From: Octopus vulgaris
Lineage: Eukaryota
DNA: 64,000 nucleotides
Reading direction: 5' to 3'
Assembly: GCA_951406725.2 (NCBI GenBank)
Contig: OX597835.1
Span: 7,874,001-7,938,000, forward strand
Position 1 is the first letter of the stretch, and the number at the start of each line of letters is the position of its first letter. The position numbers and the translations under genes were made by a program. Of the stretch, positions 1 to 64,000 are shown in pieces. Under the pieces are notes generated by a model. That model was not told the DNA's origin. It saw only the letters and a program-made list of their open reading frames with translations, and ran no database searches.

Positions 1-20
1 ACACACATATATGTACTAAC

Positions 21-78
<58 letters not shown>
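21..78. repeat. (GA)n microsatellite
   Basis: Direct reading of the tract. Confidence 0.95.
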
Positions 79-83
<5 letters not shown>

Positions 84-220
84 TGGATTAAATAAGTGGA
101 TGAATGCAAACGAGGAGGTCCACAGATGACAGAAAACTAATAAATAATTGCCGATTTGTGTGTATATAATAGTATGGCACAATTCTAAATCTGCAAAGTT
201 ACCCAGCTATGTGTGCATGT

Positions 221-221
<1 letters not shown>

Positions 222-312
<91 letters not shown>
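222..312. repeat. (CTAT)n microsatellite
   Basis: Direct reading. The same unit occurs at ~1860-1938, 25572-25910 and 36472-36750. Confidence 0.95.
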
Positions 313-489
313 GAATTAATATAAACAGCTAGATAAAATATAATGCCATAACGGAAAATAAAAATTGTCAGTAAATGTACTTCAGGGTGCTGAATCACTT
401 ACATTGCTACAAATAATAGTTAAAAACAGTTAATACTTTTAACTTTATACACCGACAGGGAAGATATCCTCCCAGTGTGTGCACATGCA

Positions 490-885
<396 letters not shown>

Positions 886-927
886 AGAAAGCTGGTGTGT
901 GAGAGCACGTGGTTGGATTTATAAAAA

Positions 928-1090
928 ATAGTAAAGAGTGAAAAAACTACAGAAGGCTTGTTTTATAAGTTTTGATTCGTTACGTTAGAAAAATGTTATA
1001 CCAAATTTTATAACATTTTTCTAACATAACGTCTTAAATATATTCTTTAACCTTATAAAACAAGCCTTGTGTATTTTTTTCACTCTTTTC

Positions 1091-1093
<3 letters not shown>
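928..1093. repeat. Nested inverted repeat (fold-back) within a short insert between (TA)n tracts
   Basis: Outer arms atagtaaagagtgaaaaaactacagaaggcttgttttataag / cttataaaacaagccttgtgtattttttcactcttttctat. Inner arms cgttacgttagaaaaatgttata / tataacatttttctaacataacg. Confidence 0.8.
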
Positions 1094-1136
<43 letters not shown>

Positions 1137-1206
1137 ACAAACATGATAAGACAACAATAGAATGAAAGAAACCTCGATATTATGTAAATCGATATTATGT
1201 AATGAA

Positions 1207-1436
1207 GGTGGCGATCTAGCAGAAACGTTAGCACGCTAGGCGAAATGCTTAGCAGTATTCGGCTGCCGTTACGTTGTGAGTTCAAATTCCGCCGAGGTCG
1301 ACTTTGCCTTTCATCCTTTCGGGGTCGGTAAATTAAGTACCAGTTACACACTGGAGTCGATGTAATCGACTTAATACCCATGTCTGTCCTTGTTTGTCCC
1401 CTCTATGTTTAGCCCCTTGTGGGTAATAAAGAAATG
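1207..1436 (+). mobile_element. tRNA-derived SINE, family A
   Basis: tRNA-like head with B box gagttcaaattcc, core gactttgcctttcatcctttcggggtcg (resembles the Meta/MESC SINE core as I recall it) and tail aaagaaat. More than 10 copies in the window. Confidence 0.9.
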
Positions 1437-1869
1437 GTTATTATGTAAATCATTCTAGACAACACATTTTCTGCACTATAGGAAGGGAGATAATCTAAAC
1501 CATACGATCTCATCTATTCTTTTCAGCCGACACTAAAGGTTTGTATAAAAAACCAAGGTTAACTTAGCCTAAATCTACTTTCTTCATTATTTTTCAGTAA
1601 ATCTCCACCGGAAATCGTTTACGTAGGATAAATAAAATGGAAGACAGGTGGATATTCACATTTAATGCATGAGTGTCTTAAATAAAAGAGTGCACCAGTT
1701 GAACAGGTTTTTACTACAGATTTGAAAGACCGTCGTCGTTGTTATTCTGATATTCGATCATCTTTCACTCTTTTCATTCTATATATTTATTTAACAATGG
1801 TACATTAAACAAAATATGTGTGCATCCGTGTAAGTTTATTGTATATCTAACTATCATTCTATCTATCAT

Positions 1870-1938
<69 letters not shown>

Positions 1939-1954
1939 ACATACATACATACAT

Positions 1955-2510
1955 GGTGGCTGCCCCCTCGTTATCGAGTATGGCCATTGCACGAAACTTA
2001 ATCAATATTGTTATCGTGCAATGCCTGTGCAAGAAGATTTTTTTTTTAAGTGAGGAAAGGCTGTGCACTGAGTCAATCCCACTCACTAAGCAACAGCAGC
2101 CATAATCCGAAAAGAAGAACAAGTCAACATCATCGGTAACCACTGAGCCGCAGGTTTTATGTCGGAGTTATCCCAGTTACCTGAGTCACCTTCTCCTAGA
2201 AGGATGCCCTAACAAAGGCTAGGAGTCCTTCGCTCCCAATGGTTTAACCGCGCGATAGGGTATTCAGTCCGAATATTTCTATGTCCCCGCGCATGATACA
2301 TCCTTAAGACATTTATTGGATGGCCGTTGACTCTCAAGAGTTCCTCTGCCCTTTGACGGGTTTTGTTTTTCATCCCGCAGGGTGTCCAATAAACACCGTC
2401 CTCACCAAGCAAGCTGGTTGGGGTTACCAATTTAGTCGCCGACGACCCGACCATGCAACAAGTTGTACTGGGTTACATGTTACTAGAAACACTCGAAAGT
2501 GACCTGACAT
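1955..2510 (-). mobile_element. RTE-derived non-autonomous (bipartite) retroelement
   Basis: Minus strand has an RTE 5'UTR-like motif (ggcatccttctaggagaaggtgactc...ataaaacc) and an RTE-like 3' end followed by an (ATGT)n tail. No RT ORF lies between them. Confidence 0.5.
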
Positions 2511-3534
2511 AATACGCTATATATTTTAAACATAAATCTTGAATAATTTAGGGTTATCGTTTTGTATATACGAATCTAAACACTGCTTAATGAATTGTGC
2601 TTACAGTTTCTATCTTTGAAGATTTTATTACTGAGAAGATTGTGAGCTGCATCCATATCCTCCTCATTATTTCTGAGACCGGTAGCTTTGAAGTTGATGT
2701 TTCATTTACATTATTGCATGTCGTCGATAGCAAGAGAGTTTTCTTGTGATCTGGAGTTCTGGAGCGGACGGACTGTACGTAAAGTTTAGTGCAGGTCCGG
2801 TGAGTAAAGTTGCTATGAATGTGGAACGGAGGTGAGAGAACTGGACAGAGAGGGTCAGAAGGAGGTGAAGTGAGACCATCCAGATCTGAAGGGTAGAAAC
2901 CTTCTATCTGCCGTCTATTTCATAACACATTGTCTTGGTTCATAGAGTAAAAAGTGTCAACGTTTTTCGTACGATTTCGCCCTGCGTTGAGGTTTGATAC
3001 AGTTTACTTTCAGCTCGAACACCTACATATCAATATATGTAGAAAAGGAAATAAACAGATGGAAGTAATTGCTAGATTTCTGACGTTTTATGAGAGGCAA
3101 AGTGGTTAGTGCCAGACCTTAGAGTGAAACACAAACCTGAGGTTTTGTGATATGCAGCTATATATTTCAAAGACACGGGCAGTAGCGACATAATAACAGT
3201 CGTCCAGGTAGATTATACTTCACAGATTTAATTTACCCGTGTTAGTTGCTAAAAATTAACACGTACATATGGTACTATGTGTGTCAGTGCATGCGTGCGT
3301 GTGGATGGGCCTGGTTTTTTAAAACCATAAACAGGTTTTATTTTAGGTCACATAAGTAACATTGTCAATTTAGTTTGCTACGTGGACAATAACCTTATAT
3401 ATTGACAAAACATATCATAGTTCGAATCACTGAATGTCTTCAAACAAATATAAGATATTCGTAAGGCAGCAAACAATTTCAAAGTCATTGCATAGAAATG
3501 CTTATAATAATGCTTTTAAAGATTATTACAAATA

Positions 3535-4182
3535 CGAAGGGAAGTAAAAAATTATCTACACATTCGCCATAACATATTTTTTACTGTTACAATGCATTCA
3601 ACGCATGCGTGCTTGTAGTTGGTACTATTGTGCTCACGCTATCGAAGTTTCAGCCTGAATTCGTCATTTTTCTTTCTGGCTTTACAGTGGAAGCATGGCC
3701 GCTCCACAAGCAATGTGCACCAAAGAAGAATGGTCCAAGAGATGGTCATGGTGAACCGGTTTACCATTACCATCTCTTAAGCTTACTGAATATTTTCGTC
3801 AGTAATGGAGGTTGACGGGTGTCCGACACCCTCTTCGTGCATCATGCTTGTCCAGCCCCTTTTAAACTTCTCGATCCACCCATACACACTTCTACGCGGT
3901 AGTGCCCTGTCCCCGTATTCTGCTAAAAGCCTCCGATGAATTTCAGCACCTGACACAGCTTTCGAGCAGAGAAATCAGATCACTGCCCTTTGTTCTTCTT
4001 TGGTGCACATTGCTAGTGGAGCTTCCACTATAAAGCCAGAAAGAAAAATGGCGCGATCAGGTTGAAACTTCGTTCACGTGACTGCAACAGTACAAACTAT
4101 AAGCACGCATGTGCAGAAGGTACTGACACAGTAATAAAGATAAGTTATGGCGAAAGTGCAGATACCTTTTGACTTCCCCTCT
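3535..4182. mobile_element. Mariner-derived fold-back element made of two inverted left ends
   Basis: TA-flanked termini cgaagggaagtaaaaa / ttttgacttcccctct and ~200-bp imperfect inverted arms. Minus strand reads APLAMCTKEEQRAVI*FLCSKAVSGAEIHRRLLAEYGDRALPRRSVYGWIEKF, a mariner transposase N-terminus. Confidence 0.8.
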
Positions 4183-4217
4183 TACATGTATTATATGTAT
4201 CTTTAGAGACAAGGCCT

Positions 4218-4224
4218 AATAATA

Positions 4225-4315
<91 letters not shown>

Positions 4316-4325
4316 TAATAATAAT
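4218..4325. repeat. (AAT)n microsatellite
   Basis: Direct reading. Confidence 0.95.
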
Positions 4326-4349
4326 ATATCTATGTATGTATACGTAATT

Positions 4350-5130
4350 TACAGGTCCATCCGATCCATCCCTCCCCACTCTCGTCCATCCTGGGTCCTT
4401 CCCTTGCTCCAGATCCTGTTGCCACACCCGTCAATTCATTACCAATAGCACCTCGCTCACTGGAACCAACCAATACATTTTCACATCCGGGACTCTTTCT
4501 CTTGTATCTCTTCTAACCATCCTCTATTGACTCTTCATATGTTTCTCAGTCTGGCTGTCGTCCAGCCGATAGATTAACAGAACAACTTCGGATTATCCGC
4601 CATCGCCTGTCATTCTTCCACTCCCAACCACTCCACCCAACACATCACAGGCTTCGGAACCATCACTACTATACTTCAGGAGGCGCAATGGCCCAGTGGT
4701 TAGGACAGCGGACTCGCGGTCATAGGATCGCGGTTTCGATTCCCAGACCGGGCGTTGTGAGTGTTTATTGAGCGAAAACACCTAAAAGCTCCACGAGGCT
4801 CCGGCAGGGGATGGTGGTGATCCCTGCTGTACTCTTTCACCACAAATTTCTCTCACTCTTTCTTCCTGTTTCTGTTGTACCTGTATTTCAAAGGGCCGGC
4901 CTTGTCACTCTCTGTGTCACGCTGAATATCCCCGAGTACTACGTTAAGGGTACACGTGTCTGTGGAGTGCTCAGCCACTTACACGTTAATTTCACGAGCA
5001 GGCGTTCCGTTGGTCGGATCAACCGGAACACTCATCGTCGTAACCGACGGAGTGCTTCCACACACACACACTGTACTTCACCAAGAACAACACTACATTC
5101 TCACACCACGCATTATCCCTCTTGTAATAT
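4350..5130 (+). pseudogene. Penelope-like element remnant (GIY-YIG endonuclease region), interrupted by a SINE
   Basis: Translates with frameshifts as GSFPCSRSCCHTRQFITNSTSLTG...IRDSFSCISSN, matching the Cys motif upstream of PLE GIY-YIG domains. An HQEQ-like segment resumes after the SINE. Confidence 0.55.
4679..5060 (+). mobile_element. tRNA-derived SINE, family B (long-tail subfamily)
   Basis: A box tggcccagtgg, B box ggtttcgattccc, near-identical to 34982-35366(-) and 51220-51602(+). TSD actatacttca / actgtacttca. Confidence 0.92.
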
Positions 5131-5421
5131 TTTTCCAACTTCATTTCCCATTATATACATTTTAATTAAAAGAGTAATAAAGAAATTGAACATATTTAAT
5201 TATATTTAATTCATGTTTTAAAATAATATTTTTGAATTTTGATTTTTTGATTTTTTTAGATAAACTTTTTTTAAAGTTTAAAATTTTTCATTGAATGTAA
5301 TTTTCTTTTTTTTATTAATATTTTAAGCTTTGAATTTATTTAATTTTGAATTTTTTATTTAGTTTCACACACTTCAACACACCCATATACATGACTTACG
5401 CCCTCACTTACAACATACATA

Positions 5422-5825
5422 CAGGGGTTGGACAAAATAATGGTAACACCTAGCATCATAGCATCATAATCTTGAAATATCTATAAGACCTTCAAAAGCT
5501 TGTTTATTTTTATGTTTTATGTTTTATTATTATTGTTGCTTAATATATTCTGCTAAAATTGCTGTTTCTTTTCAGAAATCATCAGAAAAAAAGGTAATTA
5601 AAAATCATTAAAATGACAGATCTATCGGACTTTCATAGAAGTCAAATTGTTGGTGCACATATAGCAGGCGCTAGTGTAACGAAAGCAGCTGAAATGTTTG
5701 GTGCATCAAGAAGTACTGTCTCGAAAGTAATGACAGCCTTTGAGAAAGAGGGAAAAACCTCCTCGTCGAAACAAAACTCCGGAAGAAAACGAAAACTTTC
5801 AGATAGAGACTGTCGGACTCTTCCG
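5422..5825 (+). mobile_element. Tc1-family transposon left end with truncated transposase
   Basis: TA followed by TIR caggggttggacaaaataatgg. ORF 5613-5849 encodes a paired-like HTH and GRKRKLS (GRPR-type) motif. The catalytic domain is missing. Confidence 0.85.
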
Positions 5826-8212
5826 CCAATTTCGGTGAGATTTTGTTAATGTTTTCCAATAAATCTGCCGGTACCTTCTTGCTTCCATTTGCTCCCCATC
5901 TTTATAAATAGATGAAAGTTGACTAATGTGAGGAAGTACTTCCTGTTCGCAGACTTTCCTCTGATTTTCATGTTGCAGGAGATAGCATTCTTTGTCTTCT
6001 TCAGTTGAAACTAGGAGAGAATGACAAGTGGGACTTAGATTCTGCCAATGAGGAATGAGGTGATTTTTTCATTACGGTTCTAGAGTTGTACCTGATGTCA
6101 TCTTAAAATCTTCAACTTACCTGATTTAGTTTCAGTTATTTTTCTTTTAAACTTTCTTGAAAGAAAATCCTTAAATGGATTTTTATTGACTGAAGTGTAA
6201 CAACGGGGCCATTTTGCTAGGATATTGGGTTTCAAGGTCTTCCTCTAAGCGCTTCTAACAGAGTACAATTTCAGTATTGTATTGTGGTTTCGGGGTCATG
6301 ATGGACGTAACTTTCGGTGATATGTGGTTTCATGGAATGGTGAGAATGATTCCAAATCGCCACAAATCGATGAAAGTTACGTCTTCATTGACCAACTGCC
6401 CATATATTCTTACATAAATTTGACCAATAACCAAGGGGCGATGTGATCAAATTCTAAGCCCAGTATTTTTTTCCTTCCCAAATGTTATCCATCATTTTCT
6501 CCTCACAAATACGTCGCCTTTCCTTTGCTATTAAATACTTTTTACTTTTTGCATTTTATTTTATTATTCCACATCAAGCTTCTGAACAATTTAATACAAA
6601 CGTACTGAAAATAATGCGCATAATTTGCTATTACAAAATTTGATTATTATTTAAATTTTAGCTTTTTCCTATAATGAACGACTCGTATGAAAAATTAAAC
6701 TTTTAAGTATATGTTTTATGTTCTGAAATACTTTTACTTCACAGAATCGTTTATTAAATTTCTGATGCATAATAGTTTGGAAATATTTAACTCAATATAC
6801 TTCAGTCAACGTCACAAAATTTATTTTCATGGAGATCGTTTACAATGTTCACGCGATCTTTAGCAAAAAATTAACAGTCCAAAAGAAACGCTCAATAATA
6901 TTTAATGATTGAACACAAAGTTTGAACGAGGTTTATCGGTGCATTAAAGTAATTAATGGAAAATCCAAAACATTAGCAACGTGCGACTTTGTTTTAATCT
7001 TTTATTTTAAGCAATAAATTAGAATTTCAATCGTTGTTCGAAAGGTAAGATTAAGATAAAATAAAATAAAATAAAAACACTGACGCCATTATCAAACGAA
7101 CAGTCTTGACATTTTCGTATCGGTGCCATGTTGTTTTATTTTCATCACTCATTCCCATTCTTCTGAAATATAAGAATGAAACATTTTTTCTATTGTGGGG
7201 TAGGTAATCGAAGAGTGAAGATTAACACCCGAGTCCTTCTTTGGGGTTCACAAAAGGAAATATATCAAGAAGGAAACCGTCCACTCGTTAATTTGTGCAG
7301 AAGGCAGCAGTAGATCAATACCAGAAGGAGTGGGCAAAAAAGAAAAACGACTCTGGTCTTGGAGAAGAATGAATTCCTTAATAAAAACAAAAAAATACGT
7401 TCGTGATATTTGAAGTAAGAATATAGCTTAAACTTACGTCCTCCCATGTTGTGATCCACATCAGGCAGAAAGCTTCTGCCCGTGTGGTCGACATACTGCA
7501 GTTCTCTCTCCTCTATGATCACAATGGGTATCAGAATGCCCCGTAAAAACACTACAACCGCCAAAGAAACAAATGAATATCTATAAGAGCCTCGGTGAGA
7601 CAGCACTGAAGATGGTCCCTATAAGAAGAATTCTAACCCTAACCCTAACTCTGCGCAAGAAAATAACTGTATCTATATGTAATTAAGAATGACTAGTTTA
7701 CACGGAAGGTAACTTCGTTGCATTTATAATGGACATGAAAAGAAAAATTAACAGAAATTACACCAAATTATGTTCGGGAAATTTCAATATCAACTCGGTC
7801 GTCGTGAGTAACGAGTTTATTTTAAAATAAAAATTTAAAAAAAGGAATAAAAAATTATGTATATTTGGCAATCGTTTTGATCTGGGATTATATGATGAAA
7901 CAGAAAGAAACATGAGCGTTGAAGTAGAGTTTACCTTGCTACAATGAAAAGAAAGGTGAATAATGTATCGATGAATGGTGGTCTTACTTTTCTATGTACA
8001 TAAACTTCAAACATAACATTGACGCGCATCGAAGCGAAAAATCGATAAGGAATTTCCATCGATTTCACTATGAGTAGTCAGTTATTCAATTGACTGAACT
8101 ACTGTATTTCCCTGATTGATTCAGCGTCACAAGATGGAAAATTAGTTTACACGCAGTGTCTGTCGATTTCCACAGAATTCTGTCTACCAAATTTCAGTCA
8201 CAGTAATTTGGT

Positions 8213-8298
8213 AGTCTTTTACCAAAGCTTCGAGTATATTCACGCAGATGGATCGAATGTATCCATCTGCGTGAATATACTGGAATCTTTGGTAAAAG

Positions 8299-8301
<3 letters not shown>
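8213..8301. repeat. Near-perfect hairpin (41-bp arms, 2 mismatches, 7-nt loop)
   Basis: agtcttttaccaaagcttcgagtatattcacgcagatggat-cgaatgt-atccatctgcgtgaatatactggaatctttggtaaaagact. Confidence 0.9.
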
Positions 8302-8354
<53 letters not shown>

Positions 8355-8435
8355 TTTTTTTTCAACATGTGACCTTGTGAGCACCGCCAACAATTTTTTT
8401 CCTCTGTCTTCTCTTCTGATCTTTCCTTCTCCTTT

Positions 8436-8470
8436 GTTTCCGACGAAGAGCTCCGCTCGAAACGTTAAAC
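8436..8470 (+). ncRNA. Minimal type I hammerhead ribozyme motif in a Penelope-type short element (~8356-8575)
   Basis: gttt-CCGACGA-a-gagc(tcc)gctc-GAAA-c-GTT-aaac. Stem I gttt/aaac, stem II gagc/gctc, loopless palindromic stem III. An identical motif is at 39242-39276(-). Confidence 0.7.
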
Positions 8471-8600
8471 CCTCCTTCTTCCCTTCTTTCCTGAGCGTCC
8501 AATAATACTTTATTTGTTCCACGTCATCGCGTTGCTGTGTTTTTTTTTTGTGTTTTCTTGTTTGGATTAACTTTATATATATATATATATATATATACAT

Positions 8601-8636
<36 letters not shown>

Positions 8637-9679
8637 GACAGTATCCGACGACGACCACCAAGGCTGAGCGGGCAGAGTCGTTATACATATGTATGTCTGT
8701 TTGTTTGTTTGTGTGTGTGAAACGAAACCTGGGTGACAGCCATGGCTCTGAGCGATCATAGTGCAAACTTATGAAACACGTCTGGATTTGTCTGTATTTG
8801 TTTTGCAAGGCATGAAATAAATCTTTAAGATAATAAGAAGTAAACAGGTTAAGCAAAATACTTGAAAGCTCGAATAAAAGCTAAGTGTGGATTAGAAGTG
8901 AATCGAAAGAGGAAAACCGGAAGCACGCCATGTTGAAATCGAGAAAGTCTTAAAAACGTCAGCTTGTGACGTAAAACGCAAACTTATTAATTAGTCGCCA
9001 ATTAGAATGAAGAAAACAGAAACGTATTGAGATCTATCGATTAAGGTTTAAATACATTGATTTATTTTGCTAAATATTAATCTAAACGCTTCGATAGAAA
9101 GGAAACACGGGTTGAATATTGCAGATTGATTATGTTTCTTAGAAGACAATTACTTGTATAATGATTGATTTATCTTAGGGTCTCAATATACTCGCACACA
9201 AAGGGCGCACAGTCACACACACACACACACATCTAGCTTACGCACACTTGTACACACGCGTATAAATATATAAATACGCTCCATCACGCACACGTATTTG
9301 AAGTACAATGACGTGTCACAACGGAAAGTGACCAAAACAGAGCTGGTCTATCAGATACGGTGTCACCGAACAAGAAATGTTTAAATTGTTAGAAACAGCA
9401 ATAAAGTGCCCTTAAAACCAGATTAATTGCCTTTAAATAAATGAGGACACATTGAAGAATATTGTCCAAGAAAAGTTCCGTGTAAAATTTAGACTGGATG
9501 ATCACGGTTGAACTGGGGTGAAGTACAACAATAATTGAGAGAGAAAGAGGGAGAGAATATGTATATGTGTGTGCTTTAATAAAGAACTTTACACACTATT
9601 TCCTCTGTGTGCGTTGGTTTTCATTACTGATTTCTGCGTTTTTTGTAAGCACGAGTGCATGTGTGTGCGCGCCTTCGTA

Positions 9680-9711
<32 letters not shown>

Positions 9712-9825
9712 TATCTGTTTAAAAGAGAGAGAAATAATCTTCCGTACTGATACATTATTTAAAGGACGAAAAGCAAAGTTGACCACGAAGGGATCCGAAC
9801 TCAGAATGCAGCGCGCCAATAAGAA

Positions 9826-10015
9826 TACCTATTTCTTTACTACACACAAGGGGTTAAACAGAGAGAGGACAAACAAAGACAGACAAACAAACGGATTAAG
9901 TCGATTATATCGATCCCAGTGCGTAACTTGTACTTAATTTATCGACCCCCGAAAGGATGAAAGGCAAAGTCGACCTCGGCGGAATTTGAACTCAGAACGT
10001 TGCGGCAGACGAAAT
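9826..10015 (-). mobile_element. SINE family A copy
   Basis: Reverse complement of the family A body and tail. Confidence 0.85.
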
Positions 10016-10238
10016 AAGCGCGCCAGAAAGAATACCGCAAGGTTATTTATCCGACACTCTAGCGGCTCCGTTAATACAATATCAGTGATGAGAAAAGGAA
10101 AACCAAGTGGGTGGTGAGTGTTACAGTTTAGTTGCTGATCCAGAAAGCTGGAAGACAATAGGAACGGAAAGAGGATTTTGATAATGGCTTCTGCAAGAAA
10201 CAATAAATATCTTCGTTTATCTTGAGACATGATCGTAA

Positions 10239-10627
10239 TCTCTCTCTATATAAACGGCAGTTTGTCTGTCTGCGTGTCTGTGTGTCTGTTAGGTTGTACC
10301 CTCACCCTGACCACGGCTTTCAACCGATTCTGATGAAACTTGACACACACATAGCCCAATGTCATAATTCAAAACTAGCGCAGCAAAAATTTTGAAAAGT
10401 TCCCCCAGTTCTGAAAAAAAATCGATAAATTCGTCATGGGGTCGAGAATCAGAAACACAAACCACAGACTGTCTAGGGGACGCAACTCGACCTTTTTAAC
10501 TCTCAAAAAAGAATTTACCATAATTTTTTTTTTTTCCATTTTTTGCTATTTTTTGGCTATAACTCTCTAAAAATGCTTTATAGTTATTTCCCTTACAAAC
10601 CCGAGCAACGCCGGGCGATACTGCTAG
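10239..10627 (+). mobile_element. Non-autonomous Helitron
   Basis: A|TC 5' end, subterminal hairpin cccgagcaacgccggg, CTAG|T 3' end, no TSD. Its 3' end is shared with four other copies. Confidence 0.88.
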
Positions 10628-11811
10628 TTCACAGATAAATTTCACTAGCAACATTTAACTGATTAACCTTATTTTTAAACTCAAGTCTCATATACGACAC
10701 TCGTATTTTTTCTGAATAATTTTATTATTTCTAAAAACGTTTATTGTTTCTAAATATTTTCCACATTCACTGTAAATTTGCAATAAACGTCATATTAGAA
10801 ATGTGAGTAGGAATAATGGAAAACAGAGCATAAAAATTACAAATTCAATCGATTACTTTATCGCTGGCAACTGTTTCTATTCCAACTGTTAAAAATATCT
10901 CAAAAGACATTACTCTGTTCAATTAAAAACAAAAAAATTCTGTTGACTTTTACACAGGTCTTGTCATGAGCTTCAGCAATAAACCAAGTTTTTCAATGTT
11001 TGAGCATCCAGTGGAACAGAACATTTCAACTTAAGTTCCGTCACAGAACATTGGAAACTTCAAGATCACTAGGATTATTTTTCAAAAGGTTGTTTAAAAT
11101 CCCAGTTTTCTGAGCTTTTAGTACAATTTGCTCTATTTAGATGCTATAATTTTGAAAATTGACTCATCGGCTTCCTAATTGATTGTTACCACATTTTTCA
11201 AAGACAGTATTAACTCAAACTAAATGATAATCTGCTATATGTCCTTAATCTTTGGACGAGCTACCATTCAAGATTGCCTTTTGTAATAGTAAACGTACGA
11301 GACATAATGATTAGAACATTTCCCAGTGGCTCCAGTCCGATCTAAGGCAATAAAGACAAGCCTCCTTATGGATAAAGACGATTCATTAATTGTCTTACAT
11401 CATGAAAGATGTTATTCGTATAGTAGTGGTGCTACAGATCAAATACATTGCCATGGTTATAGCTAAGAGCAACTTTCTGCTGACATAAGGATTAATACCA
11501 TATTGACGCAAACATTCAATTGGATTTTTTTGTTGTTGTCCGTGAGAAATAAATATTGGCGTATCATTTGATTAAGTACAGACGCCCGATATTTTAAAAG
11601 AATGATATGTTATAACGATTATAACTCTCAATAATACAAATTAGAATGCAAACTAGTCCAACAATTAGAAGTATCTTAAGAGTTTTGATTTCTAGTTAAA
11701 TTTATATCAATCGGGAATTGGATGTCATCAGAAATCGAAATCATAAATCATAATCAGAACTTCAGTAGGTAAAAAAATACTTAGCGCTTCAACTCTTTCC
11801 ATGAATACATA

Positions 11812-12140
11812 CAGTAATCCCTCGCCTACATCATCATCATCATTCATCATTGTTCGACCGTGGTCGAGACAATGGAATTTACCATGCTACGCCAGACTTC
11901 ACGGTCCATCATGGCATTGCGGAGGTCCTGTTGCTGGATGCCTGTATCCCTGGAGATTACATCAGGGTAGGAGAGTGTGCGCCCTCTGGTATTGCGAGTA
12001 GATGGCTTCCAGAGGAGAAGGGTGGAAATTACCTCTTTTTCAGCTCTACAACAATGTAGAGTACTGTTTCTACTTCGCGGATTTTCACTTATCGCGGCGG
12101 GGTTTGGAACGTAACACCCACGATAGTCGAAGGCTTATTG
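11812..12140. mobile_element. pogo/Tigger-like MITE interrupted by an RTE fragment
   Basis: TA followed by cagtaatccctcgccta at the left. Degenerate inverted copy cgatagtcgaaggcttattg at the right. Confidence 0.55.
11829..12057 (-). mobile_element. 5'-truncated RTE-clade LINE 3' end
   Basis: Open frame HCCRAEKEVISTLLLWKPSTRNTRGRTLSYPDVISRDTGIQQQDLRNAMMDREVWRSMVNSIVSTTVEQ* followed by a (TGA)n tail, a typical RTE C-terminus. Confidence 0.85.
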
Positions 12141-12557
12141 GATTCATATATCGATTTCGTACATCGGAAAGAGGTTATCGATTTGTAAATAAGAGCCGTC
12201 GGTGATTGATTCACTTTCTGTATATTTATTCATCAGCTTCATTTGAATAAAAAGAAAAAGGAAAACTTATTCTTTTCTGGCTGGATTTAAATTCAGGATG
12301 CAGATAGATAAAGCTAAATACTGCCAGGTATTCCCATAGCGTTCTTTAATTCCCGACAACATTCGCTACTTTCCAATATAAACACTTATTAATATTGGGG
12401 CGTAAAGTATAGGAGAGAATAGCTGATGTTTTTAATAACGTAAATTGTGAATATATCAAGTAAAAAATGACACCTGGTTATTAAGTACGATTGAACAGAA
12501 AAGAGTGCTGTAGAATTATTACTAGATGCTGTATACAAATGGATGGTGGATAGGCTA

Positions 12558-12560
12558 TAT

Positions 12561-12625
<65 letters not shown>

Positions 12626-12712
12626 GATATATATATATATATATACAGACATATATATATATACATAAATATATATATACATACACATATATATATATAT
12701 ACATACACACAC

Positions 12713-12744
<32 letters not shown>

Positions 12745-12808
12745 GTATATACAGACATATATATATATATATATACATACATATATATATATATATATAC
12801 ATACATAC

Positions 12809-12871
<63 letters not shown>

Positions 12872-12998
12872 CATACACATATATATATGTACGTAATACA
12901 TACATACATGTGTACAAATATATATGTATATATATATGCATATATACTTTATATATCCCATTGATCCGTAAATATATATATATATATATATGTGTGTG

Positions 12999-13032
<34 letters not shown>
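12558..13032. repeat. Compound (TA)n/(CA)n/(TG)n microsatellite
   Basis: Direct reading. Confidence 0.93.
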
Positions 13033-13033
<1 letters not shown>

Positions 13034-13653
13034 CTGTAGAAAGCATACAGGAATAAGCGTATGGCTAAACAGTCTATCAATCACAGAGTAATTAAATTTC
13101 CTAAAACGTTTTCGTCTAAGTGAAACACTTTCTCTCAGCAGGTTGTCCACAATAATGTATGGATAAATATGGTAAACGTCGGTGATATAATTTCAGAGCA
13201 TTGATAAGCGGCTCTGGTGAATTCAATACATTACATAAATTATGATACTTTGTGTCTGGTCGAAAGAAATCAATATTTAGGAAATATCATGATCATGCGA
13301 GATGACAAAACCATTAGTAGAACAGAATACATTTAGTGATATTCCGCTGCAGAATTCTATTTTGTGAACTCGAATCCCATTGATGTTGATTTGGTCTTTC
13401 AACCCTTCCAAAGTTTATGCAAAACTAACAGCCGTTTAGTACCAGGACAAATATTATGCTAACGAACCTGTGAACAAAGGTTATACATGGAAGGTGACCA
13501 TCAAGTCTCTTTTTATATTAATGGCTACCGCATCCAGTCGTATTATTGCATATATAAAATAGTTTTGTGTGTTTGGTGGTACATGGCTGCGATTCCAAGA
13601 TTTACATGTTCCAGTTTATTGGTGTTACCTTCTCCGTTCAATTAGATTCGTAA

Positions 13654-15192
13654 TTATACCAGTTTCCCGTGATATTAACCACTTTAAGATCTAAGAGGTA
13701 CCTCAGACAGGACAAGTACCTTTCCTTAAATTCACAATAACAAACTGTCATGGTAGTTATATCAGTTTCCCGTGACATTAACCACTTTAAGATCTAAGAG
13801 GTACCTCAGACAGGACAAGTACCTTTTCTTAAATTCACAATAACAAACTGTCATGGTAGTTATATCAGTTTCCCGTGACATTAACCACTTTAAGATCTAA
13901 GAGGTACCTCAGACAGGACAAGTACCTTTTCTTAAATTCACAATAACAAACTGTCATGGTAGTTATACCAGTTTCCCGTGATATTAACCACTTTAAGATC
14001 TAAGAGGTACCTCAGACAGGACAAGTACCTTTTCTTAAATTCACAATAACAAACTGTCATGGTAGTTATATCAGTTTCCCGTGACATTAACCACTTTAAG
14101 ATCTAAGAGGTACCTCAGACAGGACAAGTACCTTTTCTTAAATTCACAATAACAAACTGTCATGGTAGTTATATCAGTTTCCCGTGACATTAACCACTTT
14201 AAGATCTAAGAGGTACCTCAGACAGGACAAGTACCTTTTCTTAAATTCACAATAACAAACTGTCATGGTAGTTATACCAGTTTCCCGTGATATTAACCAC
14301 TTTAAGATCTAAGAGGTACCTCAGACAGGACAAGTACCTTTTCTTAAATTCACAATAACAAACTGTCATGGTAGTTATACCAGTTTCCCGTGACATTAAC
14401 CACTTTAAGATCTAAGAGGTACCTCAGACAGGACAAGTACCTTTTCTTAAATTCACAATAACAAACTGTCATGGTAGTTATACCAGTTTCCCGTGACATT
14501 AACCACTTTAAGATCTAAGAGGTACCTCAGACAGGACAAGTACCTTTTCTTAAATTCACAATAACAAACTGTCATGGTAGTTATACCAGTTTCCCGTGAC
14601 ATTAACCACTTTAAGATCTAAGAGGTACCTCAGACAGGATAAGTACCTTTTCTTAAATTCACAATAACAAACTGTCATGGTAGTTATACCAGTTTCCCGT
14701 GACATTAACCACTTTAAGATCTAAGAGGTACCTCAGACAGGACAAGTACCTTTCCTTAAATTCACAATAACAAACTGTCATGGCAGTTATATCAGTTTCC
14801 CGTAACATTAACCACTATAAGATCTAAGAGGTACCTTAGACAGGACAAGTACCTTATCTTAAATTCACAATAACAAACTGTCATGGCAGTTATATCAGTT
14901 TCCCGTAACATTAACCACTATAAGATCTAAGAGGTACCTTAGACAGGACAAGTACCTTTTCTTAAATTCACAATAACAAACTGTCATGGTAGTTATATCA
15001 GTTTCCCGTAACATTAACCACTATAAGATCTAAGAGGTACCTTAGACAGGACAAGTACCTTTTCTTAAATTCACAATAACAAACTGTCATGGCAGTTATA
15101 TCAGTTTCCCGTGACATTAACCATTTTAAGATCTAAGAGGTACCTTAGACAGGACAAGTACCTTTTCTTAAATTCACAATAGCAAGCTGTCA
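13654..15192. repeat. Tandem array of ~15 copies of a 103-bp unit
   Basis: gtttcccgt recurs at 13662, 13765 ... 15001, 15104 (exact 103-bp period). Units differ by only a few substitutions and there are no spacers. Confidence 0.97.
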
Positions 15193-15408
15193 CCCGAAAA
15201 AGCATTCGTCAGTTCTACAATACACTTTTCGACCAAAGGCGAGAGTGTATACGTGGTCGCTGGATCTGCTGGAAATAGCAGTCAGATATATATCACATCT
15301 CACTCTGTTTTCTGATACATGAAGAACACATTTCTTAATATTGTTCAGGGTAGTATTATGCCAAGAAAATGTGAACCCAGGCGTCATGAAAAAATAGATT
15401 TGATCCTA

Positions 15409-16608
15409 TTTTGTTGGGTCCTATGTTTTGCAATTTTTTGGCAACTTACTTGCTTTATTTGCCAAGTTACAGCAAAAGCAGCCAAGCATTCCAAGTAGAA
15501 GCCATGGTGTTGCATCGTCTGAAGCAACGTTTCTATCAGTTCCTTGATTCCACAAGGGTACTTGTTCTTGTCTTTCGAAGTCCAGACTATATGGTTGATG
15601 AGGCATCAGCTCGATTCCTTCAAGTTCCTGAAATTTATTCCGGGTCGTTCGAGCGGTATGAGGTCTTGTGTTATCTTGTTGTAGAAAGAACTCTGTTGAC
15701 CAATGCCAGGAAGTTTTGCTGCACAGTGATATACATCCGCTTCAGTTATTCGGAATATAGCGTGGCATCGATGGTTCGACCGTAGTGAATTATTCCCTCA
15801 CAATTCCACCAGATGCTGAGCCTTACACTGTCTTCGAAACACCTTTATTTAACGACAGGAGCTTGCTTAACTACTGCTTTATATACCTTAGTATTGCAGT
15901 AAAATATCTCCATCAGATTATTACTTATTCCGATCCATGGCTCACTTCATGCGCTCCTGAAGATCCATCAACCCAGAGAAGGTGGAAAATTCAATGAAGG
16001 AGTTCTTCCCATCGAAGGAAAAGAATTGGTATCAGTTTGGCGGCGAGCTGGCAGAAACGTTAGCACTCCGGGCGAAATGCTTAGCGGTATTTCGTCTGCC
16101 GTTACGTTCTGAGTTCAAATTCCGCCGAGGTCGACTTTGCCTTTCATCCTTTCGGGGTCGATAAATTAAGTACCAGTTACGCACTGGGGTCGATGTAATC
16201 GACTTAATACCTATGTCCGTCCTTGTTTGTCCCCTCTATGTTTAGCCCCTTGTGGGTAATAAAGAAATAGGTATTTCGTCTGCCGCTACGTTCTGAGTTC
16301 AAATTCCGCCGAGGTTGACTTTGCCTTTCATCCTTTTGGGGTCGATAAATTAAGTACCAGTTACGCACTGGGGTCGATGTAATCGACTTAATACCTATGT
16401 CTGTCCTTGTTTATCTGCTCTGTGTTTAGCCCCTTGTGGGTAATAAAGAAATAGGTATCAGTGTGGGATCAAAGAAATGGTAGAAAAGGTGACTTCAGAC
16501 GGTGCAACACGATGGCCTCTACTGTGAATGCCAGGCTGCTTCTAGTGTCATTCGATCACTAAAGCCAATAAGTTACCAAAATATATCAAAACGTTTAACT
16601 CAGCACAA
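15409..16608. mobile_element. Mariner (DD34D) composite made of two inverted right-end fragments, with a SINE insertion
   Basis: Minus strand: SIWWNCEGIIHY...LQQDNTRPHTARTTRNKFQELEGIELMPHQPYS. Plus strand: SPSDYYLFRSMAHF...KEFFPSKEKNWYQ|CGIKE. Related inverted termini flanked by TA. Confidence 0.75.
16039..16453 (+). mobile_element. SINE family A, tandem dimer
   Basis: One head plus two body units, junction aaagaaatag|gtatttcgtctg, TSD ggtatcagt. Confidence 0.92.
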
Positions 16609-17293
16609 TATATCTACTTTATTAGGATCGACTCGAGGCTAAAGCAACAACAGCAACAGCAACAACAACAACAGGTCTGTAAAACTATATTAGAATCCAG
16701 TCACATTACTTCAAAGTAACTCTTTGCCACGGGATGGGGTGAGATACGAAGCTCAACGTTGAGAAGGGCTCAAAAAAGTATCAGAGACAGGGTACGAACC
16801 GTCAAGCTGTCCACTCTATCTCTCACTCTCTCTCCCTCTCTCTTTCTTTGTTTCTTTCTTTCTCTCTCTCTCTCTCTCTCTCTCTCACTCACACACACGC
16901 ACACACATAAGAAAATATGTATGGAAAATAACTTTGGTCATAGTTCTGCTCAATTATGGTTGATCGGGCTCTAACACTAGAAAGACCCAGTGAGTCAACA
17001 GTGTCCTACATAGCTTGTTCTTCATTTATCACCAAGGTGATGGTAGGAAGACTGCCATACAATCACTGCTTTGTTGTGTGTGGGTTGCTTCACCCAGAAT
17101 CCAACTGTTCAGCGAGAAATTACAGACAAATGATGAACGAGATTTGGAATAAGAAGCCGAATTGCTTGGAGCGTTTCACATAGCTGTAATCTCAGTGAGT
17201 GCAACAAGTAAAAGAGTACATGTGCGCGCATGAGTGTGTGTGTGCGTGTGTGTGTGTATACGTGTATGTATGTATGTATGTGTGCGTGTGAGA

Positions 17294-17335
<42 letters not shown>

Positions 17336-17730
17336 GGGAGACAGAAAGAGAGAGATTACACTTGAATTCTCAAGTGTTGGTTTTGAAATGTAACGGAAAG
17401 TACACCATGTTGAAGAAACAGTCGAAGCAGAATACTTTGGCATTGGAGAGATCGTTGTCGCAGGAAATTCATTACCATTCTCTTTGTATCTGGCGGAAGC
17501 CTAGCGATTCTTTGGTTGCATTCCATATTTGTCTGGTGTGGCAAGAAACAGTAATGTTGGTATAATGTTAATTAAAGATTGCAGATGGCTCCGGAAAATG
17601 AATAAATGGAAGAGGAGGAAATTATGGAAAGGAGAAAGAAAGGAAGAAAGGAGGAGAGAAAGAAAGAGTGAAAGGGTAAAATAGCTGTTACCACAATAGT
17701 AGTGATTGAACTTGTGTGTTGCTTTAGGGT

Positions 17731-17767
<37 letters not shown>

Positions 17768-18084
17768 GGGTATAAAAAGTATGTATAAGGTAGAAACTAC
17801 CAAAAACCATTCAATCTCAAAGATAACGCGTTTGGATATCATTATTTTACATTTGGTATTTATAAAGCGAATATACATATATACATAAATTTTGTTTTTG
17901 GAGGGGGGGGTATAATCGATTACATCGGCGTCAACCTTTAAAGCCTTGTGAGTGGATTTGCTAAACGGAAACTGAAAGAAGACCGCCGTATATATGTATA
18001 TATATATGTGTGTGTATATGTTTGTGTGTCTGTGCTTGTCCCCAACATCGCTTGACAACCGATGCTGGTGAGTTTATGCCAATA

Positions 18085-18391
18085 GGCATAGGTGTGGCTG
18101 TGTGGTAAGTAGCTTCCTTATGAACCACATGGTTCTGGGTTCAGTCCCACTGCGTAGTACCTTGGGCAAGTGTCTGAGGTCGACTTTGCCTTTCATCCTT
18201 TCGGGGTCGATAAAATGAGTACCAGTTACGCACTGGAGTCGATGTAATCGACTTAATCCATCTGTCTGTCTTTGTTTGTCCACTCTGTGTTTAGCCCCTT
18301 GTGGGTAGTAAAAAAATATACTATAGCCTCGGGCCGACCAAAGCCTTGTGAGTAGATTTGGTAGATGGAAACTGAAAAAAAGCCTGTCGTG

Positions 18392-18479
<88 letters not shown>

Positions 18480-18633
18480 GTTGTGCGTCTGTGTTTGTCC
18501 CCCAACATCACACGACAACCGAATAAGTACTCGGCTTACAAAGAATAAGTCCTGGGGTCGATTTTCTCGATTAAAGGCGGTGCTCCAGCATGGCCACGGT
18601 CAAATGGTTGAAACAAGTAAAAGAGTAAAAGAG
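18085..18633 (+). mobile_element. tRNA-derived SINE family C (CORE-like) containing a nested family A fragment at 18176-18320
   Basis: Colinear with the 45794-46233 copy apart from the insert after accttgggcaagtgtct. Internal (TA)n(TG)n and (AAAGAGT) tail. Confidence 0.88.
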
Positions 18634-19027
18634 CAAAATAAGGATTATTATTTTTATTATACATCCTTTATCATGCGGAACCCCAGAAATTTCTCACGGA
18701 CGACTGCGCTTCATCGTAAGACACCTACCAGGTGTTTATTCGCTTCTATTAATCATGTAATGCAGAACCTAACTGCTGAACACAACTTCGCTGAATATTA
18801 AGAAATAATCGATACACATATATTAACATATCCAAAATTTTCACCTCTATATACAAAAGACGTCGAATCATTCGATACTCTAGTTTTAAATTATTGATCT
18901 TTTTTGCCAAGCCAAGCCACTCTGACTTTTACAAAAGCATCAGTAAGAAAATATATTGAAAACATTTCGACGAAGATTCAAAACCATAAAGCAGGATTAG
19001 TTCTGAAGATTTAAAAAAATTATTTTA

Positions 19028-19418
19028 CTAGCAGTATCGCCTGACGTTGCTCGGGTTTGTTTCGACCCTTTAGAATGGGAATTTTTGAAAAGTAACAATT
19101 TTGCATTATGTAGTTTGTTATTCTCTTTAAATGAACATTTTCCTGGTTGAAATACACCGAAAAATGGCGACACAGCAGTCAAAAAATCGTAAAAAATAGG
19201 GATTTTCATAGAAAAAAAAGCACCTTTGTGATGTAAATAATTTTTGGTGTTAATATGGTCCAATTTGAATTTTTTCTTCTACGGAATGAAGAGCAAGCCT
19301 TCTTCTATCATACGCTCAATTTTGGTCAACTTGCGCCGCGGGGTCTCGGAGGAGATAGTGTTAGTTGAAGGCTACCAAACCTGCCATACACAGACAACTT
19401 CAGCTTTATATATATAGA
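19028..19418 (-). mobile_element. Non-autonomous Helitron
   Basis: Minus strand A|TCTATATATATAAAG ... cccgagcaacgtcaggcgatactgCTAG|T. Confidence 0.85.
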
Positions 19419-19578
19419 TTACATCATTCTGAACAGAAGCATCGCTGTCGCTACATTTTTCTCCAATCATTATGTTTCATCTTCTGTGATTTTATGCATC
19501 TATTATGTGATTAAATGTTCGAGATGTAATATGTTGGGTGGATGACCTTATATCTGTTTGTTCTGCAACCAAAGTTTA

Positions 19579-19693
<115 letters not shown>

Positions 19694-20097
19694 ATGTTCT
19701 TACCTTATTTATGACTGAAAAATGTAAGTTGAGGGAGATTTAACAGCTATCTCTATAAGTTTGAGTCCTCGGTTAGACGAAGCAACTCTATTTGCAGAGA
19801 TGATGTCTATTTTGTTTCTCTGTTTAGTGTAATTACGATGGCAGGACATTCTTATGAACTTGAGAGGTTTAGACATCGGATGTGCGATGTAGTTAATTAA
19901 GTGAAGTTAATCAATTGACATTAATTATCGTAGGACAAAGGCCGAAATCCCAGTAACTTATCGACATTCAACGTAGAGTCGCGTAAATTAATTTTGGTAC
20001 TTTTGTGAGCTAAATAAGTATCGGTTTAGTTTGACAAAGCACTAATTAATTATAGATTTTATTAGGCTTATTAGGAATAGAAAATTATGTTCCTTCA

Positions 20098-20136
<39 letters not shown>

Positions 20137-20844
20137 TTAACAAACTAACTAACTAACTAACTAGTGAATTAATTAATTAATTAACTAAACTAACTGACTA
20201 AGTGAATAAATATATAGATACATAAAGAAATGATTGATATTGATCCACTGATGGAACGTGTACATGCTCAATCAATCAGGTAGGAATGGTAGCAACATCT
20301 CCCTCAAATCGCACTCCATTGCTTCAAACAAATGCACATTATGACATGCGCAGAAAGCGAGACCAAACGAAAACATCAACAAATAGTGATTTTCTTTTAG
20401 AGAATGGTATATCCCATGAATAGAACTCAATTCCATATTTATAAGGGAAAGCCAATCAATTATTTTTAATCGATATGTGAAAAAGATCAATAATAAATCA
20501 CTGAGGACAATTTACTCCAGAGTTTATGATAATTGCTTCGTTCATGTGTAAGCATTTAGACAGACAGATATGTACAGACATACAGACAGAAACATGCCCG
20601 CGGGCGCGCACAAACAAAAAAATGCATAAGTGTGTAAGGAATACAATTTTAACGTCAGCATTACCATGATTCACAGAATGGCCAGCTAACCTTATTGAAA
20701 ACGAACCTCGGCATCTCTTTACTCAAACCTCCATTGAATGAAACCATCATTAAATATCATGAAGAGGGAAAAATGAAGAATTTGTTAAAAAGACATGGTT
20801 TGAGTGAGAAAATATTTTCTACTCCAGGTACAAGGCTTGAAATT

Positions 20845-21380
20845 TTTAGATCGACCCCACCCAGTATGCAACTGGTACTTAATTTATCGACCCCGAAAAG
20901 ATAAAAGGCAAAGTCGACCTCGGTGGAATTCGAACTCAGAACATAACGGCAGACGAAATACCTATTTCTTTACTACCCACAAGGGGCTAAACGCAGACGA
21001 GACAAACAAGGACAGACAGACGGATTAAGTTGATTATATCGACCCCAGTGCGTAACTGGTATTTAATTTATCGACCCCGAAAGGATGAAAGGCAAAGTCG
21101 ACCTCGGCGGAATTCGAACTCAGAACGTAATGGCAGACGAAATACTTATTTCTTTACTACCCATAAGGGGCTAAACGCAGAGGAGACAAACAAGGACAGA
21201 CAGACGGATTAAGTTGATTATATCGACACCAGTGCGTAACTGGTACTTAATTTATCGACCCCGAAAGGATGAAAGGCACAGTCGACCTCGGCGGAATTTG
21301 AACTCAGAACGTAGCGGCAGACGAAATACCGCTATGCGTTTCGCCCGGCGTGCAAACAATTCTACCAATTCACCACCTTT
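20845..21380 (-). mobile_element. SINE family A, tandem multimer (~184-bp period, 3 units)
   Basis: Three successive body units with the same tail-to-body junction as 16039 and 57654. Confidence 0.9.
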
Positions 21381-21970
21381 GAGTGAGAAAATATTATATT
21401 AAGAATAATACAAGCTGAACCAGGAGAGATGCATGATATAGCTTTATCCCCACCACGATTTTCAACAGATTCGCTACAATAGCTATACATTGTCTAACCC
21501 TTTAAGTCAAATATTTTGCCATTTACAAATAACTTAATAGGAATAACACAAACGTTTTAAAGGAAACATTAAGCTGTGCTTGTTTGGATAGCAGTCTGGA
21601 TAGTATAACTTGTCACAGCTTACATTACAATGCATGACAGGCACTCGGCCATCGGCATCCCAATAATCCGTTTACAACTTTCAACGTAATTTACAACCAA
21701 CACTCACAAGAAGTTACATAAAGTTAAAGTTAATTCCAATCCTTCGTTTTAGTTCGTATGGAAATTATTGGAGAGCGATGTGGAATAACATCGAAGGCAG
21801 TTGACACGCGACTCCAAAACATTAAAAGAACAAAAAGACGCTCTTGTTTATTCTAGCAAAAAATTGTTTACTTTAGCAAAAATTCTTGGGTTATTTTATT
21901 TTTTTACTTTCGTCCATAGCAATAATTTGGTGTCCTGTTGCAATGAATTATCTCCTTATATCAACATCTA

Positions 21971-22218
21971 GGCGGCGAGCTGGGTAAGGCGGCGAGCTGG
22001 CAGAAACGTTAGCACGCCGGGCGACCTGCGTAGCTGTATTTCGTCTGTCGTTACGTTCCGAGTTCAAATTCCGCCGAGGTCAACTTTGCCTTTCATCCTT
22101 TCGGGGTCGATAAATTAAGTACCAGTTACGCACTGAGGTCGATGTAATCGACTTAATCCCTTTGTCTGTCCTTGTTTGTCCCCTCTGTGTTTAGCCCCTT
22201 GTGGGTAGTAAAGAAATA
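21971..22218 (+). mobile_element. SINE family A with duplicated 5' tip
   Basis: ggcggcgagctgg occurs twice. TSD tatatcaacatcta. Confidence 0.92.
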
Positions 22219-22692
22219 TATATCAACATCTAACGCTACAACATGTTGCAGTGACCAGCTACTGATCAATGAAAACCAGCACACCTGTATTCTTTATGAA
22301 GCAATGTCATACACCTCGAATCTTTTTTGTGTGCCTAATATATTCTTAAACACACGAAAGTAATTCTATTCGCTGCGTTATTACTTTACTTACAGTTGCT
22401 CCACTGTCAACCACATAACGTTATGAAAATGAAGTCGTATTATACGTAATTATGTGTTCATTTTCCGGAAGTAGATTTTCACTACGTAGCTTCCGGATTA
22501 TGAAAGACAAAAGTAATCGATACCTCAGGATCCTTAAGCAGGACCAAAACTAGTCGATGTAGCTTCATTTGTATCTGCCAAAATGCCTTGTTTAATAGCA
22601 GGAAGTAATTTTCCCCCGAGATTGATATGTCTGGTAGATATATATACACGTGACTTTCTTTTACACAATACTTAATAATATCTATCTCTGCG

Positions 22693-22740
<48 letters not shown>

Positions 22741-23399
22741 GTGTGTGTGTGTGTGTTTGTGTGTGTGTACAAGAACATCAGTGGTATTCTGAATCTTTAA
22801 AAATGCTAAAACAGTTTCAGTTTTTTGGAATAGAAAATTCTTTCCCTTTCCTGTCAACTTCATTTGACCCCTTTTGATACTCCTCCTCTTATGTCCGTTG
22901 GTCCCCTTAATTTAAAGAATATCACAGAATGTATCATCACTCTCTGTCTCTGTCTCTTTTAACCTTTCTTTAGTCTAGACATTTCTAAAAATAATCTAAG
23001 TTCATTGGCCATTATTATATTGCGAATATTTACAATTTTCATAAATATAACATTATAAGTAAATGGTTATGTGCTAAAAAAACGGAATTCATAATTATTG
23101 TATATATTACTTTAGCTTAGATTTGAGGGAAAAATCAATACAATCACGTAACATATTCTATTAGAGTGACATACCATTATGAGCAGAATCTGATATACAG
23201 AAAAATAGTATATCATATCATAATATTTAGAAATACATTTATGGAGATTAGCTATAAAAATATCTGTGCGGAATTTGAGGATTAAATAGCCTAGGTATAA
23301 TGCACAAAGACCAAAACAATTAAGACGAAGAAAAGATTTTTAAAAAGAAGACACAAAATTTTAATTCAAGTAGATTTCTGAAAATCAAGAAAAATGAAA

Positions 23400-23920
23400 T
23401 TTCTAGTCAAATCATGACAAAGAAATTTTCAACTTGAAGTTAATCAATAAAAATTAATGTATGTTACTATGGTTTACCACAATAGCATTTCAATTTAATA
23501 TGTGCACTATTTAGAGGACGTAAGTGTAGAAGAAGCGTAGACAGTCAATAATACTCAAAGGAATTTGAAGTTCGAAGCAGAGTGCAGCGTGGAGGTTTTC
23601 TATCGCTTGTTTTTTTTTTGTTTTTATTTTGAATGCTAGTTTATTAAATTATTTCATGAGGGAAACAATTGGAGAGGAAGGAAAAGGAATTAAAAAGATT
23701 CCTGGAAAGTCTATGATAGATGTGGATCATACTGATAACATGGGGATGTTGTAGCTAGTGATGAAATGTTAGAAATTAAAATGAATAGCAAGCTTGATTA
23801 CCATGTGAAGGTGTGGTCTTTAAGAAAAACATTGATAAAAGTAAAATCATAGAAACAGAACATTCGGATAAAGCAAGAAGTGTGAAACTGAATGGCCACA
23901 TACTAGAAGAGATAAAACAC
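23400..23920 (+). pseudogene. Highly decayed LINE reverse-transcriptase remnant
   Basis: SKEFEVRSRVQRGGFLSL (degenerate GVRQG..LSP), DVDHTDNM (degenerate YADD region) and NIDKSKII occur in the expected order. Confidence 0.4.
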
Positions 23921-24479
23921 GCTCGTGGGCCATTTTATGGGCCATGGTGAAATATCTGATAATTCTACATTATTCTAGTGTTTGTTTGTACAAACGTAAA
24001 CAGGAAAACAGAGAAATAGTTCTCTTTCGTACATAATTGATGAGGTTTATTATTTTGGGAAACTAAAATTGTATAAAACAATACAAGTTTTGTGTAATGA
24101 ATATTTTATATAGCACAACTAACAATTATCTCTCACAAATTTTGAAAGTTCAAGCAATTAATTTTGTTCTTTGGAACTCATTTTTGGGGAATGACGAAAA
24201 CGTATTAACATTTTAAGATTGTAAATGTAATTCCAAGCCCAACAAGTTTCCTAACATAAGAACATTCTTTAAGTAGTACTTATGATAATTATGATCTAAA
24301 CGCATCACAGAACATTTTCCAAATTACTGATTTACTTAAAACGTCTTGGGCCATTAATAAATCTTCTTTAAATCAGATTTTAAACTTAAATGTTCTACTT
24401 TCTTGTCTGGGAAAACGATTTCCAAATAAAACTACATGTAACGTCGCTTTCAAATTTGAAATACAAACTTGTAGGTTGA

Positions 24480-24545
24480 TTGCATAGATTAGAAATAAAA
24501 GAGGAGTTAGTACACAACCCTGCTGCACCCCAAAATCAAATATGT
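24480..24545 (-). pseudogene. LINE RT motif fragment
   Basis: FDFGVQQGCVLTPLLFLIY in ORF 24373-24615 matches the GVxQGCxLSPLLF motif. Confidence 0.55.
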
Positions 24546-25570
24546 TAAGAAATGTAATTAAGAAAAACGAAAAAAGAAACAAAACACAAAACCCAAATTG
24601 ACACGTATTATCCAAATAGCTTTGAAATCAATTCACTTATTTATTTACCACACACATATGTACGCGGTCTATCTGAAAAGTAACGGAACTGGGTGGACTG
24701 TGTGAGCTATGGGCTGGCTGAAGAGGGATAAGCGGATTACTACTTCACTCATTTTTTATATGTGAAATACTAATAAAATACTTTATTATTTTCGGGTTTG
24801 TGCATACCTTGAAACTCATTCAAAGTTGTCGAGCTTTAAATAAAAAATGAGACCATAAATTGCCATAATTTTATTTGCTCCCAGAAAATGTAGTGTTTTT
24901 AATTATTGATTTAAAACTTTGTTAGTAAAACCGTAAAATAATGTGACGATATCTCTTATTCAAAAAAGATTTTGAAGAACTTCTCGTTGCTTGAAATTAT
25001 TGCACTTAGAAAGAAAAAATATATGTATAAAAGTTCTCATATTCTACCTTTTATTTTATTTATTTATTTATTTATTTTGGTTATCCAATAAGTTATCAAA
25101 AAATTAGTCAGTTATGCAATCGTAAGGAGAATTTATTATAATATTTTATAATATATTATTATATATATATATAATTATAATATTATATATACATAATTAT
25201 AATATATTATTTCTCATTGCCTGAAAATAAAAGAAAAAAATTCCGTTGATTTCTCTCTGTCACAGAGAATTAACTAATTATCATCGGAAATTGATACCGC
25301 TGTTTATTATTGTTTTGGTTTTTTCGCAACTTAAAAGTAGTTTAATAGATTTCCATTACATAATAATATCTAATTTAAAATTCAAAGTATGTTTCAAGGC
25401 TAAAATATATGACTATGATTTATATATATGACTAAATTACAACAGATGATTGCATTTTCACTACTTGGTACAACTTTACACGTCATGGCAATAAATTGTG
25501 ACTTACGAAACATGAAACAGCGTCAGACCCGATCAATACACTTCAGAATAGTATGTCTGTCGATTAAACT

Positions 25571-25571
<1 letters not shown>

Positions 25572-25649
<78 letters not shown>

Positions 25650-25661
25650 GTCTATCTATCC

Positions 25662-25735
<74 letters not shown>

Positions 25736-25748
25736 ATCTATCTATCTA

Positions 25749-25812
<64 letters not shown>

Positions 25813-25844
25813 CCTCTATCTATCTATCTATCTATCTACTTCTC

Positions 25845-25910
<66 letters not shown>
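25572..25910. repeat. (CTAT)n microsatellite
   Basis: Direct reading. Confidence 0.95.
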
Positions 25911-25911
<1 letters not shown>

Positions 25912-26864
25912 GTGCGTGCGTGTATATGTATGTATATATATATACACACATATATACACACACACACACACATGTGTATCAGTTTATGAATTTGTGTTGT
26001 TAGATTCTTGATGTGAAACCGTGTGTTGAAACAGATATTGTTGTATTTCAAATAGTCATTTTTTTTTTGCCAAATAAACACACTCATTATATATTCGTTC
26101 CTTTGCCCGTAAATCTTTCGTCTTACACCTGAGATCTCTTCAGCGACACTTTTCGTCCAAGTATGTGCTCCTGCTCCGCTTAGTCCATTTTGTACTTCTA
26201 TTAGATAGAAATGATCAAATACAACACACACACACACACACAGATACTGAAATATAATAGTATATACATATTCAGTGAGTGTGTGTTAAGATAGTATTCG
26301 GTGTTTAGAAATGGAACTGATTGATTTAAGTCCAGTCAGCGAGAAGGAAAAATCAGTTGAAGAACAGCGGATTACTAGGTTATTATCCACACACACACAC
26401 ACAACGGTGTTTGATCGATGGATCGATATATCACCTGAGATAGAGCTTCTCAATCTCAAGTAGGAAATTTTTTCTCTACCAAACAGTAAAAAAAAAAAAA
26501 AAAAAAAACTTAATTGCTGATACTTTTCAGAAACAAAATAATCAATTTATTAGTGTCTGGTAATTGAATTGAAAAAAGCTGAGAGGTGATTAGTCTTTCA
26601 CCTGACATACAACGTTGTTCTGGCTCCGACTACTACTACTACTACTAATACTACTACTACTACTTGCAATTATAAGTATATTTCGTTTGTTTTATATTTT
26701 CTTCTTTGCCACAATGAGGTATCAGTTCAAAATTGTTTTCACATTCAAAAATATTGAAGAATGTAGATAAAATCCTTGTAAAGTCGTACAAATTATACTA
26801 CATAACATTACACACACATACACACACTCACACATGCACAAAAACTCTCTCTCACACGCATACA

Positions 26865-26916
<52 letters not shown>

Positions 26917-27033
26917 GATTCATATGAATATGGAACTTATGTTGAGACACCAGAATTTAGTACGGTATTATCCATACAATTACAAAGTAAAGTGATTAAA
27001 ATCAAAATAAGCAACAAGGATATCTAGAGGTAA

Positions 27034-27120
27034 TGCAGTACGATCGTTTCATGCAACTCCATTTAATTGAACAATGCAATCTTTGCATCAATTTAAAATG
27101 CAGAGCAATCTTCAGTTGCA
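27034..27120 (-). ncRNA. Type I hammerhead motif with long stem II (Penelope-type element ~26913-27315)
   Basis: Minus strand tgcaa-CTGAAGA-[long imperfect hairpin]-GAAA-cgatc-GTA-ctgca. Palindromic stem III acgatcgt. Stem-closing pairs are imperfect. Confidence 0.6.
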
Positions 27121-27328
27121 CAAAGACATAGAATTTACTTAAATTGGAACAGATGGACACATTAGTATAATTATACCTAAAATCTCCATGAAGTTAAGGC
27201 GACAGACAAAGAGTATGCTGTTTCACCCCAGCATAGAATTTACTAAGTTTTCAAGAAGATATACATTGTTACAGATTCTGCATGACATCATCGATGGTCT
27301 GCGCAGACCATGATACATATATATATAT

Positions 27329-27619
27329 GTGGTTAGGGCAGAGGACTCGCGGTCGGAGGATCGCGGTTTCGATTCCCAGACCGGGCGTTGTGTGTGTTTA
27401 TTGAGCGAAAAACACCTAAAATAGCTCCACGAGGCTCCGGCAGGGAGTGGTGATCCCTGCTATACTCTTTCACCACTCTTTCTCCCATTCTTTCTTCTGT
27501 TGGCCAGCTCGCTTAGCCAGCGGGGTGGCGTCGTTCGAAGACTAAAACAATGCAAACGCATTGTGACCAGCAATGTGTAGCAACATCTGATGGTCTGGTC
27601 GGTCACGGGATCACGTGAT
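27329..27619 (+). mobile_element. SINE family B, alternative-tail subfamily
   Basis: Same head and body as 4679 but a different 3' part, shared with 45132-45432(-). Confidence 0.88.
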
Positions 27620-27630
27620 ATATATATATC

Positions 27631-27683
<53 letters not shown>

Positions 27684-29845
27684 ATAATACGTATGTATGT
27701 GTGTACTTGTGTGTGGGGGTGTATGTGTGTGTGGGGGTGTGTGTTTGTGTGTGTGTACCACAGTTTTTCTGAGAATGGGACGGAGTATAAGAGAGAATGC
27801 AAAACGATAAGGAGGGAAAAATGACGCATCATTTGGAATTCCATGGAGAAGTAATAATTTAAGAGGGGAATAATTCACCATTCTGTCGGCAGTTTGGTAT
27901 TGTTGATAGTAAAACTGCGTATCGGATTTGGAAATGTATATTTTGACATTCAAAACTCTTATCTCTCTCTCTGTCTTTCTACACACACATCCACACAATC
28001 AAGACTCCCAACTACCCACGCCACACACACACAAATGCACCTTCAAAAGGATTTTAGCCGCCCATAAACTTACTACTTTCTACTAGACAGTTATCTCTTC
28101 TTCATGTATATAAATACATGAGCGTGTGTAGGGGTGGCGGGTGTTGGGTATTTCTGTATTCTTCTTTGTTACTAATTCAACTTTAATTTATAAAACAGAG
28201 AAATGAATATTATCATTGGGAGAAATTTACCGATGAATTTACAGGCCAGAAAGTTCGCGTCTAGTTTCCGGTCGAAACTCTGTTATTTTTGGTCTTAACA
28301 AACAATGAATAACATAAAAATGGGAGTGAGTGAGTGTGTGTGTGTGTGTGTGTGTTTGTGATAGAGAGGGTGACAGAGAGAGAGAGAGAGAGGGAGGGAG
28401 GGAGACAGAGAGAGATTTAGAGAGAGAGAGAAAGACAGACAGACAGAGAAAGAAAGATACTGAGAAAGTGTTGTGCAAATTATCATAATCACACACGTTT
28501 TACTTTTCTGCTCTATGTCAAATTTACTTCTATTTCAAAGCTGCTGAATTGTCATAAATCTTCATTCGTTTCTAACGCTGTCTTAATCACAAGTTTTTTT
28601 CGATGTCTCTCATTGTCTACAATTTATCCTGTCTCTTCCTTGTGACGATATTGAGGCAATTCAATTTTATTTCCTTGTCAGAAAGTACAGAAATGTTTCA
28701 AAGGATCGTAACCTCGTCACGCTCTCTAAAATAATTTCGTACACACGTAGGCTATATATTCCATCTTCAGGATGATTAAGTGTTTGTATTTTACTCTCAA
28801 TGTCTTTAAGCTAGTCGCACGAGTAGTTAGGCTTTGTAATTTTGGTAATTAGATAACCGAAAAAAAAAATTAGATGATTGACAGTCTTTAAGTAGAATAC
28901 ATGACCTCGTTATAACAGCAGCCTCATAAATGTTTTTTTTTTCTGATGTAGTGAGACATACATCTTGTTGGGCTGCATTTACCATTTATTAGACACCTTT
29001 GGAGCTTCCATAATGGTTCACCTCCTCTCCTGTCCAGCCTTCCATAATGGTTCACCTCTTCTCCTGTCCAGCCTTGCAAGATATTAACTCTAGATGCGGC
29101 GTTTTTTTCCCCCTATTTCTTTTTTCTTGTATTATCTTTAATTTGTGTTCTTTTACTAATTGTGTTATCTATAAACTTTTCTTCGATGTTTCTAGCTTCT
29201 AGTTTATATAAACCTAAACATAGATAAGAGGGCTCATGTTGTCTCTTCCTTTAAGAATAGGTCTACCTTTGTTTAACTGAAATATATTTTCTGCCCACAT
29301 TGTTGCTACTTTGTAATATTTCTTTATATTTTTTATCTGGCTCCTTCCTCTTTGTCTTCATAGTGCATGCGCACTCACACGCGCGCGCATGCACGCGCAT
29401 TTGTGTGTGTATGTATTATATGATATGTTGTAATAATGTGTGTGTTTGTGTGTGTGAATCCGTATATTCATTTTGGAATGGTAGATTCGTAATGAACGGA
29501 ATAATTTTCTGGGTTTTCCTTCGTTCTTTTTTTTTTGCATAACAGTTCTTCAGTTTATTCCAGTTCTAAGTTATTCTACCGTAGACAGACAGAGATTGTT
29601 ACTGAAACGTTTGGCATAGAATTTGTAGTTTTGCAATTTGTCTAAATATCCTGTAGAATAGTTTTATTTTTCTAATATTACTATTGTCTCATATATTTAT
29701 GCTGCACTAATACATCAAACTGTCGGCTCTATCTGATTCATTACATATTATAGGGAGAGTTTACGAAATAAAAAACAAAAGACGAAGACAGGTGGTGTAC
29801 AAAACAAACAGATATATTAGTATAACGCTCAGGAATAGAAAAAGT

Positions 29846-29881
29846 CTTGTACGTTTCGAGCCTACGCTCTTCTACAGAAAG
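29846..29881 (-). ncRNA. Variant minimal hammerhead motif (Penelope-type element ~29752-29930)
   Basis: Minus strand cttt-CTGTAGA-a-gagc(gtag)gctc-GAAA-c-GTA-caag. The core has one substitution. Related to the 8436 family (shared ttcctgagcgt downstream). Confidence 0.5.
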
Positions 29882-30856
29882 GGACACAGAAAAAACAAGG
29901 AGAGACAAAAATGTGTGAAGTGGCTAACAATAACAAGAAATGACAATTATGTGATGGGGGGTGGGGCAGAATTAATTCAATTAATATTACTTGAAAAATT
30001 TTCTCAAGTACGAGAGATAACTTTTAAATCATTTCAGCTTTATCATACTTCCTCGGCGAAGGAAATATATCCCAGAACCAGTTTTCCTTTAACTATTACA
30101 TATATTGACAGCAGATCGGTTACTTTCTGGACAGCATGAATCGATATATTTCGACTCGGAAATTAAGACTTATATCGACATCTCAGAAGGATGAAATATA
30201 AAGTTAACTACGGTCTAATTCGAACCTAGAATACTTATGAAAATAAATAAACTCTGTCATGTGCTTTGTCTGCTGGTTTAAAGTTTCTGCCATGGTAACT
30301 CTTATAATGTCTATTCATGTGAAGCCGTATACAGCGACCCGTCTTTAAATAATTTCATTCAAAAATTGTTGTTGATATTTAGATTTTCTCAACGGTCAAA
30401 TGTTTCAAACAAAATAAAGAACTGTCTCATTAATTCAAACTGGTTGCCGAAATTTGAAAGAATGTCTCCAACGAGTATTGTTATTTTATTGTTGTTGTTC
30501 TTGTTGTCTATATTTCCTCGTGAATAGTCAGATAACAAAGTTCCAAAGTAACGTTTTCTTGAAAAGAAACAGCAACCAAAACGGTGGCATTGCATACAAA
30601 AGAAAACATTGGGTAAAGCGATTTTAATAGACGGATAAACATAACAAGGATAAACAAACTGTTTTATGTTTAAGTCAAACAACAACAACGGTAACAACAA
30701 CAGCAACAACAACAGCAGTAACAACAACTAGCATAATAATAGCAACAGCAACGATAAGATTATAATAAGAGTGAAAATAGGAACAACGGTGATAGCATCG
30801 TCAAAGACTTACGACTACGCGAAGGATATCGATAGCAAGGGAAACCAAGTACGGCG

Positions 30857-31230
30857 GAAGAAGAAGAAGAAGAAGAAGAAGAGGAAGACGAGGAAGAAGA
30901 GGAAGACGAGGAAGAAGAAGAACAAGAAGAATAGGAAGAAGAAGAAGAAGAAGAAGAAGAAGAAGAAGAAGAAGAAGAAGAAGAAGAAGAAGAAGAAGAA
31001 GAAGAAGAAGAGGAAGACGAGGAAGAAGAAGAGGAAGACGAGGAAGAAGAAGAACAAGAAGAATAGGAAGAAGAAGAAGAAGAAGAAGAAGAAAAAGAAG
31101 AAGAAGAAGAGGAAGAAGAAGAGGAGGTAGAAGAAGAAAAAGAAGAAGAAGAAGAAGAGGAAGAAGAAGAAGGAGGAGGAGAAGAAGAAGAGGAAGAAGA
31201 AGGAGGAGGAGGAGAAGAAGAAGAGGAAGA
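30857..31230. repeat. (GAA)n-based polypurine tract, ~370 bp
   Basis: Direct reading. Contains an internal duplication of the variant block gaggaagacgaggaagaagaagaacaagaagaatagg. Confidence 0.95.
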
Positions 31231-31252
31231 AACTTAGGTAAATACACGTATG

Positions 31253-31344
<92 letters not shown>

Positions 31345-31536
31345 CATGTGTGTAGAAATATGAATGCATACACATAAGTGTGTGTGTGTATACCTATGTA
31401 TATATATTTATGCATGTATATGTATATAAACAAAGCGAACGAACAACGGGGTAATGCGAAAGAGAGAATATGACGTTCCCCATCCTAGGCATAATAGGCA
31501 ACAATTACATAGGAAATCAGAAATATAAGTAATAAG

Positions 31537-31583
<47 letters not shown>

Positions 31584-31995
31584 AAATGTAGAAATATCAA
31601 CAATGACTACAAAGAAATAATGCTACAAAATTTCTGTAAAGCACGAACTTTGCCAATTCAAAGAAATCCGTGTTGCAACTGGTGTCAGTGAAAACCTGGA
31701 GGATAGAAACGATTCCAATGGAACAATTGAACCGAAACAAAACTGTTCTGAGACAACAAAGACGAAAATAAAATGCCCCTAAGGAGGGCAAACAAGAAAG
31801 CAAGAAACCGCAAGATTTGGGAGAAAGATCGAAGCATAAAATTAAGGAATAAATCAAACATAAAAGGAAGAAGTTAAAGACAGAAATAAGATAGAAAACT
31901 TACCGAATATCGCAATAAACAGGGGGGAAAGACTGAAGTAGGTAACAGAATAACAATACACGTTAAATATATTTCTATTGAAAAATTGTGAAAAA

Positions 31996-32392
31996 TCTTT
32001 ATATATAAAAGAGAGGTTGTGTGCTGTCTGTCTCCTACGATTTAGATTCCTAACTACTCCCACATTTTGCGGTGCAGTTTAACCAAAACCGGGTATCTTA
32101 TAGTCGTGATTCATATCGAGCCCTTCTGGGTATTAGCGCGCGTCTACGATGAGTCTACGATTTAAAAAATAATTTACCATCAATTTTTCCCATTTTTAAT
32201 GCATTTATGGCATATATAAGGGAAGTAACTCTCTAAAAATTTATTATTAAATCTCAGAACGTAAAAAGCTACAGTAACACCCCCCCCTTTGTGGTTAGCC
32301 ATATTGAGATGGCTATTATACTTTACCTCTCTAAAAATGCTTATATAGTTATTTCCCTTACAAACCCGAGCAACGCCGGGCGATACTGCTAG
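31996..32392 (+). mobile_element. Non-autonomous Helitron
   Basis: A|TCTTTATATATAAAAG ... cccgagcaacgccgggcgatactgCTAG|T. Confidence 0.9.
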
Positions 32393-32659
32393 TTCTTTAT
32401 AAAATACATTGCCAGCTTCATGAAAATATTCATTTCAAATTTTGGTACAAGACCAGCAATTTCAAAGGAGGGATTCGTCGGTTACGTCAGTCCTAGAGTT
32501 CATCTGGTACTTATTTTATCGACCCCGAAAGAATGTAACGTAAATGTAACATCGGTGGAATTTAAACTCAGAACATAAAGACGGACGAAATGTTGTTATG
32601 CATCTTGTTTGATGTGTCAATGTTTTTCCCAGGTCTTCGCCTTTCTTCATAAAAATATT

Positions 32660-32935
32660 TGGTGGAGGACTTCAATCTTCTTCAAGCTGGCTTCTAGGCC
32701 AAAAAGATCAGAAAAAATTTGCAAAGAATGAAGTGACGTACTGCATGACTCTCGGTGTGCACAAGTGCAGCAGCATTGGGAAAAAGAGCTCTCAGATCAT
32801 TTTCGTTGGTTTTGATGGGAGTCTGAAACCACCGAAAGTTGAAGAGGTTTCCATCGGTGCGAAATCCGATGTAGAACCACCTCCCCTCGTTCTCTTGATG
32901 GTTTTTCGTGGCTTTTTTTTTAGCATCATACTATT
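32660..32935 (-). pseudogene. RTE-clade RT fragment
   Basis: Minus strand reads FYIGFRTDGNLFNFRWFQ...ELFFPNAAALVHTE...FGLEASLKKIEVLHQ, matching RTE YRTDGKLFNL...ELLFADD...FGLxxSLKKTEV. Confidence 0.75.
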
Positions 32936-33888
32936 CTCTGAACGAATATTGTAGCCTTAAACAAAGTATCATATCAAGACTAGATGGCCATGGGTGGGAT
33001 GTCATTGTTCAAAGGTCGATTCAACCAGAAATGGGCTAGATTAAACATCAACATTAGGAGAAAATCCGATTCTAATAATAATAATGATAAAAGCATCCGA
33101 AACCTCGGAATAAAAAGGAATAGATAAAAGAGAGAAAAGCCAATGGAATCGAAACATTTTTCGCCTAATGGTTGACATTAAGCTGTATTACAGTCGAATT
33201 AATAAGTTACAGAATTAGTGTTAGAAAATGGTTTTCAAAAATGTAACTTCGTAATATTTTGCTTTGATAAATATGCCATGGAGTTTGGTCAACACGTTGT
33301 GATAAGTGGACTCAATTACAAAATCAATGAACGGTGAAAACTGACATTAAAGAAGAAGGACTAGAAACCTATGAAGCATATTATGATAATTAGAAACGAC
33401 ACGATACAAGATATCAAAAGAAGTAATCTCTAATGAATATAAACGGGAGATGAAGATTAAAACTAGCTGAGAATATCATTACGAAATCAGTTGTAACTCT
33501 GAGGCAACTTACACAAGTTTTGATGTTATATATTAAGAACAACAAGAGATGTAGAAGTTAAACTAAGCAATGAAGTCTAGATGACATTTACTTCAGATCT
33601 GATATATTCCGACACGTACGAAGGACAGCGCTCATACTGATGGAGATAGTTTATTAAACACAACCCTATAGTCAATATAATTAGTTATCAGGATTAAAGA
33701 ATTCCCTATTACAAAGACAACGATAAGAAAATATGAAAAATAAACAAAATTACTTTTTCACAAAGGAATATAATTACAAACTAATGAGTTAAGTCGACAG
33801 CTTCTGTTGTTTGGTAACTACTGAATCAACCCTAGAGGATCAAGGGTGAAGGTAACTGCCTGTTGGGAAGGGAATACATATTACAATA

Positions 33889-34111
33889 CATATTTCTTTT
33901 ACTACCCACAAGGGGCTAAACACAGAGGGGAAAAACAAGGACAGAGTCGATTATATCGACCCCAGTGCATAACTGGTACTTATTTAATCGACTCCGAAAG
34001 GATGAAAGGCAAAGTCGACCTCGGCGGAATTTGAACTCAGAACCTAGCGGCAGACGAAATACCGCTGAGCATTTCGCCCGGCGTGTTAACGTTTCTGCCA
34101 GCTCGCTGCCT
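33889..34111 (-). mobile_element. SINE family A copy
   Basis: Reverse complement of family A. Older degenerate copies lie at ~32440-32645, 34555-34710 and 34750-34930. Confidence 0.88.
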
Positions 34112-34981
34112 TGGGAACTTACAATACCAATAATCTATAACAAAGGTACAAGAAAAGAGATTATGAGTACGAAGGCCAGTCGGTACCATCGACCTCAGTA
34201 CGAGACTGATACTTCACTTTATTAGAAACGAAAGGATAAAAAGCAAAAGTGACTTTGATGGGATTTGACCTCAGGTTATAGGAAATTGTAAAACACTTTG
34301 TTCAAATAGTAACAGTCTCTAATGTTGGCAGTTTTGAGCAAGCAGTTTTGAGTAGAGGGACGAATTAGTTACATTGATCCCAGAACTTGGAGAGAGTCCC
34401 AGTCTTTGAGGAGAGGCAAGAATTCAATTACATTAACCTTCGTATTTGAAAAGAGTAACAGTTCTTGAGGACAGGGACGAATTGACGTGCTTAGATCCTA
34501 GTACTTAAGGACAAACCCAGTCTTTGAGGAGAGGGGCGAATTCAATTACGTTGATTCCAGTATTTGACAGATACTTAATTTATCGTCCCCGAAAGTATGA
34601 CCGGCAAAGTCGACTCGGCGGAATTTGATCTCAGAACGTGCAGACAGGTGAAATGTCGCTGAACATTTTGTCCGGCATGCTAACTGTTTTGCCATCTCGC
34701 CGCCTTGAAACCATCAAACATTGGTTTCAGATTTTGGCATTTGGCCAGTAAATTCAGCGGCGGAGTCGATTATATCGACCCCAGCACTCAACTTTTACTT
34801 ATTTTATCGATTCTGAAAAGAAGAAACATCAAAGTCAACCTGAGCGGAATTTGAATTCGAAACCTAAAGACGGACGAAATGCTGCTAAGCATTTTGCCCT
34901 GCGCCCTAACTGTTCTGCCAGCTCGTCACTTTAATTCTATCAGATATCAAATGTAAATAACTCAGCTGTAGTATTTGGAGT

Positions 34982-35366
34982 TGGAAGCACTCCGTCGGTT
35001 ACGACGATGAGGGTTCCGGTTGATCCGAATCAACGGAACAGCCTGCTCGTGAAATTAACGTGTAAGTGGCTGAGCACTCCACAGACACGTGTACCCTTAA
35101 CGTAGTTCTCGGGGATATTCAGCGTGACACAGAGAGTGACAAGGCCGGGCCCTTTGAAATACAGGTACAACAGAAACAGGAAGTAAGAGTGAGAGAAAGT
35201 TGTGGTGAAAGAGTACAGCAGGGATCACCACCATCCCCTGCCGGAGCCTCGTGGAGCTTTTAGGTGTTTTCGCTCAATAAACACTCACAACGCCCGGTCT
35301 GGGAATCGAAACCGCGATTCTCCGACCGCGAGTCCGCTGCCCTAACCACTGGGCCATTGCACCTCC
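34982..35366 (-). mobile_element. SINE family B (long tail)
   Basis: Reverse complement of 4679-5060. Flanking repeat cagctgtag(t/c)att. Confidence 0.92.
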
Positions 35367-35745
35367 CCAGCTGTAGCATTAGTACAGTCTTCAATGGCAA
35401 GTATATGAGAGCAATTCAAGCAATGCACGAATATAAAATAGTAAACAATACTGTAAGAAATATAAGTAGTTGCAAGGTCACATCTCCTCAGATTTAAAGT
35501 CACTCTTTCTAAAGTTGTTGACTTATTTACGTAACTCTTCCTCCAGTATTGAGTGAAAATACAGTAGTTATCAGTAAAATATCAAAACACAAAGCTGCAC
35601 CTACGCTGGAAAAGTGTTTTCGGTGAAAAAACATTTCTAAATTTCCTGTTTTGTTTTCTTAAGTGCGCAATACCGTCTAACGCTTATTTACCGTCTTCTA
35701 GACACTAATATCGTTTATCATTTCGTCCATAAGCGATTTATATTT

Positions 35746-35864
35746 ATTTCACCTTTATTTCTGTATATCATTTAATAATAATTATTGAACTGCTATTGTA
35801 GAATTTCACCTTTATTTCTGTATATCATTTAATAATAATTATTGAACTGCTATTGTAGAATTTC
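35746..35864. repeat. 57-bp perfect tandem duplication
   Basis: atttcacctttatttctgtatatc...ctattgtaga occurs twice, followed by atttc. Confidence 0.9.
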
Positions 35865-36068
35865 TTTTATTTTCGGAAAACGGAATTTACTGATATAAAT
35901 TTATCAAACTACAACTCGATATTTCGCGTCTTGTGTAGATATGACGTTTCTAAAAAGAGGTGACGAAGAAGTGATGTTATCTGGTGTGAAGTTTCGTGAA
36001 GAAATACCATTCTATACTACATTATAACACCGAACCCCCCCCCACACACACACACAAGCATACACCCC

Positions 36069-36117
<49 letters not shown>

Positions 36118-36469
36118 GCATACACACACACATAAACAGCCACATACACAAAATTCACTATCATTGTTTCTTTATAAAGGCAAAGTAAAATTCTGCTTAG
36201 TAGTCCAGGCAAACCCTTTGAAACAATTTGGGTTTATCCGGACAGCTAATAGTATTGCAACATTGCCATCTAACCTAGAATCTTTGAACCGTAACTGCCA
36301 ACATGTGTACTGCAATCGGCCGGAGATTAAAGAATGCTGTTGGAAGTATGAAACAAGATGGGGTAAAACACGCGGTGACGTGTGGTAGAGATGTACACTG
36401 GGAGACATGAAGAAGCTATACTGAGCTCCATTTTAGCTGGTGTTATACTATTGCTAGAAGAACTTTTGA

Positions 36470-36750
<281 letters not shown>

Positions 36751-37310
36751 TTGACTGTCTAAGGCTTTGGATACCTGTCCATAAGGGTATGGTAAAGCCA
36801 CTTAAATTGAAGACCTCGAAGTGTTAAGTAGCAGGCGAGGATGAAAGACAACGGATGCTAACGTATAATGTTTAGAAATCTGCTTCTCCGCGTTCAACTG
36901 TCATATACGAACATTTCTTTTGGCTAAATTCATCCATATATCACTTGAAATTCTTAGCAAATTCTTCTGACTAATCCAGCCTATGGCCAATGGAATTTTC
37001 TAAATGACAGTCGATTTAATGACAAGCTACTTAGAAACATGGAAATTGTCTGTGTCCTTGGAATATCGCCTACGAACAAATGTGTTCTTTCACCTGCAAG
37101 GATAAAATTTTCGACACGATGTTTTCAAAGTATTTCAATGGTATTAACCAAAGCAGCAAGTAATTGTGCCAAATGGAGTGACTCTAGCAACCAAGAGTAC
37201 AGCAATTGCATCAAACGAGTATTTGCAATGAAGCCATTTTGCCGTTGGTTTCTATGGTACTTCCATTCGTCTTGAAACAGCACAGCTTTATTAATTAACG
37301 GGTCTTTTGT

Positions 37311-37346
<36 letters not shown>

Positions 37347-37352
37347 CACACT

Positions 37353-37409
<57 letters not shown>

Positions 37410-37496
37410 TGGTACTGCAAACACATTGTGGTCCACCGTTTTATTTTATGCACAGAATTTTGTTTTGAAGCAGCGAAAAACACTTCAGACACCTCT

Positions 37497-37818
37497 GCGT
37501 GTGTGTGTGTGTGTGTTTGTGCGTGTGTGTGTGTGTTTGTGTGTGTGTTTGTGTGTGTGTGTGTGTTTGTGCGCGTGTGTGTGCGTGTGTATGTGTGTGT
37601 GTGCGTTTGTGTGTGTTTTTTGTGTGCGTGTGCATGTTTGTGTGTGTGTGTGTGTGTGTGTGCATGTGTGTGTGTGTGTTTGTGTATGTGTGTGTGTGTG
37701 TGTTTGTGTATGTGTGTGTTTTGTGTGTGTGTGTGTGTTTGCGTGTGTGTGTGTGTTTTGTGTGTGTGTGTGTGTGTTTGTGTGTGTGCGTGTGTGTGTA
37801 TGTGTGTTTTGTGTACGC

Positions 37819-37849
<31 letters not shown>

Positions 37850-37875
37850 CGTGTGTGCGTGTGTGTGTGTGTGTG
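37497..37875. repeat. Imperfect (TG)n, facing (CA)n at 37310-37403
   Basis: Direct reading. Confidence 0.95.
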
Positions 37876-38509
37876 TCTATAACTATACACCTTCGTAGTG
37901 AAAAGAGAATTACGAAACTAGACTGATTACATGCTTATATATAAATGTGTTTATCTATGTATACGCATTTGTGTATGTGTGGATTCGAGTGTGGAGATGC
38001 GTGTATGCGTGTGTGTATTTTATCTTTTTCAATAAAATAAATTCGGCGAACGAGCAAATAAATAGTATAATCATTTCAATTCAGATATCTGAATTGTAAA
38101 AGCAAGGGTAAACTTTCTTATCTCTATATCCCGTCATTGCCGCCATTAAATTATAAAAATGTCACTTGATAATCCCTTGTAACACTTAGCAACCAACAGT
38201 TTCGAGTCTTATCTCTCTCTCTCTCTCTTTCAACCCCCTCACTTTCTTCTTCTTTTCCCCCTCAACGCTCTCCTCTCTTGCTCCTATCTCTCTCACTAAA
38301 CTAAGAGTTTCTAGTCATATCTTTTTCTCTCTCTTTAAAATTTTCTTTGATTAGTAGTCGCCATCTTTCTTTCCTTCCCTCTTTCTTTTTATGTACTTTT
38401 ACTTTTAATACAAGAGGAAATGTGTGTTGTATGTGTATATAAATGTATATGTGCGCTTATACATACATACATACATACACTCACACACATACATATATAT
38501 ATATATTAT

Positions 38510-38588
<79 letters not shown>

Positions 38589-39241
38589 GTCTGTGTATTT
38601 GTTTACGCTCATACGCACGTTCCGGCTCTTATTGTTCATTGAATACCATCCATGTATGTATGTATATATCTGTGTATATGTGTGAGTGAATATATAGCTT
38701 AGCATTAAAACTGCAGTAACAGTTGTGTACATATTTCAATGAGTATTAAATATTGATTCTATATCTTGCAAAAAAAAAAGCAAAAAACAATACGAAACGG
38801 CCAAAAGGTAGAGGAAAATCCATAAAAGTACTTTTATACGTTATTCTGTGTGTGTTTAATCGGTGTGTGAGCCAATCAAAGGCTGTGAACAAAATGTAGT
38901 TTACTTTTTCAGAAACTCGTGAAGAAAGGTTTAGGGCCGCGTTTGCTCAGAAAACAATGAAACATTTCACTGAAATATTTTGGTTCACCTATAATACATC
39001 GAAATCAATCAAATTAAATCGAACCGAATCGAATCTGCTATTCTCAAGAGCTGTTACACAAGTCAAGTGTTAGTATAAAAGTAAGAATAATGATAAACCA
39101 AACGGTTCGAACATATGTTCGACACATATATTTATATATATATAGTTAATTCAAACGTGAACAAAGAGAAAACACAACAACGCGAGGACGTGGAACAAGT
39201 ATAGTATTATTGAACGCTCAGGAAAGAAAGAAAGACGGAGG

Positions 39242-39276
39242 GTTTAACGTTTCGAGCGGAGCTCTTCGTCGGAAAC
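39242..39276 (-). ncRNA. Minimal hammerhead motif in a Penelope-type short element (~39144-39327)
   Basis: Reverse complement is identical to the 8436-8470 motif and the flanks are homologous. Confidence 0.7.
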
Positions 39277-39326
39277 ATAGGAAAGGGAAAGATCCAAAGA
39301 AGGGAAGACGGAGGAAAAAATCGCCA

Positions 39327-39376
<50 letters not shown>

Positions 39377-39582
39377 TGGCAAAAGAATTCTACAAAATTT
39401 TTTTGCCACCCTATATTGATTAATTATGAATTTTCTGGTTAGTTCCGTAATGGAATCGGTGGCTTATATTTATTTACTGCCGATAAATTTGGCGCGAGTG
39501 CGACGATTTGAAAATTTTAGGTCAGATATTGCCGAGGTAGCAAGAGGAATGCCTCGTGAAAAATATCTGTTCCGACTTGGCT

Positions 39583-39689
39583 ATTTCTTACTGATGAGTC
39601 TAAGGGCCTATGGTGGATTGGCTTGATTTAATTTAATCAGGTTAGTTTACCATTAAACGGTAGATGAAACGGTGCATCGTCTAAGAAAT
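39583..39689 (+). ncRNA. Type I hammerhead ribozyme, copy 1 (predicted cleavage after C39681)
   Basis: Stem I atttctta/taagaaat (8 bp), CTGATGA at 39591-39597, stem II gtcta/tagat with a 19-bp extension, GAAA at 39666-39669, stem III acggt/atcgt, GUC triplet. Confidence 0.9.
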
Positions 39690-40073
39690 TACAGGGTAAA
39701 AGTTTTTCAATTTTCTCCTGGTTTACGGAATTAATGTTATTTTGCGGTTAAAGCTTTTGGCTGTTATTTCTAGTGGGTGAATGGCCTATTATGGCCGTTC
39801 CTTGATTGTGATGTTGAACGTAAAAATGGTTTATGACTATTTAATTTTTTCCTACTAGGCCGCTGGTGGCAAAAGAATTCTACAAAATTTTTTTTGCCAC
39901 CCTATATTGATTAATTATGAATTTTCTGGTTAGTTCCGTAATGGAATCGGTGGCTTATATTTATTTACTGCCGATAAATTTGGCGCGAGTGCGACGATTT
40001 GAAAATTTTAGGTCAGATATTGCCGAGGTAGCAAGAGGAATGCCTCGTGAAAAATATCTGTTCCGACTTGGCT

Positions 40074-40180
40074 ATTTCTTACTGATGAGTCTAAGGGCCT
40101 ATGGTGGATTGGCTTGATTTAATTTAATCAGGTTAGTTTACCATTAAACGGTAGATGAAACGGTGCATCGTCTAAGAAAT
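40074..40180 (+). ncRNA. Type I hammerhead ribozyme, copy 2 (predicted cleavage after C40172)
   Basis: Identical to copy 1, 491 bp downstream. Confidence 0.9.
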
Positions 40181-40402
40181 TACAGGGTAAAAGTTTTTCA
40201 ATTTTCTCCTGGTTTACGGAATTAATGTTATTTTGCGGTTAAAGCTTTTGGCTGTTATTTCTAGTGGGTGAATGGCCTATTATGGCCGTTCCTTGATTGT
40301 GATGTTGAACGTAAAAATGGTTTATGACTATTTAATTTTTTCCTACTAGGCCGCTGGTGGAAAAAGAATTCTACAAAATTTTTTTTTGCCACCCTATATT
40401 GA

Positions 40403-40448
<46 letters not shown>

Positions 40449-40449
40449 G

Positions 40450-40480
<31 letters not shown>

Positions 40481-40489
40481 GTGTGTGTG

Positions 40490-40528
<39 letters not shown>

Positions 40529-40559
40529 ATATATACGTATATATCTATATATCTATATC

Positions 40560-40603
<44 letters not shown>

Positions 40604-40606
40604 CCT

Positions 40607-40675
<69 letters not shown>

Positions 40676-41108
40676 GCGCTACAAAATCAATAAACGCATA
40701 TCAATTGAGTGAAAGGGAAACTTATGTTTTCATTTTGTTAAAAACTTTTTGTTGCTCAAACTTTATGCAACAGCTGCGTTTCGTTTTTTTTCCGTTTTTA
40801 CAAGGTTACGACTTGTTAAACAGAAACTGACTTACATAACGCACAATGAGAAACTCTCTAACCCACGGCATAACGTTTGCTTTTCTTGTCCCCTTCTGCT
40901 TTTCCTCCATCCTCCCCTTCACATAGGTATTCGGGAATATGTACACTTACACGCACGCGCACACACATACGCTAACACAAATACATATGCACTCGCATAC
41001 ATTTATGTACGTGTCCAACATCAGGTATATATACCCTATTCGTATCAATCACATCATTCGCGTATATGAATGAATAAGTGTGAGTGTGTATTACATAAAT
41101 ATATAAGT

Positions 41109-41175
<67 letters not shown>

Positions 41176-42056
41176 TATATGTGGCGGGCAGGGGAAGAAA
41201 TTTTTAATTTATAGAAATTATAGACCCCAGAGAAAGAAAACGAAGCGCTTGGTGGCAATTGGCACCGACTCCAAACAAATGAAAAAGAAATGGTCACAAG
41301 AATTAAGAATTTTCCAAAATTAATATAACTTTAGGGGAAAATACTATGTAGGCATGGAGACGTCCTTCTGACCGGCTATAATATTATATTTCCAGATATT
41401 TTACTGGCCATAATAAACGATGAACGGAGCCACACTCGAGAACTAGCATGGAAGCGCATAAAGCAGGCTCAAAAGCAGTAAAAAGGGAAATCTGTGCAAC
41501 CTTTCAAAATTCCTACCCCAAACTTTGCTGCCCCATACTACAGAGATATAACTAATTGGCAGAACACTATGGTAAACTGAACCACCTCTAACACAGGTAT
41601 TTTCCGATGAAGAAATCGATATCTTCATTCAATAGCGGCATTTGGTCACACCCAAGCTGTGGAGAGATGTGTAAAAACTCATGAGAGAAGCATCATCTAA
41701 TGTTTGTGGTGAGAATTAGGGGTCGAATCGAACCAAGAGAAACAATTCCAGTGTTTGAGACAAAAAAGGATTTCAAAATGAAAGGTGATAATCAATTAGA
41801 ATTATTTAGTTTTAGCTATTTTGAATATAATAAACACTTAGCATTATGTCGTTTAATGAATTTTTTCAAAACAACAAATCTTTGTTCCATTCTTTATTTG
41901 AGAGTAAGATGCTGATTCTAGTCTTCGAAAAAACATTAATTGGCTCTATAACTGGAGCGAAAAGGAATACCATATAACGATTCGTATTGTTTCGTTGCAT
42001 GAAGTTATTTCGAATAAATTGGAAATTATTTACATTATTTATTATTCAGTGATTTA

Positions 42057-42562
<506 letters not shown>

Positions 42563-42609
42563 AAAAAATATCTTAGTAATGAGAACTCAGGTTCGAAATT
42601 TCCACCAAG

Positions 42610-42653
42610 ACACTTGGTGAAGGCTGGAGAGTACATCAGCCGAAACGTTGTGT
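42610..42653 (+). ncRNA. Degenerate minimal hammerhead motif
   Basis: acac-TTGGTGA-a-ggctg...cagcc-GAAA-c-GTT-gtgt. Stems are intact but CUGAUGA carries two substitutions, so it is likely inactive. Confidence 0.55.
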
Positions 42654-44492
42654 TAGCAACAAAGATGAAGACAAAATATCCGTCAAGTGTAAATAATGTA
42701 AATAATGTACTTAATTCCACATCTCTTAAATGTAGAACTGTAAATTGGTAATGTTAATTATTTTCATCACCAAAATGTGTCAGGAATCAAAAGTTGGTTC
42801 ACACGTAATTTTAATTTAAAGTGTGTTTAATCTAGATCTCATGTAACACCTATATTCGGTGACCTAGTATTAAAAATGATAGAGAAAACAAAGTAGAAAA
42901 GTCTATTTTATTTCTCATAATTTCGAAATTTCAAGTACGCTGAGGTGTCTGAAGATATAAATTTTAGTGCTTTTAACACTGTTGTTGTTAAAGGATTTCA
43001 CAAAGGAAAACTAATTTCTAACAATGAATGTAAAAACTAAACGAGGAACGGCAAATGTGTTATAAATTGATTTTTCACTTATTATTCAAAATTTCAGCTG
43101 AGCTGCGGAGCCTGACAATGTTAATCTAAAAATTTCAGATTTTAACAGAGTTGCTTCTAAAGAATTTTACATAAAAAAATATATTCTTAAAATCATATTT
43201 TGAAAATCTGCGTAAAAAGTACCTATTTCGCTCCACCCTAATATACATACATACAGACATATATGAATAATTTACGATTTAAGTTTTCTAAACTTATATA
43301 TATAGAAAGTTTTCCAAAGTATGTATTTATAAACATAAATGTAATTTCGTATGAAAATAGAACAAGTATTTTTTTCAGATGTTTGTTTAAATTCCCATGC
43401 TCCCATTACGCTTTCAGTATTTTGACCTAAAACAGTACAGATCATTTAGATGATTAGGAAGTATAGTTTTAAAATTTAATTAGGAATGGAAACGTTAGGC
43501 GCATTTCAGGAGCGTATGTCACTGATGTCCTCCCAGAGGCCTTATTTTTAAACAGAGTTTTGGCTAACCTCATACATAATGAACGAGTATGTTGCTCGGT
43601 GACAGACTCTCAAAAACACGCACTCAAACACACACGCTTACACATACACGTCCCTCACCCCCACTAAAAAACTTCCTATTCTCAAAAGATAAATATAGAA
43701 CTGTCCAACACAGAGCCCTCTACATCAACGTTCGTTTTGCTAGATATAACAGCAAAAGATCTTTGAAATCAGATTTTTGCTTATTAAATGTGATGGCTAC
43801 TTTGAATTATATAACCTGGTAAAAGAAACAAAGCACTACGACTACACCAGTCATCATAGCGAATGATCATAATTCCCTGGTGTGGTTAATCCAGTCATGT
43901 CTAACTCGGGGTTGAACAGCATCAACGACTCACACAGATGTTTCTAAACTGATAAACAAATTTTGATATTAAAAACATTCAATTATCGTTAATTTCATTA
44001 TCTTTTAATCTCTCGTCTACATATTTAAAACCCTGCACTTGTTTACTTTGTTGGAAATGAATAATTAAAATTTACTCATTTAGTTTAATAAATTGTGTGG
44101 ACATAACTGTCTTCTTCTGTAAATATGTTTAGAAGATTATCGCTACACATGGTGACATTAACTGCAAGAAAAGGAGACATTTAGAAGCACACAGGACATT
44201 CAGAGTTAGATGCAGAGACATTTAGAGTTCGATCGGGAGTCTATTTACTGTTACAAAAGGAAACCATGGTTTCGTGCAAAAGAATATCGTTTCGCAATCA
44301 CAGAGCGACATCCGCAAGAATTTGCATGAATTTGCTTCTCTCATCGTCTCAGAAGTAGTTTGAGAGAAGAGAAAGCATGAATATTGTCTGAAAATCGGTC
44401 GCGTCTTTTACATACTTTGACATCTTCAGTTTAGCCGCTGACGAATTTTGAAATAATTAAAGAAATGAGCGTGTGTGTACGTGTATGTATGC

Positions 44493-44561
<69 letters not shown>

Positions 44562-44718
44562 AATGTATATATACATATATATATATATATAAATGTATAT
44601 ATACACATATATATATATATAAATGTATATATACATATATATAGTATATATAAATATAAATGTATGTAAATATATATATGTATATGCATATATATATGTA
44701 TATATGTATATATATGTA

Positions 44719-44765
<47 letters not shown>

Positions 44766-45090
44766 TTATATGTATACGTATGTATGTAAACACATTTTAC
44801 AGGCAATTAATTATAATTACCATTAGATAAAAGGAGAAGGATTAATGGTCATTAACACCGAGGTATCTACTTCGATATGTTCTAATGGCGGCAATATTTG
44901 GGAAGAAGCACTTTTACATTTCTCTTACAATGACACGGTGAACTTATCTGAGTTGATATCTCAGTGCCATATTTGCATACGCACGTGCATATAGATATGC
45001 ATGAGTGTATGCATTTGTGTGTATGTGTCTGCATAAACGTATATAGATTTATGTATATGTCTGTGGCTGCATGTGCGCTTCCATGTGTGT

Positions 45091-45131
<41 letters not shown>

Positions 45132-45135
<4 letters not shown>

Positions 45136-45427
45136 CGTGATCACCGTGACCGACCAGGCTATCAGATGTTGCTACACGTCGCTGGTCACAATGCGCTTCA
45201 CATTGTTTTAGCCCTCAAATGATGCCACCGCGCTGGCTAAGCGAGCAGGACAACAGAAGAAAGAGTGAGAGAAAGTTGTGGCGAAAGAGTACAGCAGGGA
45301 TCGCCACCATCCCCTGCCGGAGCCTCGTGGAGATTTAGATGTTTTCGCTCAATAAACACTCACAACGCCCGGTCTGGGAATCGAAACCGTGATTCTACAA
45401 CCGCGAGTCCGCTGCCCTAACCACTGG

Positions 45428-45432
<5 letters not shown>
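45132..45432 (-). mobile_element. SINE family B, alternative-tail subfamily
   Basis: Reverse-complement homolog of 27329-27619, inserted in (TA)n. Confidence 0.88.
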
Positions 45433-45468
<36 letters not shown>

Positions 45469-45793
45469 GTATTTATACATACATGCATACATATACCTTT
45501 GTATATGCACTCACATACATATATACATTGATTCATAGATGCATAAATACGGGAATTAATGTAAATATATTTACGAGGACGTGTCTCTGTTGAACTAGGA
45601 AAGAAATGGAAATGAGATTGAACCTCTTTACAAGTCTTTAGTGCTTCCCTAGCGAGGAAGTCTCTAGATGATTGTTTGACAGCCTAAAAGTAGTCACTGT
45701 TTTTCTCAAATCCCACACCAATGTTTTAAGATGGAAGGACATGTCGGACATTGTAGTCCTAAACATGTTAATTGTTTTTATTTATTTAATATA

Positions 45794-45958
45794 GGCGCAG
45801 GAGTGGCTGTGTGGTAAGTAGCTTGCCAACCAACCACATGGTTCCGGGTTTAGTCCCACTGCGTGGCATCTTGGGCAAGTGTCTTCTGTTATAGCCTCGT
45901 GCCGACCAAAGCCTTGTGCGTGGATTTGGTAGACGGAAACTAAAAGAAGCCTGTCGTA

Positions 45959-46017
<59 letters not shown>

Positions 46018-46233
46018 ATATGTTTGTGTGTCTGTGTTATCCCTCTAGCATTGCTTGACAACCGATGCTGGTGTGTTTACGTCCCCGTAACTTAGCGGTT
46101 CGGCAAAAGATACCGATAGAATAAGTACTGGGCTTACAAAGAATAAGTCCCCGGGGTTGATTTGCTTGACTAAAGGCGGTGCTCCAGCATGGCCGCAGTC
46201 AAATGACTGAAACGAGTAAAAGAGTAAAAGAGT
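45794..46233 (+). mobile_element. SINE family C, full length
   Basis: tRNA-like head (tggctgtgtggtaag; ggtttagtccc), tcttgggcaagt core, internal microsatellite and aaagagt tail repeats. Confidence 0.9.
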
Positions 46234-46743
46234 ATATATCTTGCATTTCGTGAACAGTCGATTCGTTACTAGAATCGAATCGATTTTGGTTCCCTTTAAT
46301 TCCTATATCCTCTTGATATTTCCAAGTCTGCATCTAAACAGATACCTGATGACAGTCTATGACAGTTGATTGTAAATTCTGAAAACGCTTCTGTAATGTG
46401 TACGGCTCTAAACAGCGAATTGTCAGCAAACGGTGTGCAGACAGCAAGGTATTGGCTCTTGTAAAATTTGGTTCTTCATCCTGCAGTGATAGCGTCGCTC
46501 TAACTTCTGACTAGTTTTCGTTTATGGCTGAAAAGAATTGTCCACCAAAAGACGAGATGATCCCAGCTGGAAGGTTTTTGGTTTAATTAGGACTAGCAGG
46601 CCTTAATATCAGCTATGTGACATGATACTCTCTAGTACTGTGGGTTTTCAGCATTTATGCAAAAAATATTTTCAGCGGAGAATTTTGTTTTAAATAGTTT
46701 CTTCTCTCATCTAACATTTACCCTGTTATAATTTCATTATATC

Positions 46744-46975
46744 TGTTTCTTTATTGCCTACAAGGGGCTAAACATAGAGGGGACAAACAAGGACAGACAA
46801 ACGGATTAAGTCGATTACATAGACCCCAGTGCGTAACTGGTACTTAATTTATCGACCCCGAAAGGATGAAAGGCAAAGTCGACCTCCGCGGAATTTGAAC
46901 TCAGAACGCAACGACAGATGCAATACCGCTAAGCATTTCACCCGGTGTGCTAACGTTTCTGCCAGCTCGCCGCCT
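46744..46975 (-). mobile_element. SINE family A copy
   Basis: Full-length reverse complement of family A. Confidence 0.9.
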
Positions 46976-46982
46976 TTCATTA

Positions 46983-47040
<58 letters not shown>

Positions 47041-47805
47041 AGTATGTATGTATATTTTTAGTTGGGACAATGTCAAAACCACGACCATTAAGAAAACTGT
47101 TATCAGTTCAGTCTTGTATGATTGCGTGTCCACGAGCAGGAGATATTCGAAATGTTTCCCTCCATTTCTGCTGGAGTAACAAACAGACTCATACTAAATG
47201 CAAGGTTATCCAAAAAAGTTTTGTAGGGCGGGATTAGATAATTTATTGGAGGGGATTTTGCCACACCAAGATAAAGACACCATATGATCTGATGCCAGAA
47301 TGAATTGAAACACAATTTTCTTCCCTTTAATATTAAAAGAAAAGAAGTGGGAGAAGAGAGTCTTTGAGACCAGCAGCCTGACATGGGAGTCGCACATCTG
47401 CTAGGATTTCTGTTTTGAAATAATAACAATGTCGTAGTTGGACTCAGAACGGGGCAGGCCGTAATATCGATTTGTTAGGTCGCCAGAGGAACAGCCATTC
47501 AATGGCAGGGTTGTAATCGATTGAAACGACCTCAATATATAAAATGAAAGATAACGTTGAATAAAAAGACAGTTGAATTAAGAATGTAAAAAAAAATGAT
47601 GGCAGTACCACCACCACCACCGCGGCCGCTACCGCCGCCAACACCACACCTAGAGATAACTGTTAGGTTTTATCCAGTAACGTTGTTGTTGTTGATATTT
47701 TGGCGGGGATATTTTGACGACCACATGAGCATCTGTCACATTCTGATCAATGTTAACTTTGCCATCTCCGGTGCAGTCAGTAGCACAATGTACAAATATT
47801 AAGAA

Positions 47806-48205
47806 CTAGCAGTATCGCCCGGCGTTGCTCGGGTTTGTAAGGGAAATAACTATATAAGCATTTTTAGAGAGTTATAGCCAAAAAGTAGCAAAAAAATGCA
47901 TTAAAAATGGAAAAGAAATGATGGTAAAGTTTTTTTAAATCGTTGACTCATCGTAGACATTTTTAGAGAGTTACTTCCCGTATATAATAGCGAAAAAAAT
48001 GCATTAAAATGGAAAAAAATGATGGTAATTTTTTTCTAAATCGTAGACTCATCGTAGACGCGCGCTAATACCCAGAAGGGCTCGATATGAATCACGACTA
48101 TAAGATACCCGGTTTTGGTTAAACTGCACCGCAAAATGTGGGAGTAGTTAGGAATCTAAATCATAGGAGACAGACATCACACAACCTCACTTTTATATAT
48201 AAAGA
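47806..48205 (-). mobile_element. Non-autonomous Helitron
   Basis: TC...hairpin-CTAG termini in an A|T site. The 5' half matches the 31996 copy and there is an internal duplication. Confidence 0.9.
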
Positions 48206-48357
48206 TAATACAGGAGAGAAGAGAGAGGGAGAGAGAGAGAGGGGTGAGAGATTAGCATGTGGATGTATTGTAACATTGTAACCAAAAGTCAAACGTGCCA
48301 ATGCCGTGGTGCCGCAAGCGGTCCTAAATAATGCTAAATCCCTGTTTCCTTTTTCAG

Positions 48358-48435
48358 CCTAACAAGATGTTGATGTCCATACGGACGCCATGTCTCGCTC
48401 TCGCCATTTCCGTCACTGTTGCTGTACTTCGTTAA
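48358..48435 (+). CDS. Possible short terminal exon (PNKMLMSIRTPCLALAISVTVAVLR*)
   Basis: Branch-like gctaaat, polypyrimidine tract and tttttcag acceptor in unique sequence, with a hydrophobic C-terminal peptide. No partner exon was found. Confidence 0.2.
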   Translation, partial: PNKMLMSIRTPCLALAISVTVAVLR

Positions 48436-48899
48436 CATTCTGCGACATCAAGTCATTTAACATGTTGGACTAAACGTGTTTAACTCTATAGACTGTCCGG
48501 CGCGACTAGTGTTTCTACACCTCACAAAAAAAATCGATGTATCGACTGTAGAAACAAATATAACCGAGATTTCATCTACAGAGGACAAAAACTTTCTGCT
48601 AAGAGAATACAAATATTTACCCTCGCGGACGATAACAATGGATATATTAACAGAGGACATTAGTGGACGAAGTAGCGAAACGAAATAGTAAAGACTGAAA
48701 GCTCTATCTTGTAATGTTGGGGGAAAAGAGCAGTGATAATACTAATAATATCACAGTGATAGTAGATTTATCTACTAGTATGTATCTATGGAAATACTAA
48801 TATTCTCGATGAGGGCAACATCCATAACAATAAGGAGTTGACGATAAATGCCAACGGACACAGTTTATTATTAGTTAGAACAAAGCGAAATAGCTTTTC

Positions 48900-48958
<59 letters not shown>

Positions 48959-49050
48959 TGTTGTAGTAGTAGTAGTGGTTGTTGTTGTTACTGATGGTTT
49001 CAATTGTAGTTTCCAGAAGATTGCATAACGAAATACAGAATGGCTTACAC

Positions 49051-49107
<57 letters not shown>

Positions 49108-49245
49108 TGTTGTTATTGATGGTTTCACTTGTAGTTTCCAGAAGATTGCATAACGAAATACAGAATGGTTTACACAGTAGTATTAGTAGTAGTAGTAGTA
49201 GTAGTAGTAGTGTTAGTAGCAGCATCAGCAGCAGTAGTAGTGGTA
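48900..49245. repeat. (TAG)n tracts with a duplicated ~70-bp spacer
   Basis: tgatggtttca.ttgtagtttccagaagattgcataacgaaatacagaatgg.ttacacag occurs twice. Confidence 0.9.
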
Positions 49246-50430
49246 GCGAGAGATTATTTTAGGAAACCCGTTTTTCAGTTGCGACACAAGTGAAAGGAAC
49301 GGCTGAAACAACGTACAGATGGGAATTCGACATCCCTCAGTATCAATTCCCACTGATAAAAAACAAGACTTCTTTTAACTATGTTTGTATTCACTCAACA
49401 TTAGAAATTTGAGGTTGAATAAAGAATATATTCTTACACCAGATAGTAGTTTATTTCCAAAGAATAAAAGACTGGTCGGCTAAATTAAACATTTTAATCA
49501 CTTAACGTAGTGAAGTAAGATAAACCAGATGCTAGTTGATAATGTTTCGAGTGTAAAATATATGTTCTGTATGATAAGTAAAAGCAATGTAAACAAACAG
49601 CAAATCTTACGGCAAACAGGAATATCCACCCTAAATGATGAATTAAAATAGTATTAGAGAAAAGATTTCTTTAAAAACCAGGCCTTTGGAAATTATCTTT
49701 GAAAATTCTATAGAACGACACACGGTAATAGAATAGAAGTAAGTAAGATTCAATCGAAAGAGAAATTAGATTTAGTTACGAAACTGTTGTTTTTAAAATG
49801 TTTCCAAGTAGAACAAAACTAATTGTAGATTAAAAGATTAAAAGGTTAAAAGATTAGGTGACAACAGTGGAAATTGAGATGTCGTTTTTTTTTTTTCCAA
49901 GCAATGTTGTTAATGTAAATTATTCCTGAAATTGTCAGGGAACAAAATGTGTGGCGGTTGTTATTTGATATACTTCACATCCAGATAATGTAAGCGTCTG
50001 GATCAGATGTTTCTATTTAACTGTCATGGTGCGAACACAGTGATCCCAAGCAAAGACCAATACAAGAACCAACTAATTATTACAGCAGCATTTAACGGCC
50101 GAGTACTTAGAAACTGCTCTTTAAACTGTTCTCCAACAAAGAATATTTTACGAAGCTAAAGCTAAGTGTGCACAACCAAGTTGTATGGAACAAAACGTGC
50201 AACACCTTGGTTGGTACAGAATGGTATGGAAGCATAGAAAGACAACTTCTTTAATTCGATCTTGTATGGCTAACTCATTAAAATGATCTCTTCTCGCCTA
50301 TACTATTTACCAAGTTCAATTTCCGTTGTTGTACCAGTTATGTAAAAACGTCAACTATTTACTGGGTATATAGTTCTTAAAACACACCTTTTCTCCAAGC
50401 AATGCTTCATAAATGTATTTTATAAAAAAA

Positions 50431-50821
50431 CTAGCAGTATCGCCCGGCGTTGCTCGGGTTTGTAAGGGAAATAACTATATAAGCATTTTTAAAGATGTAA
50501 AGTATAATAGCCATCTCAATATGGCTAACCACAAAGTGTGGGGGTGGGGGTGTTACTGTAGCTTTTTACGTTCTGAGATTTAATAATAAATTTTTAGAGA
50601 GTTACTTCCCTTATATATGCCAAAAATGCATTAAAAATGGGAAAAATTAATGGTAATTTTTTTAAAATCGTAGACGCGGGCTAATACTCAGAAGGGCTCG
50701 ATATGAATCACGACTATAAGATACCCGGTTTTGGTTAAACTGCACTGCAAAATGTGGGAGTAGTTAGGAATCTATATCGAAGGAGACAGACAGCACACAA
50801 CCTCACTTTTATATATAAAGA
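50431..50821 (-). mobile_element. Non-autonomous Helitron
   Basis: Reverse-complement homolog of 31996-32392. Confidence 0.9.
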
Positions 50822-51219
50822 TATAGTGCCTTCCACATATTGCATATCTCGATGTAAAAATAACCTAAATTATAAAACATATTCGTTCTGAATAAAACAT
50901 ATATCCTCGTGGAGAAATCATTTTTAAATCTCCAAAAACAAAAAATAATTTCTTGACATTCATTTTAGTTCGAAAAAGTTCAGTTAATCGGAGTTGTTTC
51001 TGCCACTGATCTCCCCCGTAATTCCTTTCCATTTACTCTTGTTAAATGGCTAATACACATCTCACCAGATGAAATTCTGCGTTTTAACGCACAGTCTCAG
51101 AATAAACCACTTCAGCAGCGAAATAATATATACTCCTTGAGGTATTTTTGTTGGAAAACTGATTTGGGTTTTAGTTTTTATGGACTATGCGTGTGCATAC
51201 ATATATATATAATATATGT

Positions 51220-51602
51220 GGAGGCGCAATGGCCCAGTGGTTAGGGCAGCGGACTCGCGGTCATAGGATCGCGGTTTCGATTCCCAGACCGGGCGTTGTG
51301 AGTGTTTATTGAGCGAAAACACCTAAAGCTCCACGAGGCTCCGGCAGGGGATGGTGGTGATCCCTGCTGTACTCTTTCACCACAACTTTCTCTCACTCTT
51401 ACTTCCTGTTTCTGTTGTACCTGTATTTCAAGGGGCCGGCCTTGTCACTCTCTGTGTCACGCTGAATATCCCCGAGAACTACGTTAAGTGTACACGTGTC
51501 TGTGGAGTGCTCAGCCACTTACACGTTAATTTCACGAGCAGGCTGTTCCGTTGATTCGGATCAACCGGAACCCTCGTCGTCGTAACCGACGGAGTGCTTC
51601 CA
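51220..51602 (+). mobile_element. SINE family B (long tail)
   Basis: Near-identical to 4679-5060. Confidence 0.93.
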
Positions 51603-52379
51603 TATATATATATATATATACATACGTGCGCGTGCGTGTGTGGGTACATGCCATTGTTCTTAATTTCGGTGCGTTTTAAATTCCTTGTGCCATGTTTATC
51701 TTATTGCAGAAATGAGATATCTAAAAAATAGGTTAGATGATTAAAACTTAGTTGTGTAATTAAGACATTTGCATGTCATTATTTCAGCATCTCTATTCAT
51801 TTTATTCGCAATTAAAAAGAGATGGAAAGGAATGAATAGAAAAAAGAAAAGACAAGAGTAAAGGAAGAAAATGCGTAAGAGTGGCGTTCTGATTATGGAA
51901 ACACAAAATTTTTATGGATTAATAGGGATTTTTTTTTAGATTAAAATCCTGTAATTATCGTTAGGAGCCTCTAATTACAGCAGTTTATTCTTAGTACTGG
52001 ACTTTTGAATCGATTTGAGAAATTAGAAGGTTGCTTTCTTGTTTAAAATCTCTTTAATTCGAATCTGGTGTCAATAATGGCAAAAATATCCCTCACTGAA
52101 ATACACGCGAGTGTTTCTAACAAAAGTAACACCCGATTTTAACTCTGTATAGAGTTTATTGGTGGAACCGTTAGAGAATGTAGGTACAAACTATAATATT
52201 ACTGTCAGTGGAACATTCATAAGAAACGGAAAACTCGAAATCATTTGCATAAGAAAATTTAGAAATAGCAGCCAAAAGAGACCGCTATTTCTTTTTTCTA
52301 CAAAATATGTTTCCACAGATAACAATATTTGTAACTCACATAGGTAAGAAGAAGAAAAATAATGAAATCAAACAGTCTT

Positions 52380-52620
52380 CTGCCCTTAAGATTTGATTTC
52401 AGCAAACGCGAACCTGACATTCGAGTTCTCCTGCTTTTCGTCCAGCAACATCTGGATTTTCTCTCCGGGCTCCCGGAACTAATCAGAGGTTTACTCTGAG
52501 AGAGCCTTAGGGTCTCCTTAGCAGCGGAGAAGACTGCCTTCTTTAACGCCTGTCGATGCTCTTCGATGCCATATAATCCATCTGAGCAGATTGCGAAAAC
52601 AGCCTCTTACTCCCCAGAAT
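52380..52620 (-). pseudogene. RTE-like ORF fragment (EN-RT linker)
   Basis: Minus strand QALKKAVFSAAKETLRLSQSKP...KIQMLLDEK. Confidence 0.45.
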
Positions 52621-52756
52621 TCTTCGCTACTGGCATAAAAAGCTGCAGATAAAATGGCATTAACTGCATTGCTTTTTGTTGAGATAGACTAAAATAAACT
52701 TTCAGTTCAAAATCGGACACTTCATTCTTAGTGACCTGATATATACATATTCTATA

Positions 52757-52830
<74 letters not shown>

Positions 52831-53051
52831 AGCACACACACACACATAAAATAATTCTCTTTCTTATAAAAGAAAGAGAAAGAGAGAAAAGCGACAGAGA
52901 TGCGCGTAGGTTTTCGTTGTTGTTACCCCGAGGAGTGAAACAGATTGACATGAAGACTATACACTTCTGTTTCTTACGTAAGACTTTACATTTGGATATG
53001 AAGGCGTTGCGTACGATACAGAGCCTTGAGGATATAGCAACAAAACACAGA

Positions 53052-53112
<61 letters not shown>

Positions 53113-53264
53113 ACATAGACTGACAAAGACAGACGTAGAGACAAACAAACACACTATTCAAATACACATTGTCAAGATTTCATTTCAGCATTTCCCACTT
53201 CTGATTTGGATATACACACATGTTTCTCTTTCTCTCCTCTCACTTTCTCTCTCTCTCTCTCTCA

Positions 53265-53530
<266 letters not shown>

Positions 53531-54366
53531 TATGTGTGGAGGTGTTTAATGTATACATGCATACATGTGCGTGTATATGAATATAGTATATATATATATA
53601 GCGATTTAAACGGGGAGAAAAAGGGAAAGGAAAATAGAGAAAAGTGAGGGTTGCGGTGATCCAGGGATTAAATCTGATTGTCCAAATATTCTAAAAAAAT
53701 ACAAGGGCTGCAGATGGAAGTTCCATACCTTCTTGGCACACATCCGAAAAGTAAATTCCATGGAAAGTTGTGACCACGACCTGTCATCTCATAGAAAGAA
53801 TTGTCGTCACTTTAGAAATTGGCAAGATAATAACAGAACAGCGAATGCAATCGGGATGGTATTATTGATTGTGCGCTACTCAAGAGCTGCGATTCTATGC
53901 GTTTTGTGTGTTTGTCATTGTTGAAATTAGAGGCGATGACAAAATACCCAAAGAACATTTTAGAAGAGATTTCCAGTAACATTTGTTGAAGTTAGAGAAT
54001 AAAAGAAAAAAAGCGAAGAATTATTTTCTGATACAAAAAATGTCTTTTGCTCGTAAACAAATTTCTATTACATTCAACATTGGTTTAAGTTTTGTTCTTG
54101 TGACTTGTCGAATATACTTATGTATTATTCCGTGTAACATTTAAACACACACACACACACACACATTTACACACACACGGACATCAAATATACAGATGCA
54201 CACCAATACTCATGCACACACATTCATGGATTAACAGGATTATATAGTCAGACATACACATACATACACACCCAGCAACAATCTTACAGATTTTATGTGG
54301 ATGTTCCGAAAGAAGATTCATAAAAGCAAATAACAATAAAATAACTCGATAAGGATATAAAAATCT

Positions 54367-54425
<59 letters not shown>

Positions 54426-54531
54426 TACATACTCATAGATACATATAAATGCATTCATACAAGTACTAACATTCCTCTATGTCTGTCTTTCTGTCTGTCA
54501 CTCTCTATGTATATATATGTATATATATGTG

Positions 54532-54567
<36 letters not shown>

Positions 54568-54865
54568 TTGATAGATAGATAAGTGTAGATATAGATAGAG
54601 ATATATATGTATATATATATGTACATATATATGTATATATATAAATATCTATATATACATATGTATGTATCCACACACACGTATATATATATGTATTCAG
54701 TAAGACACAGGAAAAAATAAACAAGCAACTAGGTAAATCCTGGGGTATGTGCAAGAAACGGGCCTAGTGTTCAAAACTGAGCGTAGATGTATATGGTTAG
54801 GATAATGTAGTAAAATACTGGCATACAGTTTTTGTAGACAGACAAAACAAAAGATACAAACATGT

Positions 54866-54957
<92 letters not shown>

Positions 54958-54977
54958 ATGAATGTATGTATATATAA

Positions 54978-55025
<48 letters not shown>

Positions 55026-55045
55026 ATGAATGTATGTATATATAA

Positions 55046-55120
<75 letters not shown>

Positions 55121-55572
55121 TATATGATATACTTATATAACATATTTACATATACTCACATATATGTATTTATGTATTATATACATATATGTGTATGCAT
55201 ATATGTATATAATGTATATAATGTATTGAAGTGTTGTGTGAGTGGTTCTACTTATGTTAAGAGATACAGAAAGTAAAAAAAAAAATTTATTAAGCAGACA
55301 ACGAAAAGATTTCATAGAAAATAAAATATGGACTTGGAAATGTCTGACAGTAAAATGTGTAAGAAAGAGAAGTAAATGTCAGTTCCATTGCAGACATGTT
55401 TTATCTTTATATTTATTTCGAGTTGGCTCAGGTAACTGGCAATGAATCACCAAGCTACAAGTCAAACAGGACAATTGCTAATATCTCAACCCAGAATACA
55501 TCTTGGAATGAATAAATGTCTACATACATACATACATACAGACAGACATATATACACACATATATATGAATA

Positions 55573-55660
<88 letters not shown>

Positions 55661-55864
55661 AGTAGGTGAATGAATTATCCTATGTTTATCGTCAGCATGG
55701 AAAATTCGTTTAACCGAAACCTGGGTAGCAAATTCACGTCAGAAAACACAGTTGAAGCGACCTGTCAATGGTAGAAACTCCGGGTTGATGTGTAGAAATT
55801 TGTGTGTTGTATATGAATAAATGAAAGAATGGAGTCGAACGAAGATGTTAACAAAATTCCTTTA

Positions 55865-55946
55865 CTCTCGACACATGTTTCGAAGACAGCATGTTTTCAT
55901 TCCAAAGGAATAAAGGGTGCATTATGCAATCTTCTCATCAGGAAAG
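55865..55946 (-). ncRNA. Type I hammerhead ribozyme (GUC) within an element bounded by 58-bp inverted repeats (55810-56083)
   Basis: Minus strand ctttc-CTGATGA-gaaga...tcttc-GAAA-catgt-GTC-gagag. All core nucleotides are canonical. Confidence 0.85.
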
Positions 55947-56087
55947 AAAGGGAGCCTCTCTCGACAACAAGACAAACAAAAATTTCGATGATTGCCTACA
56001 AGGTAAACAAAGCGATAATCAAAGTGAGTAAAGGAATTTTGTTAACATCTTCGTTCGACTCCATTCTTTCATTTATTCATATATATA

Positions 56088-56118
<31 letters not shown>

Positions 56119-56129
56119 GGATTCGAAAT

Positions 56130-57225
56130 ATTGATCAAAGAAATCCCAGAGAGTGTATAGATTTTGTCTTGTCTTCCAGGATCTCCATTAATAGTGTCGC
56201 AAACTTTGGTGAAACTTGTTACCATTACTGTGTCTGATATTTGCAGGTACTATTGGTTATCAAAGTAGTTGTTTTCTAGTACCAGTCGTAGTCCTTCAAG
56301 TGTATATTTTGTTGTGAATCTCTTCTGAATTCTTTGTGAGTAATTCTTTATCCAAAATTCTACGACCTCTAATCCTAATCCATTGGGAATATTTAGGTAG
56401 TGACTGGTTGCATCGAAGTTAACCAGGATCGTTTCTTTATCTGCTTTTTCTTGAATATGGTTCAGGAAGTTCATTTAATCTCTGACGAAACTTGGGACCA
56501 ATCTGCACAAGGTTTTGAAAATTGTCTAGTAAATGCTTAATCGCTGGGTGCTAAATGCTAGTTGGGTTCTAAATTACGCCTTATTTTTGGCCAGATGTTT
56601 TGAGAATTTTCACATAAGTCTCGGGGTCGAGTTGCGCGATTAAAGGCGGTGCTCCAGCATAGCCGCAGTCAAATGACTGAAACAAGTAAAAAGAGTAAAA
56701 AAAGAGAGAGATATGGAACTTGCTGTTACTGATTTCTGTAGATTTATGGATTTTTGTTAGTGCATGAAAGTTACTTGTTTTTACCACAGAATTAGTGAGA
56801 TAAAACCAAATTCTTTATCATTAAGAATTTTTTTTTAGGTTCTCCGTTAATTTACCAATTTTATTCATTGTTCATCTGCATTGGCTTCTAACTTTTTTTT
56901 GTTGAAATATCGGTCATTTAGTTGTTCTAAATTTCCCTGTAATGGGTCTTGTCCATTATTACACTAGCTTCTTTTTCAGCTTCTTTAATAACTGTAGAAG
57001 AATCTTTCTTTACACATTTTCGTGCATCTTTTCTTCATTCGTAATTCTTGTTTTTATATGGTTTCTTGGAATGTTGGAAGCTGCAGATTTTTCCAGACAC
57101 ATTAAGTTTTCCATAAAGTGTTTATTGCTTCTCATTAGAGGTTTAATTCCGATTTTGTTTATCACAAGTGATGGATCTTCGTCGTGTTTCTTTTGGAAGA
57201 CAAATACTCGCAAAGGCAACAATTA
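56130..57225 (-). pseudogene. Penelope-like retroelement RT remnant
   Basis: Ordered motifs RITNEEK, FHALTKIHKS (FYxLPKIHK), ILVNFDATSHYLNIP (LVSFDVxSLYTNIP) and LVLENNYF. Frameshifted, with a SINE C tail inserted at ~56615-56705. Confidence 0.85.
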
Positions 57226-57653
57226 ATACTATGGTATTTCGTGCACTTGGTACAAAACCCAAACTGCTACCTTAAAGCACTTTGTTCCTGTGTCTTACTT
57301 TCCACCCACCCAAAACTGCTGGCTTGTACCAAAATTTGAAATCATTATTATTATTATTGTCGTTATTTTTGTCTCTTTTGTGTTGTTCTTGTTACACTTT
57401 TGCTCAAGTTTAGCTTTGATTTAACAGGATTAAACATATTAAGGCAGGCAGCCTTTTCGTCCTTTTGTACATCTACGACCACACTTATGCACGACTATTC
57501 AATGTGCTATATGGCTTTCAATAAAACAAGGTTTTATTTCAGCCATTTTGATTGTTGTTTCTAACAGGTCATGTGACCATGTAGACGCTGTGTCATTGGC
57601 TCTTAATGTGTCCAGTTGCTATTATTATTGCTCTTATTGCTGATGGTATTTAA

Positions 57654-58072
57654 GGCGGCGAGCTGGCGAAAACGTTAGCACGCCGGGCGAAATGCATAGC
57701 CGTATTTCGTCTGCCGGTACGTTCTGAGTTCAAATTCCGCCGAGGTCGACTTTGCCTTTCATCCTTTCAGGGTCGGTCGATTAATTAAGTACCAGCTACG
57801 CACTAGTGTCGATGTAATCCACTTAATCCATTTGTCTGTCCTTGTTTGTCCCCTCTATGTTTAACCCCTTGTAGGTAATAAAGAAATAGGTATTTCGTCT
57901 GCTGCTACGTTCTGAGTTCAAATTCCGCAGAGGTCGACTTTGCCTTTCATCCTTTCGGGGTCGATAAATTAAGTACCAGTTACGCACTGGTGTCGATGTA
58001 ATCGACTTAATCCGTTTCTCTGTCCTTGTTTGTCCCCTCTGTGTTTAGCCCCTTCTGGGTAGTAAAGAAACA
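57654..58072 (+). mobile_element. SINE family A, tandem dimer
   Basis: Head plus two body units. TSD ggtatttaa. Confidence 0.92.
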
Positions 58073-58464
58073 GGTATTTAAACCCTGCTCAGTGTACATC
58101 AAATAGGCCTATAATCAATGACGTTCCATTCTTGACCACCCACTCATCTTCTATGGATAGCAGACACTACATTGATCAGAGTATTCTTCTTCGTTATTGG
58201 TAGGTTGTCGTTTGATGGTTGCTGGTTAAACAGAATGATTAAAAAGGAAGAAAAAAAAAAAACAGGAGCTGTTGGCAAATATGCCGTTTCCCAGAAGCTG
58301 CTGAACTGGTTTCAATTAGCAAGTGAAGGTCGTATGATTGAGCCATTCTCTGCCATCATGGCACCACTGGCCCACGGCCATCGCTTCGCTTCTGCTGTCT
58401 CACATTTATAAGCAAACAATCGTCACGGCTATAACCACCGACGAAACTGCTGTCATCATGAAAG

Positions 58465-58493
58465 CCAGCAGCAGCAGCAGCAGTAGCAGTACC

Positions 58494-58524
<31 letters not shown>

Positions 58525-58990
58525 CCACATCAACAACAATAATCACCACCGTTACCGCCACCACCTCCACTACTATCACCATCGCAGCATCACCACCACC
58601 TCGACTATCACCACCACCACCACCACAACAGTCATCACCGCCGCCACCACCACCGCCATCACCACCACCATTGCCGCCGCCGCCGCCACCACCACCACCA
58701 CCACCGTCGCCACCACCGCCGTCGCCACCGCCGCCGCCACCTCCGCCTCCGTCACCTCTGCCACCACCGCCGACGCCGCAACCACCGCCGACACCGCAAC
58801 CACCGCCGCCTCTACCGTCTCCGCCACCGCCACTGCCTCCGCCCTCTCCGCCGACTCCACCGCCGCCGCCACCACAACCACCACCGTCGCCGCTGACGAC
58901 GACGCCGCAACCACCACCGCCGCATTCACCACTACTTCCACCATCATTGTCACAATTATTACAACTAATTACCTCTACCACCACAACTGC
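58465..58990. repeat. GC-rich (CCA/CCG)n compound trinucleotide tract
   Basis: Direct reading. It generates the Pro-rich and Gly-rich ORFs. Confidence 0.9.
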
Positions 58991-59449
58991 CAAAACTACA
59001 ACTGTGTCACACAATCTGCGCTTTCTCTTTTCTCTTTTCCTTTTTTTTCATCTCCATGCAACTATTGTCTAAAGAAGATAACAGATGGACATTCCCACTT
59101 TCTGGTAAGTTCTGTCGACGAAGAATCGTTTCAAGAGGCATGGCCTCTTTGAAGAGATTTTCTCTTTAATATCGGTGCCAGTGTACAACTGCAGTAATTA
59201 CCTTAACGCTGGCGCCGTCGCCGCCGCTCTGGTTCTTTCTTTAAACTTACTAAATAATGAGATCGTTCGCAGAAAATAATTATTGCAGGATAAAAATACA
59301 AAAGAGAAGAAGAAACGTCTCGGGAATAATGGTAGGGAACAAAGAGAGACAGAAGCGAGAGACGAAGCTTCATACACAAAGTCACACACACACACACACA
59401 CACACACATGTGTGTATACCTTACGTGTATGTTTGTGTAGATGTATATA

Positions 59450-59496
<47 letters not shown>

Positions 59497-59579
59497 TCAA
59501 ATATATACATATGTCTATATATGTCTATATATATGTATATACACCCACACACACACACATACATACACACACATCTATG

Positions 59580-59611
<32 letters not shown>

Positions 59612-59665
59612 TATTCATATATATACGCATATATATACACTCACACATCTATATATATATGTATA

Positions 59666-59724
<59 letters not shown>

Positions 59725-59908
59725 ATAAATATTAGGGAATAAATCCAAATTTACAGGGAAAAATCAGATTTAGGATTGAATCCAATTTTATAGTAAAATA
59801 TTAAATAATATTAATTAGAGACAAAACCACTATTTTGCAAATCAAACAAAGAAAGACTTAATCCAATACATAACAAAATTTAATATAAATTAAATAAAAT
59901 TAAATTCG

Positions 59909-59954
59909 CCACTACAATTGTTTCGTGTCTCTTCTAAGGACATTCATCAGGTGG
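59909..59954 (-). ncRNA. Minimal type I hammerhead motif (element ~59724-59985 in (TA)n)
   Basis: Minus strand ccac-CTGATGA-atgtc...gacac-GAAA-caatt-GTA-gtgg. Stem I ccac/gtgg, palindromic stem III acaattgt, A-C mismatch at the base of stem II. Confidence 0.75.
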
Positions 59955-59979
59955 ATTTCAGATCTTCTATTCAAATTAA

Positions 59980-60023
<44 letters not shown>

Positions 60024-60047
60024 TATCTATATATATATTCAAATATA

Positions 60048-60101
<54 letters not shown>

Positions 60102-60700
60102 TAACCAGTCTGTTTCATCGATTTTCTTCCTGTTGTCATTGAAAGGAACTACAGAAAGCAAACTGGTTACTATAGCCACACTAATTTTGCGCATGTCACC
60201 TTCCTCCTTCCTCTTCCATATATCTGAGACATGCCTTTCCCATCCTTCGCTTTTCCAAATATCCTGAAGAAGAGAATATAGCCCCGAAATATAGCAACAA
60301 AAGCGTTCCTGCTAAGCCGATTTAGCCTCTTTCATCTTCCCTTGGTGAACCACTTCTAATTTACTAAAGGAACTCTAAGGCTGTTGTAATACTGTTGTAT
60401 TACAACAGTATAGACTTACGTGTATGTGTATATATATATATACATTCGAAGATTAGGCTTGTTAAAATATGTTTGTAACATATTTTAACTTCTAAAGGCA
60501 AATTCACTGCAGTTAACGCGAGGGAAAAGTTCTCTCGTGTGGTAAGAGCTGTAAAAGAAACATATCTGCCCAGTACTTCCCTCTAGCGGAACCCCAAACG
60601 CGCTTCACTTGCTCTTTATAATTCCTTAAGGGCAAGAGAGAATATTTTTCTCCACCACAACTTCAGTGAATTTGCATTGAGCAGTTAAAAATATGTTACA

Positions 60701-60740
<40 letters not shown>

Positions 60741-60818
60741 AAATATATTTTAACCCGCCTAAATTTCGGTTATCCTTAATAAGTGTTTGCTGTTGGTGCT
60801 GATGATATATACACATAA

Positions 60819-60853
<35 letters not shown>

Positions 60854-60897
60854 TGTATGTATGTATGTATGTATGTATGTATGTATGTATATGTATA

Positions 60898-61290
60898 CAT
60901 GGTGCGGCGGTGAACATATTATCGTCTCTAAATTACGCAAGAATGGAAATAACACTGATATCTCATATTAACTAATATATTTACCAAAATTACATAAAAA
61001 TTATCTTGAAATACTAAAGATTAAATTTATTCAGTAACATCGCCATTGGCTTCGACCACGGTCTCCAGATGACTTCAGGATCTCCAGCAACTCTTCTGGG
61101 CGGTCTCCTTGTTTAAGTTGGTGAATGCTGTCAAAAACCTTGCCATCAGTTCATCTTTGGTGTTAGAAGGAGTTTTGTTGGTCTCTCGCACAACTGCACG
61201 CCACACATAATAATCAAGTGGGTTGCAGTCTGGGGAGTTAGTTGGCGAGATGTTAAGGGTGAAAGTGGTCGAAGAAATTGTTCTGACAGC
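60898..61290 (-). mobile_element. Tc1/mariner DD37D (maT)-like transposon right end
   Basis: SPTNSPDCNPLDYYVWRAV...VVEANG on the minus strand (SPDLNPLDY motif). TA-flanked terminus catggtgcggcgg. Confidence 0.75.
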
Positions 61291-62614
61291 CATGACTGGG
61301 TTCTCGTGCCATCGACGGAACGAAATGTTTAAAACAATACGACGAAACAATATCTATGGTAGGATCAGCTGGAATATTAGATATGGTAAAAGTGGAGCCT
61401 CTGACGGCCACGACGACGACGACAAAGGATGAAGATTGTGGAGACAATGGGCGACAGTACTAAGAGGAGTAAAAAGACACAGGAATATGTAACAAAAAAC
61501 AAGAATTCAGAAATGATTAAAATTTGCCCAGAGCAAGAACATTGCGAAGTAATCATATTCGACAATGTGTGTGAGAACGGATGTAAACACACACACACAC
61601 ACATGCATACACACACACACACAAACACACACACATATATGGATACACACACACACGCATATATATATAGCTATATATATATTATATAAATGTATATATA
61701 TTCGTGCTCGCACATGTACACTCGCACATGCACTCACACACACACACACACATACACAGACATGCACACACACTCACACACATACAAACACATAGACACA
61801 CACAAATGCTCGCACGCACGCAAACTCACACACATATACACACATATATGGACACACACACACACATACAAACACATAGACACACACAAATGCTCGCACG
61901 CACACAAACACACACACATATATGGATACACACACACATATATATATAGCTATATATATATTTTATAAATGTATATATACTCGTGCTCGCACATGTACAC
62001 TCGCACATGCACTCGCACACGCACACATACGTACGATCACCCGCGCGCACACAAGCACACACGCAAATTTATGTGTGTGAGTGTAAGAACAACGAGGAAG
62101 AGAATTTAGATTATCCGCACATGGCGAGTTGCAATGCAAAAGAATATATATATAATTAAAGAAGGAAAATTCAAGCAGTTTATATAGTTTCAATATATTT
62201 TAAATGAAAGTGTATTGTGGCTGTCTACCGGTTTTGCTTTCGCTAATCATGACATTGAAATTATTGCGATTTCGTATTTCCTTAGGAAGTTTATAGTAAA
62301 CGTTCTCGTATGGAAGTGTTTGAATGAAGCAACAAGTAGAAAAATCTAAGATGGAGTATAATTGGTGATAGTTATTATTCGGGCCAAGGAAGGTAATTGT
62401 TCATGTTTTCAGTGGGATAAATAAACAACAAAAACTCATCAGTTAAAGTAGTGAGATGAAATATGTACAACGATGGATATATGATCATGAATTAAAATAT
62501 ATACTGATATCAAAGTTGTTTATGCGTTCATATTTAGGCGTCTTCTGTATTTTTCAATAAATAAATTTTCTTTATTTAAACGTTCTTGTACAGAATTTTT
62601 TTCTTTGCACTGAT

Positions 62615-62976
62615 AATTACCGAAAGGCTTTTTTGTTAGTATTCCCCACACATGGATCCTAGAAACACTAGCCATGGACAAGGTGGCACCAATAATCAAA
62701 AATATATAACACAGTCCATGAATAAGTGGCAGACAGTGCTACAACTCTAGACAAAAGAGGGATTCATAAAAACCAAAGCCATTACCATTAGAAGAGGAAT
62801 AATCCAGGGAGACACGCTCTCTCCACTCCTTTTCTATTTGGCACTGACACCTTTATGTGACATTCTAAATAGAACTGGATGTGTTACATGCTAAACAGAA
62901 CTGTTATAGCAAAACAATCAGCTACCTCTTCTATGTGGATGATCTAAAACTGTACGCTACAAATGATAAACAACAT
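62615..62976 (+). pseudogene. R4/Dong-clade non-LTR retrotransposon RT fragment
   Basis: YRKAF..SIPHTWILETL, IRRGIIQGDTLSPLLFYLALTPL and ISYLFYVDDLKLYA. Contains stops and frameshifts. Confidence 0.85.
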
Positions 62977-63026
62977 TAATAATAATGATGATGATGATGA
63001 TGATGATGGTAATAATAATAATAATG

Positions 63027-63706
<680 letters not shown>

Positions 63707-63737
63707 ATATTGATAATATTTAAAAGAAAAATAAATA

Positions 63738-63825
<88 letters not shown>

Positions 63826-63829
63826 GTAA

Positions 63830-64000
63830 TAAAGAATTTGACAAGATCAGTAAATCTAAAGACTTGCTAATAGAAATTGAAAAAATGTGGCATCTCAAGG
63901 CGACTACAGTACAAGTGATTGTAGGATCTCTAGGAATGATAAAAAAGGTACTGAAACCTATTTGAAAATGATACCAGACTTACCATCCTTACAGGAAGAG
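63830..64000 (+). pseudogene. R4/Dong restriction-like endonuclease C-terminal fragment
   Basis: KEFDKISKSKDLLIEIEKMWHLKATTVQVIVGSLGMIKK matches the K..KY..L..EI..MW......P.IVG.LG pattern. Confidence 0.75.

Follow-up and report, generated by a model that had tools for sequence, protein, structure and literature searches.

Metazoan non-LTR retrozymes have been described as non-coding head-to-tail repeats with one type I hammerhead per unit, a low GC content, thousands of copies, a stable predicted fold and a weak helix III (PMC7229834, PMC7761336), and Penelope-like elements (PLEs) are proposed in the same reports as their mobilisers. The family described here, represented at one locus of the window (the whole 64,000-nt stretch of Octopus vulgaris DNA that was analysed), shares all of these features. 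Its unit of 490 nt exceeds the 150–450 bp given in PMC7229834 and carries a long hairpin within stem II. The initial annotation had called the family larger, a description that lapses because 491 nt falls inside the 51–972 bp given by Li, Clavereau and Pollet 2026 (10.64898/2026.07.22.740005). In the available text of PMC7229834, no account was found of insertions directed strictly at (TA)n, of a pair of fixed 3' ends or of two arms, as observed in the octopus family, and RNA and circles have been demonstrated for the retrozymes reported there, whereas for the octopus family they are predicted. Like the active retrozymes of Li et al. 2026, the window locus contains two consecutive units with a complete hammerhead; the PLE link in that study consists of co-occurrence and pLTR homology, whereas for the octopus family it comes from insertion anatomy, and no homologous pLTR was found. 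The available text of the same study describes 35 genomes with no mollusc class among them (10.64898/2026.07.22.740005). A literature search, with coverage lacking most subscription journals as well as Repbase and Dfam, returned no description of a cephalopod retrozyme, and the giant squid paper, in its accessible portion, gives just a count of 235 Hammerhead_1 hits (PMC6962438).

The EN+ PLEs of the Neptune and Hydra clades (PMC8557442, PMC11167929) resemble the octopus family in forming partial tandems with an inverted 5'-truncated copy and a tail at a single end, in favouring (TA)n, in the position of the hammerhead close to the 3' end and in the two internal RT start sites, whereas the octopus unit has no RT or GIY-YIG ORF, its tail measures about 105 nt against 30–40 bp, and its hammerhead, with a canonical core and a full stem III, precedes the ends by 131 and 236 nt. 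Chlamys elements of the non-autonomous kind, such as MRC1 (PMC8557442), are likewise non-autonomous PLE parasites with multicopy head-to-tail insertions; unlike the octopus family, the MRC1-type elements resemble autonomous families at their 3' end, and most Chlamys elements in the available account are without hammerheads. Judged by its sequence, the octopus family appears to behave like a non-autonomous PLE and to fit neither an ORF-bound pLTR nor a viroid. It bears on two questions, namely which enzyme moves animal retrozymes and what role is played by PLE hammerheads, the function of which was called unclear for EN+ PLEs by Craig et al. (PMC8557442).

The repeat unit, its ribozyme and its copies

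The initial annotation had reported a 490–491 bp unit repeated 2.1 times inside (TA)n, and TRF returned the same arrangement at 39374–40410, with a period of 491, 2.1 copies, 99% matches and a TA microsatellite on either side (Table 1). Unit 2 equals unit 1 plus a single T inside a T tract (491 against 490 bp), and both window units have an A at U102 that occurs in no other sampled insertion and represents a fixed private variant. The locus forms a single arm of 2.12 units with its 3' end at U53, and its tail contains a conserved helix junction and a hairpin, which may together be the RT loading site. Inspection by eye found no long frames in the window besides translated simple repeats; the longest ATG frame of the unit, of 66 aa, was rejected as coding because it is missing from 4 of 6 other units tested, and the Rfam miRNA matches in the window, located on TA/CA repeats, were set aside as chance.

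Table 1. Features of the retrozyme locus in window coordinates; unit positions U1–U490 are numbered on unit 1 (39375–39864).
Feature	Position	Strand	Basis or remark
(TA)n target microsatellite, 5' side	39327..39374	.	TRF period 2, 24 copies
Unit 1 (490 bp, U1–U490)	39375..39864	+	Single-armed insertion, 5'-truncated at one of the scattered points
36-nt hairpin	39375-39410		Foot is the start of unit 1
Type I hammerhead 1	39583..39689	+	Descriptor scan, Rfam
Hammerhead 1 stem I, 8 bp	39583-39590 / 39682-39689	+	
Hammerhead 1 core CUGAUGA	39591-39597	+	
Hammerhead 1 stem II, 5 bp	39598-39602 / 39661-39665	+	Carries a 44-nt inner hairpin, 39610-39653
Hammerhead 1 GAAA	39666-39669	+	
Hammerhead 1 stem-loop III, near-palindromic	39669-39680	+	Followed by GUC; predicted cut after 39681
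Predicted self-excised 491-nt monomer (linear or circular)	39682..40172	+	Fold; both-arm run-off at the same 5' end in other loci
Unit 2 (491 bp, extra T)	39865..40355	+	
Type I hammerhead 2, anatomy as hammerhead 1	40074..40180	+	CUGAUGA at 40082; predicted cut after 40172
PLE-type tail, about 105 nt	40304..40410	+	Separates the two 3' ends seen across the family, proximal at U~438 (position 40303) and distal at U~53
Partial third unit	40356..40410	+	Runs to the distal of the two fixed 3' ends (U~53), then (TA)n
(TA)n-led microsatellite tract, 3' side	40408..40671	.	TRF

One type I hammerhead per unit was detected by the descriptor scan, in agreement with the 8-bp stem I, CUGAUGA, GAAA and GUC noted initially, and no descriptor match was obtained in 5,000 dinucleotide shuffles of the unit with both strands scanned. 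Cleavage is predicted after U307, which corresponds to 39681 and 40172, and the computed interval between the two predicted cuts, 39682–40172, amounts to exactly 491 nt, as had been proposed. The suggested check against Rfam Hammerhead_1 with Infernal succeeded in part, both sites being matched (E 0.061) at only 22 bits, under the gathering score of 34, probably on account of the long insertion in stem II. Across the sampled copies, about 260–290 at each position, variation amounts to 0.1% for the 11 fixed positions of the core against 3.7% for the unit, N7 shows all four bases and H17 shows only C or A, never G; variability at N7 and H17 is a known freedom of hammerheads. The ribozyme core is under strong constraint and near-invariant, and the cleavage site contains no indels in 288 crossings. 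Two values from folding were counted against a self-cutting monomer, namely a stem III pairing probability of about 0.01 in the monomer fold and an active hammerhead fold lying 4.6 kcal/mol above the circular MFE. Since stem III is scarcely populated in the monomer and, with loop III, is near-palindromic and self-complementary (duplex −18.9 kcal/mol), two copies may be needed for cleavage, a requirement that has been reported for amphibian retrozymes (PMC7229834).

The exact cleavage-site 23-mer (GUC) has 996 copies in the genome against 0 for the reversed control; a second exact pattern has 1,693 copies, dominated by a GUA-triplet subfamily about 90% alike; a tail motif common to all subfamilies, which are 70–90% identical, has 4,060 copies; and a fourth motif has 217 copies, in units 70–81% alike. 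A sister family of 475 bp, about 72% alike, has the same layout. In the similarity search of the genome (227 contigs, 2.8 Gb), 40 of 928 candidates were scored and 236 matches obtained. About a thousand near-identical copies are spread over many contigs, and of the 24 public runs listed, 19, with four organism labels between them, contain half or more of the words of the unit, so that an assembly artefact, which had been raised as a possible explanation of the duplication, is excluded. As few-hundred-bp tandems with a type I hammerhead per unit, dispersed as dimers to multimers, with no protein-coding capacity, no LTRs and no joined PLE ORF, these repeats constitute, by the sequence-level definition, a young, multi-thousand-copy family of non-LTR retrozymes, a class that is itself already known. 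The original reading of the locus as a non-coding, multi-copy tandem repeat of retrozyme kind with type I hammerheads is upheld, the family-level evidence being far stronger than that of the single locus, and the comparison of the unit with the genome that it called for yielded thousands of copies, scattered 5' ends and covariation in a 20-unit alignment.

Insertion ends and the Penelope-like signature

The 3' ends of 150 arms from 91 loci were located at U40–66 in 73 arms, at U430–445 in 68 arms and elsewhere in 9, so that two fixed sites (U~53 and U~438), 105 nt apart, account for 141 of the 150 arms, and the 5' ends (141 arms) are scattered evenly round the unit. Removed before these arm counts were L018 and L022, which are partial views of one locus, L297 and L298, which had been selected on account of U308 ends, and a single arm truncated at the edge of its locus. 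Most fixed 3' ends (138/147) reach (TA)4 within 20 nt; L003 and L031 display, by eye, short target duplications instead of (TA)n. The arms reach 18 units, and the 56 head-to-head pairs comprise 49 with one arm per site and a junction overlap of mostly 0–5 nt, 1 with two alike and 6 in which another end is involved. Within the 49 mixed pairs, both arms exceed one unit in 19, the arm lengths correlate (rho 0.35, p 0.013), and the two 5' ends lie at most 30 nt apart in 12 (shuffle mean 6.4, p 0.02).

PLEs insert as partial tandems in (TA)n, with a truncated copy in inverted orientation and a tail at a single end (PMC8557442), and a PLE studied in vitro used two internal RT start sites, with both target strands cut and extended (PMC11167929). 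Since the fixed 3' ends, the tail, the inverted arm and the (TA)n of the octopus insertions match this anatomy, PLE machinery likely moves the family, and the Penelope-like copying suggested for the window locus thus gains from the concentration of arms at two sites, the 49 of 56 mixed pairs and the (TA)n targets. The 55-bp terminal redundancy of the locus, which had been taken to fit rolling-circle copying, loses that meaning by itself, since U53 is one of the two fixed priming sites and U1 a scattered truncation point, the overhang being a priming site combined with a chance 5' end.

In L297 and L298, both arms extend from precisely U308 to the two priming sites, over 131 nt and 231–236 nt, as expected of a cut linear monomer, and the multi-unit arms of L008 also both start at U308. 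These three loci were found by a pattern aimed at the U308 junction, and the 30 matches of its control included no such symmetric pair; symmetric junctions also occur away from the cut, at L048, L276, L296 and L232. Counted against a preferred start at the cut, enrichment of 5' ends there is not clear (4/141 in U305–312 against 2.3 expected), and the genome-wide U308 end pattern gave 28 matches against 30 for the looser control at U397, with no clear excess.

Four loci (L011, L035, L037 and L059) have one arm with many small deletions and TA-like substitutions and the other arm intact, for which error-prone synthesis and an assembly error in the palindrome are alternative explanations.

With good probability, the family is a non-autonomous retroelement that is predicted to be transcribed and whose RNA is predicted to cut itself into 491-nt monomers that would be ligated into circles and likely pasted into (TA)n by a PLE RT/GIY-YIG protein. 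Tandem read-through transcripts would be cut after U307 and the monomer closed by a host ligase, after which the PLE protein would bind the structured tail and nick a TA microsatellite. Reverse transcription would be primed by one strand at the internal U~53 and frequently by the second strand at U~438, and each RT would circle the same template for a variable distance, leaving head-to-tail arms with scattered 5' ends. The two cDNA ends would then join via 0–5 nt of microhomology into a two-armed palindrome, or a single arm would be completed, as at the window locus.

More tentatively, the mixed pairs, those with both arms longer than one unit, the correlation of arm lengths, the near 5' ends and the three loci starting at the cut hint at a PLE RT dimer acting on a single RNA circle made by the ribozyme. 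The dimer might prime both strands of the nicked (TA)n at two fixed sites within that circle, 105 nt apart, and both enzymes might then roll by strand displacement and come off at the same point, the one at which the circle is reopened by the hammerhead. If this is true, the hammerheads of EN+ PLEs would have a role in vivo, and a 491-nt ORF-free substrate would be recognised by its shape by an unrelated PLE protein. Counted against the general route via self-cut monomers and circles were the behaviour of the one purified PLE, which did not need its hammerhead in vitro (PMC11167929), and that of Xenopus retrozyme dimers, 8 of 9 of which did not cleave (10.64898/2026.07.22.740005). The available text of Frangieh et al. 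reports no reads ending at the hammerhead cut (PMC11167929). The family ties a retrozyme to PLE machinery via its ends, with some insertions starting exactly at the predicted cut, and because it is very young and intact candidate PLE proteins are encoded in the same genome, the partner, the circle and the twin-priming are directly testable.

The template of the arrays

The mean distance between units was 0.39% within an arm (300 pairs), 0.40% between the arms of an insertion (137 pairs) and 2.5% between loci (15,653 pairs), and common diagnostic alleles were mixed in 31 of 4,027 site-by-insertion cases. In the 85 insertions with repeated sites, private variants were observed in all copies (26), in one copy (130) or in some copies (17); the 26 all-copy variants occur in 15 of the 85 insertions, 11 of them coming from one rare-subfamily array, and 10 private variants, in 9 insertions, are common to both arms. 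The cleavage site is crossed at least twice by 67 of 141 arms, in samples that were picked via cleavage-site patterns and in which crossing counts are biased upward. Variants fixed across units and arms point to a one-unit bottleneck followed by re-reading, and the sequences suggest that one monomer read repeatedly, most simply a circle, explains the shared haplotypes, although at any single locus a homogeneous linear multimer might do so too.

At L265 (1896–3877, minus strand), one arm alternates two distinct haplotypes in the order A-B-A-B, a pattern expected of a heterodimeric circle, and its partner arm reads B-B. At L066 (892–9868), an 18-unit arm has variants recurring roughly every third unit, for which a trimeric template and a higher-order satellite expansion are the alternatives. 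Such patterns may represent oligomeric templates or later recombination and speak against a pure monomer model, and the 17 partly shared private variants together with L265 indicate that not every array derives from one monomer.

The partly shared variants and the periodic patterns in the long arrays L066, L265 and L272 would also suit a PLE-driven process in which the template is an uncut linear multi-unit transcript, the arrays are 5'-truncated donor copies kept uniform through conversion or unequal exchange, and hammerhead activity is no more than occasional. A purified PLE indeed took unprocessed RNA with an internal start (PMC11167929), and with 97 insertions sampled, homogeneous donors may be unseen. 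Such a linear template is nevertheless unlikely, as the all-copy private variants are fixed in all units and both arms, truncation alone would shorten the arrays with each cycle and yet the arms reach 18 units, and the ribozyme core is strongly constrained.

The unit is covered by contigs of four public runs. Three of them, guessed to be RNA, contain it whole, but multi-copy DNA would look alike, and neither strand nor ends nor circularity can be read from contigs. The one run recorded as RNA, a feces metatranscriptome, yielded a single 208-nt piece at a depth of 2.7, which is no evidence of expression.

Neighbouring elements and the monomer fold

The unit was fused to a PLE ORF in none of 300 locus records, overlapping records included. 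A PLE ORF piece was present in 27 of these records, in no case less than 233 bp from the unit, and the gap between them was occupied by a microsatellite in 26 of the 27 and, by eye, in the remaining one as well; the possibility voiced at the outset, that other copies are always attached to a Penelope ORF as a pLTR, is not what the records contain. The PLE pieces at L031, L158, L164, L187, L270 and L313, considered as parts of the unit, proved by eye to be separate neighbours. With microsatellites intervening, and with arms that traverse whole units without an ORF, likewise in four subfamilies 70–100% alike, there is very little likelihood that the unit represents a pLTR detached from a PLE that is divergent or went unseen, its tandems being pLTR partial tandems or locally expanded satellite without an RNA life of their own, even though the loci read are a sample only and 24 of 57 Xenopus retrozyme families are homologous to annotated transposons, nearly all of them PLE termini (10.64898/2026.07.22.740005).

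The search for a partner of the family brought up two young PLE families with long open frames. The GIY-YIG family search scored 150 of 6,136 candidates and led to the young PLE family of L101–L117, in which a 781-codon frame is accompanied by a 3' UTR that is long and repetitive, a degenerate motif resembling a hammerhead, a hairpin-bearing tail of about 40 nt and two 3' ends in (TA)n; this PLE, which from its linker motif we take to be Neptune-like, has no DNA match to the unit. The Hydra-type family search scored 101 of 35,884 candidates, and L356–L385 (e.g., L364 and L379) hold a very young Hydra-type PLE with 97–100% protein identity, frames of up to 717 codons, a hammerhead with C at U4 in the 3' UTR, and two 3' ends about 73 nt apart with head-to-head arms in (TA)n, an insertion pattern like that of the unit; the 717-codon PLE likewise has no DNA match to the unit, and the ATTGT at the proximal end that both have in common was discounted as too short. 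By eye, a local PLE resembles Hydra-1_Obim, and the Hydra RT motif was found at 27 places, none with a significant match to the unit. The Rfam hammerhead search, in which 73 of about 263,000 candidates were scored, returned other families, and none of the 30 loci examined matched the unit. Six short unit motifs had no match in the available part of the supplement of Craig et al. (PMC8557442). Homology of the unit to an autonomous PLE terminus was absent from the families sampled, which are a fraction of the PLE families of the genome.

The linear monomer is predicted to fold into a branched structure of −142.9 kcal/mol (z −4.4), a stability reached by none of 100 shuffles, and the circular monomer has a z of −5.8 against 40 shuffles; the minus-strand fold is much weaker (−83.7 against −138.1 kcal/mol). 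In an alignment of 20 units from three subfamilies, 98.8% of cells are paired and two-sided changes occur in 12 of 111 pairs. The consensus structure was derived from the same alignment and the two-sided changes mostly reflect one subfamily split, so covariation gives only moderate support to a monomer secondary structure that appears stable and conserved across the subfamilies. The label viroid-like, applied to the locus initially, was abandoned, as no minus-strand hammerhead core is present and the family consists of genomic DNA copies, and a viroid-like replicon with RNA-to-RNA copying and only occasional retro-integration, for which the stable fold, the covariation across the unit and the many subfamilies might speak, is exceedingly improbable in view of a minus strand lacking CUGANGA and folding much more weakly, the branched fold, and thousands of genomic copies with PLE-type ends.

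Other hammerheads were also observed near TA microsatellites. At L121–L150, TA microsatellites contain at least two more hammerhead families unrelated to the unit by BLAST; one of them is minimal, and another has a long insertion in stem II. In the window, a different short repeat at 39130–39335 (minus strand) adjoins the same (TA)n on the left; it has a minimal hammerhead-like core with C replacing U4 at 39272–39246, a second copy (86%) at 8395–8586, and matches in 42 of 435 locus records. At 55700–56100 (minus strand), an unrelated type I hammerhead, with its core at 55941 and a predicted cut near 55870, is embedded in a perfect inverted repeat of 58 bp within (TA)n and has a broken PLE RT fragment beside it at 56558–56217.
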